A stretch of 27,011 nucleotides of DNA from the IMG/VR virus record IMGVR_UViG_3300013947_000112, positions 1 to 27,011 of that record; one strand, 5' to 3'. Under the pieces are notes generated by a model. It was not told the origin of the DNA. It saw nothing but the letters and a program-made list of their open reading frames with translations, and ran no database searches. How positions within the stretch are numbered: position 1 is the stretch's first letter; each line of letters starts with the position of its first letter. This DNA comes from a virus. This document shows, piece after piece, positions 1 to 27,011 of the stretch. The position numbers and the translations under genes were made by a program.

Positions 1-99
1 TGGTTCACAGTTACATCGGGGATTTCATCAGGAGTGCCGAGCATCACAATAAAATATCAGGAGAACACCGGATTGGATGAACGGTCCGGGTATTTCACA
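1..99. repeat. Terminal redundancy: identical to 26913..27011 (circular-assembly overlap or terminal repeat)
   Basis: Base-by-base comparison: tggttcacagttacatcggggatttcatcaggagtgccgagcatcac...ggtatttcaca occurs at both window ends. The implied genome unit is 26912 bp. Confidence 0.95.
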
Positions 100-405
100 C
101 TGAATTATCTCACCAAGTTCAAAGATGTGTATGTAAGACAGGATGGTGAATTTACAGTCACACCTTCGGTCATAAAAGCGGACAACACAAAACAGAGTGT
201 CAATGTGGAATTCAACACTGTGATAGACACTTCCAAATATGCTTTTTATGTCCGTCCTTCATCCGACTGGGCAACCGCAAAACTTGGATCCGACAACAGG
301 GTGACTGTATATATAGAGGCCAATGACACCGGACAGGAAAGGACATGCACTCTCACATTCACATACAAATATATAACTGTACTTACAATAATTCAATCTA
401 AATAA
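1..405 (+). CDS. C-terminal part of the ~917-aa tail-tip/host-recognition protein (5' part at 24564..27011); two BACON-like domains
   Basis: Frame 1 is open from base 1 to TAA at 403-405. It is in phase with the open frame from ATG 24564 once the 99-bp overlap is removed. SWFTVTSG..ITIKYQENTGLDERSGYFTLNY..VYVRQDG and SDWATAKLG..VTVYIEANDTGQERTCTLTFTY..LTIIQ fit the BACON pattern (W.t...v.v.aN.g..R.a.i.v....v.v.Q). Confidence 0.8.
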   Translation, partial: WFTVTSGISSGVPSITIKYQENTGLDERSGYFTLNYLTKFKDVYVRQDGEFTVTPSVIKADNTKQSVNVEFNTVIDTSKYAFYVRPSSDWATAKLGSDNRVTVYIEANDTGQERTCTLTFTYKYITVLTIIQSK

Positions 406-407
406 CT

Positions 408-2858
408 ATGGCAGAAGAAATAAAGAAAGTGGTCTCGGTAGATGTATCCAAGGCCGTTGAAGACATAAAGTCCTTATCGGATGAACTTGAAGAAATGGAT
501 GATGACATTCTTTCTTCCATCAAGACATTCAAGGACTACAAGACTACAATAGAGCATTTGTCTGTATCCCTGTCTAAAATGGATGAAGACACCGATGAAT
601 ATGAACACACTCTGTCTGATCTCAACAAAGTCCAGAGTGCATATAATGATGCAATTTCAGTTTCAAAGACAAAATCTGATGCTGCCGCCGGGAGTTATAA
701 TGCACTGTCAAAGGAGATGTCCGAACTCAAAAAAGCGTTCAAGGCTACTAATGACGAGACTGAAAGGAGTGCGCTTGCGGAGAAGATAAACGGTATCAAT
801 GACCAGTTGAAGTCTATGGATGCTTCAATAGGAAATTATCAAAGAAATGTCGGCAATTATGCAAGTGCATTCACTGGTGGTCTTGAACAGATAGGTGAGA
901 AATTTGAAGCCCTGAACAATCCTATGGCACTGGTAAAGACAGGTATAGGTGGAATAAACAAGGCATTCAAGGCACTTATCGCTAATCCCATAGGTGCCGT
1001 CATCGCTGCTGTGGTTGTTGCTGTAAAGGCATTGGTTTCTGCTTTCAAGTCAAATGAAGAAGCGTCAAACAAATTGAAGGTTGCATTTTCTAAACTTGAA
1101 CCCATAATCAACGGTTTCAAGACGGTGATGGGTAAAATAGTCAATGTCATAGGTGATGTCATTGTCTGGATTTCAAAACTGGCAGGAAATGTGTTGTCGA
1201 GCTGGTCAAAGATAGGAGGTGTATTGAAGACTGTTCTCACTGTGTTCAATCCTGTGGTGGATGGTATAAAGAAGGGTTTCTCTATTCTTTCTGATGCGGT
1301 GGAGGGGTTTGTCAATCTCTATACTTCTGTTATTGACGGTGTTGCCAAAGGCAGTGTGAAGATTGCCGAATGGCTCAACAAGATTGGAGTTGTCTCTGAT
1401 GCAAAACTGAAACAGATGCAGGACGTGGTGAATGCGGAGAAGACCATGTTTGATGTTTCAACCGAATACACAGAGAGACAGATTGCACTTGAAGAGAGAA
1501 GGAGAAAGGAAGAGGAGGAGACCGCAAGAAAGGAGTCTGAAATTTCAAAACTCAAATTTCAGGCTGTTCAAACCGACAAGTATTCTTCGGAGGAAAGACA
1601 GAAGTTTCTCCAGAAGGCCATCGATCTTGAAAAGGAGATAAATCAGGAGAGACTTGCAATAGCGAAAGAGGAACTTGACATTGCCGAGTGGAAAGCGGCA
1701 CAGGCACCTAACTCAAAGGAAGACAATGAGAATCTTGCAAAGGTACGGGCAAACTATTACAGGGTGGAGAAGGAATTTACAGAAAAGTCAAAGGACATCT
1801 ACAGTCAGTTGGTTTCAGCCCAGAATTCGGTGAAAGACAGTTCTGATTCCATGTCGGATAGTCTCAAAAAGGCAAATGAGATTATAGAACAGTCCTTTGA
1901 TGACATTAACACCTATCTTGAAGAGCAGGACAAGGTATTCTTGGATGAACAAAACAAGAAGGATGAGAAGATAAAGGCAATACAGAACAGGCTTTTTGAA
2001 GAAAGTCTGACTCCTGAACAACTTCAATTGCAGGAACTTGATGCCCAGTATAAGGAAGAACTTGCACTTTATGAGGAGTATGGTTATAGCACACTTGAAC
2101 TCACAAAATCATATGAGCAAAAGAGAGCTGACATCATAAAGAACATAAATGATCAGATTGCATCAGACAAGGAAGAGACAAGACAGACAGAAATCAATAA
2201 TCAAATTGCTGAGATAGAGAAACTTGCAGAAAAAAGAGAAGAATATTCACAGCTGGCAAGTGATATTTCTTCTATTCTGGGTTCAATAGGTGATGGATGG
2301 AATAGTTTGCTTGATCAACAATACAAGACAGGTAAATTGAGTGAAAAGGAATACAAGAGGAGACAGAAGGCATTGCAGGCATTCCAGATTGCATCCATAG
2401 TTGGTCAAAGTGCTGCATCCATATTTGACTTATGGTCCGGTTATGCAAAGGAGACTGCAATCATAAACTTACAGACGGCAGGGGCAACAGGAGCATTAGC
2501 GGCAGGGACAAAGGCTGCCCTTGATGCAAAGTCTCTCATATCCACCATAGCAAAGACAGCCACCATTGCATCTACTGCTGCCACACAGATTGCTGCCATA
2601 AAGAGTTCAAGTTCTTCAAGTTCTGTGTCTTCTGGATCAAGTGCAGGTGCAAGTGCTTCAATAAGTTCATCAGCAGCTTCATATGCTCCATCATATTCAC
2701 AGACGGTTATGGGGAAGACAGATATACAGTCATTACAGAATGCAGTGAGTGAGGGAACAACAGAGGGACAGCAGAATGTGAAGGTATATGTGCTTGAAAG
2801 TGATATAACCACTGCACAGAATGATGTCAAGGTGAGAGTTGAAGAGAGTAATTTCTAA
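408..2858 (+). CDS. Tape-measure-like protein (816 aa)
   Basis: ATG at 408, 2 nt after the previous stop. Long coiled-coil E/K/Q-rich centre, hydrophobic segments (IANPIGAVIAAVVVAVKALVSAF; C-terminal A/T/I-rich tract) and a Ser-rich tail. Sits in the tail-gene block. The order after the Dit/Tal-like genes is atypical. Confidence 0.55.
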   Translation: MAEEIKKVVSVDVSKAVEDIKSLSDELEEMDDDILSSIKTFKDYKTTIEHLSVSLSKMDEDTDEYEHTLSDLNKVQSAYNDAISVSKTKSDAAAGSYNALSKEMSELKKAFKATNDETERSALAEKINGINDQLKSMDASIGNYQRNVGNYASAFTGGLEQIGEKFEALNNPMALVKTGIGGINKAFKALIANPIGAVIAAVVVAVKALVSAFKSNEEASNKLKVAFSKLEPIINGFKTVMGKIVNVIGDVIVWISKLAGNVLSSWSKIGGVLKTVLTVFNPVVDGIKKGFSILSDAVEGFVNLYTSVIDGVAKGSVKIAEWLNKIGVVSDAKLKQMQDVVNAEKTMFDVSTEYTERQIALEERRRKEEEETARKESEISKLKFQAVQTDKYSSEERQKFLQKAIDLEKEINQERLAIAKEELDIAEWKAAQAPNSKEDNENLAKVRANYYRVEKEFTEKSKDIYSQLVSAQNSVKDSSDSMSDSLKKANEIIEQSFDDINTYLEEQDKVFLDEQNKKDEKIKAIQNRLFEESLTPEQLQLQELDAQYKEELALYEEYGYSTLELTKSYEQKRADIIKNINDQIASDKEETRQTEINNQIAEIEKLAEKREEYSQLASDISSILGSIGDGWNSLLDQQYKTGKLSEKEYKRRQKALQAFQIASIVGQSAASIFDLWSGYAKETAIINLQTAGATGALAAGTKAALDAKSLISTIAKTATIASTAATQIAAIKSSSSSSSVSSGSSAGASASISSSAASYAPSYSQTVMGKTDIQSLQNAVSEGTTEGQQNVKVYVLESDITTAQNDVKVRVEESNF

Positions 2859-2867
2859 AAATAGGAG

Positions 2868-2900
2868 GAACAGAATTGATTTTCTGTTCTTTCTTTTTAT
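2868..2900 (+). terminator. Intrinsic terminator after the tape-measure-like gene
   Basis: gaacagaa (2868-2875) pairs with ttctgttc (2882-2889), 6-nt loop, followed by a T-rich run tttctttttatattttttt. Confidence 0.7.
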
Positions 2901-2932
2901 ATTTTTTTGTCGCATAAGAGATGGATACAGAG

Positions 2933-3026
2933 TATAACTAAAACATCCAAAAGTTCAGAGTTTTTTTGTTTCTCTCTATATAGATAATCATAAAAAAACT
3001 CTGAAGTTTTGGATGTTTTAGTTATA
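2933..3026. repeat. 35-bp inverted repeat (one G:G mismatch) with a 24-nt loop
   Basis: tataactaaaacatccaaaagttcagagttttttt (2933-2967) versus aaaaaaactctgaagttttggatgttttagttata (2992-3026). Lies between the tail and head operons. Confidence 0.9.
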
Positions 3027-3084
3027 ACCATAAACACCCTGTTTTTTGATCTTGTATGTCCTATTCTTTATATTTTTTTCATTA

Positions 3085-3098
3085 CTTATATATTACAG
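3085..3098 (+). promoter_or_regulatory. Class-2 upstream motif cTTATATATTACAG, 20 nt before ATG 3118
   Basis: The 13-mer TTATATATTACAG occurs exactly at 3086, 15271 and 23531. A variant TTATATATTCCTG is at 5781. Each copy is 15-20 nt upstream of the first ATG of an operon. Confidence 0.5.
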
Positions 3099-3117
3099 AA
3101 AAGTAAAATTGATCAAG

Positions 3118-4188
3118 ATGAAAGTATATGACATTACTGTAGATATGCTTGATTGTGAGACAGGGTTGAATGCAGTATCTCTTGTAGAATTCCCTGCGGT
3201 TAAGGTTGATTTTCTCAAATTCTCAAAGGATGAACAGAAAGTCCTTCAATTTACTGATGATGAGAAACATATAATCACTGGTGTTGCACTTCTTGCTGAC
3301 ACACCTATATATAGAGTATCTCCTTATGGTGAAGAATACTATGTCAAATTCTCAAAGGAGACCATAAAGAAGTTGATTGAGAAGTATTTCAAGTTCGGTC
3401 TGGGTAATTCTGTCAATATAGAGCACAATGACTCTGCTTTTGTTGATGGTATAGTTATGGTTGAAAGTTATCTTATTGACAAAGAAAGAAACATTTGTCC
3501 TGTTGAGTTCAATGACATACCTGATGGTTCATGGATCGTAAGTTATAAGGTGAACAATAACCATGTTTGGGAGAAGGTGAAGTCAGGTGAAGTCAAGGGA
3601 TTTTCTGTTCAGGGACTTTTCAACCTTATCGAAGAAAAATTTGAAGATAAACATAAAAAAGTAAAAAATATGAAATCACTAAAAGAAGCATTGAAGTCTA
3701 TTCTCTTGCAGTTTGAGGGTGTCTCTACTGACAAAGGTGAACTTACTTGGAACGGAGACAAACAGCTCGAAGTCGGAGATGAGGTCTATCTTGATGAGAA
3801 CTCTGCACCAGATGGTGAATATGTTGCAGATGATAAGGTCTTTGTAGTCAAGGATGGAAAGGTGGAGGAAATCAAGGACAAGGAGGTTGAAGAAGAGAAA
3901 CCTGTTGAAGAGAAACCTGAAACAGAGGAACTTGAAGAGACTGCACCTGAAACTCCTGAAACTGAAACACCTGAAACTGAACCAGAGAAGGATGACCTTA
4001 TAGAGAAACTTGAAGGCAGGGTTGCAGAACTTGAAAGAGCACTTGCAGAACTTATTGAGAGAGTTTCAAAGATAGAGACTGCACCTGTGGCAGAGCCTGT
4101 TGTTGATGAATTTGAGCAGGTCGGCAAGAAGAATCCCACAGGAAACAAGACAGTTGACAAATATTCAAGGATTTTCGGATCCAAATAA
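3118..4188 (+). CDS. Prohead protease (XkdF-like) fused to an acidic linker and coiled-coil scaffold-like C-terminus
   Basis: The track ORF starts at TTG 3046; the first ATG, 3118 (MKVYDITVD), is preferred. ITGVALLADTPIYRV..YYVKFSKETIKKLIEKYF..VNIEHN..VESYLIDKE resembles the XkdF/S78_2 pattern. C-terminus has a PE/T-rich low-complexity tract, then LEGRVAELERALAELIERVSKIE. Lies directly upstream of the capsid gene. Confidence 0.6.
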   Translation: MKVYDITVDMLDCETGLNAVSLVEFPAVKVDFLKFSKDEQKVLQFTDDEKHIITGVALLADTPIYRVSPYGEEYYVKFSKETIKKLIEKYFKFGLGNSVNIEHNDSAFVDGIVMVESYLIDKERNICPVEFNDIPDGSWIVSYKVNNNHVWEKVKSGEVKGFSVQGLFNLIEEKFEDKHKKVKNMKSLKEALKSILLQFEGVSTDKGELTWNGDKQLEVGDEVYLDENSAPDGEYVADDKVFVVKDGKVEEIKDKEVEEEKPVEEKPETEELEETAPETPETETPETEPEKDDLIEKLEGRVAELERALAELIERVSKIETAPVAEPVVDEFEQVGKKNPTGNKTVDKYSRIFGSK

Positions 4189-4218
4189 AAAAGATAAACA
4201 AAATAAATTTTTATAATT

Positions 4219-5130
4219 ATGGCAAATCCAATAGTAAACAGTCTTCCTGCATATGTTGATGAGCAGAGACTTCCGTTGATAGCAAAGACTATTCTCGGTG
4301 CAAAGACGGCTGAACTTCTTACACTTGTGGCCGATGTGAAATCAAAGACCGCACTCAATCTCATATCCACTGATGTCGTATTCGGTGATGGTGGATCTTG
4401 TGGTTGGGATGATGCCGGGACTTCAACCCTTTCACAGAGATATATTGATCCGGCATATCTCAAAGTGAATATGTCTTTCTGTGATAAGGCACTTCTCGGC
4501 AAATGGGCGTCATATCAGGTTGCACTGACAGCAGGAAAGGAGACTCTTCCATTTGAGGAGGACTTTGTAAACGGAGTTCTTGATGGAGTAAAGGTAGGTA
4601 TTGAGAAGATGATCTGGCAGGGAAAGAAGGCTGACGGCAATCAGTTTGACGGTTTTCTTGAAATTCTCTCAAATGAAGCGACCGCAAAAAAGGTGGTTGT
4701 GGCACAGGGAACGGGAGCATATGAAGCTATCAAGTCTGTCTATGCCGCAATCCCGAGTGAGGTGGTCATGAAGGAAGATACTGTAATATTTGTGAGTGAA
4801 GGTATGTATAGAAACTTCATTCAGGATCTTGTGGCTGCAAATCTTTACCATTTCAATCCGGACTATAAGGATGGTGAGTATCTTCTCCCTGGCACTTCTG
4901 TAAGGGTGATCGCAACTTCCGGTCTCAATGGCACTGCTGGTGCAGGTGAGGACAAGATTGTTGCAGGTCGTCTCTCAAACATGTTCTATGGTGTATCCGC
5001 AGAAGATGATGACCAGACCTTCAAACTCTGGTATAGCAATGACAATCAAGAGTTCAGACTTGCAATCAACTTTGCAGCAGGTGTGAATGTCGCTTATCCA
5101 GATGAAATAGTTTATACGGCAGAGGCCTAA
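4219..5130 (+). CDS. Major capsid protein (HK97-fold type, 303 aa)
   Basis: Position right after the protease/scaffold gene, typical size, and a strong terminator immediately downstream. Sequence looks like Bacteroidota-phage capsid proteins from memory only. Confidence 0.65.
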   Translation: MANPIVNSLPAYVDEQRLPLIAKTILGAKTAELLTLVADVKSKTALNLISTDVVFGDGGSCGWDDAGTSTLSQRYIDPAYLKVNMSFCDKALLGKWASYQVALTAGKETLPFEEDFVNGVLDGVKVGIEKMIWQGKKADGNQFDGFLEILSNEATAKKVVVAQGTGAYEAIKSVYAAIPSEVVMKEDTVIFVSEGMYRNFIQDLVAANLYHFNPDYKDGEYLLPGTSVRVIATSGLNGTAGAGEDKIVAGRLSNMFYGVSAEDDDQTFKLWYSNDNQEFRLAINFAAGVNVAYPDEIVYTAEA

Positions 5131-5144
5131 TCTCCAATAAAATC

Positions 5145-5172
5145 AAAGGGAGATTGAATGATCTCCCTTTTT
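5145..5172 (+). terminator. Intrinsic terminator after the capsid gene
   Basis: Perfect 10-bp stem aaagggagat (5145-5154) / atctcccttt (5161-5170), 6-nt loop, T-run continues. Confidence 0.75.
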
Positions 5173-5198
5173 ATAAAGAAAATAAAATTGTATATAAT

Positions 5199-5726
5199 AT
5201 GGCATGTAATCCACAAACATTTTCAGGTCTTCCTGCAAACTGTGACGCCAACAGGGGTGGTATTCAGGTAGTGTATGTCGCAAATAGGAGCGATGTGACC
5301 GGAGTGTCCCTTGATGACGCCAGCGGACAGATAAAGACCATCACCATGAACACGTCAAAGAAGTTTCAGGCATACAGGTTCAAGAAAGGAGCCGCGTCCT
5401 TCACTTCCACCGCGACCATAGACGCCGCCAATGGGGTCAATTTCATAACCACCGTGCTTTCAGTCAATTTCGCCAAGATGGAAACCCAGAAAAGGATAGA
5501 GATGCAGGCGCTCACTCTTGGTGAGATGGCCGTCATAGTGCTCGACAACAACGGCAAATACTGGTATCTGGGATATAATGAACCAGTCTATGCGTCAAAT
5601 GGTACGGGAGAGACCGGAGCCGCAAGGACAGACGCAAACCAGTATACCATAGAACTTACGGATGAGAGTGATGAGTTCCCGTATGAAATATCTCCTGATG
5701 CACTCACCGACATACTGGAAGGATAG
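5199..5726 (+). CDS. Putative major tail (tube) protein, 175 aa
   Basis: The track start TTG 5154 lies inside the terminator hairpin, so ATG 5199 (MACNPQ) is preferred. GGIQVVYVA..FQAYRFKKGAASFTS..NG..VLSVNF..AVIVLDNNGKYWYLGY..TGETGAARTDANQYTIEL resembles siphovirus tube proteins. Confidence 0.5.
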   Translation: MACNPQTFSGLPANCDANRGGIQVVYVANRSDVTGVSLDDASGQIKTITMNTSKKFQAYRFKKGAASFTSTATIDAANGVNFITTVLSVNFAKMETQKRIEMQALTLGEMAVIVLDNNGKYWYLGYNEPVYASNGTGETGAARTDANQYTIELTDESDEFPYEISPDALTDILEG

Positions 5727-5751
5727 GACTTGATCAGGGTAAGAGAGAATG

Positions 5752-5783
5752 AAGACCGGATTATATGTCCGGTCTTTTTTTTA
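5752..5783 (+). terminator. Intrinsic terminator
   Basis: aagaccgga (5752-5760) / tccggtctt (5768-5776), followed by T8. Confidence 0.8.
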
Positions 5784-5793
5784 TATATTCCTG
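5781..5793 (+). promoter_or_regulatory. Class-2 motif variant TTATATATTCCTG, 15 nt before ATG 5808
   Basis: 11 of 13 identical to TTATATATTACAG, with the same spacing to a start codon, immediately after a terminator. Confidence 0.4.
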
Positions 5794-5807
5794 TAAATTG
5801 AAATAAA

Positions 5808-6134
5808 ATGATATACATTTCATCCGATATTGAGACAAAAAACATACAAATTCCTGTCAATTTATCAAGAAATGACACAGGAATGTATAAGTTTGTCCTA
5901 TTCAACACCACCACAAGACAGGAGTATGAGTATGAAGTGAGAGACAGTGAGTTCAACATTCAATACTATAACATTGAGTTCACACCCGATTTTCCCGAAG
6001 GTGAGTATGAGTATAAATTGAAGTCAGGTGATGAGACTTTGTCATCTGGTCTTTTGAGATATGGTGATTATAGTGTGGATGTGAAGTCGGGTGATGAGAA
6101 AATATCAGGTTATAAATATTCAAGAGACATATAA
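5808..6134 (+). CDS. Hypothetical small structural-module protein (108 aa)
   Basis: ATG-initiated ORF. Its stop at 6132-6134 abuts the next ATG at 6136. No family recognised. Confidence 0.5.
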   Translation: MIYISSDIETKNIQIPVNLSRNDTGMYKFVLFNTTTRQEYEYEVRDSEFNIQYYNIEFTPDFPEGEYEYKLKSGDETLSSGLLRYGDYSVDVKSGDEKISGYKYSRDI

Positions 6135-6135
6135 A

Positions 6136-7206
6136 ATGAAGGATATGACACAAGACAAGAAGTATATGGTGTTCTCGGCAATCAATAAATATGATCAGGA
6201 GAACATTATCACACCGGTTGAGACTGACACGCACAGGGGTTTCATTTCATGGGGTGAAGGCAATCAATGGCCTGATTATTTGAGAAGTCTATATCTGTCC
6301 TGCACAACATTGAAGTCCTGCATAGACACAGCAACTGACTATGTGTGCGGAAACGGGATTGGAGCGGGTGATGCAACAGAGATTGACTATGACTTTATAA
6401 TCAATGACAGGGGTGAGACAATCTATGAACTGTCAAAGAAACTGATGAAGGACTATTTCACTTTCGGTGGATATGCGGTGAATGTGATAAGAAACAGGAT
6501 AGGTGAGAAATCACTCTATTACATACCATTCGAGAGATTGAGAAGTGATGAGTATAACACTGTTTTCTATTACTCAAAGGACTGGAACAAATCATGGGGC
6601 AGGGTGAAGACCACAAGTTATCCTGCATATAAGGATGACAATTCAGTCTATTCATCAATCTTCTGCTATAATGACAATTCAGGTATAACCACCTATCCTG
6701 TATGTCCCTGGCAGACGGCAGTGGAGTGTGCGGAGATGCAGAGAAGAATAAACCAGTTTCATTTGAATGCACTTGCAAACGGATTTTCAGGGAGTTATTT
6801 GATCACTTTCAACAATGGCATACCTAATCAGGAACAGGCTGATGAGATTGAGAATGACTTGATTGAGAAGTTTACAGGGACGGAGAATGCAGGAAGAATT
6901 GCAGTGAGTTTTGCAAATGACAAGGAACACAGTGCGGAATTGCAGAAACTTGAGATTGATGACTACGGTGAGAAATACAAGTCATTGATAGAGAGAAGTC
7001 AGGATGAGATATTGAAGGCATTCAGGTTCAACGGGCAGCTCATAGGGATAAACAAGGACAATCTCGGTTTCAACACACAGGAGTTCAGTGAGGCATTCAA
7101 ACTCTATAACAGGACAGTGATAAGACCTTTGCAGCACATGTTGATAAAGACTCTTACAGAATTGACGGACAAAGAAATAAGCATACAACCATTTACACTT
7201 GAATAA
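6136..7206 (+). CDS. Putative portal protein (356 aa)
   Basis: ATG 6136 is preferred over GTG 6091, which would overlap the previous gene. WGEGNQWPDYLRSLYLSCTTLKSCIDTATDYVCGNG, FGGYAVNV, YPVCPWQTAVECAEMQRRINQFHLNALANGF and FTGTENAGR resemble a short portal family. Small for a portal. Confidence 0.5.
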   Translation: MKDMTQDKKYMVFSAINKYDQENIITPVETDTHRGFISWGEGNQWPDYLRSLYLSCTTLKSCIDTATDYVCGNGIGAGDATEIDYDFIINDRGETIYELSKKLMKDYFTFGGYAVNVIRNRIGEKSLYYIPFERLRSDEYNTVFYYSKDWNKSWGRVKTTSYPAYKDDNSVYSSIFCYNDNSGITTYPVCPWQTAVECAEMQRRINQFHLNALANGFSGSYLITFNNGIPNQEQADEIENDLIEKFTGTENAGRIAVSFANDKEHSAELQKLEIDDYGEKYKSLIERSQDEILKAFRFNGQLIGINKDNLGFNTQEFSEAFKLYNRTVIRPLQHMLIKTLTELTDKEISIQPFTLE

Positions 7207-7207
7207 T

Positions 7208-8935
7208 ATGACGGACATTTTACTTATAACTGAACAGAGCATAAAGAACCTGACAAACATCAGTGATAACATGTCGGGCAAGCTTCTTCTTCCTGCCATA
7301 AGGGAGAGCCAGGAGATAAATTTGAGAGAAATCCTTGGTGATGCTCTATTGGATGAACTGAAAAGACAGGTTGAGATTGATGACGTGAGGGAGACATACG
7401 GCAGACTTCTTCTTCAATGTCAATACTATCTTGCATATCAAAGTTGTGCCAATATATGTATGATCACATCAGTGAAGATAGACAATGCAGGTCTTCAAAG
7501 AGTGAGTGATGAGAAGATGGAGCCGTTGCCTGTGAGTGAGGTGAACCAGATACATGACTATTATCAGCAGAAAGCGGACTTCTATTGTGAGAGACTTCAG
7601 CATTTTCTCTTGCAGAATAAAGATGACTATCCCCAGCTGAACACAAGACAGTGCAATGCCATAAACTCAAATCTCTATTCAAGTGCAAGCTGTGGAATAT
7701 TTCTGGGTGGACCGAGAAGCAAGAATGTGGATAAGGGATATGGAGACGGACTGAATTCTTCAAAATCACAGGGGGTTGAGAAACTTGATGTTGAATTGAC
7801 TGAAAACGGCACATATGACTACAAACCGAAAGGATATGGTTATAATGAAGTGAAGGTGAAGGTTGCCACACATGACTTCACTGAAATAGGTTATACCGAT
7901 GAAGAATCTGATGACATGAATGATAAAATAGATAATGATATACAATATAGTAAGTCTTTGCTTGCTGATTATACAAATACGAAAAAGTATGCAGATGACA
8001 CAAAACTTATATATGCTCCTTTATTCCCTACACAGGATAGGATGCAGTTCTCCAATATGTTTGATGGATGTTCTGCTTTGACTTCAGTCTCTGCACTTGA
8101 CACATCAAAAGGGACGAATTTCAGTTATATGTTCAACGGCTGTTCTGCTTTGACTTCAGTCCCTGCACTTGACACATCAAACGGCCTGTATTTCGATTAT
8201 ATGTTCAGCAACTGTTCTGCTTTGACTTCAATTCCTGCACTTGACACATCAAAAGGGACGAATTTCTCCTGTATGTTCAACAACTGTTATACAATAAAAA
8301 AGGTTATACTAAAAAACTTAACCAATGTCAATTGGTTTGATTCAGGGTTTCGAAATTGTTATAAACTGGAAAAGGTTATTGTTGATGGAATCGAAAATAA
8401 TTTTATTTTACCTAATTTACAAACATGTGATAATTTATTTCAGAATACAAAATTGACACATATCAATTTTGTATATGGTAATGATGTAAAAAGTATGAGT
8501 AATACATTTTATCAGTGCGATTTGTTGCAGACTGTTACTGGACTACACACAGAGAATATAACATCATTCAATCAGACTTTTTCAAATGATTATGAACTAA
8601 AAACCATATCAACACTGGATTTTTCATCCGTAACATATTCGCCTTACAGAATGTTTTATATGTTTTATCCACAGAATGCTAAAATGGAACATATAGATAT
8701 AACAGGTAGTATATCATTTTCATGGACTGAAAATTCACCTGGATACTTACCATTACTTGACTATAACACTATCAAAGGATTTCTTGTTGCAATGTCAAAA
8801 TGTTCTAACCCCGATAAAAAAAAGACATTCTCATTCGACAGGACAATTCAAGATCAGAACAATGAACTCACCGATCTTGTTGCTTCTTGCACTGAAAAGG
8901 GATGGACAGTTTCAGGTCTCACTATCACTCAATAA
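7208..8935 (+). CDS. BspA/DUF285-type leucine-rich-repeat fibre protein, paralog 1
   Basis: The track start 7199 is TTG; the first ATG is 7208. Unique N-terminal ~190 aa, one NGTYDYKPKGYGYNEVKVKV unit, then repeated MFxGCSALTSVPALDTSKGTNF LRR units. C-terminus has the conserved cap TIQDQNNELTDLVASCTEKGWTVSGLTI. Confidence 0.75.
   Translation: MTDILLITEQSIKNLTNISDNMSGKLLLPAIRESQEINLREILGDALLDELKRQVEIDDVRETYGRLLLQCQYYLAYQSCANICMITSVKIDNAGLQRVSDEKMEPLPVSEVNQIHDYYQQKADFYCERLQHFLLQNKDDYPQLNTRQCNAINSNLYSSASCGIFLGGPRSKNVDKGYGDGLNSSKSQGVEKLDVELTENGTYDYKPKGYGYNEVKVKVATHDFTEIGYTDEESDDMNDKIDNDIQYSKSLLADYTNTKKYADDTKLIYAPLFPTQDRMQFSNMFDGCSALTSVSALDTSKGTNFSYMFNGCSALTSVPALDTSNGLYFDYMFSNCSALTSIPALDTSKGTNFSCMFNNCYTIKKVILKNLTNVNWFDSGFRNCYKLEKVIVDGIENNFILPNLQTCDNLFQNTKLTHINFVYGNDVKSMSNTFYQCDLLQTVTGLHTENITSFNQTFSNDYELKTISTLDFSSVTYSPYRMFYMFYPQNAKMEHIDITGSISFSWTENSPGYLPLLDYNTIKGFLVAMSKCSNPDKKKTFSFDRTIQDQNNELTDLVASCTEKGWTVSGLTITQ
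8057..8272 (+). repeat. Three tandem 72-bp (24-aa LRR) units with near-identical DNA cores
   Basis: Units start at 8057, 8129 and 8201. They share the cores tgttctgctttgacttca and cctgcacttgacacatcaaa. Differences cluster in a few codons. Confidence 0.9.
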
Positions 8936-8951
8936 ACATAATCATTTCACT

Positions 8952-11384
8952 ATGACACTTTTACAAATCACAAATACGATAAAGTCCATTTCACTGGCAC
9001 AACCTAACATACACAGTTTCGTTAATGAGTTTATTGACTTGAACTCATCCGATGCAAAATATTCTGCAATTATTCTTCAACAGATAACACACAGGAGAGA
9101 TAATGACTTCATCTCATATTCTTTTTATCTGGGGTATGCAGACAGACTGAATGAGGACAAATCAAATGAAATAGAAGTCCAGTCCACTGCCATACAGGTG
9201 ATTGACAATATAGTCTATGCACTTGAAAATCACAATCTTGACACTTCTATGGGTGCATATAACACATTCACTCAAAGATTTCTTGCGGAAGCGGCAGGTG
9301 CATATGTTGAACTGAATATAACAGTGCCTGTGGGAGAATGCACTGATGATTTCTCAAAGGAGGAACTCAATGTCAATATTGTGGCAAATGGTGAGTATAA
9401 CTATATTCCTACAGGTCTTGGTTTCTCATCTGTTCATTTGAATGTGGATGTGGCAAAGTTGCAGGACAAGGCACTGAATATCACAAAGAACGGACAATAT
9501 AATGTGAGATTTGACAAGGGTTATTCAGGTCTGGGAAATGTGGATGTGAATGTGGATGTTGATACCCAGTCTTACTATGATCAGGGTTATAGTGCAGGCA
9601 AGACAGAGGGAAAGGCAGAAGGAATTCAGCAGCAGAAGGACAAACTGACAGACATAGAAATCACTGAAAATGGCACATATACCAGAGAAGATGGTTATAA
9701 GTCTGTTGAGGTGAATGTGCCTGCTGATCAAAAACCAGAGACTGAACTGGCAAAGACACTGACTGAAAACAATGCATATGTCTTTACTCCTGATGATGGG
9801 ACTGTCTATAACAAGGTAAATATAACCACTGACATACACCCTACTGAAAAACTTGTGAGAAGATATGTGGAGAACAACACCTATATAATTGACGGTGAGT
9901 ATAACGGGGGTGAAATAACTGTCAATGTTCCTTCTTCTGTCCCTGATTTGAGAGAAACAGAAATTACTCCAGAGACAACTGAACAGATAATTGCACCAGA
10001 TGGTTTTGATGGTTATGACAAGATTACAGTTAAGGGAGTAGATGCCTCCATAGACAGTGATATAACTCCTGAAAACATAAAGTCAGGCGTGAATATTCTG
10101 GGTGTTGAAGGCACTCTTGAAGGAGTTCACAATCAGGATAAGACATGGAATATAACTGAAAATGGAACATACAATTATGGTCATGATGCAGGTTATACAG
10201 GGATTGAATATGTTTCGATTATAGTGAATGTGTCGGATACTTCAACATCAAACAGTCAGTGGACAGGTGTGGTTGATGAAAATGGTCTCACTGAACTTGG
10301 ATGGTCTCAAAATAATATAAATGAACTGAAAAATAATGTCAGGTGGTATAAGTGGAAGAGTCCTGATATGTTTGTTTCGACCTATGACAAATCCCTTGAT
10401 ATAAAGGCCGGTTATTCCAATGACACAGAAATGAAATACCCTAAATATTCTTCAATCATAAAATTGAGAACTGGTATGTTTAATAATTGCACAAGTCTCA
10501 TATCAGTTCCTTTATATGAAATAGACGGAACCACACTATTTTATACTTTTAATGGTTGTTCAAATTTGAGATATGTCCCTGCTTTTGACACGTCAGGAGT
10601 AACTAATTTTAGTTGGATGTTTAATGACTGTAAAAAACTCATATCTGTTCCTTCATTTGATACGGGTCATGCCATAGATTTATATTGTATGTTCAAAGGT
10701 TGCAGTTCATTAATTTCCGTGCCGCAGTTCAACACTATAAATGTGCAGACTTTCAATGACATGTTCAAAGACTGCACCAGTTTGAAAGAACCTCCACAGT
10801 TTAATATAACATCCGCAACAACTCTAGGGAGTATGTTTGAGAACTGCACGGAACTTGAATATGTGTACTTTGTCGGAAATCCTACTAAAATAGAGGAGAT
10901 ATCAAGTATCTGTCGGTCATGTAAGACAATACAGTCATTTCCTTCTCTTTCACTGACCGAATGCACAGGTTTCGAATATGCCTTTTATCAGTGTGATAAT
11001 TTGTTAAGAGTGGGAGAACTGTATGGAAAGAAAGGAAAATTTTATAGCAATATGTTTGAGAACTGCAAAAAATTGAAAGAGATAGGTGGTCTTGACTTGA
11101 CTTCATCACAAGATAATCAATGTATGTTCTTGAAATGCACTTCCTTGACTGACATCACATTTACAGGTTCAATAAATTACAGGATAGATTTCGATTACTG
11201 CCCGGAACTCACCTTTGACAGTATAAAATCAATCCTTACTGCCTGCTCAAAGACAACAAACACAAACCCAAAGACAGTATTTTTTAAGAGGACAATTCAA
11301 GATCAGAACAATGAACTGACCAATCTTGTTGTTTCTTGCACTGAAAAGGGATGGACAGTTTCTGGATTGACCATCTCTGCATAA
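8952..11384 (+). CDS. BspA/DUF285-type LRR fibre protein, paralog 2 (810 aa)
   Basis: ATG 8952 (MTLLQITN) is preferred; track start 8757 would overlap paralog 1 by 179 nt. About 8 NGxYxxxxxGYxxVxVNV units, then the linker WTGVVDENGLTELGW, about 10 LRR units (FDTSGVTNFSWMFNDCKKLISVP) and the same C-terminal cap. Confidence 0.75.
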   Translation: MTLLQITNTIKSISLAQPNIHSFVNEFIDLNSSDAKYSAIILQQITHRRDNDFISYSFYLGYADRLNEDKSNEIEVQSTAIQVIDNIVYALENHNLDTSMGAYNTFTQRFLAEAAGAYVELNITVPVGECTDDFSKEELNVNIVANGEYNYIPTGLGFSSVHLNVDVAKLQDKALNITKNGQYNVRFDKGYSGLGNVDVNVDVDTQSYYDQGYSAGKTEGKAEGIQQQKDKLTDIEITENGTYTREDGYKSVEVNVPADQKPETELAKTLTENNAYVFTPDDGTVYNKVNITTDIHPTEKLVRRYVENNTYIIDGEYNGGEITVNVPSSVPDLRETEITPETTEQIIAPDGFDGYDKITVKGVDASIDSDITPENIKSGVNILGVEGTLEGVHNQDKTWNITENGTYNYGHDAGYTGIEYVSIIVNVSDTSTSNSQWTGVVDENGLTELGWSQNNINELKNNVRWYKWKSPDMFVSTYDKSLDIKAGYSNDTEMKYPKYSSIIKLRTGMFNNCTSLISVPLYEIDGTTLFYTFNGCSNLRYVPAFDTSGVTNFSWMFNDCKKLISVPSFDTGHAIDLYCMFKGCSSLISVPQFNTINVQTFNDMFKDCTSLKEPPQFNITSATTLGSMFENCTELEYVYFVGNPTKIEEISSICRSCKTIQSFPSLSLTECTGFEYAFYQCDNLLRVGELYGKKGKFYSNMFENCKKLKEIGGLDLTSSQDNQCMFLKCTSLTDITFTGSINYRIDFDYCPELTFDSIKSILTACSKTTNTNPKTVFFKRTIQDQNNELTNLVVSCTEKGWTVSGLTISA

Positions 11385-11409
11385 TCCCACACACATATAT
11401 AAAACAAAA

Positions 11410-11438
11410 AAGAGAGACCATCACGGCTTCTCTTTTTT
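11410..11438 (+). terminator. Intrinsic terminator between convergent genes (possibly bidirectional)
   Basis: aagagag/cttctctt stem with one G.U on the + strand, plus cc/gg pairs, followed by T6. An A-run upstream could serve the minus-strand gene. Confidence 0.6.
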
Positions 11439-11464
11439 CATATACAAAAAATAAAACAATAAAA

Positions 11465-11926
11465 TTATGAAAAAAAGTTTTTGAACTTCATTATCAAATA
11501 TAACAAAATCAATAAATTGACACCCAGACTATACCACACCCACTTGGGAATGTATCTCACAGGTTTCTCAACTTCAACAGGTATTTCCTTATTTATGATC
11601 CTGTCCTTATACACAATCCTGTCCTTATACACAATCCTGCTCTTCACAGGTATGGTGTCCTTCTGTGTCAGTGTGCCTTTCAATGTGTGTGTGAGAGTAT
11701 CGACAAAAGAAATAGATTTTGCATATGTAGAATTCAAGACCAGTGTGTCATAAGCCGGAACCACATCAACCACTCTCTCTTTATTTATATAGGACACCAC
11801 CACACTGTCCCTCAACACCACACTGTCCCTCACATTCACTGTCTCCTTATTCTCCACAGGGACATACTTCACAGTTCCACACGAGACGGAGAACAACATC
11901 AAAATCAATATAATCAGTTTCTTCAT
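11465..11926 (-). CDS. Lipoprotein with a C-terminal TM helix (u-spanin-like topology, or an exclusion/moron lipoprotein)
   Basis: MKKLIILILMLFSVSC has a signal peptide with a lipobox-like Cys16. C-terminal WVWYSLGVNLLILLYLIM is followed by KFKNFFS. Internal repeats VRDSVV x2 and RIVYKD x2. It is the only convincing minus-strand gene. Confidence 0.6.
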   Translation of the reverse strand: MKKLIILILMLFSVSCGTVKYVPVENKETVNVRDSVVLRDSVVVSYINKERVVDVVPAYDTLVLNSTYAKSISFVDTLTHTLKGTLTQKDTIPVKSRIVYKDRIVYKDRIINKEIPVEVEKPVRYIPKWVWYSLGVNLLILLYLIMKFKNFFS

Positions 11927-12173
11927 TTTCTGTGCAGTGTTTTCATTTTTATCCCTATGCAGTCAAGCAGAAAGTCAAGTTTGTCATTGTCCTTCTTAAT
12001 AAAGTAAGATGGTCTCAGTCTCATCTCCCTTATGGACAACTCCTTCTGCCATTCAGTGTATTGTCTGTTTATTTCTTCAACCATATATTGATGTCCATAG
12101 TGTATTTATGTGAAAATATAAAAATCCCTTTTGTATCTCACGACAGAAAAGGGAAAGAAATATGAAAAATCTT

Positions 12174-12215
12174 TGTTATCTTTATAAATGTATGGGATCA
12201 AAAAAAAAAATGAAA
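12174..12215 (+). promoter_or_regulatory. Class-1 promoter-like module, copy a (TGTTATCTTTATAAATGTATGGGATC-A11-TGAAA)
   Basis: The 40 nt at 12176-12215 are identical to 12424-12463. The core TTATCTTTATAAAT recurs at 14412. Confidence 0.45.
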
Positions 12216-12394
12216 TTTGAACTCTCATAAATATAGTATGGCACAGTTATTGCAGTGTCATATATGAAGAATAATGATTGATTTGATGTCTCACTCCACA
12301 ATATGACAGATGATCAATGAGAAATATACAAGTTCAGTCTTTTCGAAACGGAAGTGGAGTGCCGGAGTAGAAAGATTGAACTTTTTTGTTTTGA
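12216..12394 (+). ncRNA. Candidate small non-coding transcript between promoter-like copy a and a + strand terminator
   Basis: The longest ATG ORFs here are 6-9 codons. It is bounded upstream by the duplicated module and downstream by a hairpin plus T-run at 12331-12394. Confidence 0.35.
12331..12394 (+). terminator. Intrinsic terminator-like hairpin
   Basis: agttcagtcttt (12331-12342) pairs with aaagattgaact (12371-12382). One G.U works only on the + strand. Followed by ttttttgtttt. The 28-nt loop is large for a terminator. Confidence 0.5.
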
Positions 12395-12423
12395 ATATAA
12401 TAAAAATTTAGTAATATGTATAA

Positions 12424-12463
12424 TTATCTTTATAAATGTATGGGATCAAAAAAAAAAATGAAA
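12424..12463 (+). promoter_or_regulatory. Class-1 promoter-like module, copy b
   Basis: Identical 40-mer to 12176-12215. About 28 nt of weaker similarity follows (ctcAcataaatata). Confidence 0.45.
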
Positions 12464-12503
12464 AATGATCTCACATAAATATATAGTAATAAGTTTATTT
12501 TAT

Positions 12504-12848
12504 ATGGAAATTACAGAAAAGACTATAAGTGATCTCATTCACAAGTGGGTGGAGATAAAGAAGAAGGACAGGGAATTCAATGAATTCTTTATGAAGTATA
12601 TGACAAGAAATGGAAAGGTAATGATATACACAGAAGAATTGGATTATGTAATTAAAATATCCTCACAAAAACTTGTATATAAAGTGAATCAAAATGATCT
12701 GAAATCAAAATATCCTGAAATATACAAGGAACTGCAAAATAACAATCTGAAATCAAAATATCCTGAAATATACAATGATTTGAAGGAACTTTATCTGAAA
12801 TCTTCTTCTGTAAGTCTAAAAAAATGTAAAAAAAAACAACAACCATAA
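12504..12848 (+). CDS. Hypothetical Lys-rich protein with an internal 16-aa tandem repeat
   Basis: The ORF is open from ATG 12465; ATG 12504 (MEITEKT) is the alternative if transcription starts after the upstream module. A perfect 31-nt direct repeat at 12697-12727 and 12745-12775 encodes LKSKYPEIY twice. Confidence 0.4.
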   Translation: MEITEKTISDLIHKWVEIKKKDREFNEFFMKYMTRNGKVMIYTEELDYVIKISSQKLVYKVNQNDLKSKYPEIYKELQNNNLKSKYPEIYNDLKELYLKSSSVSLKKCKKKQQP

Positions 12849-13045
12849 ATAAAGTGATGGACATTTTATGATTTTGATGTTTGTTATATTTATATGTAGA
12901 ATATGAAAAGACTGTCAAGAAAGTTTGGCACACTTTTTGTATATAAGTAAGTAAAAAACTGCTGGCAAGGTCATAAACCTTACTCAAACAGGGAAATCAC
13001 GATGAAAAAGTTTAGAACCTGTTTTTGCCGTAAATGAAACCATAG

Positions 13046-13308
13046 GGACATTATCGGGGCCAGAAATCCACAGTTTATAAAGTTCTATGAAATACACACT
13101 GTCTCACCGGCTGAGTTTATGAGCTAAGGGGGAGTGAGATCATAGCACCTGATAAGGCTATGCGGGAATAATCAAGACCATTGTGTGTATTGAAACGAGA
13201 ATGAGTTCTGTGGAAGGAGAAAGAGAAAGGATAACAAGTCCTTTTGAAAGTCCGGGTGAGACTGGATTTAGAAATTTTCTTCAAAAACTCTATGGGATTT
13301 CTGTGTCC
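13046..13308. ncRNA. Candidate structured RNA, ~260 nt, with nested long-range helices (strand unresolved)
   Basis: Nested pairings: ggaca 13046-50 / tgtcc 13304-08; cagaaatcc 13061-69 / ggatttctg 13295-303; gtctcaccgg 13101-10 / ccgGgtgagac 13252-62 (1-nt bulge); catagc 13141-46 / gctatg 13157-62. An extra 9-bp pairing 13091-99 / 13183-91 crosses these. All three stop codons occur in the frame I translated. Confidence 0.4.
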
Positions 13309-13399
13309 AATTCGTAGATAAAGATATTATATAAAGAAATAAAAAAGAATAATATAAATAAGTTCTTTATAAATAAATTTATTGATAAAAAGAATGTTA

Positions 13400-13497
13400 G
13401 GACATAAAGTCCAAGAGGTTTCTGCTTGTGTTTGAGATTTCACTACGTTCAATCTCACCGCTTAGCTGCTTCGCTGCTTCGCTAACACAACAGAAAC
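13400..13497. other. Structured module A
   Basis: ggac-ATAAA-gtcc (13400-12), then aagag. A 14-bp stem with a 1-nt bulge (13418-32 / 13484-97) encloses hairpin tgagatt/aatctca (13433-39 / 13451-57) and a tandem gctgcttc x2 (13465-80). Confidence 0.5.
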
Positions 13498-13701
13498 ATA
13501 TAAACGGAAAAAGAGAAATATTAGATAATCGCGCATGCGAGGCGAGGCCAGAAGTGTAAGGTATAAGAGACTGTCTGTTCTTTGAATGGATAGTCTTTCA
13601 CTGTATCATATAGTGTTATACTAAATAAAAAAGGTGTTATACAGAATTCTCTTATATAGACTGATAAGAATGATGTTATACTTATAGAGAATTCTATGTA
13701 A

Positions 13702-13779
13702 TGACCATAAAGGTCAAAGGACAATCCTTATTCCGCTCCTACGGAGTTTGTTCGCTTCGCTCACCTACATAAGGATTGT
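13702..13779. other. Structured module B (same architecture as A, different stem sequences)
   Basis: tgacc-ATAAA-ggtca (13702-16), then aagg. An 11-bp stem acaatccttat/ataaggattgt (13721-31 / 13769-79) encloses hairpin ctcc-tac-ggag (13736-46) and ttcgcttcgct (13751-61). Confidence 0.5.
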
Positions 13780-13918
13780 ATCTTATTGAACTTGTTGTAT
13801 AAGAATTTGATGTAAAAGTCTTTCATAGTCTGTTATAGAAAAGTTTATTTTATAAAAAGAAAGATTTTTATATATAATAGATGCTCATAAGTAAAAAGAC
13901 TACTATGGAAGTCTTTAT

Positions 13919-13958
13919 ACAGGATAAGATCCCCCAAGCCCTTATCCTGTTTTTTTTT
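13919..13958 (+). terminator. Intrinsic terminator inside the non-coding region
   Basis: acaggataag (13919-28) / cttatcctgt (13941-50), 12-nt loop, T9 tail. No ORF lies upstream, so it would end a non-coding + strand transcript. Confidence 0.7.
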
Positions 13959-14254
13959 ATCAACTCACTTCTGTTATTCAAAGAAAGACTGTCTCTCACT
14001 TCTGTTATAAAAGACAAACAACAATCTATAATTCCTGTTATTTCACTCATATAAGGGTATTACAGACACTTTCTCTTATTCAACCTATAATTATACCACC
14101 CCACCCTTATAAGCTCAAATAAACCCACTATGGTTATGAAATACAGGGTGTCCCTCACTTCTCTGTTATAGAGAATTATATTTTGTTCCTGATCTTTATT
14201 TCATAAGCAAAAAGTCTGTTATTCAACTCATTTCTGTTATTCAAAGAAAGACTG

Positions 14255-14358
14255 TTATTTGATGGATGGGGTGGTCTAAAATCAACTTATAGACCTTGAC
14301 TGGTATAATCCTACATTTCACTCCTATAAGTGTCTAAAAACCCACCATAATCACTAAA
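14255..14358 (+). repeat. 104-bp direct repeat, copy 1
   Basis: 101 of 104 identical to 15104-15207 by manual alignment. A degenerate partial copy lies at about 14041-14153. Confidence 0.9.
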
Positions 14359-14400
14359 TACAGGGTGTCTCATACAGGGTGTCTCATACAGGGATGTCTC
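14358..14400 (+). repeat. Tandem ATACAGGG(A)TGTCTC x3
   Basis: Units at 14358-71, 14372-85 and 14386-400. A single related copy atacagggtgtccc is at 14141-54. Each block is followed by tcacttctctgttat. Confidence 0.9.
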
Positions 14401-14409
14401 TCACTTCTC

Positions 14410-14425
14410 TGTTATCTTTATAAAT
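14410..14425 (+). promoter_or_regulatory. Class-1 motif copy c (TGTTATCTTTATAAAT), 22 nt before ATG 14447
   Basis: The 16-mer is identical to 12174-12189. Confidence 0.45.
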
Positions 14426-14446
14426 ACATAAAATAAAGAACTTGCT

Positions 14447-15082
14447 ATGAAAATAACCAGTATAGACTTTTCACTTGTCAGTCCAGCCATAACCAACTAT
14501 AATTCAACCACCCACACCTATGACTTCGTCTCATTCACTGCTGTCCCTACCTATCACTCATATGAGACATCAAAGAAATTCCAGACACACAGATCAATCT
14601 CACCTTATATAACCATAGTCCCTTATGTCCGTTCCATAGACAAATCCACCTACCAGACCACAGAGGAGACAAAAGTCCTTGATGCAATGTCCCTGTCTAA
14701 TCTCATAATCCACAAGATCAATGAATTTCACCCCGACATAGTAGCTATTGAAGGGTATAGTTTCGCATCACATTCCGCAAGCTATATTGATCTTGTCTCC
14801 TATCAGTCCATTCTCCGCTCACAGATAAAGAAATATGGTTATCCTTTGTATGTCATCTCACCCAGTCAAGGCAAAATGGCACTGTCCGGTAAAGGCAATG
14901 CAGACAAGATGACACAAATTCATTCATTTATTGAGAACAGGCCAGACATACCTTATATAGAAGAGAATTCATTATGGTGGTTTCTTCAAAGTTATATGAT
15001 CAATGAGAATAAACTCAAACCTGTTGATGATATTGTTGACTCTGTGGGAGTTCTTTTGTCAAGTCTCAAACACATTCAATAA
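14447..15082 (+). CDS. RuvC-like Holliday-junction resolvase (211 aa)
   Basis: MKITSIDFS (Asp7), VAIEGYSF (Glu102), ISPSQGKMALSGKGNADK (matches the RuvC p..vK....G.G.A.K pattern) and VDDIVDSVGV (D..D) line up with the four RuvC catalytic acidic positions. Confidence 0.7.
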   Translation: MKITSIDFSLVSPAITNYNSTTHTYDFVSFTAVPTYHSYETSKKFQTHRSISPYITIVPYVRSIDKSTYQTTEETKVLDAMSLSNLIIHKINEFHPDIVAIEGYSFASHSASYIDLVSYQSILRSQIKKYGYPLYVISPSQGKMALSGKGNADKMTQIHSFIENRPDIPYIEENSLWWFLQSYMINENKLKPVDDIVDSVGVLLSSLKHIQ

Positions 15083-15103
15083 AACCCTGTTACTGGAAGT
15101 CCC

Positions 15104-15207
15104 TTATTTGATGGATGGGGTGGTCTAAAATCAACTTATAGACCCTTACTGGTATAATCCTACCTTTCACTCCTATAAGTGTCTAAAAACCCACCATAAT
15201 CACTAAA
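15104..15207 (+). repeat. 104-bp direct repeat, copy 2
   Basis: See 14255-14358. The copies are 849 bp apart and bracket the resolvase gene. Confidence 0.9.
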
Positions 15208-15216
15208 CAGACCATA

Positions 15217-15264
15217 TGACATTTTGACAGTCTCACCTGACATTTTGACAATTTACATTTTCAC
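15217..15264 (+). promoter_or_regulatory. Operator-like direct repeats TGACATTTTGACA x2 plus TTTACATTTTCAC
   Basis: Exact 13-mers at 15217-29 and 15238-50 (21-bp spacing), and a degenerate third copy at 15252-64. They sit just upstream of the class-2 motif at 15271. Confidence 0.45.
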
Positions 15265-15270
15265 CCACAA

Positions 15271-15283
15271 TTATATATTACAG
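15271..15283 (+). promoter_or_regulatory. Class-2 motif TTATATATTACAG, 18 nt before ATG 15301
   Basis: Exact 13-mer shared with 3086 and 23531. Confidence 0.5.
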
Positions 15284-15300
15284 GTAAAGTTATAGTTTTT

Positions 15301-15567
15301 ATGGAACAGGAAATACAGATCACAAATAACGGAAAGTTTATCACACTTCAATGTGTAAAGGGACATAAAATCACTTCTTGGAATGAGGGTGACAGCATAG
15401 AGGACTTCAATGACTTCACTATAGCATATGTAGGTTTGAATGCAGACACCACAAAATTCCACTGCATTACTGATGATGAGAGTGCAAGACTTCATAAGGA
15501 GCTTGAAGAATTCCTTGATGAGAAGCACAGAAAAGAAGAAGAAGAAATGAATAAAGAACAAAACTAA
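15301..15567 (+). CDS. Hypothetical protein (88 aa, acidic C-terminus)
   Basis: ATG ORF. The antisense ORF 15271..15654 looks spurious. No family recognised. Confidence 0.5.
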   Translation: MEQEIQITNNGKFITLQCVKGHKITSWNEGDSIEDFNDFTIAYVGLNADTTKFHCITDDESARLHKELEEFLDEKHRKEEEEMNKEQN

Positions 15568-15573
15568 TTGACT

Positions 15574-15789
15574 ATGAAGACTATACCAGCAAATACACCA
15601 TTCCAGACCACTGCTGACAAGATATGTGCACTGACTGAAACCACACCTGCACATCTTTTATTTTCGGTAGATGGAAATACATATACTCAATGGTCAGATG
15701 CAATTCAGGAGAACAATGTGGTTATCTCAAACATTCCTGTGGGGACATTCCTGAAGTTTGATGTTCCTGTGACCGTAACTGATAAATAA
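15574..15789 (+). CDS. Hypothetical protein (71 aa)
   Basis: The track start 15568 is TTG; the first ATG is 15574. Follows the previous stop by 6 nt. Confidence 0.45.
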   Translation: MKTIPANTPFQTTADKICALTETTPAHLLFSVDGNTYTQWSDAIQENNVVISNIPVGTFLKFDVPVTVTDK

Positions 15790-15805
15790 GTATAAGTTTT
15801 TTGTT

Positions 15806-16060
15806 ATGGGAGAGATAATCAAGGAGAAATGGAGAAATAGTTTTTGGTTGAAGTTCTTGACTATCAGCTCCGTCATACTTATTGCAGTTTCATTTGTAAT
15901 TCCACCTATAGGAGAAATAAATTCATCTGTCCTTGCGGCAGTGGGAGAACTTGAAATCTTTGGTGTCCTATGGATTATATACAGGGCAATAGAGAAAGGC
16001 ACAGGTGCACATTTGAGCAAAGGAAATATAACAGTTGATATTGATAAAGAGAGAGAATAA
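15806..16060 (+). CDS. Putative holin (84 aa, two TM helices)
   Basis: FWLKFLTISSVILIAVSFVIPPI and VLAAVGELEIFGVLWIIYRAI, with a charged C-terminus. Lies immediately upstream of the endolysin. Confidence 0.5.
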   Translation: MGEIIKEKWRNSFWLKFLTISSVILIAVSFVIPPIGEINSSVLAAVGELEIFGVLWIIYRAIEKGTGAHLSKGNITVDIDKERE

Positions 16061-16077
16061 AGTCTCTCTCTTTTTTC
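16048..16077 (+). terminator. Intrinsic terminator overlapping the holin stop codon
   Basis: Perfect 9-bp stem agagagaga (16048-56) / tctctctct (16063-71), 6-nt loop, T6. Confidence 0.65.
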
Positions 16078-16091
16078 ATAAATACTGTATA
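16071..16091 (+). promoter_or_regulatory. Class-1 motif copy d (TTTTTTCATAAATACTGTATA), 15 nt before ATG 16107
   Basis: The 21-mer is identical to 18927-18947. Confidence 0.45.
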
Positions 16092-16106
16092 CTATAAGAA
16101 AAACTT

Positions 16107-16607
16107 ATGCAACTCTCAACTCATTTCACCCTTGAAGAACTCATTTCATCATCAACTGCAAGACAACATGGGATAAAGAACACACCATCACCTGAGCAAA
16201 TAGAAAATCTCAAACTCCTGTGCAACAACATTCTGGAACCCATTAGGGAGAAACTCAACACACCTTTATATATAAGTTCAGGATTTAGGTGTGAGAAATT
16301 GAATTCCCTTATCGGTGGGAGCAAATATAGTCAACATCTTTATGCTCAGGCTGCTGATATTCAAATTTTCAATAAATCCCTGACAAATAAAGATCTGTTT
16401 GACTGCATTGTCTCTATGGTCAAGTCGGGTGAGATCACAATTGGTCAGTGCATATGGGAGGGTGGAACTGATGAATGTCCAAATTGGTGTCATGTTTCAC
16501 TGCCATATAAGAAGACAAACCAGATTTTGAGAATGCATCAGGTCTATGACAAGCATCTGGGTAAATACAGGAACACATATGAGGATTTGACTTCACTCTA
16601 TCTGTGA
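16107..16607 (+). CDS. Endolysin, peptidase M15 (M15_3/YcbK-like) family
   Basis: STHFTLEELISS, LEPIREKLNTPLYISSGFRCEKLN..GGSKYSQHLYAQAADI and CHVS match the zinc peptidase M15 pattern (SGyR...N...GG...S.H..G.AaD ... H). Confidence 0.8.
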   Translation: MQLSTHFTLEELISSSTARQHGIKNTPSPEQIENLKLLCNNILEPIREKLNTPLYISSGFRCEKLNSLIGGSKYSQHLYAQAADIQIFNKSLTNKDLFDCIVSMVKSGEITIGQCIWEGGTDECPNWCHVSLPYKKTNQILRMHQVYDKHLGKYRNTYEDLTSLYL

Positions 16608-16627
16608 TTTATGACTATGGACTGAAT

Positions 16628-16635
16628 TATATTTG
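16628..16635 (+). promoter_or_regulatory. Exact Bacteroidota -7 box TAnnTTTG (TATATTTG), 22 nt before ATG 16658
   Basis: It is the only exact TAnnTTTG match I found in an intergenic spacer. No well-spaced -33 TTTG was seen. Confidence 0.35.
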
Positions 16636-16657
16636 ACAAGAAAGAATTCTTTTACAT

Positions 16658-18103
16658 ATGTTTATAAGCTTAGCAAAGATTGATTTATCTGGGACACAAG
16701 GTGGTGGCAGTGCAAAACTTCAGGAGAAGACCGCTGAAATGCTTCTTACGGAGACACAGATTGATATCGTTCCAGACACAGGATATGATGGAATGTCAAA
16801 GGTTGTTGTTTCCCATGCGCCTGTTCAGGATACGGTTGAACAGACAATAACTGCAAATGGAAGTCATGCAATTACACCGGATACAGGATATGACGCCATG
16901 ATCAACTGTGTGGTTGACGTGAATGTGCCGGAGAAGAATATAGGTACGGGGACTTTCACTACTTCCGCTAATGGTAAGTATCAGGTTAATGCATCCGACA
17001 AGAATCTGGATGGTTTTTCCACTTTGACGGTGTTCGTGAGTGTGCCGGAGAAAGTTTCAGCTTACAGGATACCTAACCAGTGGAATGGATCCGTAGACAC
17101 CGAAGGTCTTACCGCACTCGGGTGGACCACTGACCAGATTTCAAATTATCAGTCCCTTTGCACTTGGATGGACTACGAGAACACAGACCATCTGGTTTCT
17201 GACTACGACAAGAACATAGCGGAATCAAATTCATACAAGGATGACAAATCACTCCAGTACCCGAAGAACCAGGATTTTGAAACCCAAGGGTATACCACAC
17301 TCAATGCAATGTTTCAGGGCTGCACATCATTGAAGACTTTCCCTGCCTTCAACATCCCTGCCACGGTCACAGACATGAACTTAATGTTTGACGGGTGTTC
17401 TTCACTCGAAGTCATCCCTGTATTTTCTTTCGGTTCGAGTGTCACCAACTGTATCAGTATGTTTCAGGGGTGTTCTTCCCTGACCATAGTGCCAAAGATT
17501 GATTTTTCCACTATGCTAAATCTTCAGAATTGTTTTTATAACTGCACATCCTTGAAGTATATTCCGGAGTTTGATTTCTCATCTGCAACGAGACTGGTGG
17601 GTTTCTACGAGGCCACGGGGATAGAGGAGATAGGTAATGTCATCGCGAACAATTGCACAGCTGCCAATTACCTTTTCGCCGAATGTCCAAATTTGAAGAA
17701 AGTCGGCAGGATACATCTGGCTGACACCGCAAATAACAACAAGATGTTCCAGAACGACACTGCACTTGAAAGTGTTGCAGGTTTCTCGTACAGGGGGACA
17801 TACAACAACGGCAATATTTTCACTGTTGAAATGACCAATCTCACCCATTTCATCATGGAGGACTATATAAACTGCACTTGGGACACTGGATTTCTCACAT
17901 ATTGTCCTAATCTTGACTATGAGAGCATAAAGTCTTTCCTTACCGCAATGTCAAACACCACAGTTCCTGACACGGCAAAGTCATTCACATTCAATTCCAC
18001 CATGCAGGACCAGAACAATGAACTTCAAACTCTGGTTGATGACTGTGTGAACAACAAGGGATGGACTATTTCAGGTTTGACCATCACCACAGAGACAGTA
18101 TAG
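16658..18103 (+). CDS. BspA/DUF285-type LRR fibre protein, paralog 3 (481 aa)
   Basis: Three GYDG..V.V..P units, the linker WNGSVDTEGLTALGW, LRR units (MFQGCTSLKTFPAFN, MFDGCSSLEVIPVF and others) and the cap MQDQNNELQTLVDDCVNNKGWTISGLTI. Confidence 0.75.
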   Translation: MFISLAKIDLSGTQGGGSAKLQEKTAEMLLTETQIDIVPDTGYDGMSKVVVSHAPVQDTVEQTITANGSHAITPDTGYDAMINCVVDVNVPEKNIGTGTFTTSANGKYQVNASDKNLDGFSTLTVFVSVPEKVSAYRIPNQWNGSVDTEGLTALGWTTDQISNYQSLCTWMDYENTDHLVSDYDKNIAESNSYKDDKSLQYPKNQDFETQGYTTLNAMFQGCTSLKTFPAFNIPATVTDMNLMFDGCSSLEVIPVFSFGSSVTNCISMFQGCSSLTIVPKIDFSTMLNLQNCFYNCTSLKYIPEFDFSSATRLVGFYEATGIEEIGNVIANNCTAANYLFAECPNLKKVGRIHLADTANNNKMFQNDTALESVAGFSYRGTYNNGNIFTVEMTNLTHFIMEDYINCTWDTGFLTYCPNLDYESIKSFLTAMSNTTVPDTAKSFTFNSTMQDQNNELQTLVDDCVNNKGWTISGLTITTETV

Positions 18104-18132
18104 ACAGAATAAAATAACTTTTCATATTCAAT

Positions 18133-18167
18133 AAATGCAGGAATTCAAATTTTCTGCATTTTTTTTT
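18133..18167 (+). terminator. Intrinsic terminator
   Basis: atgcagga (18135-42) / ttctgcat (18152-59), with a G.U valid only on the + strand, followed by T8. Confidence 0.7.
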
Positions 18168-18234
18168 GAAAACTCTTGCATATGTCGAAAATCCGTATTA
18201 CCTTTGCAGAAGTAAAAATAAAAACAATAATTTT

Positions 18235-18552
18235 ATGAAGACAGTTGATTTATGTAATGCTATCGGGAACATTCAATTTCCCGGAATGGTCATAGACAGG
18301 TTTGTTATCAGTGAAGACAAACATAAAGTGGGTTGTTTCAATATAAGATATACAGACCCTATTGATGGAAGGTGCATTGGATTTGCAGGTGAGGTGAATG
18401 GCAGGACAGTTGATTTCAAGTTATATGGAGTGTATGACTGTGAGAGAGACAATGCAATAAACCACTGTGAGAGACTTCTTCTCTATGTGAATGACCAGAT
18501 AGGGAGATATGATTATTATAAAACAGGTAATGTTGAATTTTTAAATTATTAA
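18235..18552 (+). CDS. Hypothetical protein (105 aa)
   Basis: The track start TTG 18166 lies in the terminator T-run, so ATG 18235 (MKTVDL) is preferred. No family recognised. Confidence 0.45.
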   Translation: MKTVDLCNAIGNIQFPGMVIDRFVISEDKHKVGCFNIRYTDPIDGRCIGFAGEVNGRTVDFKLYGVYDCERDNAINHCERLLLYVNDQIGRYDYYKTGNVEFLNY

Positions 18553-18556
18553 CATT

Positions 18557-18829
18557 ATGAAAATAACGACAGAACTATTGGATTTCATCATAGATTTTGA
18601 CAAGATTTTCAGTCGAGACTATGAAATCGAGAATTTCGCGGAGGATTTGTTTGTAATTCATCTGGGAGACGTACACCTATATCTGGGATTTGATGGAGAC
18701 ACTGTTGATTTCTTCCAGATAAAAGGAATGACATGTGGAAAAGAGTTGAAAAAAGAAATCTATGATTTTCTTTCACGTTTTATGTCTGTCTCAACTGACA
18801 AAGACAATTTTGAGATAGAAGAAATATAG
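18557..18829 (+). CDS. Hypothetical strongly acidic protein (90 aa)
   Basis: Manual count gives 21 D/E versus 9 K/R. ATG start 4 nt after the previous stop. Confidence 0.5.
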   Translation: MKITTELLDFIIDFDKIFSRDYEIENFAEDLFVIHLGDVHLYLGFDGDTVDFFQIKGMTCGKELKKEIYDFLSRFMSVSTDKDNFEIEEI

Positions 18830-18896
18830 ACTTTGTTATATTTACATTGTTCAAATTATTTCTTTTCAATTCAAATATAAAAACATTTCAGTTTTG

Positions 18897-18932
18897 CAGG
18901 ATGGTCTGTTCTTGACTGTCCTGTTTTTTTTT
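18897..18932 (+). terminator. Intrinsic terminator
   Basis: caggatggtc (18897-906) / gactgtcctg (18914-23), with two G.U pairs valid only on the + strand, followed by T9. Confidence 0.75.
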
Positions 18933-18947
18933 CATAAATACTGTATA
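18927..18947 (+). promoter_or_regulatory. Class-1 motif copy e, 18 nt before ATG 18966
   Basis: The 21-mer is identical to 16071-16091. Confidence 0.45.
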
Positions 18948-18965
18948 TATAATAAAACTATTCAA

Positions 18966-19526
18966 ATGAAAAAACTTGAAATATGGAAATCAATTCCGGG
19001 CTTCCCTAACTATGAGGCATCCACTGAGGGGAGAATAAGACAGGGTGGCACAATACTCTACACCTGCATAAACAATTCCGGATATGAAGTGGTCTGTCTG
19101 TGGAAGAACAATCATAGACATTGTTTCCCTGTCCATAGACTTGTTGCAAAGACATTCATACCAAATCCTTATTCTTATACTGATGTTGATCATATAAATA
19201 ATGACAAGTCAAACAATTCAATAGACAATCTTCAATGGATGAACCACAGGGACAATTGCAGAAAATACTATGATGAGAAGAAATACAGGGACAGGATTTT
19301 ATTGTCAGTTGCACAGGGACATTGGGTGAACATCTATTCAGGCAATTCAACTTCATATCAGGGCACATATACCACACCTATGAACATAACCATAGACTAC
19401 TATTCATTCACAGGCAATCTCATCACAGAACTGTCCAGACTGTCTTCGCTGTTCCCTGATTACATATTTGGTATTCATACTGATGCAGGAAATCTTTATA
19501 TACAAGGAAACAGAAAAGTGAGATGA
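18966..19526 (+). CDS. HNH homing-type endonuclease with an N-terminal NUMOD4-like motif
   Basis: ATG 18966 is preferred over TTG 18894, which lies in the terminator. EIWKSIPGFPNYEASTEGRIR fits NUMOD4. VHRLVAKTFIPNP..VDHINNDKSNNSIDNLQWMNHRDN fits the HNH_3 pattern. Confidence 0.75.
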   Translation: MKKLEIWKSIPGFPNYEASTEGRIRQGGTILYTCINNSGYEVVCLWKNNHRHCFPVHRLVAKTFIPNPYSYTDVDHINNDKSNNSIDNLQWMNHRDNCRKYYDEKKYRDRILLSVAQGHWVNIYSGNSTSYQGTYTTPMNITIDYYSFTGNLITELSRLSSLFPDYIFGIHTDAGNLYIQGNRKVR

Positions 19527-19831
19527 CACATTTTGAGATCGTAGAAGAACTGGCAAGAAACAGGACGGTGGAGGAGATTGTGGACAACATTTCAAAGAAG
19601 ACATTTCCATACACTGATGAACTTGCACAGGACATTTATCTTTCACTGCTTGAAAAATCACCTGAACTTATTGAGGGACTGTATGAGAAGAATGAACTCA
19701 ACTACTTCATAGTGAGAATGGTGAGGAACAATCTTTTTTCAAGAAACTCACCTTACTACCAGACATACATAAGGTGGGATGAGAGAAAGTCCGAACTCAC
19801 CGACAATATAAAAGACACCATAACCGAATGA
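19523..19831 (+). CDS. Sigma-70/ECF-like region-2 domain as a stand-alone ORF (102 aa)
   Basis: ELAQDIYLSLLEK (2.1/2.2-like) and ELNYFIVRMVRNNLFS (2.3/2.4-like). ATGA overlaps at both ends. Confidence 0.55.
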   Translation: MTHFEIVEELARNRTVEEIVDNISKKTFPYTDELAQDIYLSLLEKSPELIEGLYEKNELNYFIVRMVRNNLFSRNSPYYQTYIRWDERKSELTDNIKDTITE

Positions 19832-20064
19832 AAGAAATTGACATAGATGAACTTGAATTTGAGTTTCTGGCTCCTGACAAAATGAATGACAACGAGAAAC
19901 TATATTTATTGAAAGAGAGAATATCAAGACTTTCAACAGCGGACAGGTATATACTTCTGTTATATCTTGATCTGGGTAGTTATGCAAAGGTGGCAGATTT
20001 CCTGAACTGTTCTGCAACCACCATATATTTGAAGATAAAGAAAATAAGGGAGGAAGTGATATGA
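19828..20064 (+). CDS. Sigma-70 region-4 (HTH) domain as a stand-alone ORF (78 aa)
   Basis: RISRLSTADRYILLLYLDLGSYAKVADFLNCSATTIYLKIKKIREEV fits the region-4 pattern L....r.v..L....g.sy.eiA..l..s..tv......a...l. Confidence 0.55.
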   Translation: MKEIDIDELEFEFLAPDKMNDNEKLYLLKERISRLSTADRYILLLYLDLGSYAKVADFLNCSATTIYLKIKKIREEVI

Positions 20065-20381
20065 TTGACATACTTTTTATTGCAATTATCTGTGTCTGCA
20101 TAATTGATTTGTCAGGATTTGTGCAGGAAATGGAGGTCTTGTTGAAGAAATGGCTGAAAATACAGAGGGGTGAGGTGAGAATTCCAAAGCCATTCAGTTG
20201 CTCTCTCTGTATGACTTTCTGGACAGGACTGATTTATTTGATGATCACAGGACAGTTCACATTGTTTATGACGGCATATCTGTTGATTGTCTCAATTCTC
20301 ACACCTGAAATCAAGGACTTTATATACACTATCAAGGACTTTATCAATTTTATACTCAACAAAATACATAATTTACTATGA
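20061..20381 (+). CDS. Small integral membrane protein (about 3 TM helices)
   Basis: Hydrophobic segments ILFIAIICVCIIDL, CMTFWTGLIYLMI and FTLFMTAYLLIVSIL, plus a KPFSCSLCMTFW motif. ATGA-coupled on both sides. Confidence 0.55.
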   Translation: MIDILFIAIICVCIIDLSGFVQEMEVLLKKWLKIQRGEVRIPKPFSCSLCMTFWTGLIYLMITGQFTLFMTAYLLIVSILTPEIKDFIYTIKDFINFILNKIHNLL

Positions 20382-20632
20382 CAAACAAGGATTATAAATA
20401 TTTATCACAATATGAGGACAGGTTCTACACTGCCACAAGATCAAACTTTGCAAGAAATCTGTCAAGGTCTGTATTGGAGGAAATGAACAGGATATATGAG
20501 AATGAGACAGGAAAAACCCACAATATGAACTATAATTGTGGAACTTGTCAGTTGGATCTCATCACAAGACTGGGAAAGATTTATTATATGGAGAAGGAAA
20601 CAAGGGAGACAAAAGAAAAGAAGGAGGAGTAA
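20378..20632 (+). CDS. Hypothetical protein (84 aa)
   Basis: ATGA-coupled ORF with a CGTC motif and a K/E-rich tail. No family recognised. Confidence 0.45.
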   Translation: MTNKDYKYLSQYEDRFYTATRSNFARNLSRSVLEEMNRIYENETGKTHNMNYNCGTCQLDLITRLGKIYYMEKETRETKEKKEE

Positions 20633-20633
20633 T

Positions 20634-20993
20634 ATGGGAAGCACAAAGGATGAATTGAAACAAAGAGAATTGTTCATAATCAAGCAGTTGAGAAAAGGTC
20701 ATTCAAGAAAATGGATTGCAGCACAGCTTGAAGAGAAATATGGTCTGGCTTCTTCAACTGCTATAAATAATGTGAATGAGATAGGTGCACAGCTGAACAA
20801 GTCTTTGCAGGATTTGAGTGATGATGCTGCAACCTATATCTACAATGTCCTTATCTCCACCATAGATGACACAATAAATGATGATGACAGGAGAAACAGA
20901 TTGAAGGCACTTGAACTGTTGTCTAAAATCTGTAAAGTGGGAGAAGAGAAGACATCAACAGACCTGAATATAAAGTTCTCATTTGACAAGTAA
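20634..20993 (+). CDS. Putative small terminase subunit (119 aa)
   Basis: ATG 20634 is preferred over the overlapping track start 20538. It has an N-terminal HTH-like segment (GHSRKWIAAQLEEKYGLASSTAINNV) and sits directly upstream of TerL. Confidence 0.4.
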   Translation: MGSTKDELKQRELFIIKQLRKGHSRKWIAAQLEEKYGLASSTAINNVNEIGAQLNKSLQDLSDDAATYIYNVLISTIDDTINDDDRRNRLKALELLSKICKVGEEKTSTDLNIKFSFDK

Positions 20994-20995
20994 GT

Positions 20996-22252
20996 ATGAA
21001 GATATCAATAAGTTCCATAAAATGCATAGGATGGCAGAAGGAGTTTGTTGATATGTTTCTTGATCTCAAACCTAATGACAAGTTCATAATCAAGGCATCA
21101 AGGCAAAAAGGAAAGTCAACAATTCTTGAACAGGCCATACTATACTATGCATTCAACAATTCAGGTTCTGTGAGTTATTTCATTTCACCGACAAACAATC
21201 AGGGCAGAAAGGTCTTCAATGACATAAAGAAACTGATAGGTAATTCTCCTTTGACTGACAAGATGAATGAGACCACATGTGAGATAAGGTTCAAGAATGG
21301 CAGTGAGATTGGTTTCAAGTCAGCGGAAATGGGTGATAATCTTCGTGGTTATACAGTGAAGAATGGTGGTTTATTTATCGATGAGGCTGCATTTATCAAG
21401 GATGATACCATATCTCTGTTGTTGCCTTATATTACTGTGTCAAAATCTCCTATAATTATGGTATCAACACCCCGAAGAAAATCAGGGACTTTCTATGAGT
21501 GGTATGTGAAGGCTATGAAAGGTGAGAATGGTTTCAAATTTCTTGACGTGAATGACTTTGACAATTCTTTCTTTATCTCACAGGAACAGATAGAAACATA
21601 CAGGTCAATAATGACACCGGAGAAATTCAAGAATGAGATACTGGGATTGTTCAGTGATAACAATGAGGGACTGTTTGGTGATTACCAGAGTCTTTATCAT
21701 TTGCCTGATGATCTCAATCCTGTATATGGCGGTATTGACTTCTCCACCACAGGAAATGATGCCACAGTTATATCCTGTTTCAACAAATGTAAGGAACAGT
21801 GCAGTATATGGTATGATAGGGATGAGAAGGATCCTGTGAAAAGGGTTGAACAAATGGCAGAATTCATAAACACACACCCTACTTTTCAGTCAATATACTG
21901 TGAGACAAATTCTATGGGGTCAATTTATATCAGTCTGTTGAGAAAAATGTTGAGAAATCCATCCATCATCAAGGAGTTCACCACCACAAACACATCAAAG
22001 AAAGAGATTATAGAAAATCTGGTGAAATTGATGGGCAGAAAGGAAATCACTCTTCTCAATGACAAACAACAGGATTATGAACTCAATATATTCATTTGTG
22101 TTCCACTTTCAAAAGGGAATTACACATATGCTGCTGACACAAAGGCATCAAACAGTCATGATGACACTGTGATGGCAATGGCTATGGCTTGTAAGAACTT
22201 TGATGGAAGTCAGGGCACATATATGATAGGACATTCACATAAAATAAGATAA
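20996..22252 (+). CDS. terL: Terminase large subunit
   Basis: Walker A-like KASRQKGKST, Walker B-like GGLFIDEAAF, a C-terminal nuclease-like region (GIDFS...DDTVMAMAMA), and typical size (418 aa). Confidence 0.8.
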   Translation: MKISISSIKCIGWQKEFVDMFLDLKPNDKFIIKASRQKGKSTILEQAILYYAFNNSGSVSYFISPTNNQGRKVFNDIKKLIGNSPLTDKMNETTCEIRFKNGSEIGFKSAEMGDNLRGYTVKNGGLFIDEAAFIKDDTISLLLPYITVSKSPIIMVSTPRRKSGTFYEWYVKAMKGENGFKFLDVNDFDNSFFISQEQIETYRSIMTPEKFKNEILGLFSDNNEGLFGDYQSLYHLPDDLNPVYGGIDFSTTGNDATVISCFNKCKEQCSIWYDRDEKDPVKRVEQMAEFINTHPTFQSIYCETNSMGSIYISLLRKMLRNPSIIKEFTTTNTSKKEIIENLVKLMGRKEITLLNDKQQDYELNIFICVPLSKGNYTYAADTKASNSHDDTVMAMAMACKNFDGSQGTYMIGHSHKIR

Positions 22253-22256
22253 ACAT

Positions 22257-22922
22257 ATGAAGAAGAATAAGATAGACACACCCTACAGGATGTCCCCATA
22301 CAGTTGGGATCACATTACAGGGGAGAAATATTGGGAGATTTATGACATTCTCTATGATGACACTATAACTGACATGGACAAACAGGCAAGACTGTGTTGT
22401 GCAATTGAAGATATGGACTTGAATGACTTCTATAATCTCCCTGTCAATGAGGCAACAAGAAAGATTGCACAGCTTGACTTTCTAAATGAATTCAAGTTGA
22501 GAAAGAATTACAAACCTAATTATATAAAACTTGGTGAGTATAAATGTAAGGTTGTGAATGCGGAAGAAATGTGTGTTGCTGCTTTTATCGACTATCAAAA
22601 TTTCATCACACTTCCTTTCAGGGATAACTATGACAAGATACTCTCAATATTTCTGGTTCCTGATGGTCAAAAATACAATGATGGTTATGACATCAAGGAA
22701 ATCCAGAGACTGATAAGGGAGAATATGCTGTGGATTGACATACAGTCTCTGCTAAATTTTATTCTGATCGGATACATCAAATCATTATATCTTTCCCTTC
22801 GGTATTCGATCAAAATGGTGAAGAAGTTGAAGGGGAGGGAGAGACAGGAGATGGAGAAAATGACGGTGGAGTTGAGAAAGAAGATAGACAGTTTGATGGA
22901 TTTTCATATCTCAGCCTCATAA
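22257..22922 (+). CDS. Hypothetical morphogenesis-module protein (221 aa)
   Basis: ATG ORF 4 nt after terL. No family recognised. Confidence 0.5.
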   Translation: MKKNKIDTPYRMSPYSWDHITGEKYWEIYDILYDDTITDMDKQARLCCAIEDMDLNDFYNLPVNEATRKIAQLDFLNEFKLRKNYKPNYIKLGEYKCKVVNAEEMCVAAFIDYQNFITLPFRDNYDKILSIFLVPDGQKYNDGYDIKEIQRLIRENMLWIDIQSLLNFILIGYIKSLYLSLRYSIKMVKKLKGRERQEMEKMTVELRKKIDSLMDFHISAS

Positions 22923-22936
22923 AAAGATACAGTGAT

Positions 22937-23062
22937 ATGACAAAGGAGAGATGGTCTGATGTTTATGATGTCAATGTCTACTATTTCTTCAATGTCGTGT
23001 CATTTTCTATTGCATATGATAAGAAAGAACAGGATTATATAAAAAAATTGAGACAGAGATGA
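22937..23062 (+). CDS. Possible small ORF (41 aa), below the track cut-off
   Basis: Manual translation gives MTKERWSDVYDVNVYYFFNVVSFSIAYDKKEQDYIKKLRQR. Its TGA overlaps the next ATG as ATGA, which fills an otherwise 136-nt gap. Confidence 0.35.
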   Translation: MTKERWSDVYDVNVYYFFNVVSFSIAYDKKEQDYIKKLRQR

Positions 23063-23526
23063 CATTTACACATTTACAAAAAACACTTGAAGACTACAGC
23101 ATGTATCTTCTGGACACTTCAAGGAAGAATATGCCAGATTACTATAAACTCAAAGACAACATTTCTTTCACTGTCGATATTGACGGGAATTACTACAATA
23201 TAATCTTCAAAGCAGAGTCCTATTGGAAATATGCAGAATATGGCAGAAAGGCAGGTAAGATGCCACCTATCTCCGCAATTGAGAAGTGGATTGACATCAG
23301 ACATATCACACCTTATCCCACTGCAAAAGGAAAGTTGCCCACAAAGAAACAGCTTGCATTTCTCATTTCTCGTGCGATAGGGAGAGATGGAACAAAGGCA
23401 ACACCCACATTCTTCTTATCAAGGTCTTTGGACACCGACAAATCATATTGGTCCGACAAAATAGAACAGGCCTGCTATGATGACATATTGGAGAATGTTG
23501 ATCTCATCCTGAAACTGCACAGGTAA
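23059..23526 (+). CDS. Putative head-tail joining/neck protein (HK97 gp10-like, tentative)
   Basis: YWKYAEYGRKAGKMPPISAIEKWI..LAFLISRAIGRDG resembles gp10-like neck proteins. Position is between the packaging and tail genes. Confidence 0.3.
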   Translation: MTFTHLQKTLEDYSMYLLDTSRKNMPDYYKLKDNISFTVDIDGNYYNIIFKAESYWKYAEYGRKAGKMPPISAIEKWIDIRHITPYPTAKGKLPTKKQLAFLISRAIGRDGTKATPTFFLSRSLDTDKSYWSDKIEQACYDDILENVDLILKLHR

Positions 23527-23530
23527 TTTC

Positions 23531-23543
23531 TTATATATTACAG
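23531..23543 (+). promoter_or_regulatory. Class-2 motif TTATATATTACAG, 15 nt before ATG 23558
   Basis: Exact 13-mer shared with 3086 and 15271. Confidence 0.5.
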
Positions 23544-23557
23544 ACAAATCAAACACT

Positions 23558-24562
23558 ATGGCTACTACAAAAGTAAAATATCCCATATGGTATGACAGGG
23601 GTTTCACAATGCCGGAAGGTGCATATACGGTGAAAGATGACGGGGGTAATGTGATATATTCGGGCTATGTGAAGTCTCCTAATGATGATCCTGAAACGGA
23701 AATACATTTGAAATCCATCCTGATGAACCACTTGTCTCCGTATTTCACATGGAACAACAATGGATCAACTGTCAATGCTGTTACACAAAACAAGACTTTC
23801 AGCATTTACGCAGGTGAAGAGACTGAACCGAGATATGAGATGGACGTCTGGTATGACTGGTCTTATTCATATGACACCATGAATTCTATATCGACATCTG
23901 GTGGTATAGTCTCACGTCCCATCAATTTTCACTGGGATGTACGGGAACATCTCACTGTCTCATTTTTTGAAAGCACTGACCTGAACAGCTGGGTTTATCA
24001 CTATGTTGACGGAGATGGTGATCATGAAATTGAAATACCATATAGTCAGGATTATTTCATATCCACCCTTTGTATGGGAGATGCGGTTTCATCTGGCATA
24101 ACGAAATATTATATTACCAATGGGGATGCGAAGGTGATGGAATGGAAACCGGAAGATGAGAGATGTGGATATGGCGCTCTCACATATGTCAATTCTCTGG
24201 GGGGTTGGGACACATTTCTGTTTGAATATCCCATAAACAGGAAACAGGACATAGACAGGCAGGAATGGTCTACCGGCACTGACTATTTTTCACAGGACTT
24301 TGACAAACAATATTTAATAAAGTCAATATCCACAACATATTCCACTGTTACAGGATGGTTGTCGGATGAACAGTCCAGACTGATGTATGACAATCTGTTT
24401 GCATCACCCGTCATTTATTTTCAGGATTTCACCGACACTTCAAGGACACTCATCCCTGTCTATCTCACTTCAACCTCCTGGGATGAGAAGACTTTCAGGA
24501 ACGGCAGAAAACTGATACAATACGAACTCCAATTCAAGGAGAGCCACATAAAATTGAGATGA
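23558..24562 (+). CDS. Putative distal-tail (Dit-like) protein (334 aa)
   Basis: LTYVNSLGGWDTFLF..TGWLSDEQSRLMYDNLFASPVIYF resembles a tail-protein motif I recall from Bacteroidota phages. Lies adjacent to the large tip protein. Confidence 0.35.
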   Translation: MATTKVKYPIWYDRGFTMPEGAYTVKDDGGNVIYSGYVKSPNDDPETEIHLKSILMNHLSPYFTWNNNGSTVNAVTQNKTFSIYAGEETEPRYEMDVWYDWSYSYDTMNSISTSGGIVSRPINFHWDVREHLTVSFFESTDLNSWVYHYVDGDGDHEIEIPYSQDYFISTLCMGDAVSSGITKYYITNGDAKVMEWKPEDERCGYGALTYVNSLGGWDTFLFEYPINRKQDIDRQEWSTGTDYFSQDFDKQYLIKSISTTYSTVTGWLSDEQSRLMYDNLFASPVIYFQDFTDTSRTLIPVYLTSTSWDEKTFRNGRKLIQYELQFKESHIKLR

Positions 24563-24563
24563 C

Positions 24564-27011
24564 ATGAAACAGGAACTTTATATCAACAATCAAAGAGCGG
24601 ACATAAAGGATGACAGTTTGATTTTGTTCACCTATCAACAGAGTGATTACAGTGATCCCACCGCAGTGAAGAATTCATACACGAAGTCTGTCACACTCCC
24701 TGGCACAAAGAATAACTGTAAGATATTCAATGAGATATACAGGTTCGATTATCACCAGAACACCCAGACTTTCAATCCGTCAAAAAGAACACAGTTTGAA
24801 ATATATTCAAATGGAAATTTGCTTGAAAGGGGTTATTTGAAACTGACGAAGATAACTGGACAGGGAGAATACAGGGAGTTTCAGATCTCTCTCTATGGGG
24901 GTCTGGGGGATTTCATGTATAATCTGCAATATGACAGCGACGGAAACAAAATAACGTTATATGACATAGTTTCATATGACTGGGTGGATCTCGACTTCAC
25001 CATAAGCAGGAGTACGGTCAAATCCGCGTGGGACAGGATCAATGGGGACAGGACAGGATACTCAAAGTGGGATTACATCAATTTCGCACCCTGCTATAAT
25101 GGACTTCCTGAACTTGATGGTTTCGACAACAGAAAGATAGCGGTTTATTGTGGCAATTCACTTCCCGCGAAGCCGGGGGTGATGACCGACATATGGATCG
25201 GGGACATAGAACACAATTATCTTATCACTGCATCGGGGGACTACATCACATGGGCAGATGAATACGGAAACAGGTGGGGACTGATTGAAACGGGGGACGG
25301 GATGGATGAATGGGAAGTAGGTGATCACAGGTGTTGGATGCAACGTCCTGTATTTTCGATGAAGTTCCTTTTCAAGATGATAGAGAACTATTTGAAAGAA
25401 AAGGTTGAACCACGTTTCACCATGGATCTGGACAAATCATGGTTTCACGATGACAACCCATACTGGAATGACATCTGGATAACACTTCCCATGTTGTATG
25501 AGAATAATGAAGATGTGAAATCTGGAGACACCATAAACCACAAGACTTTGTTCGGCAGTTCAAAGACACCTTATGAATATCTCATCTCATATACCAAGTC
25601 ATTTTCGCTCTGGTATGATTATGATCCGTTTACAAGGACGTTGAAAATAACACCGAGATACAGTTTTTACAGTTCCGACTTGAAAGACATCTCCGGAAAG
25701 ATAGACATGTCCGATATCAAGATAACCCCATTGGCTTTCTCTTTCAGGACACTAAAATATGACTGGAAGGAGGGTGAAGACAGGATTAGCGGAGAATACA
25801 AGAAGAAGACGGGAGAAGATTATGGTGTGTACGGTATAGACACCGGATGGGAATTCGACAACTCTTCAAAGACCGTGCCGTCAAACCAGATAATGAAGAA
25901 CACGGTGGATGTGAGAAGGTCCGGACCGTATTTCTCGACATATCAGCTGGTATATGATGACAAGGTGGACAATCTTGACAGGACATATGAAATCATGCCG
26001 TCATGGTTGAAACAGAATGATATCAAATACACACTCTGGAACAAGAACAACACGGAAGACACTCTTGTTATAGGTGATCTGCATCCTGCCGTGTATGCGA
26101 AGATAACCATGACTCTCGCTTCGGCATATATGAAAAAAGGAACACAGGAAGGGGACAAGGACATGGATGGTGCAGCGAAACCGGTATTCTCCAACACCGA
26201 CAACAAATCCGTGGACGGCTCAGATGTCTTTCTTCTCTATACGGGAAAAAACACGGCACCGAGATGGGACAAGATAAGTGATTATTCCACATATGACATA
26301 GCATATAACGTGAATTACATAACCGATGACATAGAAGGTTTCGAAAATCTCACAGACGGAAAAAGATGTTGGATAAACACCGTTCTTCCGGTCTGGGCGG
26401 CAGGTGTGTGTCCATATGCGACATCGGCGGAATTCCCTAAATTCAACAGGATGCAGATAGGAAACAGAGTGGACTGGTCTCTTGATTTCGGCAAGCCCGC
26501 ACAGACCTATGTGTATCCGGATTTGGGTTATTCTGAGATCAACACCATCTCAAGGAAAACATTTCTTGATGAATATCTGGCCGATCTCTACAGTGTCGAT
26601 ACCAGACTTGTTGAGACGAAGATGAGAATTGAAGATCCGTATGCCGTCATGCACACCATGTTTTATTTCGGGGGATGCGTGTGGGTGATAAACAAGATGA
26701 CGGACTTCAACTATGAGAACAATCTCACCAAGGTTGAATTCATAAAAGTGAATGATGTCAACTCGTATGTGCTTCCTTTTCCTGATTTTGACGATGGAGA
26801 CGACGCTGAAAATCCCATAAGCCTTCGCAGTGGTTCAGGCACATATGTGATGACTTTGGATGAAAAATGTCTTGAATCCATAAACGCATATAAAATATAC
26901 AATGACAATTCATGGTTCACAGTTACATCGGGGATTTCATCAGGAGTGCCGAGCATCACAATAAAATATCAGGAGAACACCGGATTGGATGAACGGTCCG
27001 GGTATTTCACA
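24564..27011 (+). CDS. N-terminal and central part of the ~917-aa tail-tip/host-recognition protein (continues at 100..405 across the junction)
   Basis: ATG 24564 is 2 nt after the previous stop. I translated frame 3 to the window end without meeting a stop. It is absent from the ORF track only because it has no stop inside the window. Confidence 0.8.
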   Translation, partial: MKQELYINNQRADIKDDSLILFTYQQSDYSDPTAVKNSYTKSVTLPGTKNNCKIFNEIYRFDYHQNTQTFNPSKRTQFEIYSNGNLLERGYLKLTKITGQGEYREFQISLYGGLGDFMYNLQYDSDGNKITLYDIVSYDWVDLDFTISRSTVKSAWDRINGDRTGYSKWDYINFAPCYNGLPELDGFDNRKIAVYCGNSLPAKPGVMTDIWIGDIEHNYLITASGDYITWADEYGNRWGLIETGDGMDEWEVGDHRCWMQRPVFSMKFLFKMIENYLKEKVEPRFTMDLDKSWFHDDNPYWNDIWITLPMLYENNEDVKSGDTINHKTLFGSSKTPYEYLISYTKSFSLWYDYDPFTRTLKITPRYSFYSSDLKDISGKIDMSDIKITPLAFSFRTLKYDWKEGEDRISGEYKKKTGEDYGVYGIDTGWEFDNSSKTVPSNQIMKNTVDVRRSGPYFSTYQLVYDDKVDNLDRTYEIMPSWLKQNDIKYTLWNKNNTEDTLVIGDLHPAVYAKITMTLASAYMKKGTQEGDKDMDGAAKPVFSNTDNKSVDGSDVFLLYTGKNTAPRWDKISDYSTYDIAYNVNYITDDIEGFENLTDGKRCWINTVLPVWAAGVCPYATSAEFPKFNRMQIGNRVDWSLDFGKPAQTYVYPDLGYSEINTISRKTFLDEYLADLYSVDTRLVETKMRIEDPYAVMHTMFYFGGCVWVINKMTDFNYENNLTKVEFIKVNDVNSYVLPFPDFDDGDDAENPISLRSGSGTYVMTLDEKCLESINAYKIYNDNSWFTVTSGISSGVPSITIKYQENTGLDERSGYFT
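26913..27011. repeat. Second copy of the 99-bp terminal redundancy
   Basis: Identical to 1..99. Confidence 0.95.

Follow-up and report, generated by a model that had tools for sequence, protein, structure and literature searches.

A stretch of 1598 nt without coding capacity (positions 12849-14446, hereafter the island) lies in this phage genome where relatives carry their replication module, and we tentatively interpret it, on a combined reading of the analyses below, as a non-coding occupant of that slot, comprising a host-dependent, possibly transcript-assisted origin together with a regulatory array. The window (the whole 27,011-nucleotide stretch of viral DNA that was analysed) represents a circular genome of 26.9 kb, of which the island is the biggest intergenic gap, amounting to 5.9% of the 26,912-bp unique sequence, as against the share of about 6% originally estimated. 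The original prediction had treated the island as one coherent 1.6-kb element; it is instead a three-piece mosaic, each part of which has its own history.

The absence of genes from the island is borne out. The longest ORF inside it has 67 aa, and no stop-free run of at least 90 codons occurs within it under the standard code or with TAG recoded. Recoding of TGA opens just two minus-strand runs (113-119 codons) at the left edge, which continue into a neighbouring small gene; otherwise, frames open under TAA recoding only, and TAA is the stop codon of the genome's own genes. Each frame of the island contains 32-38 stops (5-8 TAG, 8-15 TGA and 11-20 TAA), so that, as had been argued, reassignment of a single stop codon does not rescue a gene; a recoded gene was rejected on these grounds. 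A pseudogenised replication module was rejected because tblastn of the relatives' VapE, primase, DEAD helicase and 379-aa protein against the island left no remnant (E >=1.9 throughout) and a six-frame Pfam search of the island gave no signal. A 44-aa ORF compared with 1.84 billion representatives found low-complexity matches only. Packing elsewhere is tight, with 95.8% coding density outside 12085-14446, although the predicted spacing of 0-60 nt was slightly overstated, gaps of 380, 218, 187 and 136 nt being present. The features of the island and its flanks are as follows.

12170-12204, plus strand: promoter-like motif TCTTTGTTATCTTTATAAATG, a putative promoter at the start of the plus-strand early operon, in the left flank of the island.
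12418-12452, plus strand: second copy of the TCTTTGTTATCTTTATAAATG-type motif.
12504-12848, plus strand: small gene, left neighbour of the island (114 aa, read from M14 of a 127-aa ORF).
12849-13561, plus strand: piece 1, a strain-specific non-coding cassette and candidate initiator-less origin.
12901-12942, plus strand: hairpin bordered by A- and T-tracts, just past the small gene (dG -12.6 kcal/mol), a possible terminator.
13310-13400, no strand assigned: AT-rich tract (10-11% GC) containing the palindrome AATAAATTTATT.
13418-13497, plus strand: hairpin module A, a 14-bp outer stem enclosing a 7-bp hairpin; GCTTCGCT is repeated three times at 13460-13483.
13562-13959, plus strand: piece 2, a discrete, ORF-free, hairpin-dense unit of ~385 nt that starts at a TATAAG/TATAAT-like box and ends at a terminator.
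13721-13779, plus strand: hairpin module B, an 11-bp outer stem enclosing a CTCC/GGAG hairpin; a GTTCGCTTCGCTC segment is also present.
13919-13958, plus strand: intrinsic terminator, whose 10-bp stem (13919-13950, with a 12-nt loop) is followed by 9 T (dG -12.3 kcal/mol).
13960-14222, plus strand: piece 3a, first copy of a promoter/operator module, with CACTTCTGTTAT-type repeats; mostly absent from the sibling strain L007.
14223-14446, plus strand: piece 3b, the module again (second copy), immediately preceding the RuvC gene.
14275-14366, plus strand: family-conserved element of ~90 nt with TGGTATAAT, ~75% identical in all relatives.
14358-14400, plus strand: three tandem ATACAGGGTGTCTC units.
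14406-14428, plus strand: promoter-like motif.
15097-15207, plus strand: third copy of the conserved element, downstream of the RuvC gene.

The comparison set comprised 30 related contigs. In the relatives, the slot runs from two minus-strand genes to the RuvC gene (RuvC ~70% identical) and holds a replication module, of which we distinguish a VapE/DUF5906 protein with a BT4734/PriCT primase, a DEAD helicase of 926-934 aa, and an HTH protein of 379-383 aa followed by at least two 117-nt tandem repeats. In one contig with the first type (L011), iterons adjoin an A-rich/AT-rich tract within the VapE-primase gap. The 379-aa protein was modelled by AlphaFold with a pLDDT of 72 and gave weak, non-significant Foldseek matches of LAGLIDADG-endonuclease-like and HTH type; it may act either as an initiator or as a homing endonuclease. 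None of the window's proteins matches a replication family; an initiator could be an unrecognised small or novel protein encoded elsewhere in the genome.

Within the clade to which the window belongs, the contents of the slot are exchanged or lost piecemeal. In L001-L003, 12287-13561 is swapped for the 379-aa HTH gene and its 117-nt tandem repeats; L010 lacks 13576-13959; and L007 lacks ~14011-14215 as well as the left promoter motifs and the small gene. These siblings differ by just 0-1% in coding DNA, and unrelated cassettes alternate in this slot among genomes that are otherwise 99-100% identical. Since siblings exist without piece 1, without piece 2 or without one copy of piece 3, the argument that retention of so much non-coding DNA implies function is weak, and from these sequences no single piece appears demonstrably essential.

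The same observations lend themselves to a different reading, in which the island is largely non-functional, consisting of recombination debris and expanding repeats accumulated in a hypervariable hotspot after a module was lost or swapped, with only the RuvC-proximal promoter being needed. We consider this unlikely, though it would explain why the island is the sole place at which these near-identical strains differ (by swaps, deletions, duplications and repeat counts), why every piece is missing from some sibling, and why a 94-nt palindrome that occurs at another place in the genome has an extra copy in the L001 island. It sits less easily with the fact that all strains of the clade, in a 27-kb genome that is 96% coding elsewhere, have retained 0.6-1.6 kb of ORF-free DNA at this position; among them is L007, whose slot holds non-coding DNA only and which was assembled at 894x coverage. 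Piece 1 again speaks for debris, having no homologue in the phage, plasmid, IMG/VR, JGI and GTDB collections and no excess structure in its G-rich half; piece 2 speaks against it, being far more structured than chance (z -6.4) and closing with a clean terminator. Replication must, moreover, start at some point in the genome, and none of its genes can be recognised as a replication gene.

In a sensitive blastn search the island matched none of 50,697 phage records, the ori regions of c2, bIL67 and 923 included, and plasmid blastn was likewise negative; exact 21-23-mers of the island are absent from the IMG/VR, JGI metagenome and GTDB genome sets searched; and retrieval anchored on RuvC, the 379-aa protein and the small gene recovered only near-identical copies of the island. 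The small gene has a 48-nt internal duplication, no family match and one diverged homologue (P0107, encoded on a 4,218-nt Logan contig; 72% identity in the aligned portion, the changes being conservative), and is absent from L001-3 as it is from L007. The TCTTTGTTATCTTTATAAATG-type motif flanks the island at 12173, 12421 and 14409, and in relatives it likewise stands ahead of the early operon and of the RuvC gene (L013:1786 and L013:4909).

Piece 1 has the composition predicted for it at its centre: the very AT-rich tract of ~90 nt is real, with 10-11% GC, and 13310-13400 holds the genome-wide GC minimum in 80-nt windows, making it a candidate DNA-unwinding element. Short GCTTCGCT/GCGAGGC repeats are carried in hairpin modules that flank this AT-rich core, and the number of repeats in module A varies, with a 16-nt deletion in L007. 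The twin hairpin modules originally described (13418-13497 and 13721-13779) are both present, each with GCTTCGCT in its unpaired part. The purine/G-rich stretch of piece 1 contains ~25% G with long G clusters absent, and its fold z-score over 12920-13320 is ~0 on both strands. A host DnaA-dependent origin was rejected because DnaA boxes (TTATCCACA, <=1 mismatch) are absent from 12849-14446; genome-wide, their count is at chance.

The predicted nested long-range structure holds for only part of the island. The segment 13480-13960 folds far better than its shuffles; 12920-13320 does not, and the predicted long-range helix 13537-13549/13745-13757 lacks its 5' arm in L001-L003. With RNA parameters, piece 2 (13568-13960) has fold z-scores of -6.39 (plus strand) and -2.53 (minus strand); DNA parameters give -6.2 (plus) and -4.95 (minus). 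As DNA, both strands thus fold well, and the hairpins could act as DNA rather than as RNA. The plus-strand intrinsic terminator without a gene upstream is confirmed in its essentials (10-bp stem, 9 T, no conserved ORF upstream), and was missed by a simple scan probably because its 12-nt loop exceeds that scan's 3-8-nt limit. All nine copies of piece 2, including that of the window, are identical except in the length of the T-run, which ranges over 9-12 nt among strains (seven aligned sequences, window included); owing to this variation, a 57-aa ORF that crosses the terminator (13881-14054) loses frame. The lack of any substitution in 13562-13960 was rejected as a sign of selective constraint, many genes being equally identical among strains. 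An intrinsic terminator without an upstream ORF, together with a stable fold on the terminator's own strand, is the combination used to recognise a non-coding RNA gene, and piece 2 displays both; we regard it as a candidate non-coding transcript. In L010 and the outgroup L019, ~30 nt stand where piece 2 would be.

These properties also suit a moron-like gene whose non-coding RNA would serve regulation or anti-defence and take no part in replication, the rest of the island being regulatory DNA; the gene could be the full ~385-nt unit, or could comprise just ~75 nt, running from the TATAAT box (13873) as far as the terminator. Piece 2 is a discrete insertion relative to L010 and L019, its boundaries match the promoter-like box and the terminator, its fold signal is strongly strand-asymmetric, and ORFs across it are not kept in frame. 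Against this reading, its inverted repeats, taken as DNA, fold equally well on both strands; piece 2 also has neither an Rfam match nor homologues outside the clade in the collections searched. We judge a moron-like RNA gene rather unlikely as an account of the island.

Piece 3 probably belongs to the regulatory apparatus of the family, across which the ~90-nt element next to the RuvC gene is conserved. The segments 14248-14358 and 15097-15207 form a 111-nt direct repeat (95% identical). The 12 same-orientation TGTTAT sites originally counted are in fact 13 on the plus strand and one on the minus strand; the strong enrichment stands, the frequency elsewhere in the genome predicting 0.57 (Poisson P = 6e-14), and the 7-mer CTGTTAT has nine copies in the same orientation. 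Clusters of CTGTTAT are almost confined to the clade that lacks recognisable replication genes, a pair in L019 being the only instance among other relatives. CTGTTAT is embedded in a promoter-like motif that is also in use among the relatives; the repeat may therefore represent operator sites and not iterons. A sigma-70 promoter scan found promoter-like sites to be no commoner than in shuffles. The absence of Shine-Dalgarno sequences suggests a Bacteroidota host; RuvC relatives in named genomes are ambiguous (Clostridia, Bacilli and Rikenellaceae MAGs, 35-42% identity), which makes our promoter calls uncertain.

The closest functional precedent for an origin of the kind proposed is found in Ceduovirus, in which an ORF-free ori lies between the promoters PE1 and PE2 and a non-coding transcript is made (PMC7150918). 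That ori replicates plasmids without phage proteins, a structured non-coding transcript being implicated, and the genus (c2, bIL67, 923) has several mutually unrelated ori types, which constitute the main variable feature of otherwise conserved genomes (PMC7150918). The island resembles this arrangement in that it is ORF-free, stands where the early genes of a small siphophage (22-27 kb) begin, beside blocks of divergent transcription, and is a slot in which unrelated cassettes are exchanged among strains of near-identical coding DNA. Promoter-like motifs flank it as candidate early promoters, the left ones being absent from L007. The island differs in having no sequence similarity to the Ceduovirus ori, in its probable host phylum (Bacteroidota, not that of Lactococcus) and in its larger size; it also replaces a protein module that relatives keep, and is fused to duplicated promoter/operator arrays.

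Transcription-primed (R-loop) origins include that of ColE1, which uses RNA II, the T7 primary origin, in which promoters are followed by an AT-rich region, and T4 oriF and oriG. The island shares with these a promoter-like element followed by a purine/G-rich stretch running into an AT-rich tract, with no origin-specific initiator protein encoded alongside; the likeness is one of sequence organisation, and is limited by the low G content and the lack of long G clusters noted above. T7 and T4 encode their own replisomes, whereas the phage of the window encodes no recognisable replisome. A likeness to iteron origins is also apparent, with 13 TGTTAT sites (9 of them CTGTTAT), three GCTTCGCT repeats and the AT tract occurring in the same region, and with the sibling slot containing a DNA-binding protein gene followed by the 117-nt tandem repeats. 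Unlike iteron origins, no Rep-like gene lies in the window or beside the repeats in L007, and DnaA boxes are absent.

It is very improbable, in our assessment, that the island represents physical genome ends or entry signals, whether cos, direct terminal repeats or T5-like injection-stop repeats. The island does lie where the fibre/structural block gives way to the first early genes, and is rich in repeats and palindromes; many relatives' contigs also stop in or beside it, but these breaks coincide with 117-nt tandem repeats and strain heterogeneity, either of which is enough to interrupt an assembly. The assembly of the window is circular and was closed at another place, within a 917-aa ORF. 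Sites of pac type are usually found in or near the small terminase gene, and here a small-terminase-like gene adjoins the large terminase gene.

With regard to known RNA families, the original prediction had named ROOL- and GOLLD-type large phage RNAs; the check by Rfam cmscan of the whole window found no match at gathering thresholds, OLE, group I/II introns and CRISPR repeats being among the families tested. At E <=10, cmscan of 12100-14600 gave three matches at chance level (a snoRNA, a microRNA and a Streptococcus sRNA), and a tRNA search with ARAGORN found nothing. The island is like ROOL, GOLLD and HEARO in being long ORF-free phage DNA with hairpin-rich parts, and unlike them in having no credible covariance-model match, in being limited to one near-clonal clade and in not being a single unit. 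That it is one large structured RNA, or a hidden protein gene (recoded, fragmented or a recent replication-module pseudogene), is hardly credible and already largely refuted: its size resembles that of large phage RNAs and the plus-strand GC skew is positive across 12200-13600, as in coding strands, but a third of it is unstructured, its pieces are distributed differently among strains, cmscan, six-frame Pfam and tblastn are negative, stops of all three kinds abound, and the 44-aa ORF has low-complexity matches only.

We therefore return to the reading of the island as a non-coding occupant of the replication slot. Of the candidates originally listed, an origin and a regulatory region are consistent with the slot position, the AT tract, the repeats, the duplicated promoter-like elements and the terminated unit, and it is from these that we infer origin activity. 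The island itself is a composite of three independent pieces. Piece 1 would act as a replication origin without a cognate phage initiator, relying on host functions, and replication could start through transcription through or beside the AT-rich tract, in a manner resembling the c2-type ori and its PE1-T transcript. Piece 2 would specify an accessory non-coding RNA and also insulate the downstream DNA from read-through. Piece 3, a tandem duplication of the family's conserved early promoter/operator element, would drive the RuvC gene, with the CTGTTAT and ACAGGGTGTCTC repeats serving as putative operator sites; the transcription start sites implied by this scheme are likewise predicted. A bolder version, in which a tailed gut phage lineage has lost all recognisable replication proteins, a non-coding RNA-assisted origin is interchangeable with protein modules, and the terminated transcript takes part in initiation or copy control, strikes us as improbable.

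The finding is a reasonable lead for experiment rather than a demonstrated new element. It carries a lesson for the reading of compact phage genomes, in that a big ORF-free gap can be a fast-changing patchwork and not one conserved RNA, and comparison at the strain level should precede any claim of a non-coding RNA. If the island is a working origin, non-coding, host-dependent origins would compete with protein-encoding replication modules for one slot in this family, and the c2-type strategy, known from Lactococcus phages, would extend to an uncultured group of gut phages.

Positions 1–99 and 26913–27011 of the window are identical, and this exact 99-nt terminal overlap gives a circular assembly of 26,912 unique bases; the circle junction lies inside a 917-aa ORF, the relatives' version of which has a faint BACON match. 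The window is a small tailed phage, with identifiable genes for a large terminase, portal, tape-measure-like protein, DUF285 fibres, M15 endolysin, HNH endonuclease and RuvC-like resolvase. No tRNA or tmRNA genes were found in the window, and none of its other proteins matched a replication family. Shine-Dalgarno sequences are missing from most of its genes, suggesting a host like the Bacteroidota.

Several features lie apart from the island. Three DUF285-type fibre genes have a common 3′ end (8821–8935, 11270–11384 and 17977–18024; 77–85% nucleotide identity), as though variable receptor-binding bodies were exchanged on a shared C-terminal module, and 72-nt tandem repeats occupy 8069–8288. 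In some siblings (L003:6146–6823, L010:2791–3468) the endolysin and fibre genes are separated by a GIY-YIG/NUMOD3 homing-endonuclease gene that the window lacks. An HNH/NUMOD4 gene (window 18894–19526) is common to the window and all siblings; the clade is polymorphic for mobile endonuclease genes. The 153-aa product of the minus-strand gene at 11465–11926 carries tandem DRIVYK repeats and a signal of the lipoprotein type (MKKLIILILMLFSVSCG). It is conserved, in the corresponding place, in every relative and may be a lipoprotein that acts in superinfection exclusion or lysis. The motif TTATATATTACAG, a candidate phage promoter element, is found 15–25 nt upstream of three gene starts (3081–3098, 15270–15283 and 23530–23545), and in relatives a variant precedes the gene that follows RuvC. 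A 94-nt near-perfect palindrome (2933–3026; 47-nt arms, 87% complementary) lies in the gap after the tape-measure-like gene, with an additional copy in the non-coding island of a sibling strain (L001:9630–9730) and a variant, judged by eye, at L019:4640–4740; it has the look of a transferable terminator or of a mobile palindromic element.

The island (12849–14446) is the genome's largest gap between genes. It had been described as ORF-free in an otherwise packed genome and beyond rescue by recoding of a single stop codon, and both points hold: its longest ORF is 67 aa, coding density outside the island region is 95.8%, and each frame contains 32–38 stops, of all three kinds. TAG recoding opened no frame, TGA recoding no frame spanning the island, and no Pfam family was matched by its six-frame translations. 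A large phage RNA was among the functions first proposed; Rfam gave no match at gathering thresholds and just three, at chance level, at E ≤ 10. Searches of 50,697 phage records, 72,556 plasmids, IMG/VR, JGI metagenomes and GTDB genomes returned no match to the island.

The island is a mosaic of three pieces (piece 1, 12849–13561; piece 2, 13562–13959; piece 3, 13960–14446).

Features of the island and its right flank (window coordinates)
13418–13497 and 13721–13779: twin hairpin modules, in pieces 1 and 2
13919–13958, plus strand: intrinsic terminator, within piece 2
14275–14366: core element of piece 3, about 90 nt, containing TGGTATAAT
14447–15082, plus strand: RuvC-like resolvase gene, directly right of the island

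Piece 1 is carried only by the window, by L004, which is identical to it, and by the sibling strain L007; three other siblings (L001–3) have a 379-aa gene and repeats in place of 12287–13561. Piece 2, which extends from a TATAAG/TATAAT-like box to the terminator end, has identical copies in eight other contigs (its alignment took in seven sequences, the window included) and is a discrete insertion, since about 30 nt occupy this position in L010 and in the outgroup, L019. Piece 3 is one module in two tandem copies, of which L007 has a single copy, with one ATACAGGGTGTCTC unit versus three in the window. The core element stands beside RuvC in every relative (about 75% conserved); downstream of RuvC the window has a further copy (15097–15207), and L019 has the element in triplicate. 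The RuvC gene lies between the two copies of a 111-nt direct repeat (14248–14358 and 15097–15207; 95% identical); two TGACATTTTGACA repeats follow the downstream copy and ATACAGGGTGTCTC repeats the upstream one, which suggests one promoter scaffold with two different operators. The RuvC gene itself has a strongly negative GC skew (−0.28 to −0.40), the other plus-strand genes being G-rich on the coding strand, and may be of foreign origin or may have been replicated or transcribed differently in its past.

The repetition of TGTTAT in one orientation, noted at first reading, was confirmed, with 13 plus-strand sites in the island against 0.57 expected (P = 6e-14). CTGTTAT belongs to a longer motif, yTGTTATCTTTATAAAT, as its upstream half. 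In the window and relatives alike, that motif stands in front of the early operon and again in front of RuvC, and from this placement it is probably a promoter or operator. CTGTTAT clusters are nearly confined to the clade lacking replication genes; elsewhere among the relatives there is just one pair, in L019.

Comparison with relatives changed the interpretation of the island. Thirty related contigs were retrieved via the RuvC protein, from gut metagenomes (labelled samples, pig or unspecified gut). In those with about 70% identical RuvC, a replication module lies between homologues of the two minus-strand genes (11465–12084) and RuvC. It consists of a small ORF with a VapE/DUF5906 protein and a BT4734/PriCT primase-like protein; of a small ORF with a 926–934-aa DEAD-box helicase; or of a gene for a 379–383-aa protein, in which two HTH motifs are weakly recognisable, and behind it a tandem array of two or more 117-nt repeats, within which assemblies break. 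The last type is accompanied in L027 by DUF3223 and DUF559 genes. In L011, the gap between VapE and primase has TGGTTGC iterons adjoining an A-rich tract, a conventional origin layout. The window retains the early operon start (12156–12435; 70–86% identity to relatives) and diverges beyond it. No translated trace of the relatives' VapE, primase, DEAD helicase or 379-aa proteins was found in the window, and a pseudogenised replication module is very improbable.

The 342–383-aa protein family (L001:7600–8739; P0090–P0103) has no Pfam domain. The AlphaFold model of the 379-aa member is of moderate confidence (pLDDT 72); its only structural matches are clear HTH domains and weak, non-significant ones to LAGLIDADG endonucleases, placed in the family model at two C-terminal HTH motifs and an N-terminal alpha/beta region, respectively. 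Its role may be that of a homing endonuclease or of an initiator that uses the 117-nt repeats; variable presence of the gene among near-identical strains is as expected of the former. To the left of the island, the small gene at 12504–12848 is probably real, the substitutions in its sole diverged homologue (P0107) being conservative; it matched no known family, and L007 can do without it. It contains a 48-nt (16-aa) tandem duplication (12687–12769) that P0107 lacks, in surroundings of about 25% GC, and its promoter-like leader (12424–12483) duplicates 12176–12235.

Our leading, still tentative, explanation is that the island fills the replication slot with non-coding DNA. Piece 1 would be a candidate origin lacking an initiator of its own, with an AT-rich unwinding tract and hairpin and short-repeat modules; piece 2 would be an accessory non-coding transcription unit, and piece 3 an early promoter/operator array, present twice, from which RuvC would be expressed. 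The AT-rich tract (13310–13400) is the genome's lowest-GC 80-nt window, and the terminator and twin hairpins are likewise present as first described. The original observation stands, and its interpretation in part.

That the island is instead mostly functionless, quickly changing debris is doubtful, though it is the hypervariable spot of the genome, with cassette swaps, deletions, duplications and repeat-number changes, and in L001 a gained 94-nt palindrome. GCTTCGCT copy number differs among strains (3 vs 1). The terminator T-run varies too (9–12 nt), so that a 57-aa ORF at 13881–14054 is not kept in frame. The absence of substitutions in piece 2 was discarded as a sign of constraint, because many genes are equally invariant at the 0–1% coding divergence of the clade.

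An ncRNA gene unconnected with replication is unlikely. As to piece 2 itself, the plus-strand RNA of 13568–13960 folds at −106.7 kcal/mol and shuffled versions at −73.0 (z = −6.39); for the minus strand z is −2.53. This asymmetry and the plus-strand terminator together tip the balance towards a plus-strand RNA. Under DNA parameters each strand gives a good fold (z = −6.2 and −4.95), so the hairpins could also act as DNA. The structure originally claimed for the island exceeds chance only at about 13480–13960; 12920–13320 folds at the shuffled level on both strands. Genome ends or entry signals are an improbable account of the island, and one large RNA or hidden coding sequence, given a stop-filled mosaic, a very improbable one.

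The nearest known system to this proposed non-coding slot occupant is the Ceduovirus (c2) origin, with which the island has no sequence homology. That origin is ORF-free, lies between early promoters, gives a non-coding transcript and supports plasmid replication without phage proteins, and several unrelated types occur across otherwise conserved genomes (PMC7150918). Across the L011–L032 family, the slot (homologous to window 12085–14446) has at least four interchangeable occupants, non-coding DNA alone among them; and L007, which lacks both the 379-aa gene and the small gene (12504–12848), reaches 894x assembly coverage, so a genome whose slot is purely non-coding can be abundant.

Follow-up and report, generated by a model that had tools for sequence, protein, structure and literature searches.

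In the phage genome analysed here (IMG/VR virus record IMGVR_UViG_3300013947_000112, positions 1 to 27,011; this whole stretch of 27,011 nt is called the window below), a GC-richer segment at 13046-13308, proposed from its letters alone as a candidate structured RNA, lies in a slot where related phages hold replication genes. This locus raises two questions: whether the segment is an RNA at all, and what an RNA might do in such a place. We identified 13067-13282, with high confidence, as the core of a structured RNA that is conserved, folds independently, and is encoded on the + strand. The RNA is part of a ~1-kb non-coding cassette that runs from an early promoter region to an intrinsic terminator.

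The segment stands out from its surroundings as first described, with a GC content of 0.415 over 13000-13299 against 0.24-0.30 in the flanks. Its predicted fold (13046-13308, + strand) has a free energy of -73.7 kcal/mol, compared with -61.8±4.2 for shuffled sequences (z -2.85; 0 of 200 shuffles as good), in line with the sequence-only reading; on the - strand, 6 of 200 shuffles are as good (z -2.2). When 263-nt windows were scanned in matched register along both strands of the whole window, the candidate came 8th of 204, and the homologous core in the relative L037 has z -1.95, with 10 of 200 shuffles as good. The excess folding stability of 13046-13308 is real yet moderate. It depends on the type of nucleic acid assumed: RNA parameters give z -2.8, and DNA parameters give z -0.9 (+ strand) and -1.2 (- strand). 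The boundaries also differ from those first drawn, the conserved block extending over ~12950-13305 and the core supported by covariation over 13067-13282.

L037 is a diverged homolog that shares ~75% identity with the window over the cassette, and the compensatory changes expected of a structured RNA are strongly in evidence there. Across the 64 base pairs of the core, 25 substitutions fall at paired positions and touch 14 pairs, all of which are still paired in L037 (11 by double changes and three by wobble changes; none is broken). With substitutions placed at random, 14.6 broken pairs would be expected, and 0 of 20000 simulations left zero pairs broken. In a longer alignment, 13 pairs show double changes, compared with 0-3 after the partners are slid by 1-3 columns; and independent MFE folds of the window and L037 give matching helices. 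The covariation rests on two independent sequences (the window and L037), plus identical copies, and the stems of P1, P2, P6, P7, and P8 and of the whole 5′ extension (see below) are identical in the two. The RNA region is conserved at least as well as the neighbouring coding sequence.

The core is laid out as a multi-branched 5′ domain (13067..13214, + strand; P1-P6) followed by a three-way-junction 3′ domain (13216..13282, + strand; P7-P9). In the 5′ domain, P1 (13067-73/13208-14), P2 (13082-86/13198-202), and P6 (13164-65/13178-79) are invariant; P3 (13091-99/13183-91) and P5 (13141-48/13156-62) each carry three double compensatory changes and one wobble change, P4 (13101-08/13132-40) carries three double compensatory changes, and P4a (13109-14/13120-25) carries one. 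The P4/P4a arm contains an invariant unpaired internal loop, AAGGGGGA (13126..13133, + strand), with a run of five guanines at 13128-32. In the 3′ domain, the stems of P7 (13216-22/13276-82) and P8 (13226-31/13239-44) are invariant, the loop of P8 being variable, while P9 (13248-55/13262-69), which has a GUGAGA loop, shows one double and one wobble change. The core holds six G·U pairs in the window and seven in L037, which indicates an RNA of the + strand, and every one-sided (single-partner) change between the two sequences involves a G·U pair.

This layout replaces the architecture that had been read from the window, in which four nested helices (5-bp and 9-bp outer helices, a 10-bp helix with one bulge, and a 6-bp hairpin) were accompanied by a crossing 9-bp pairing, taken as a pseudoknot or an alternative fold. 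All five pairings are present as Watson-Crick pairs in the window, the outer 9-bp helix is used by the MFE structure of the 263-nt segment, and GUCUCAC (13101-07) has two possible partners, 13134-40 and 13256-62, which makes a window-specific alternative fold physically possible. Comparison with L037 kept the crossing pairing and the 6-bp hairpin but not the long-range and outer helices. The crossing pairing (13091-99/13183-91) is a genuine helix with three double compensatory changes, our P3, and the hairpin is real, its correct coordinates being 13141-46/13157-62. The 10-bp helix (13101-10/13252-62), however, has three mismatches in L037, and its 5′ arm covaries instead with the nearby 13132-40 (three double changes). 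The outermost 5-bp helix (13046-50/13304-08) loses three of its five pairs in L037; the 9-bp outer helix (13061-69/13295-303) is weakened there by an A×C mismatch and a G·U, neither of them compensated, and it competes with the invariant 13067-73/13208-14, which both sequences choose in longer-context folds. Once the 10-bp helix is dropped, the fold is nested and no pseudoknot is needed. With the arms of P3, P4, and P5 covarying with local partners, we consider the original arrangement highly improbable.

Upstream of the core lies a conserved 5′ extension (12962..13063, + strand), which includes a 60-nt stretch with one difference from L037. It contains a helix between CUGGC (12962-66) and GCCAG (13059-63), a small hairpin whose loop is CAUAA (~12968-12981), and a hairpin between AAACAGG (12986-92) and CCUGUUU (13018-24), all on the + strand; these helices are invariant in both sequences, so covariation speaks neither for nor against them. 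Within the extension there is also a micro-ORF of 11 codons (MKKFRTCFCRK; 13002..13037, + strand), which is probably non-coding: its 35 nt are invariant, with no synonymous drift, L037 lacks its stop codon (the frame continues 57 codons into the RNA), and there is no gene call at its position in L004, L007, or L037, the three relatives that share the cassette. A motif scan found a candidate Bacteroidota-type -7 promoter box further upstream (AAAGTTTG in the window; 12920..12927, + strand). The homologous position in L037 reads TAACTTTG, a perfect TAnnTTTG, with conservation of the block TTTGGCACACTTTTTGTA; the scan showed no -33 TTTG at the spacing that such a promoter would need. If used, this putative box might set the 5′ end of the RNA near 12934. 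A sigma-70-type scan of 12000-15000 returned five promoter-like sites on the minus strand, none within 12950-13305, Bacteroidota promoters lying outside that consensus.

Directly 3′ of the RNA is a spacer (13310..13399) with a GC content of 0.122, the most AT-rich 90 nt of the 27-kb window. The homologous spacer in L037 is poorly conserved and has indels, and its GC content of 0.144 is the second lowest in that contig; the spacer may be a DNA-unwinding element or a linker. Tracts as rich in A and T are also commonplace around promoters or terminators. Two similar elements follow on the + strand. Element A (13400..13497) has a GGAC-AUAAA-GUCC mini-hairpin, then a 14-bp stem around a 7-bp hairpin and a GCTTCGCT tract; it is near-invariant, with a 16-nt insertion in the window relative to L007 and L037. 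Element B (13703..13779) is built in the same way: it combines a GACC-AUAAA-GGUC mini-hairpin with an 11-bp stem, a hairpin inside the stem, and a GCTTCGCT tract. The stems of both elements are all Watson-Crick, and in L037 both have GTTTCACT in place of GCTTCGCT. The cassette ends at an intrinsic-terminator-like hairpin (13920..13958, + strand; CAGGAUAAG / CUUAUCCUG, then U9), where each of the two differences in L037 replaces a Watson-Crick pair by G·U, tolerated only in a + strand RNA. On the window's + strand, C5 occurs only in the loop of this hairpin (13931-35). Kissing between this loop and the G5 loop of the core was set aside: the complementarity spans 13-15 nt in L037 and only 6 nt in the window, and the C5 terminator is also found in relatives without the RNA. 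Between the terminator and the RuvC-like gene is a direct-repeat region (13960..14446; repeat families D3, D8, D10, and D14), iteron-like or a promoter. The RuvC-like gene (14447-15082, + strand) encodes a 211-aa protein (PHROG 159, E 2e-17), which is a phage resolvase. On the other side, directly upstream of the RNA, ORF114 (12504..12848, + strand) encodes a small Lys-rich protein that accompanies the RNA in the window and L037 and is missing from L007; it falls in only two clusters among 5.8 billion proteins, a profile search with ORF114 and its homolog found no third member, and its AlphaFold model is of low confidence (pLDDT 66).

The RNA belongs to no known family, in keeping with the first reading, which recognised none of the classes that it considered. 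The whole window has no match at gathering score to Rfam 15 (4227 models, taken to cover tRNA, tmRNA, RNase P, 6S, group I/II introns, riboswitches, self-cleaving ribozymes, HEARO/ωRNA, GOLLD, ROOL, OLE, and raiA), and at E≤10 no match within 12700-14500 or 12990-13360 overlaps the candidate; the L037 cassette gave chance-level matches only. ARAGORN found no tRNA or tmRNA gene in the window, and the earlier reading had recognised neither in the segment. Searches by blastn with the window and L037 versions against GenBank phages, and against PLSDB plasmids, returned nothing useful. Exact-pattern scans of IMG/VR with blocks conserved or invariant between the window and L037 found no homolog (the P9 stretch, which differs in L037, gave two chance matches in high-GC contigs), and a gapped pattern gave no more than two chance matches in GTDB genomes. 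Locus searches with the RuvC-like profile in JGI metagenomes and IMG/VR retrieved only jumbo-phage relatives of ~40% identity, without the RNA; and a covariance model (R1), run over 275 kb of loci, recovered only the three known copies. Covariation-supported RNAs of 200-350 nt without a family are uncommon, and each is a lead to new RNA biology.

We also rejected several assignments on the layout of the locus. A riboswitch or 5′ leader does not fit, the next + strand gene lying ~1.1 kb downstream (14447) and past the terminator (13920-58); nor does a group I/II intron, given that the upstream ORF has its own stop ~200 nt before, that no downstream exon ORF is present, and that no Rfam intron model matches. 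The RuvC-like protein is a resolvase and adjoins the primase in relatives, which argues against a guide RNA for it; and the window encodes no TnpB/IscB, reverse transcriptase, or IS110 recombinase that would go with an ωRNA, a retron msr-msd, or an IS110 bridge RNA. Coding sequence was rejected too (there are stops in every + frame, and a 55-codon TTG ORF on the - strand was never called as a gene), as was a decayed helicase, primase, or 379-aa gene (no similarity by tblastn).

What occupies this position in related phages was examined in relatives known only from ENA and Logan assemblies, retrieved by exact-protein look-up. In L011-L019, the slot upstream of the RuvC-like gene holds a VapE-like helicase and a BT4734/PriCT-2 primase, and the RuvC-like gene follows directly after the primase, with no RNA between them. 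L039 and L041-L044 have a truncated ORF of ~315 aa in the primase position (assigned by position), L038 and L040 have a DEAD/ResIII helicase-like protein of 926-934 aa, and L001-L003 have a 379-aa HTH protein. The RNA cassette fills the slot in the window, L004, L007, and L037; L007 carries it without ORF114, at a coverage of 894x according to the contig name. The flanks of L037 match the helicase/primase lineages, which implies a swap in at least two lineages. Within single samples the content of the slot is highly variable (at least four alternatives), and it is a frequent site of assembly breaks; other RuvC homologs and the window's 53-aa neighbour gene are found with other slot contents, or on contigs that end just upstream of RuvC. 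The relatives with the 379-aa protein retain element B, the terminator, and the direct repeats without the RNA. No replication family (PHROGs, Pfam) matches among the ORFs of the window, which include small ORFs of unassigned function; an unrecognised initiator among these small ORFs is possible. The host of the phage is probably a member of the Bacteroidota, and probably a Prevotella or Bacteroides. The RNA is unusual in its location: in at least two lineages of uncultured pig-gut phages, whose genomes are nonetheless complete and abundant, it stands in place of replication genes.

Given that the cassette occupies the slot where relatives hold replication genes, we tentatively favour, by analogy, a role in replication, with the RNA acting as an origin-associated pre-primer or origin-opening transcript like RNA II of ColE1. 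The cassette would then be a protein-free replication-origin module, and the RNA its origin transcript: beginning near 12934 and folding co-transcriptionally, the transcript might assist in the formation or placement of an RNA-DNA hybrid over the neighbouring tract, the most AT-rich of the genome (13310-13399). This hybrid could separate the duplex strands, provide host enzymes with a primer for the leading strand, or do both, and the all-Watson-Crick elements A and B might serve as single-strand signals on the displaced strand. It is possible, though doubtful, that a lineage of tailed phages thereby swapped its helicase-primase genes for a ~1-kb protein-free RNA origin, in which single-strand hairpin signals accompany a structured pre-primer RNA and an AT-rich tract for unwinding, and left replication wholly to host enzymes. 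The relatives with the 379-aa protein, which have element B, the terminator, and the repeats but not the RNA, imply that an origin, if one is located here, could do without it. A host-type origin was rejected, as there is no cluster of DnaA boxes; GC skew is uninformative as an origin marker. The argument from the slot is one of guilt by position, and variable phage slots also gather accessory or anti-defence genes.

ColE1 is an initiator-free replicon in which a structured non-coding RNA of ~550 nt opens and primes the origin (PMC5043065). Like RNA II, the candidate is non-coding, several hundred nt long, and multi-hairpin, and we propose that it is likewise transcribed towards the origin by host RNA polymerase. 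ColE1 lacks an initiator, helicase, and primase of its own, and none is recognisable here (PHROGs, Pfam); ColE1 also has downstream single-strand hairpin signals, to which elements A and B could correspond. In contrast, the candidate has no sequence or Rfam similarity to RNA II, no antisense regulator like RNA I is evident (among the sigma-70-type minus-strand sites scanned), and its replicon, unlike the ColE1 plasmid, is a terminase-encoding tailed phage that probably infects Bacteroidota; R-loop formation, RNase H processing, and priming by Pol I would apply to the candidate by analogy only. Should the RNA prove to be an origin transcript, it would show that in tailed phages a replication module made of proteins can give way to one that is based on RNA and depends on the host, and the locus would offer a compact system for experiments, with a single RNA, a single AT-rich tract, and a pair of hairpins; the ColE1-like strategy of an RNA origin would be one not described for tailed phages, carried out by an RNA fold of a new family.

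Among tailed phages, T4 forms R-loops at oriF and oriG, and the primary origin of T7 consists of promoters followed by an AT-rich region. The proposed arrangement is alike in having a promoter, then a strongly AT-rich tract, and in using a transcript as primer or opener. We know of no need for a conserved fold of ~200-350 nt in the T4 or T7 origin transcripts, and both phages encode full replication machineries, whereas the present phage has none that is recognisable.

Other functions have to be weighed against an origin transcript. One possibility, to which we give limited credence, is that of a trans-acting accessory RNA unrelated to replication, lodged in a recombination hot spot that coincides with the replication slot; for example, it might titrate a host defence protein or an RNA-binding protein as a decoy or sponge, regulate the RNA polymerase of the host, or have a regulatory part in competition with co-infecting relatives. 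The high polymorphism of the slot within samples and the frequent assembly breaks are consistent with this, promoter-like boxes on both sides of the cassette could drive module exchange, the conserved unpaired AAGGGGGA loop and the GUGAGA loop resemble recognition surfaces, and the RNA is at least as conserved in sequence as the neighbouring ORF. But it leaves unexplained how a 27-kb phage replicates without a helicase, a primase, or a recognisable initiator, and why the cassette replaces the replication genes when it could have joined them; and no target was found. If it holds, the RNA adds a new candidate to those through which phages may take over a host, or counter its defences, by means of RNA. 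The core could also be one domain of a large ornate RNA of the GOLLD/ROOL type, with ~12934-13958 forming a single ~1-kb RNA that would assemble into a higher-order RNA particle with some role in the phage cycle. Conserved structured blocks do extend over ~1 kb from one promoter region to one terminator, and the locus is phage-borne, like many GOLLD and ROOL loci. The large bacterial RNAs GOLLD, ROOL, and OLE assemble into homo-oligomers, and GOLLD and ROOL resemble the candidate in being phage- or prophage-borne, large, multi-domain, supported by covariation, and of unassigned function (PMC12286853). We nevertheless regard this as unlikely: Rfam includes both GOLLD and ROOL and neither model matches at E≤10, there are no tRNA genes nearby, the stems of elements A and B are all Watson-Crick and those of the core are not, and the conserved blocks are parted by poorly conserved AT-rich linkers with indels, which suggests separate elements. 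Only two lineages with the RNA are known.

The slot argument applies equally to a folded single-stranded DNA signal, which would load an RNA polymerase or primase of the host onto the displaced + strand and so stand in for the missing phage primase. Elements of the ssoA and G4-type ssi kinds are strand-specific, non-coding, highly folded stretches of 100-300 nt that act as DNA and recruit host enzymes, substituting for a primase encoded by the element, and they likewise show strand-specific conserved hairpins with compensatory changes. For the core this is quite improbable, with its six or seven G·U(T) pairs retained, its one-sided changes gaining or losing wobbles, a DNA-parameter fold no better than shuffles, and its position within a promoter-to-terminator unit on the same strand; the idea remains for elements A and B, with their purely Watson-Crick stems. 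No match to the loop consensus of ssoA (TAGCGT) was seen by eye in the candidate. Finally, chance complementarity in a GC-richer, functionless non-coding remnant would be in keeping with the modest thermodynamic signal (rank 8 of 204, and the weaker value for the L037 core), yet it is scarcely credible when all 14 altered pairs are kept against ~15 expected to break, the region is conserved at least as well as neighbouring coding sequence, and similarity to the replaced genes is absent. Whichever reading holds, covariance model R1 can be used on raw nucleotide archives.

We identified a conserved structured RNA of a new family, read from the + strand, within a conserved non-coding cassette of ~1 kb that stands in for a replication module. 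The window is essentially the whole genome (~27 kb) of an uncultured tailed phage, and sibling contigs (25-31 kb) represent the same genome in circularly permuted form. Encoded proteins include a tape-measure protein, major capsid protein, portal, DUF285/BspA-like fibres, M15 endolysin, HNH endonuclease and a large terminase, which shares no more than 26% identity with that of any GenBank phage. BACON, DUF285 and BT4734-like domains hint at a host among the Bacteroidota, and so do A-rich translation starts. We infer a pig-gut origin from relatives, since at least two related-phage contigs (L019 and L040, L015-class RuvC relatives) carry pig-gut or gut metagenome labels, the window's siblings being unlabelled.

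The candidate (13046-13308) lies in a stretch of 1.6 kb with few ORFs (12848-14447); a small ORF precedes this gap, and a gene for a RuvC-like resolvase (PHROG 159) follows it. As the sequence-only reading had observed, it is GC-richer than its surroundings (0.415 vs flanks of 0.24-0.30), and its + strand folds better than shuffles (-73.7 kcal/mol, z -2.85, with 0 of 200 shuffles equally good); the - strand fold is weaker (z -2.2), and the segment ranks 8th of 204 windows in a register-matched whole-genome folding scan. Folding thermodynamics by itself is suggestive but not compelling. No Rfam model matched, either by gathering score or with the cutoff relaxed to E≤10; ARAGORN found nothing, and reference collections yielded nothing similar. 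Exact-protein look-ups revealed 100% identical copies in two sibling contigs (L004 and L007); the candidate is absent from close relatives L001-L003, in which a 379-aa ORF replaces window 12286-13562. The upstream ORF has a 63%-identical homolog (P0091) on the Logan contig L037, where the entire cassette recurs in diverged form (74-75% identity across 1.2-1.6 kb; candidate at 3146-3406). In the window this ORF, ORF114, contains a 48-nt tandem duplication (12682-12777) repeating the peptide LKSKYPEIY, which the L037 homolog lacks.

Comparison of these two independent sequences, the only two used for covariation, with RNAalifold (12955-13320) gave 90 predicted pairs; both bases differ in 13 of them, and no pair is broken. 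With partners shifted by 1-3 columns, only 0-3 such double changes remain. Compensatory changes, for which the sequence-only reading had proposed to check homologs, are clearest in the core (13067-13282, 64 pairs): 25 substitutions at paired positions affect 14 pairs (11 double and three wobble changes), and 14/14 remain paired. When the same substitutions were placed randomly on paired positions, a mean of 14.6 pairs broke, and none of 20000 trials left all intact. Paired and unpaired columns are substituted at equal rates (0.195 vs 0.20), so the stems are not merely invariant; changes occur, in pairs. Separate folds of the window and L037 give the same helices. Of the predicted helices, P1 (13067-73/13208-14), P2 (13082-86/13198-202), P6 (13164-65/13178-79) and P7 (13216-22/13276-82) are invariant, as is the stem of P8 (13226-31/13239-44), whose loop varies. 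The changes fall in P3 (13091-99/13183-91; three double, one wobble), P4 (13101-08/13132-40; three double), P4a (13109-14/13120-25; one double), P5 (13141-48/13156-62; three double, one wobble) and P9 (13248-55/13262-69; one double, one wobble). Two unpaired motifs are also invariant: the AAGGGGGA internal loop (13126-33) and the GUGAGA loop of P9. The fold includes G·U pairs (six in the window, seven in L037) and with DNA parameters is no better than shuffles (z -0.9 and -1.2), and this evidence points to an RNA read from the + strand.

Every pairing originally listed for the candidate exists as Watson-Crick pairs in the window, but their fates in L037 differ. The 6-bp hairpin is P5, and the 9-bp pairing 13091-99/13183-91 is a genuine helix (P3); its supposed crossing or pseudoknot role falls away, since the fold is fully nested once helix 2 is removed. 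That long-range 10-bp helix is contradicted: where its 5′ arm changes, the compensating change lies in the local partner 13132-40, so that L037 has three mismatches to 13252-62. Three of the five pairs of the 5-bp outermost helix are lost there, and the 9-bp outer helix acquires an uncompensated A×C and one G·U; it competes with P1, an invariant helix that both sequences form when folded in a longer context.

Conservation between the window and L037 is 80-97% from ~12950 to 13305, indicating that the element starts ~100 nt upstream of 13046. This 5′ extension holds invariant hairpins and an 11-codon micro-ORF, probably non-coding, since its stop codon is not conserved. A Bacteroidota-type -7 box weakly suggests a transcription start near 12934; the L037 copy is perfect (TAACTTTG), and that of the window (12920-27, AAAGTTTG) deviates at a single base.

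The RNA is followed directly by the genome's AT-richest 90 nt (13310-13399, GC 0.122) and then by elements A (13400-13497) and B (13703-13779), both nearly invariant and alike in design. Each combines a GCTTCGCT tract with a long stem, an inner hairpin and a 4-bp hairpin whose loop is AUAAA, and all stems are Watson-Crick. In L037 this tract is GTTTCACT in both elements simultaneously, a joint change that would point to either a shared partner or gene conversion between them. Element B is also present in relatives without the RNA, as is the C5 terminator (13920-58, + strand), in which both L037 changes are wobble-compatible. The terminator loop contains the sole C5 run of the window's + strand (13931-13935), to which the RNA's invariant G5 loop (13128-13132) is complementary. 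The complementarity spans only 6 nt in the window, vs 13-15 nt between the G5-loop region and a C5 hairpin loop in L037 (3219-3240, 3964-3981). After the terminator comes a direct-repeat block (13960-14446) with short repeats, including four copies of ATACAGGGTGTCyC, whose copy number differs between strains. In addition, a 104-nt direct repeat (94% identical) lies on either side of the RuvC-like gene (14248-14351, 15097-15200).

Comparison of related contigs shows that modules are exchanged in the slot bounded by the divergent early promoter region and the RuvC-like gene, relatives having at least four alternatives there (11926-14446 vs L001-L003, L007, L011-L019 and L037-L041). The slot holds a VapE-like helicase with a BT4734/PriCT-2 primase in L011-L019, a group that L039 and L041-L044 would join by a truncated ORF of ~315 aa where the primase lies; a 926-934-aa DEAD/ResIII helicase-like protein in L038 and L040; a 379-aa HTH protein in L001-L003; and the RNA cassette in the window, L004, L007 and L037. 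Many assemblies break within the slot. The flanks of L037 resemble those of the helicase/primase lineages (the 41 nt upstream of RuvC are identical to L011/L012), so at least two lineages have had replication genes replaced by the cassette. No trace of those genes is left, and no ORF of the window matches a replication family. In L007 the cassette is present and even ORF114 is missing; its contig name gives 894x coverage, and a phage that has nothing but this non-coding cassette in the slot is evidently successful. A TGTTATcTTTATAaAT box, followed by an A-run and ATGAAA, occurs at 12169-12204, 12418-12452, 12877-12894 and 14405-14440, upstream of each + strand early unit, the RNA cassette included; this box may act as a promoter or in starting translation, and cassettes may be exchanged by recombination at it.

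We tentatively favour, at less than even confidence, a protein-free origin module with the RNA as its origin transcript, the link to replication being position and the absence of recognisable replication genes. The RNA would open or prime the neighbouring AT-rich tract, as RNA II does in ColE1, an initiator-free replicon whose ~550-nt structured RNA is made by host RNA polymerase (PMC5043065). The exchange of modules in the slot would also suit a trans-acting accessory or anti-defence RNA located in a recombination hot spot, which we rate as only slightly less likely; the replacement of replication genes speaks for the origin transcript. The other structured elements of the cassette could make the RNA one domain of an ornate ~1-kb RNA of the GOLLD/ROOL type, an improbable reading. 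Still less probable is a single-stranded DNA initiation signal, for which the position would be apt and the DNA-parameter fold is unfavourable. The long-range architecture first drawn, all of whose pairs are present in the window and which L037 contradicts, is very unlikely to be correct, and chance, which the modest folding energy might allow, is hardly credible beside 14 preserved pairs.

Elsewhere in the genome, two neighbouring small ORFs lie at 19523-19831 and 19828-20064; the second is weakly similar to PHROG 1740, a family of phage RNA polymerase sigma factors (E 2.8e-4), and could be a phage-encoded sigma factor. A GIY-YIG homing-endonuclease gene, absent from the window, follows the endolysin gene (window 16107-16607) in some relatives (L003 6146-6823, L010 2791-3468, L038 6313-6843, L041 3293-3970). 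By far the strongest structure of the genome is intergenic, after the tape-measure gene (2858-3046; z -10.7 folded alone, -9.3 on the + and -8.4 on the - strand in the genome scan), and consists of a terminator-like hairpin (~2863-2895) and then a near-perfect ~37-bp palindrome (~2932-3026). Another region, 5682-5944, around the intergenic gap 5726-5808, also folds above background (z -4.5 on the - strand, -3.1 on the + strand).

Follow-up and report, generated by a model that had tools for sequence, protein, structure and literature searches.

Two structured noncoding modules of common layout in exchangeable cassettes upstream of a RuvC-like gene of a 27 kb phage genome

The stretch of DNA analysed here, referred to as the window, comprises all 27,011 nucleotides of the IMG/VR record IMGVR_UViG_3300013947_000112. 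Because its ends join in frame and independent assemblies give contigs of 26.9-27.7 kb, we regard the window as a complete, circularly assembled genome. The + strand carries nearly all genes, and no alternative genetic code is needed. The recognised genes encode a terminase, a portal protein, a protease, a tape measure protein, DUF285/BACON tail proteins, an endolysin, an HNH nuclease and a RuvC-like resolvase. Searches with Pfam and PHROGs recognised no helicase, primase, polymerase or initiator in the whole genome, and ARAGORN detected no tRNA or tmRNA genes in the window. TerL is at most 26% identical to that of any GenBank phage, and a BLAST comparison of the noncoding region with GenBank phages and PLSDB plasmids returned no match. 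A Bacteroidota host is indicated by the BACON domains, the BT4734-type primase of relatives and the gut sources, pig among them.

The modules described below are located in an ORF-free stretch of 1.6 kb (12849-14446) just upstream of the RuvC-like gene (Table 1). Both have the same orientation and lie 200-550 nt from an iteron field, and a related field precedes the RuvC-like gene in the relatives L101 and L395. A second RNA element in the same noncoding region shows genuine covariation and has a terminator, and this indicates that control at the RNA level operates here. Another mobile palindrome is also present in these genomes.

Table 1 Features of the noncoding region upstream of the RuvC-like gene, numbered from the first nucleotide of the window.
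Feature	Position	Strand	Sequence or content
A cassette	12834-13561	+	promoter motif (12882-94), G+C-richer ORF-less block (~12950-13320), module A, GC tract
Weaker -7-like box	13374-13381	+	TAAATTTA, in AT-rich context
Module A	13400-13497	+	hairpin, spacer, closing helix, inner hairpin, tract; direct reading
Module A, hairpin	13400-13412		GGAC (13400-03), loop ATAAA (13404-08), GTCC (13409-12)
Module A, spacer	13413-17		AAGAG
Module A, closing helix, 5' arm	13418-32		GTTTCTG[C]TTGTGTT, C13425 bulged
Module A, inner hairpin	13433-39 / 13451-57		TGAGATT / AATCTCA
Module A, tract	13458-83		CCGCTTAGCTGCTTCGCTGCTTCGCT
Module A, closing helix, 3' arm	13484-97		AACACAACAGAAAC; helix of 14 bp plus bulge
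GC tract	13537-13549	+	GCGAGGCGAGGCC, within the A cassette
B unit	13577-13960	+	384-nt cassette: operator/promoter, module B, AU-rich hairpin, terminator
Operator-like inverted repeat	13637-13701		arms 13637-52 / 13686-701, 88% complementary, around the B promoter motif
Promoter-like motif	13674-13686	+	TGTTATACTTATA, contains the -7-like box TATACTTA (13677-84)
Module B	13702-13779	+	same five-part order; direct reading
Module B, hairpin	13702-13716		TGACC (13702-06), loop ATAAA (13707-11), GGTCA (13712-16)
Module B, spacer	13717-20		AAGG
Module B, closing helix, 5' arm	13721-31		ACAATCCTTAT
Module B, inner hairpin	13736-46		CTCC-TAC-GGAG
Module B, tract	13747-68		TTTGTTCGCTTCGCTCACCTAC, contains TTCGCTTCGCT
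Module B, closing helix, 3' arm	13769-79		ATAAGGATTGT; helix of 11 bp
Intrinsic terminator	13919-13958	+	CAGGATAAG, 12-nt loop, CTTATCCTG, T9; exact 3' edge of the B insertion
Iteron field	13961-14446		CTGTTAT, AAAGACTGTC and ATACAGGGTGTCTC repeats, promoter motif of the RuvC-like operon at 14410; adjoins the B unit on its right

A sequence-only reading of this DNA had proposed that two modules, here called A and B, share an ordered layout while their stems are unrelated. Every part of that layout is present in both modules, no stem sequence is common to A and B, and the pairing is nevertheless kept. The statement that TTCGCT occurs twice in each single-stranded tract also proved true, with the two copies in B overlapping by one T. 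The real unit common to the tracts is the 8-mer GCTTCGCT. The tract of module A consists of three 8-mers, GCTTAGCT, GCTTCGCT and GCTTCGCT, and beyond this unit and the small hairpin the two modules have no primary sequence in common. ATGTTA (13394-99) precedes A and ATGTAA (13696-701) precedes B, so that the hairpins are flanked by the consensus ATGTWA upstream and AAG downstream. All three occurrences of GCTTCGC on the + strand of the genome fall within the modules. Read on the minus strand, A contains two copies of GCGAAGC, and B and the short form of A found in other strains contain one each. All 45 base pairs in the six helices of A and B are of the Watson-Crick type, with no G-U pair among them. 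The terminators of this genome and the covarying leader helix are likewise entirely Watson-Crick, and the absence of G-U is neutral at best. A recent duplication as the origin of the pair was considered and rejected, as there is no significant local alignment between the two units and both flanks and stems are dissimilar.

To compare the modules with chance expectation, we used minimum free energy (MFE) folding and a layout descriptor. On the + strand, the RNA MFE was -30.1 kcal/mol for A (z -3.3) and -23.4 kcal/mol for B (z -3.7). Folded as DNA, the modules reached z-scores of -4.8 (A) and -4.3 (B), and the minus strand folded about equally well, giving a range of -3.7 to -4.8 over both strands. 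In the MFE structures, hairpin and closing helix were recovered for A as well as for B. The inner hairpin also reappeared in A, whereas the RNA MFE structure of B draws another short inner helix instead of CTCC-TAC-GGAG. The descriptor asked for a hairpin (4 bp or more, loop of 5 nt), a spacer of 3-6 nt and a helix of 10 bp or more with a span of 50-105 nt. It matched five times in the window, compared to about once per dinucleotide-shuffled sequence (20 shuffles), and the five matches include A, B and the hairpin of B itself on the opposite strand. Of the genome's 226 ATAAA/TTTAT sites, only 3 form part of a hairpin with 4 bp or more. A and B account for two of these and are the only ATAAA-loop hairpins of this genome that contain GC. 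The layout shared by the modules, with perfectly paired and unrelated stems, is thus real and far beyond chance. Neutral divergence of two modules with one ancestor should have broken some closing-helix pairs, yet all 25 of 25 are intact; a constraint on pairing is the simplest reading of the comparison between these two paralogues. The further suggestion that the modules form a cruciform is unlikely, because the arms are 48-51 nt apart.

Relatives of the modules were searched for in several collections. At gathering thresholds, Rfam 15 matched no family in the whole window, and at E-values up to 10 it gave only chance-level matches to eukaryotic or unrelated families in the region 12800-14500, none of them over A or B. 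The layout therefore corresponds to no named motif as far as Rfam 15 goes, as had been supposed. Three pattern designs were run against IMG/VR and GTDB in search of further instances, and yielded no true instance among the matches listed. The strict 5' pattern had no match in either collection. The pattern reaching from the hairpin to GCTTCGCT had 2 matches in IMG/VR and 79 in GTDB, all attributable to chance and none with both helices, and the matches listed for the loose layout pattern were all random, none containing the hairpin. Exact 19-20-mers of B and of the GC block were likewise without a match in IMG/VR and GTDB. For the RuvC-like protein, no relative above 42% identity was found in IMG/VR and the JGI metagenomes. 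Close relatives were present only in ENA/Logan assemblies and gave either identical module copies or genomes without modules; for intermediate relatives (77-90% RuvC identity), the contigs end within the repeats directly before the gene. The 32 retrieved copies of module B are 100% identical. Those of module A are identical save for two length variants, the number of tract units varying from 1 to 3 between strains, with a single 8-mer in the sister genomes L004, L183, L189 and L191. Copies occur only at this locus, and more distant relatives lack the modules altogether. The sequence-only reading had taken the unrelated but paired stems as a signature of selection on structure, and had named the lack of further instances, along with absence of the pairing from homologous phages, as a sign of chance inverted repeats. 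The layout and the intact pairing beyond chance lend partial support to the first part of this argument. Selection itself stays unproven, though not refuted, since no further instances were found, the other copies are identical and distant relatives are without modules.

The slot upstream of the RuvC-like gene is hypervariable and its contents differ among relatives. Genomes with a 68-73% identical RuvC-like protein hold a VapE/DUF5906 helicase and a BT4734_N/PriCT_2 primase here, with a textbook iteron origin between them. L393 and L395 hold a DEAD-type helicase of ~930 aa, while in L001-L003 the gene for a 379-aa HTH protein replaces the A cassette. The slot is occupied by the A cassette with no + strand ORF in L004 and L183, and by ORF127 together with the A cassette in the window; in L397 it measures ~390 nt in total. 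A decayed helicase or primase pseudogene was considered as an explanation of the slot and discarded, as tblastn finds no trace of one. Apart from the window and L005, the A cassette is carried by L004, L183, L186, L189 and L191, and it shows no similarity elsewhere in the 2.6 Mb of sequence compared. The B unit takes the place of 31 nt that are present in L009, L101 and L395, with junctions directly after AAGAGACTGTCT and directly before CAACTCAC. Module B is missing from L101, L009 and L397, and the whole unit is tandemly duplicated in L186. L009 and L101 keep the iteron field though they are without B. As A travels with its cassette, B lies within the 384-nt unit and carriage varies among relatives, both modules are accessory. 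A proposed link to the ORF at 12504, whose product had been named as a possible binding partner, is not supported, as the sister genomes L004 and L183 carry A and B without that ORF.

Module B is framed by sequences that resemble the signals of a transcription unit. The motif TGTTATNYTTATA occurs in four exact copies on the + strand (12174, 12882, 13674 and 14410), compared to 0.62 expected when both strands are searched and one mismatch is tolerated. Two of the copies precede the leader/ORF127 and the RuvC-like operon, and the motif is also found before the RuvC-like gene in all relatives examined. The confinement of all four copies to the + strand at 12.1-14.4 kb, two of them ahead of known genes, counts in favour of promoters and of a small RNA. 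Since the neighbouring iterons are likewise built around TGTTAT, the motif could alternatively mark a site of protein binding. The -7-like box TATACTTA ends 18 nt before module B and the box upstream of module A 19 nt before that module, so that the spacing after a TAnnTTTA-type box is equal to within 1 nt. Measured against the Bacteroidota -7 consensus TAnnTTTG (PMC7366714), both boxes lack the final G, and the box of B also has a C at position 5. Around the B promoter motif lies an operator-like inverted repeat, in which two of the three sites of the palindrome AGAATTCT in the genome are located (13643-50 and 13688-95).

The terminator at the 3' edge of the B insertion has a stem of 9-10 bp and a free energy of -12.3 kcal/mol (z -5.5). 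Other + strand sites of this class lie at or just past gene ends, except for a weak 6-bp site at 14159-75 in the iteron field. The T-run of the terminator in the B unit varies from 9 to 12 between genomes, which indicates that nothing coding extends across it. A putative 272-nt transcript (13691-13962) folds with a z-score of -4.9 and retains module B intact at its 5' end. The B unit thus looks like a self-contained, ORF-less transcription unit of ~270 nt. In Bacteroides, an own promoter or start site, an intrinsic terminator and the lack of an ORF form the canonical signature of intergenic small RNAs (sRNAs) (PMC7366714), and these hallmarks lead us to read the B unit as a candidate noncoding 'moron'. 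The combination of intrinsic terminator and missing ORF that marks an sRNA gene is found in the B unit and is absent for A, which has no terminator of its own; a transcript of A would consequently read into B. Such read-through RNA would also contain the GC tract of the A cassette, which can pair with UUCGCUUCGC of module B over 10 bp, eight of them Watson-Crick and the others G-U. This pairing is present in both the MFE and the centroid fold of 13388-13800. The GC tract may compete with the closing helix of B, or the match may be a coincidence; the partner is missing in genomes that contain B without the A cassette.

We favour, with a probability of roughly 0.4, an explanation in which accessory phage small RNAs, noncoding and transcribed from the + strand, carry A and B as their paralogous 5' domains. 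Their cassettes would be optional, moron-like additions to a slot for early or replication control of the phage. Host RNA polymerase would start ~6-8 nt past the -7-like box, near 13690, and the resulting RNA of ~270 nt, without an ORF, would comprise module B, the AU-rich hairpin and a stop at 13919-58. The AUAAA hairpin may cap the 5' end as an RNA stabiliser or a protein handle. The long perfect helix would close a multiloop that displays the C/U-rich GCUUCGCU tract unpaired, and this tract could be the working part of the molecule, either as a base-pairing seed or as a protein-binding site. Module A would follow the same design in a second cassette, its transcript running on into the B unit. 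A search for targets by complementarity to the C/U tract stayed at chance level, with a best match of 15 nt at 7532-46 in a tail-fibre-like gene (p ~0.1). Support for an sRNA also comes from the second RNA element of the noncoding region, from the + strand location of nearly all genes and from the dispensability of the modules. Against it speak the outcome of the target search, the iteron-like core of the promoter motif, the two deviations in the box of B, the position of the A box in AT-rich DNA, where such matches are common and constitute weak evidence, and the lack of a terminator after A.

Several known systems resemble the B unit under this explanation. One is an intergenic sRNA gene of Bacteroides (PMC7366714) carried on a phage as a moron, an insertion made up of promoter, gene and terminator. 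Like such a gene, the B unit is inserted as a separate block, framed by a motif of promoter type and an intrinsic terminator, and contains no ORF. The B unit further resembles it in a stable multi-hairpin fold, a C/U-rich potential seed predicted to be unpaired and a strain-variable accessory status. It differs from the described sRNAs in that its transcript is putative and that it has no similarity to any of them in sequence or covariance-model comparisons. Classical morons carry a protein gene, whereas the cargo here is noncoding; a further difference is the tandem arrangement of two paralogous modules. A further comparison is offered by the CI RNA of P4 and the C4 RNA of P1/P7, immunity RNAs of phages that are processed from a leader and pair with complementary repeats on the same transcript. 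The modules are similar in that a structured small RNA would be encoded in an early control region, with a complement of the tract at 13537-49 upstream on the same putative transcript. The complementarity, however, is just 10 bp including G-U pairs, and the partner tract is missing where the A cassette is missing; signs of processing or of lysogeny functions were not found.

As the main alternative to small RNAs, the modules might act as single-stranded DNA (ssDNA). They would then be initiation signals on the exposed minus strand, the lagging-strand template, which would fold beside the iteron field. Mini-hairpins formed by GCGAAGC would keep the site free of SSB, host primase or a primosome would start a primer there, and the signals would compensate for the absent phage primase and helicase. 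GCGNAGC and GCGNNAGC form extraordinarily stable DNA mini-hairpins, which have been reported at the priming sites of G4, St-1 and alpha3, in RSF1010 ssiA and in the hairpin promoters of N4 (PMC13037366). The tract common to A and B contains GCGAAGC on its minus strand, so that this hallmark of G4-type sites, a mini-hairpin motif in a hairpin cluster of the template strand, is present, with priming itself being putative. The exclusively Watson-Crick pairs and the stable DNA folds on both strands fit ssDNA signals, as do the co-orientation of the modules at a distance of 200-550 nt from an iteron-type origin and the apparent lack of a helicase, primase and initiator in a complete genome of ~27 kb. 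Moreover, in relatives about 70% identical this very slot is occupied by VapE and a primase or by a DEAD helicase, of which no pseudogene trace is left here. We nevertheless think that this role is unlikely. The modules are dispensable: A is absent from L001-L003, B is absent from L009 and L101 in spite of their iteron field, and the slot of L397 has shrunk to ~390 nt. An initiation signal has no need of the promoter motif and terminator that frame the B unit, and for tracts of ~25 nt the sharing of one 7-mer is no more than moderately improbable. The sequence likeness to G4-type sites, such as the complementary-strand origins of G4, St-1 and alpha3 and RSF1010 ssiA/ssiB (PMC13037366), is confined to this 7-mer, and in contrast to the ssDNA phages and strand-displacement plasmids in which these occur, the host of the modules is a tailed dsDNA phage that carries both elements on the same strand and has sisters that do without them.

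It is also conceivable, if doubtful, that the modules are functionless hitch-hikers, that is, young palindromic insertions or duplication debris too recent to have decayed. Their restriction to one narrow lineage, with identical copies and polymorphism in both presence and copy number, agrees with such an origin, as do the unsuccessful searches of IMG/VR and GTDB with three pattern designs and the other mobile palindrome in these genomes. A recent duplication, however, should have left similarity in flanks and stems, where there is none, and an old one without selection would not have kept all closing pairs intact. The promoter motif and terminator of the B unit also argue against mere debris.

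Quite improbable in our estimate is the broader view that a protein-based replication module was replaced by noncoding cassettes and that A and B help the origin to work. This could take two forms, either the minus-strand GCGAAGC priming signals discussed above or a ColE1-like, origin-proximal primer or regulator RNA.

A role as promoter-proximal antitermination elements is very unlikely. In this case, the module or a phage protein bound to AUAAA would modify RNA polymerase and cause read-through into the RuvC-like and structural operon. The putL/putR sites of HK022 and the nutL/nutR sites of lambda are promoter-proximal RNA sites, two in each genome, through which RNA polymerase becomes resistant to terminators, and the put RNA comprises two adjacent stem-loops in ~70 nt that act in cis on the polymerase. 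Similarly, A and B form a pair of sites that agree in architecture but not in sequence. Each is located just past a promoter-like box and has a nearly identical hairpin of boxB size (stem of 4-5 bp, loop of 5 nt), and the long rightward operon is separated from B by a terminator. The architectural resemblance to put is loose, however, and the AUAAA loop is not a GNRA-like pentaloop. No boxA-like sequence and no N-like or Q-like protein were detected, the former in the noncoding region. The modules are arranged in tandem on one strand and not on divergent early operons, the RuvC-like operon has its own promoter motif at 14410, and the inserted cassette of B includes the terminator itself; an antiterminator delivered with its own terminator makes little sense. 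A lambda-type nut site was discarded on the basis of the loop and of the missing match to boxA (CGCUCUUUA-like). It is highly improbable that the modules serve, without any folding, as duplex DNA sites for a phage or host regulator, initiator or recombinase. In favour of such sites one can cite the abundance of repeats, iterons and operator-like palindromes in the region, the purely Watson-Crick pairing, and the concentration of cassette junctions and duplications at this locus. Arms that are 48-51 nt apart and unrelated between A and B, however, are unsuited to one sequence-specific protein, only the hairpin and GCTTCGCT are common in primary sequence, and the layout is unlike attC boxes and without MITE-like target-site duplications.

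Further classes of structured elements were compared with the modules and rejected. Origins of the ssoA type go together with a rolling-circle Rep and a double-strand origin and contain RSB and CS-6 (TAGCGT/A) elements. No Rep was found with Pfam and PHROGs, and TAGCGA is present on the minus strand of A only, with GAGCGA in B. Integron attC sites (R'' RYYYAAC ... R' GTTRRRY) differ in polarity and sequence from the arms GTTTCTG...CAGAAAC of A and ACAATCC...GGATTGT of B, and there is no integrase. MITE or foldback elements do not fit, as there is no duplication at the helix ends and the copies are confined to this locus. An N4-type hairpin promoter has a stem of 5-7 bp with a 3-nt loop and is used by a virion RNA polymerase; the stand-alone mini-hairpin here would have only 2 bp, and no RNA-polymerase-like protein was detected with Pfam and PHROGs among the ORFs scanned.

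The pair of structured noncoding modules is real, non-random and previously undescribed, and it represents a well-documented candidate that is private to one lineage. To our knowledge, very few regulatory RNAs are known from gut phages. Should B prove to be a phage small RNA, and A along with it, this would add a new RNA family from an uncultured gut phage of Bacteroidota, with an exchangeable 'noncoding moron' as its carrier. If instead the modules act as DNA, mini-hairpin priming signals would be extended to tailed phages of Bacteroidota, and this would explain how a phage of 27 kb manages without replication proteins of its own. Should they contribute to origin function in either form, the window would represent a tailed phage that replicates wholly with host enzymes, guided by structured nucleic-acid elements. 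The locus is unusually suited to a direct test, as it constitutes a natural experiment in which near-identical genomes differ only in whether the slot holds a protein cassette, an RNA-like cassette or none, and the function of the modules could thus be read from strain competition or metatranscriptomes.

Upstream of the RuvC-like gene lies a hypervariable region, here called the slot, which was compared between the window and genomes or contigs of related phages (numbered with L; here L091-L098, L393, L395, L001-L004 and L397). Its fillings are non-homologous among these phages. Relatives carry a VapE helicase and a primase with an iteron origin, a DEAD helicase of ~930 aa or an HTH protein of 379 aa; other fillings consist of noncoding cassettes only, or of merely about 390 nt. 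In the window genome, no replication protein of any kind is recognisable.

Positions of the features described in the window and in related phages
Feature	Position	Strand	Remarks
Slot	window 12085-14446		between divergent early genes and RuvC-like gene
Conserved leader RNA	window 12287-12405	+	3' of promoter motif at 12174
ORF127	window 12465-12848	+	internal tandem repeat NDLKSKYPEIYKELQNN / NLKSKYPEIYNDLKEL
G+C-richer block	window 12834-13400 (about 12950-13320), part of A cassette		no ORF
Direct repeat, 111 nt	window 14248-14358 and 15097-15207		copies 95% identical
Near-perfect palindrome	window 2931-3027		arms about 35 nt; intergenic, after tape-measure gene
Related palindrome copies	L002 5628-5720; L395 ~4636-4735		
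Element of about 121 nt (GGTGTAGCAAAAAGGGCCAATTTG...)	L001 5098-5340		3' of 379-aa gene
Homing-endonuclease genes	L003 6146-6823; L009 2791-3468; L184 1359-1808; L393 1281-1760 and 7313-7843		

The A cassette, the segment that carries the first of two hairpin modules in the slot, contains a block with a G+C content of 0.40 compared to about 0.28 in its flanks, preceded by a copy of the 13-nt promoter motif at 12882. The fold of this block is weakly better than that of shuffled sequences (z -1.7), and nothing similar was detected among the other sequences fetched or in Rfam. ORF127 is confined to the genome type of the window and L005 among the genomes retrieved, and yielded no family match beyond one sub-threshold Pfam match (E 0.007). 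Furthermore, genes for homing endonucleases (GIY-YIG, HNH/NUMOD4, DUF559) vary in presence or absence among otherwise near-identical genomes of the phage group.

Since the copies of the direct repeat flank the RuvC-like gene, the repeat/iteron field reaches both sides of it. Other genomes carry copies related to the palindrome as insertions within the iteron field that lies 5' of the RuvC-like gene; together with the window copy, these may represent a mobile palindromic element. The element of about 121 nt, which is repeated in tandem in L001 and also present in L003, L007, L008, L010, L182, L185 and L186, contains a hairpin of its own, whose loop reads ATAAAAA and which is enclosed by a 7-bp closing helix.

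The leader RNA, which has no match in Rfam, forms a long terminator-type hairpin (AAGTTCAGTC...GATTGAACTT) followed by a U-run, with four compensatory pairs in a comparison across six phages. A second helix, CACTCCAC/GTGGAGTG, overlaps this hairpin and occurs in the covarying versions TGCTCCAC/GTGGAGCA, CTCGTCC/GGACGAG and CCGTCC/GGACGG. The covariation score was 0.44 compared to 0.23 in shuffles (1/500). In relatives, the leader is located immediately 5' of the replication genes. We regard it as a candidate attenuator or riboregulator.

Follow-up and report, generated by a model that had tools for sequence, protein, structure and literature searches.

The window, the whole stretch of 27,011 bp analysed here, is a complete virus record with direct terminal repeats, and almost all of its genes are carried on the + strand. 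It contains two short adjacent genes, ORF1 and ORF2, whose stop and start codons share the four bases ATGA (Table 1). ATGA junctions are also found at three neighbouring gene pairs (at 19523, 20061 and 20378), and the overlap is therefore an ordinary gene boundary of a tightly packed operon. It is probably the point at which translation of the two genes is coupled. Relative to ORF1, ORF2 is read in the -1 frame. Ahead of the ORF1 stop this frame stays open for just 46 nt, and direct reading of the codons in this 46-nt stretch revealed no X XXY YYZ heptamer. Together the two genes encode 180 amino acids, the size of an ordinary single-chain ECF sigma factor.

Table 1. Features of the window discussed in the text
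Feature	Position	Strand	Description
Candidate promoter 13-mer TTATATATTACAG, three exact copies	3086-3098, 15271-15283, 23531-23543	+ (23531 copy)	each copy precedes the first ATG of an operon by 15-20 nt
NUMOD4/HNH endonuclease gene	18966..19526	+	HNH_3 2.5e-10, NUMOD4 4.1e-8, phrog_59 2.6e-34; stop overlaps the ORF1 start; context only
ORF1	19523..19831	+	102 aa; starts at the first ATG past the upstream stop; stand-alone sigma-2-like domain
ATGA stop/start overlap	19828..19831	+	four bases common to the ORF1 stop and the ORF2 start
ORF2	19828..20064	+	78 aa; acidic N-terminal linker segment (residues 1-20) and sigma-4 helix-turn-helix domain (21-77)
106-aa membrane protein gene	20061..20381	+	conserved CxxC motif; downstream of sigma-4 in all viral split loci checked
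84-aa CxxC protein gene	20378..20632	+	of 14 distinct viral split loci checked, 10 have it in the same position
Candidate small terminase and putative large terminase genes	20634..22252	+	small terminase: weak phrog_51 match, E 0.11; the two close the conserved module

ORF1 alone has no significant match in Pfam, PHROGs, NCBIfam or the PDB sequences, and an hmmsearch of PDB sequences with profiles of its family also returned nothing significant. The family itself is large. Sixteen homologues share 45-92% identity with ORF1 (E 1e-54 to 1e-15) and are all 100-118 aa long, and when 1.84 billion cluster representatives were searched exhaustively with HMMER, 639 of them matched at E<=1e-3. Among the 150 best of these, which are known as proteins only and whose split state is inferred from length alone, 148 are 79-133 aa long and almost all are close to 100 aa; the two longer ones have an N-terminal extension (171 aa) or a C-terminal extension (191 aa). 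When 131 members of the family were scanned singly, Sigma70_r2 (PF04542) was by far the commonest Pfam match and was found in 36 of them (best E 4.9e-6). The nearest named cluster to ORF1 in the ESM Atlas is a 101-aa viral protein annotated as "Sigma-70 region 2 domain-containing protein".

The predicted structure of ORF1 agrees with this annotation. An AF2 model built from the 131-sequence alignment has six helices and a pLDDT of 92.8; residues ~1-88 are folded and residues ~89-102 form a disordered tail, which makes up the N-terminal half of the linker. A Foldseek search of the PDB with the model gave nothing below E 4.5, and sigmaE region 2 first appeared at rank 11. A VIA search of 48,161 chains, which is independent of Foldseek, placed sigma-2 domains of sigma factors, nearly all of the ECF type, in 12 of the 17 top ranks. 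These include SigR, SigH, SigL, SigK, SigC, CnrH, BldN, AlgU, EcfG-type RpoE and sigmaE region 2. The Z scores of 5.0-7.2 are modest and can be reached by helical bundles by chance, and the argument is carried by the enrichment as a whole and by no individual score. ORF1 retains D-L-x-Q-[DE]-x-[YF]-L, a motif through which sigma70-family proteins touch the clamp helices of beta-prime. Its residues D33, L34, Q36, Y39 and L42 are near-invariant among the 131 members, and we take D33-L34-x-Q36, Y39 and L42 to be the core-binding motif D-L-x-Q-E-x-F-L of region 2.1/2.2. Family profile and fold together identify ORF1 as a sigma-2 domain.

ORF2 is more readily recognized. It scores 23.5 bits against Sigma70_r4_2 (PF08281), slightly below the cut-off of 25.7, and its homologue L016 reaches 30.0 bits, above that cut-off. 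A second homologue of 78 aa (P0017), which is 95% identical and recorded on 12 contigs, carries a precomputed PF08281 match. ORF2 also matches sigma-factor PHROGs weakly, as well as the generic helix-turn-helix Pfam families HTH_23 and HTH_38. The first ~20 residues are acidic and poorly ordered in a model with a pLDDT of 84, and residues 21-77 are above 86. Sigma factors, for the most part as isolated sigma-4 domains, account for nearly all of the best Foldseek matches of this model, and the best 12 all have a probability of 1.00. ORF2 superposes on SigC (2o8x) with an rmsd of 1.6 A over 57 residues at 33% identity, and on sigmaE region 4 bound to -35 DNA (2h27) with an rmsd of 1.7 A. Further matches include SigL in 3hug and AlgU. 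The top Foldseek matches of ORF2 have an rmsd of 1.6-1.8 A over 57-60 residues. On the basis of the near-threshold Pfam match and the fold, ORF2 is a sigma-4 domain.

Single-chain relatives reveal where the chain is divided. Viral contigs L020-L026 encode one fused protein of 169 aa that scores 52.5 bits against the sigma70-ECF model TIGR02937 (cut-off 42.9), covering model positions 5-164 of 165, and 24.6 bits against Pfam Sigma70_r2 (cut-off 24). Scanned singly, the ORFs of the window stay below the TIGR02937 cut-off of 42.9, with 16.8 bits for ORF2 and no match for ORF1. The ORF1 profile aligns to residues 17-81 of the fused protein (hhalign 98.2%, E 6e-14) and the ORF2 profile to residues 102-166 (93.5%, E 2e-7), and the break therefore maps to its 20-residue linker. 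Both profiles also match another fused form, of at least 165 aa (L037). A further group of fused forms (L014, L034, L038 and P0164) has a C-terminal half to which the split sigma-4 profile gives no match. A search with ORF2 for longer homologues found none; the fused forms came from other routes. A maximum-likelihood tree of 149 sigma-2 sequences, most of it poorly resolved, places the fused forms as two groups between split ones. A tree of this resolution leaves room for a single origin, for fused forms that are either ancestral or secondary, and for a history of either fission or fusion.

The division is common among the relatives of the window. The loci examined comprise the window and 35 further loci (L004-L038) from viral and metagenome contigs, and in ~22 distinct loci, including the window, the sigma-2 ORF is followed by sigma-4 as an ORF of its own. 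No split locus examined has one gene without the other, and the two are almost always adjacent, with junctions that range from overlaps of 4-95 nt to gaps of 1-161 nt. The 4-nt ATGA overlap of the window recurs in L029/L030. The overlap is 8 nt in L012 and L035 and 17-95 nt in many loci, and the genes are separated by gaps of 1 nt in L016, 13 nt in L006, 94 nt in L010 and 161 nt in L036. In L008 an unrelated ORF of 106 aa lies between the sigma-2 gene and its sigma-4 partner. The ORF2 frame is +1 in most split loci and -1 in the window, L011, L029/L030 and L036. It is closed across the ORF1 stop in both L010 and L036, in the former until 88 nt past the stop, and therefore no frameshift could fuse the products in these two loci. 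Every ORF2 across the split loci has its own ATG. The separate start codons, the closed frames and the varied junctions together show that two polypeptides are the conserved state. ORF1 and ORF2, whose homology goes far beyond chance, are confirmed to be real, conserved genes, and because they are two ORFs and not one polypeptide the pair is classed as a split variant and not as an ordinary ECF member.

What the earlier note had proposed from the letters of the window is supported by these results, with two corrections. It read the 102-aa ORF as sigma region 2, as now indicated by the 36 of 131 Sigma70_r2 matches, the hhalign probability of 98.2% and the enrichment among fold matches, and the 78-aa ORF as region 4, which agrees with the near-threshold PF08281 score and the Foldseek matches. 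In the direct Pfam comparison that it recommended, ORF2 came close to the region 4 cut-off and ORF1 gave no Sigma70_r2 match. A break in the inter-domain linker was correctly predicted, as the gap between residues 81 and 102 of the 169-aa relative demonstrates, and the -1 frame, the ATGA overlap and the missing slippery heptamer were confirmed from the sequence. The note had favoured two polypeptides, a view strengthened by the ~22 distinct loci with differing junctions, and had asked whether homologues are fused or split; both states occur, in the single-chain relatives and the split loci, respectively. Its expectation that such a split is rare does not hold within the ORF1/ORF2 family, where the split is common.

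It is reasonable to conclude, with a probability of roughly 75%, that the pair forms an ECF-like (group 4) sigma factor of two subunits, ORF1 and ORF2, with the gene divided inside the sigma-2/sigma-4 linker. Explanations that would make the division an artefact fare poorly. One of them is a 1-nt indel introduced by assembly or sequencing into an ordinary ECF sigma gene, which the earlier note had named as a possible refutation. In its favour, a change of one base could join the frames, and fused relatives do exist. Against it, independent assemblies give a 102-aa protein (92% identity) and a 78-aa protein (95%, 12 contigs), all but two of the 150 best family representatives have lengths of 79-133 aa, and ~22 loci are split, each differently. 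Recurrence of both lengths in independent assemblies excludes such an error, which is effectively refuted. A programmed -1 frameshift near the end of ORF1, yielding a single fused sigma factor alone or beside the separate products, is highly improbable. The ORF2 frame of the window is open for those 46 nt ahead of the ORF1 stop, and overlapping frames are the rule in the family. The overlap nevertheless lacks a slippery heptamer, ORF2 always has a start codon of its own, and its frame is shifted by +1 in most relatives but by -1 in the rest. Moreover, the frames are closed in L010 and L036, L006 leaves 5 nt only, and L008 has an intervening gene. An obligatory frameshift is excluded, like the assembly error, by the ~22 split loci with their very different junctions. 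It is only slightly less improbable that the pair has no relation to sigma factors, and that an unrelated helical protein stands beside either a DNA-binding protein associated with the terminase or a small regulator of the helix-turn-helix type. The weak matches of ORF2 to HTH_23 and HTH_38, the position of the pair just upstream of the terminase genes and the failure of ORF1 alone to match anything would fit this explanation. It conflicts with the match of both family profiles to a fused protein that passes TIGR02937, with the predominance of Sigma70_r2 among Pfam matches in the ORF1 family and with the dominance of ECF sigma domains among the fold matches.

A more serious alternative, unlikely but deserving consideration, is that both proteins are sigma-derived domains that act singly on the host polymerase, and not as one sigma factor. 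ORF1 could then be a gp55-like factor that recognizes the -10 element only, or a competitor of the host sigma factor, and ORF2 could bind the beta flap, serve as an appropriator or be an ordinary regulator of the helix-turn-helix kind. Several observations are in keeping with separate action. The repeated 13-mer stands upstream of late-looking operons without a shared -35 element, as at T4 late promoters, and T4 gp55 is among the weaker fold matches of ORF1 (complex 7d7d_F, Z 4.3, rank 45). In addition, the two sigma genes are uncoupled in L008, L010 and L036, and relatives of the L014/P0164 type join the same sigma-2 domain to a C-terminal half unlike the split sigma-4 profile. On the other hand, the constant co-occurrence and nearly constant adjacency of the two genes in split loci argue for joint action, as do single-chain relatives, in which the two domains follow each other in the order of the split genes and which score above the ECF cut-off. 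ORF2 also has the complete sigma-4 helix-turn-helix fold and superposes on DNA-bound sigmaE region 4.

If ORF1 and ORF2 are indeed the subunits of one divided sigma factor, the ATGA overlap would ensure that both halves are translated from one operon in roughly equal amounts. ORF1 would dock on the beta-prime clamp helices of the host enzyme and would recognize and melt a -10-like element, and ORF2 would dock on the beta flap and contact upstream DNA. The two linker halves would meet in or near the RNA exit channel. The pair could then direct the host polymerase towards promoters of the phage, and the promoters of the structural and lysis operons that bear TTATATATTACAG are the most plausible targets. 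Among the ORFs searched none resembles a subunit of RNA polymerase, and therefore the phage must use the host RNA polymerase. We infer that the two proteins bind this polymerase, that the halves interact and confer promoter specificity, and that the pair redirects the enzyme, probably to late promoters.

The copies of TTATATATTACAG are speculative candidates for the targets of the phage sigma factor. When up to two mismatches are allowed, there are 7 matches in the window versus 1.0 expected. No -35 element is common to the copies, in four of five relatives the 13-mer was no commoner than a control with the pattern reversed, and only two of the five TTATATATTACAG-like sites of G001 look promoter-like. 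The promoter assignment is speculative because a shared -35 element and clear conservation in the five relatives are both lacking. The missing -35 element also keeps alive the possibility that the halves act like T4 gp55 and a separate co-factor. A related proposal, rather doubtful at present, is that the split itself is functional: the halves would load separately, sigma-2 alone would drive -10-only late promoters marked by TTATATATTACAG in the manner of gp55, and sigma-4 and the CxxC membrane protein would tune or gate this activity. If true, separately loading halves would represent a new regulatory logic in phages of a host with Bacteroidota-type translation signals.

A two-subunit sigma factor is a kind already known, and the pair is not conceptually unprecedented. 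As far as the cited accounts set it out, SigO-RsoA (YvrI-YvrHa) of Bacillus subtilis is a two-subunit sigma factor (MacLellan et al. 2009; PMC8103513, PMC7826278). According to the same accounts, it resembles the phage pair in placing sigma-2 and sigma-4 functions on two polypeptides encoded by adjacent genes of one operon, and in being of ECF-like size without regions 1.1 and 3. It differs in gene order, which is sigma-2 then sigma-4 in the phage, whereas the sigma-4 gene comes first in Bacillus yvrI-yvrHa as described (PMC8103513). The phage family is also large, and its single-chain relatives reveal a simple break in the linker. No family named RsoA or SigO is among the Pfam and NCBIfam matches of the ORFs, a comparison made by family names only. 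A second precedent, with experimental support, is the split sigma factor Sig7-Sig8 of Tn916, which drives the main promoter of the element itself and whose sigma-2 piece is RsoA-like (bioRxiv 10.64898/2026.10.01.756105, 2026 preprint). Going by its description, Sig7-Sig8 is likewise a two-subunit sigma factor encoded by a mobile element and made of one sigma-2 and one sigma-4 piece. Its carrier is a Gram-positive conjugative element, whereas the carrier here is a phage. The phage family differs from the known two-subunit sigma factors in the plain linker cut with sigma-2 followed by sigma-4, the existence of single-chain relatives, and its nature as a large, purely metagenomic family of phages.

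T4 gp33 is not known to be a DNA-reading sigma-4 helix-turn-helix protein and needs the sliding clamp. ORF2, unlike T4 gp33, has the full sigma-4 fold, and neither a sliding clamp gene nor replication genes were seen among the ORFs searched. In other respects the phage late-transcription factors, gp55 and gp33 (with the gp45 clamp) of T4 and gp33 and gp34 of SPO1, are comparable as outlined in a recent account (10.64898/2026.10.01.756105). Like ORF1 and ORF2 they are phage-encoded protein pairs, and in that outline they replace sigma and switch the host polymerase to late genes. The repeated short -10-like element without a -35 element in the window resembles T4 late promoters in the same respect, gp55 being given there as a sigma-2-only protein.

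Ordinary ECF sigma factors (TIGR02937; Bacteroidota-type TIGR02985 and NF058625) have the same domain content, domain order and total size. The window differs in that the chain is broken in the linker and no recognizable anti-sigma domain adjoins it. In single-chain ECF sigma factors the linker threads through the active-site cleft and RNA exit channel of the polymerase, and it probably contributes to initiation and to promoter escape. Cut at this linker and accompanied by fused cousins, a family that numbers at least 639 protein clusters amounts to a natural experiment on the purpose of a covalent linker. The pair adds an independent phage lineage to the few two-subunit sigma factors, namely SigO-RsoA, Tn916 Sig7-8 and the late factors of T4 and SPO1, and could serve as a source of naturally orthogonal split-sigma parts. 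No description of this family was found in literature searches, and a census of ECF sigma factors did not capture phage ECFs or split ECFs (PMC7826278). Searches of 50,697 GenBank phage records with the region and with ORF1 (blastn/tblastn) gave no match, and the family is therefore currently invisible to annotation.

The earlier note had assigned the phage to a Bacteroidota host, an assignment for which the support is indirect only. Shine-Dalgarno-like motifs precede 3 of 28 starts, which is the background rate, and the best NCBIfam matches, though weak, are Bacteroidota-type ECF models (TIGR02985, NF058625). Both observations agree with such a host without proving it. Prophage relatives, which might have pointed to a host, did not turn up when 185,579 species genomes were scanned with the alignment of ORF1 and with the putative large terminase. 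A six-frame search of the whole phage with PF04542 gave no match anywhere in the genome.

The sigma genes belong to a conserved module with the order sigma-2, sigma-4, CxxC membrane protein, small CxxC protein, candidate small terminase and putative large terminase. The 418-aa ORF is called the putative large terminase by size and position, and its tblastn relatives fill the same slot in related loci. ECF sigma factors are commonly, though not universally, co-transcribed with a cognate anti-sigma factor. The 106-aa CxxC membrane protein has no anti-sigma or other Pfam match, and an anti-sigma-like role for it is speculation. No HNH gene separates the two sigma halves in any of the 35 loci L004-L038. 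In the window and L003/L013 such a gene stands upstream of sigma-2, and in L014 and L031 it is found elsewhere.

The genes encoding the HNH endonuclease, sigma-2, sigma-4, the membrane protein and the CxxC protein are chained by four consecutive ATGA stop/start overlaps, at window positions 19523, 19828, 20061 and 20378. On the strength of these overlaps, the HNH-to-CxxC-protein genes are predicted to be a single translationally coupled string. The sigma-2/sigma-4 pair tolerates loss of this coupling, since an additional ORF lies between the two genes in L008, a related split locus. Shine-Dalgarno-like motifs accompany only a background proportion of gene starts in the whole window (3/28), and the sequence upstream of the 28 starts is A/T-rich. 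This pattern fits a host, for example one of the Bacteroidota, in which translation initiation is not dependent on Shine-Dalgarno motifs.

In ECF operons, the position held here by the CxxC genes is usually occupied by an anti-sigma factor. The 106-aa CxxC membrane protein, whose conserved motif is KPFSCSLCMTFW, is encoded downstream of sigma-4 in all viral split loci checked, with the 84-aa CxxC protein coming next in 10 of the 14 distinct ones. No Pfam family covers either protein. The nearest named Atlas cluster to the membrane protein is DUF1360, a label carried by only 21% of cluster members.

Coordinates of features in the window and in related loci
Feature	Source	Position	Strand
106-aa multi-pass membrane protein, CxxC motif	window	20061-20381	
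84-aa protein, separate CxxC motif (NCGTCQ)	window	20378-20632	
ORF between sigma-2 and sigma-4 genes	L008	3019-3339	
Fused-protein sub-group	L014	2441-3097	
Fused-protein sub-group	P0164, L034, L038		
NUMOD4/HNH homing-type endonuclease gene	window	18966-19526	
NUMOD4/HNH homing-type endonuclease genes	L013	1820-2089, 4416-4748	
NUMOD4/HNH homing-type endonuclease gene	L014	4978-5166	-
NUMOD4/HNH homing-type endonuclease gene	L031	4291-4626	
13-mer TTATATATTACAG, exact	window	3086-3098, 15271-15283, 23531-23543	
13-mer TTATATATTACAG, variant	window	5781-5793	

The N-terminal half of the sub-group of fused proteins is the same sigma-2 domain as in split loci; the C-terminal half matches neither the split sigma-4 profile nor any Pfam sigma-4 model, so that one domain may have been replaced by another. 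In the related locus L030, a long open frame (1571-2500) that precedes the start of sigma-2 translates as a low-complexity repeat of TSAAQ/TSAAH units, and was rejected as a fusion to sigma-2, being an off-frame artefact of the repetitive stretch.

NUMOD4/HNH homing-type endonuclease genes recur in the surroundings of the sigma-terminase module. None separates the sigma-2 half from the sigma-4 half among the loci examined; both in the window and in L003/L013, one lies immediately 5' of sigma-2.

Neither a -35 element common to the copies of the 13-mer nor clear conservation in relatives was found. The 13-mer is over-represented relative to shuffles, and its exact copies precede the next operon's first ATG by 15-20 nt.
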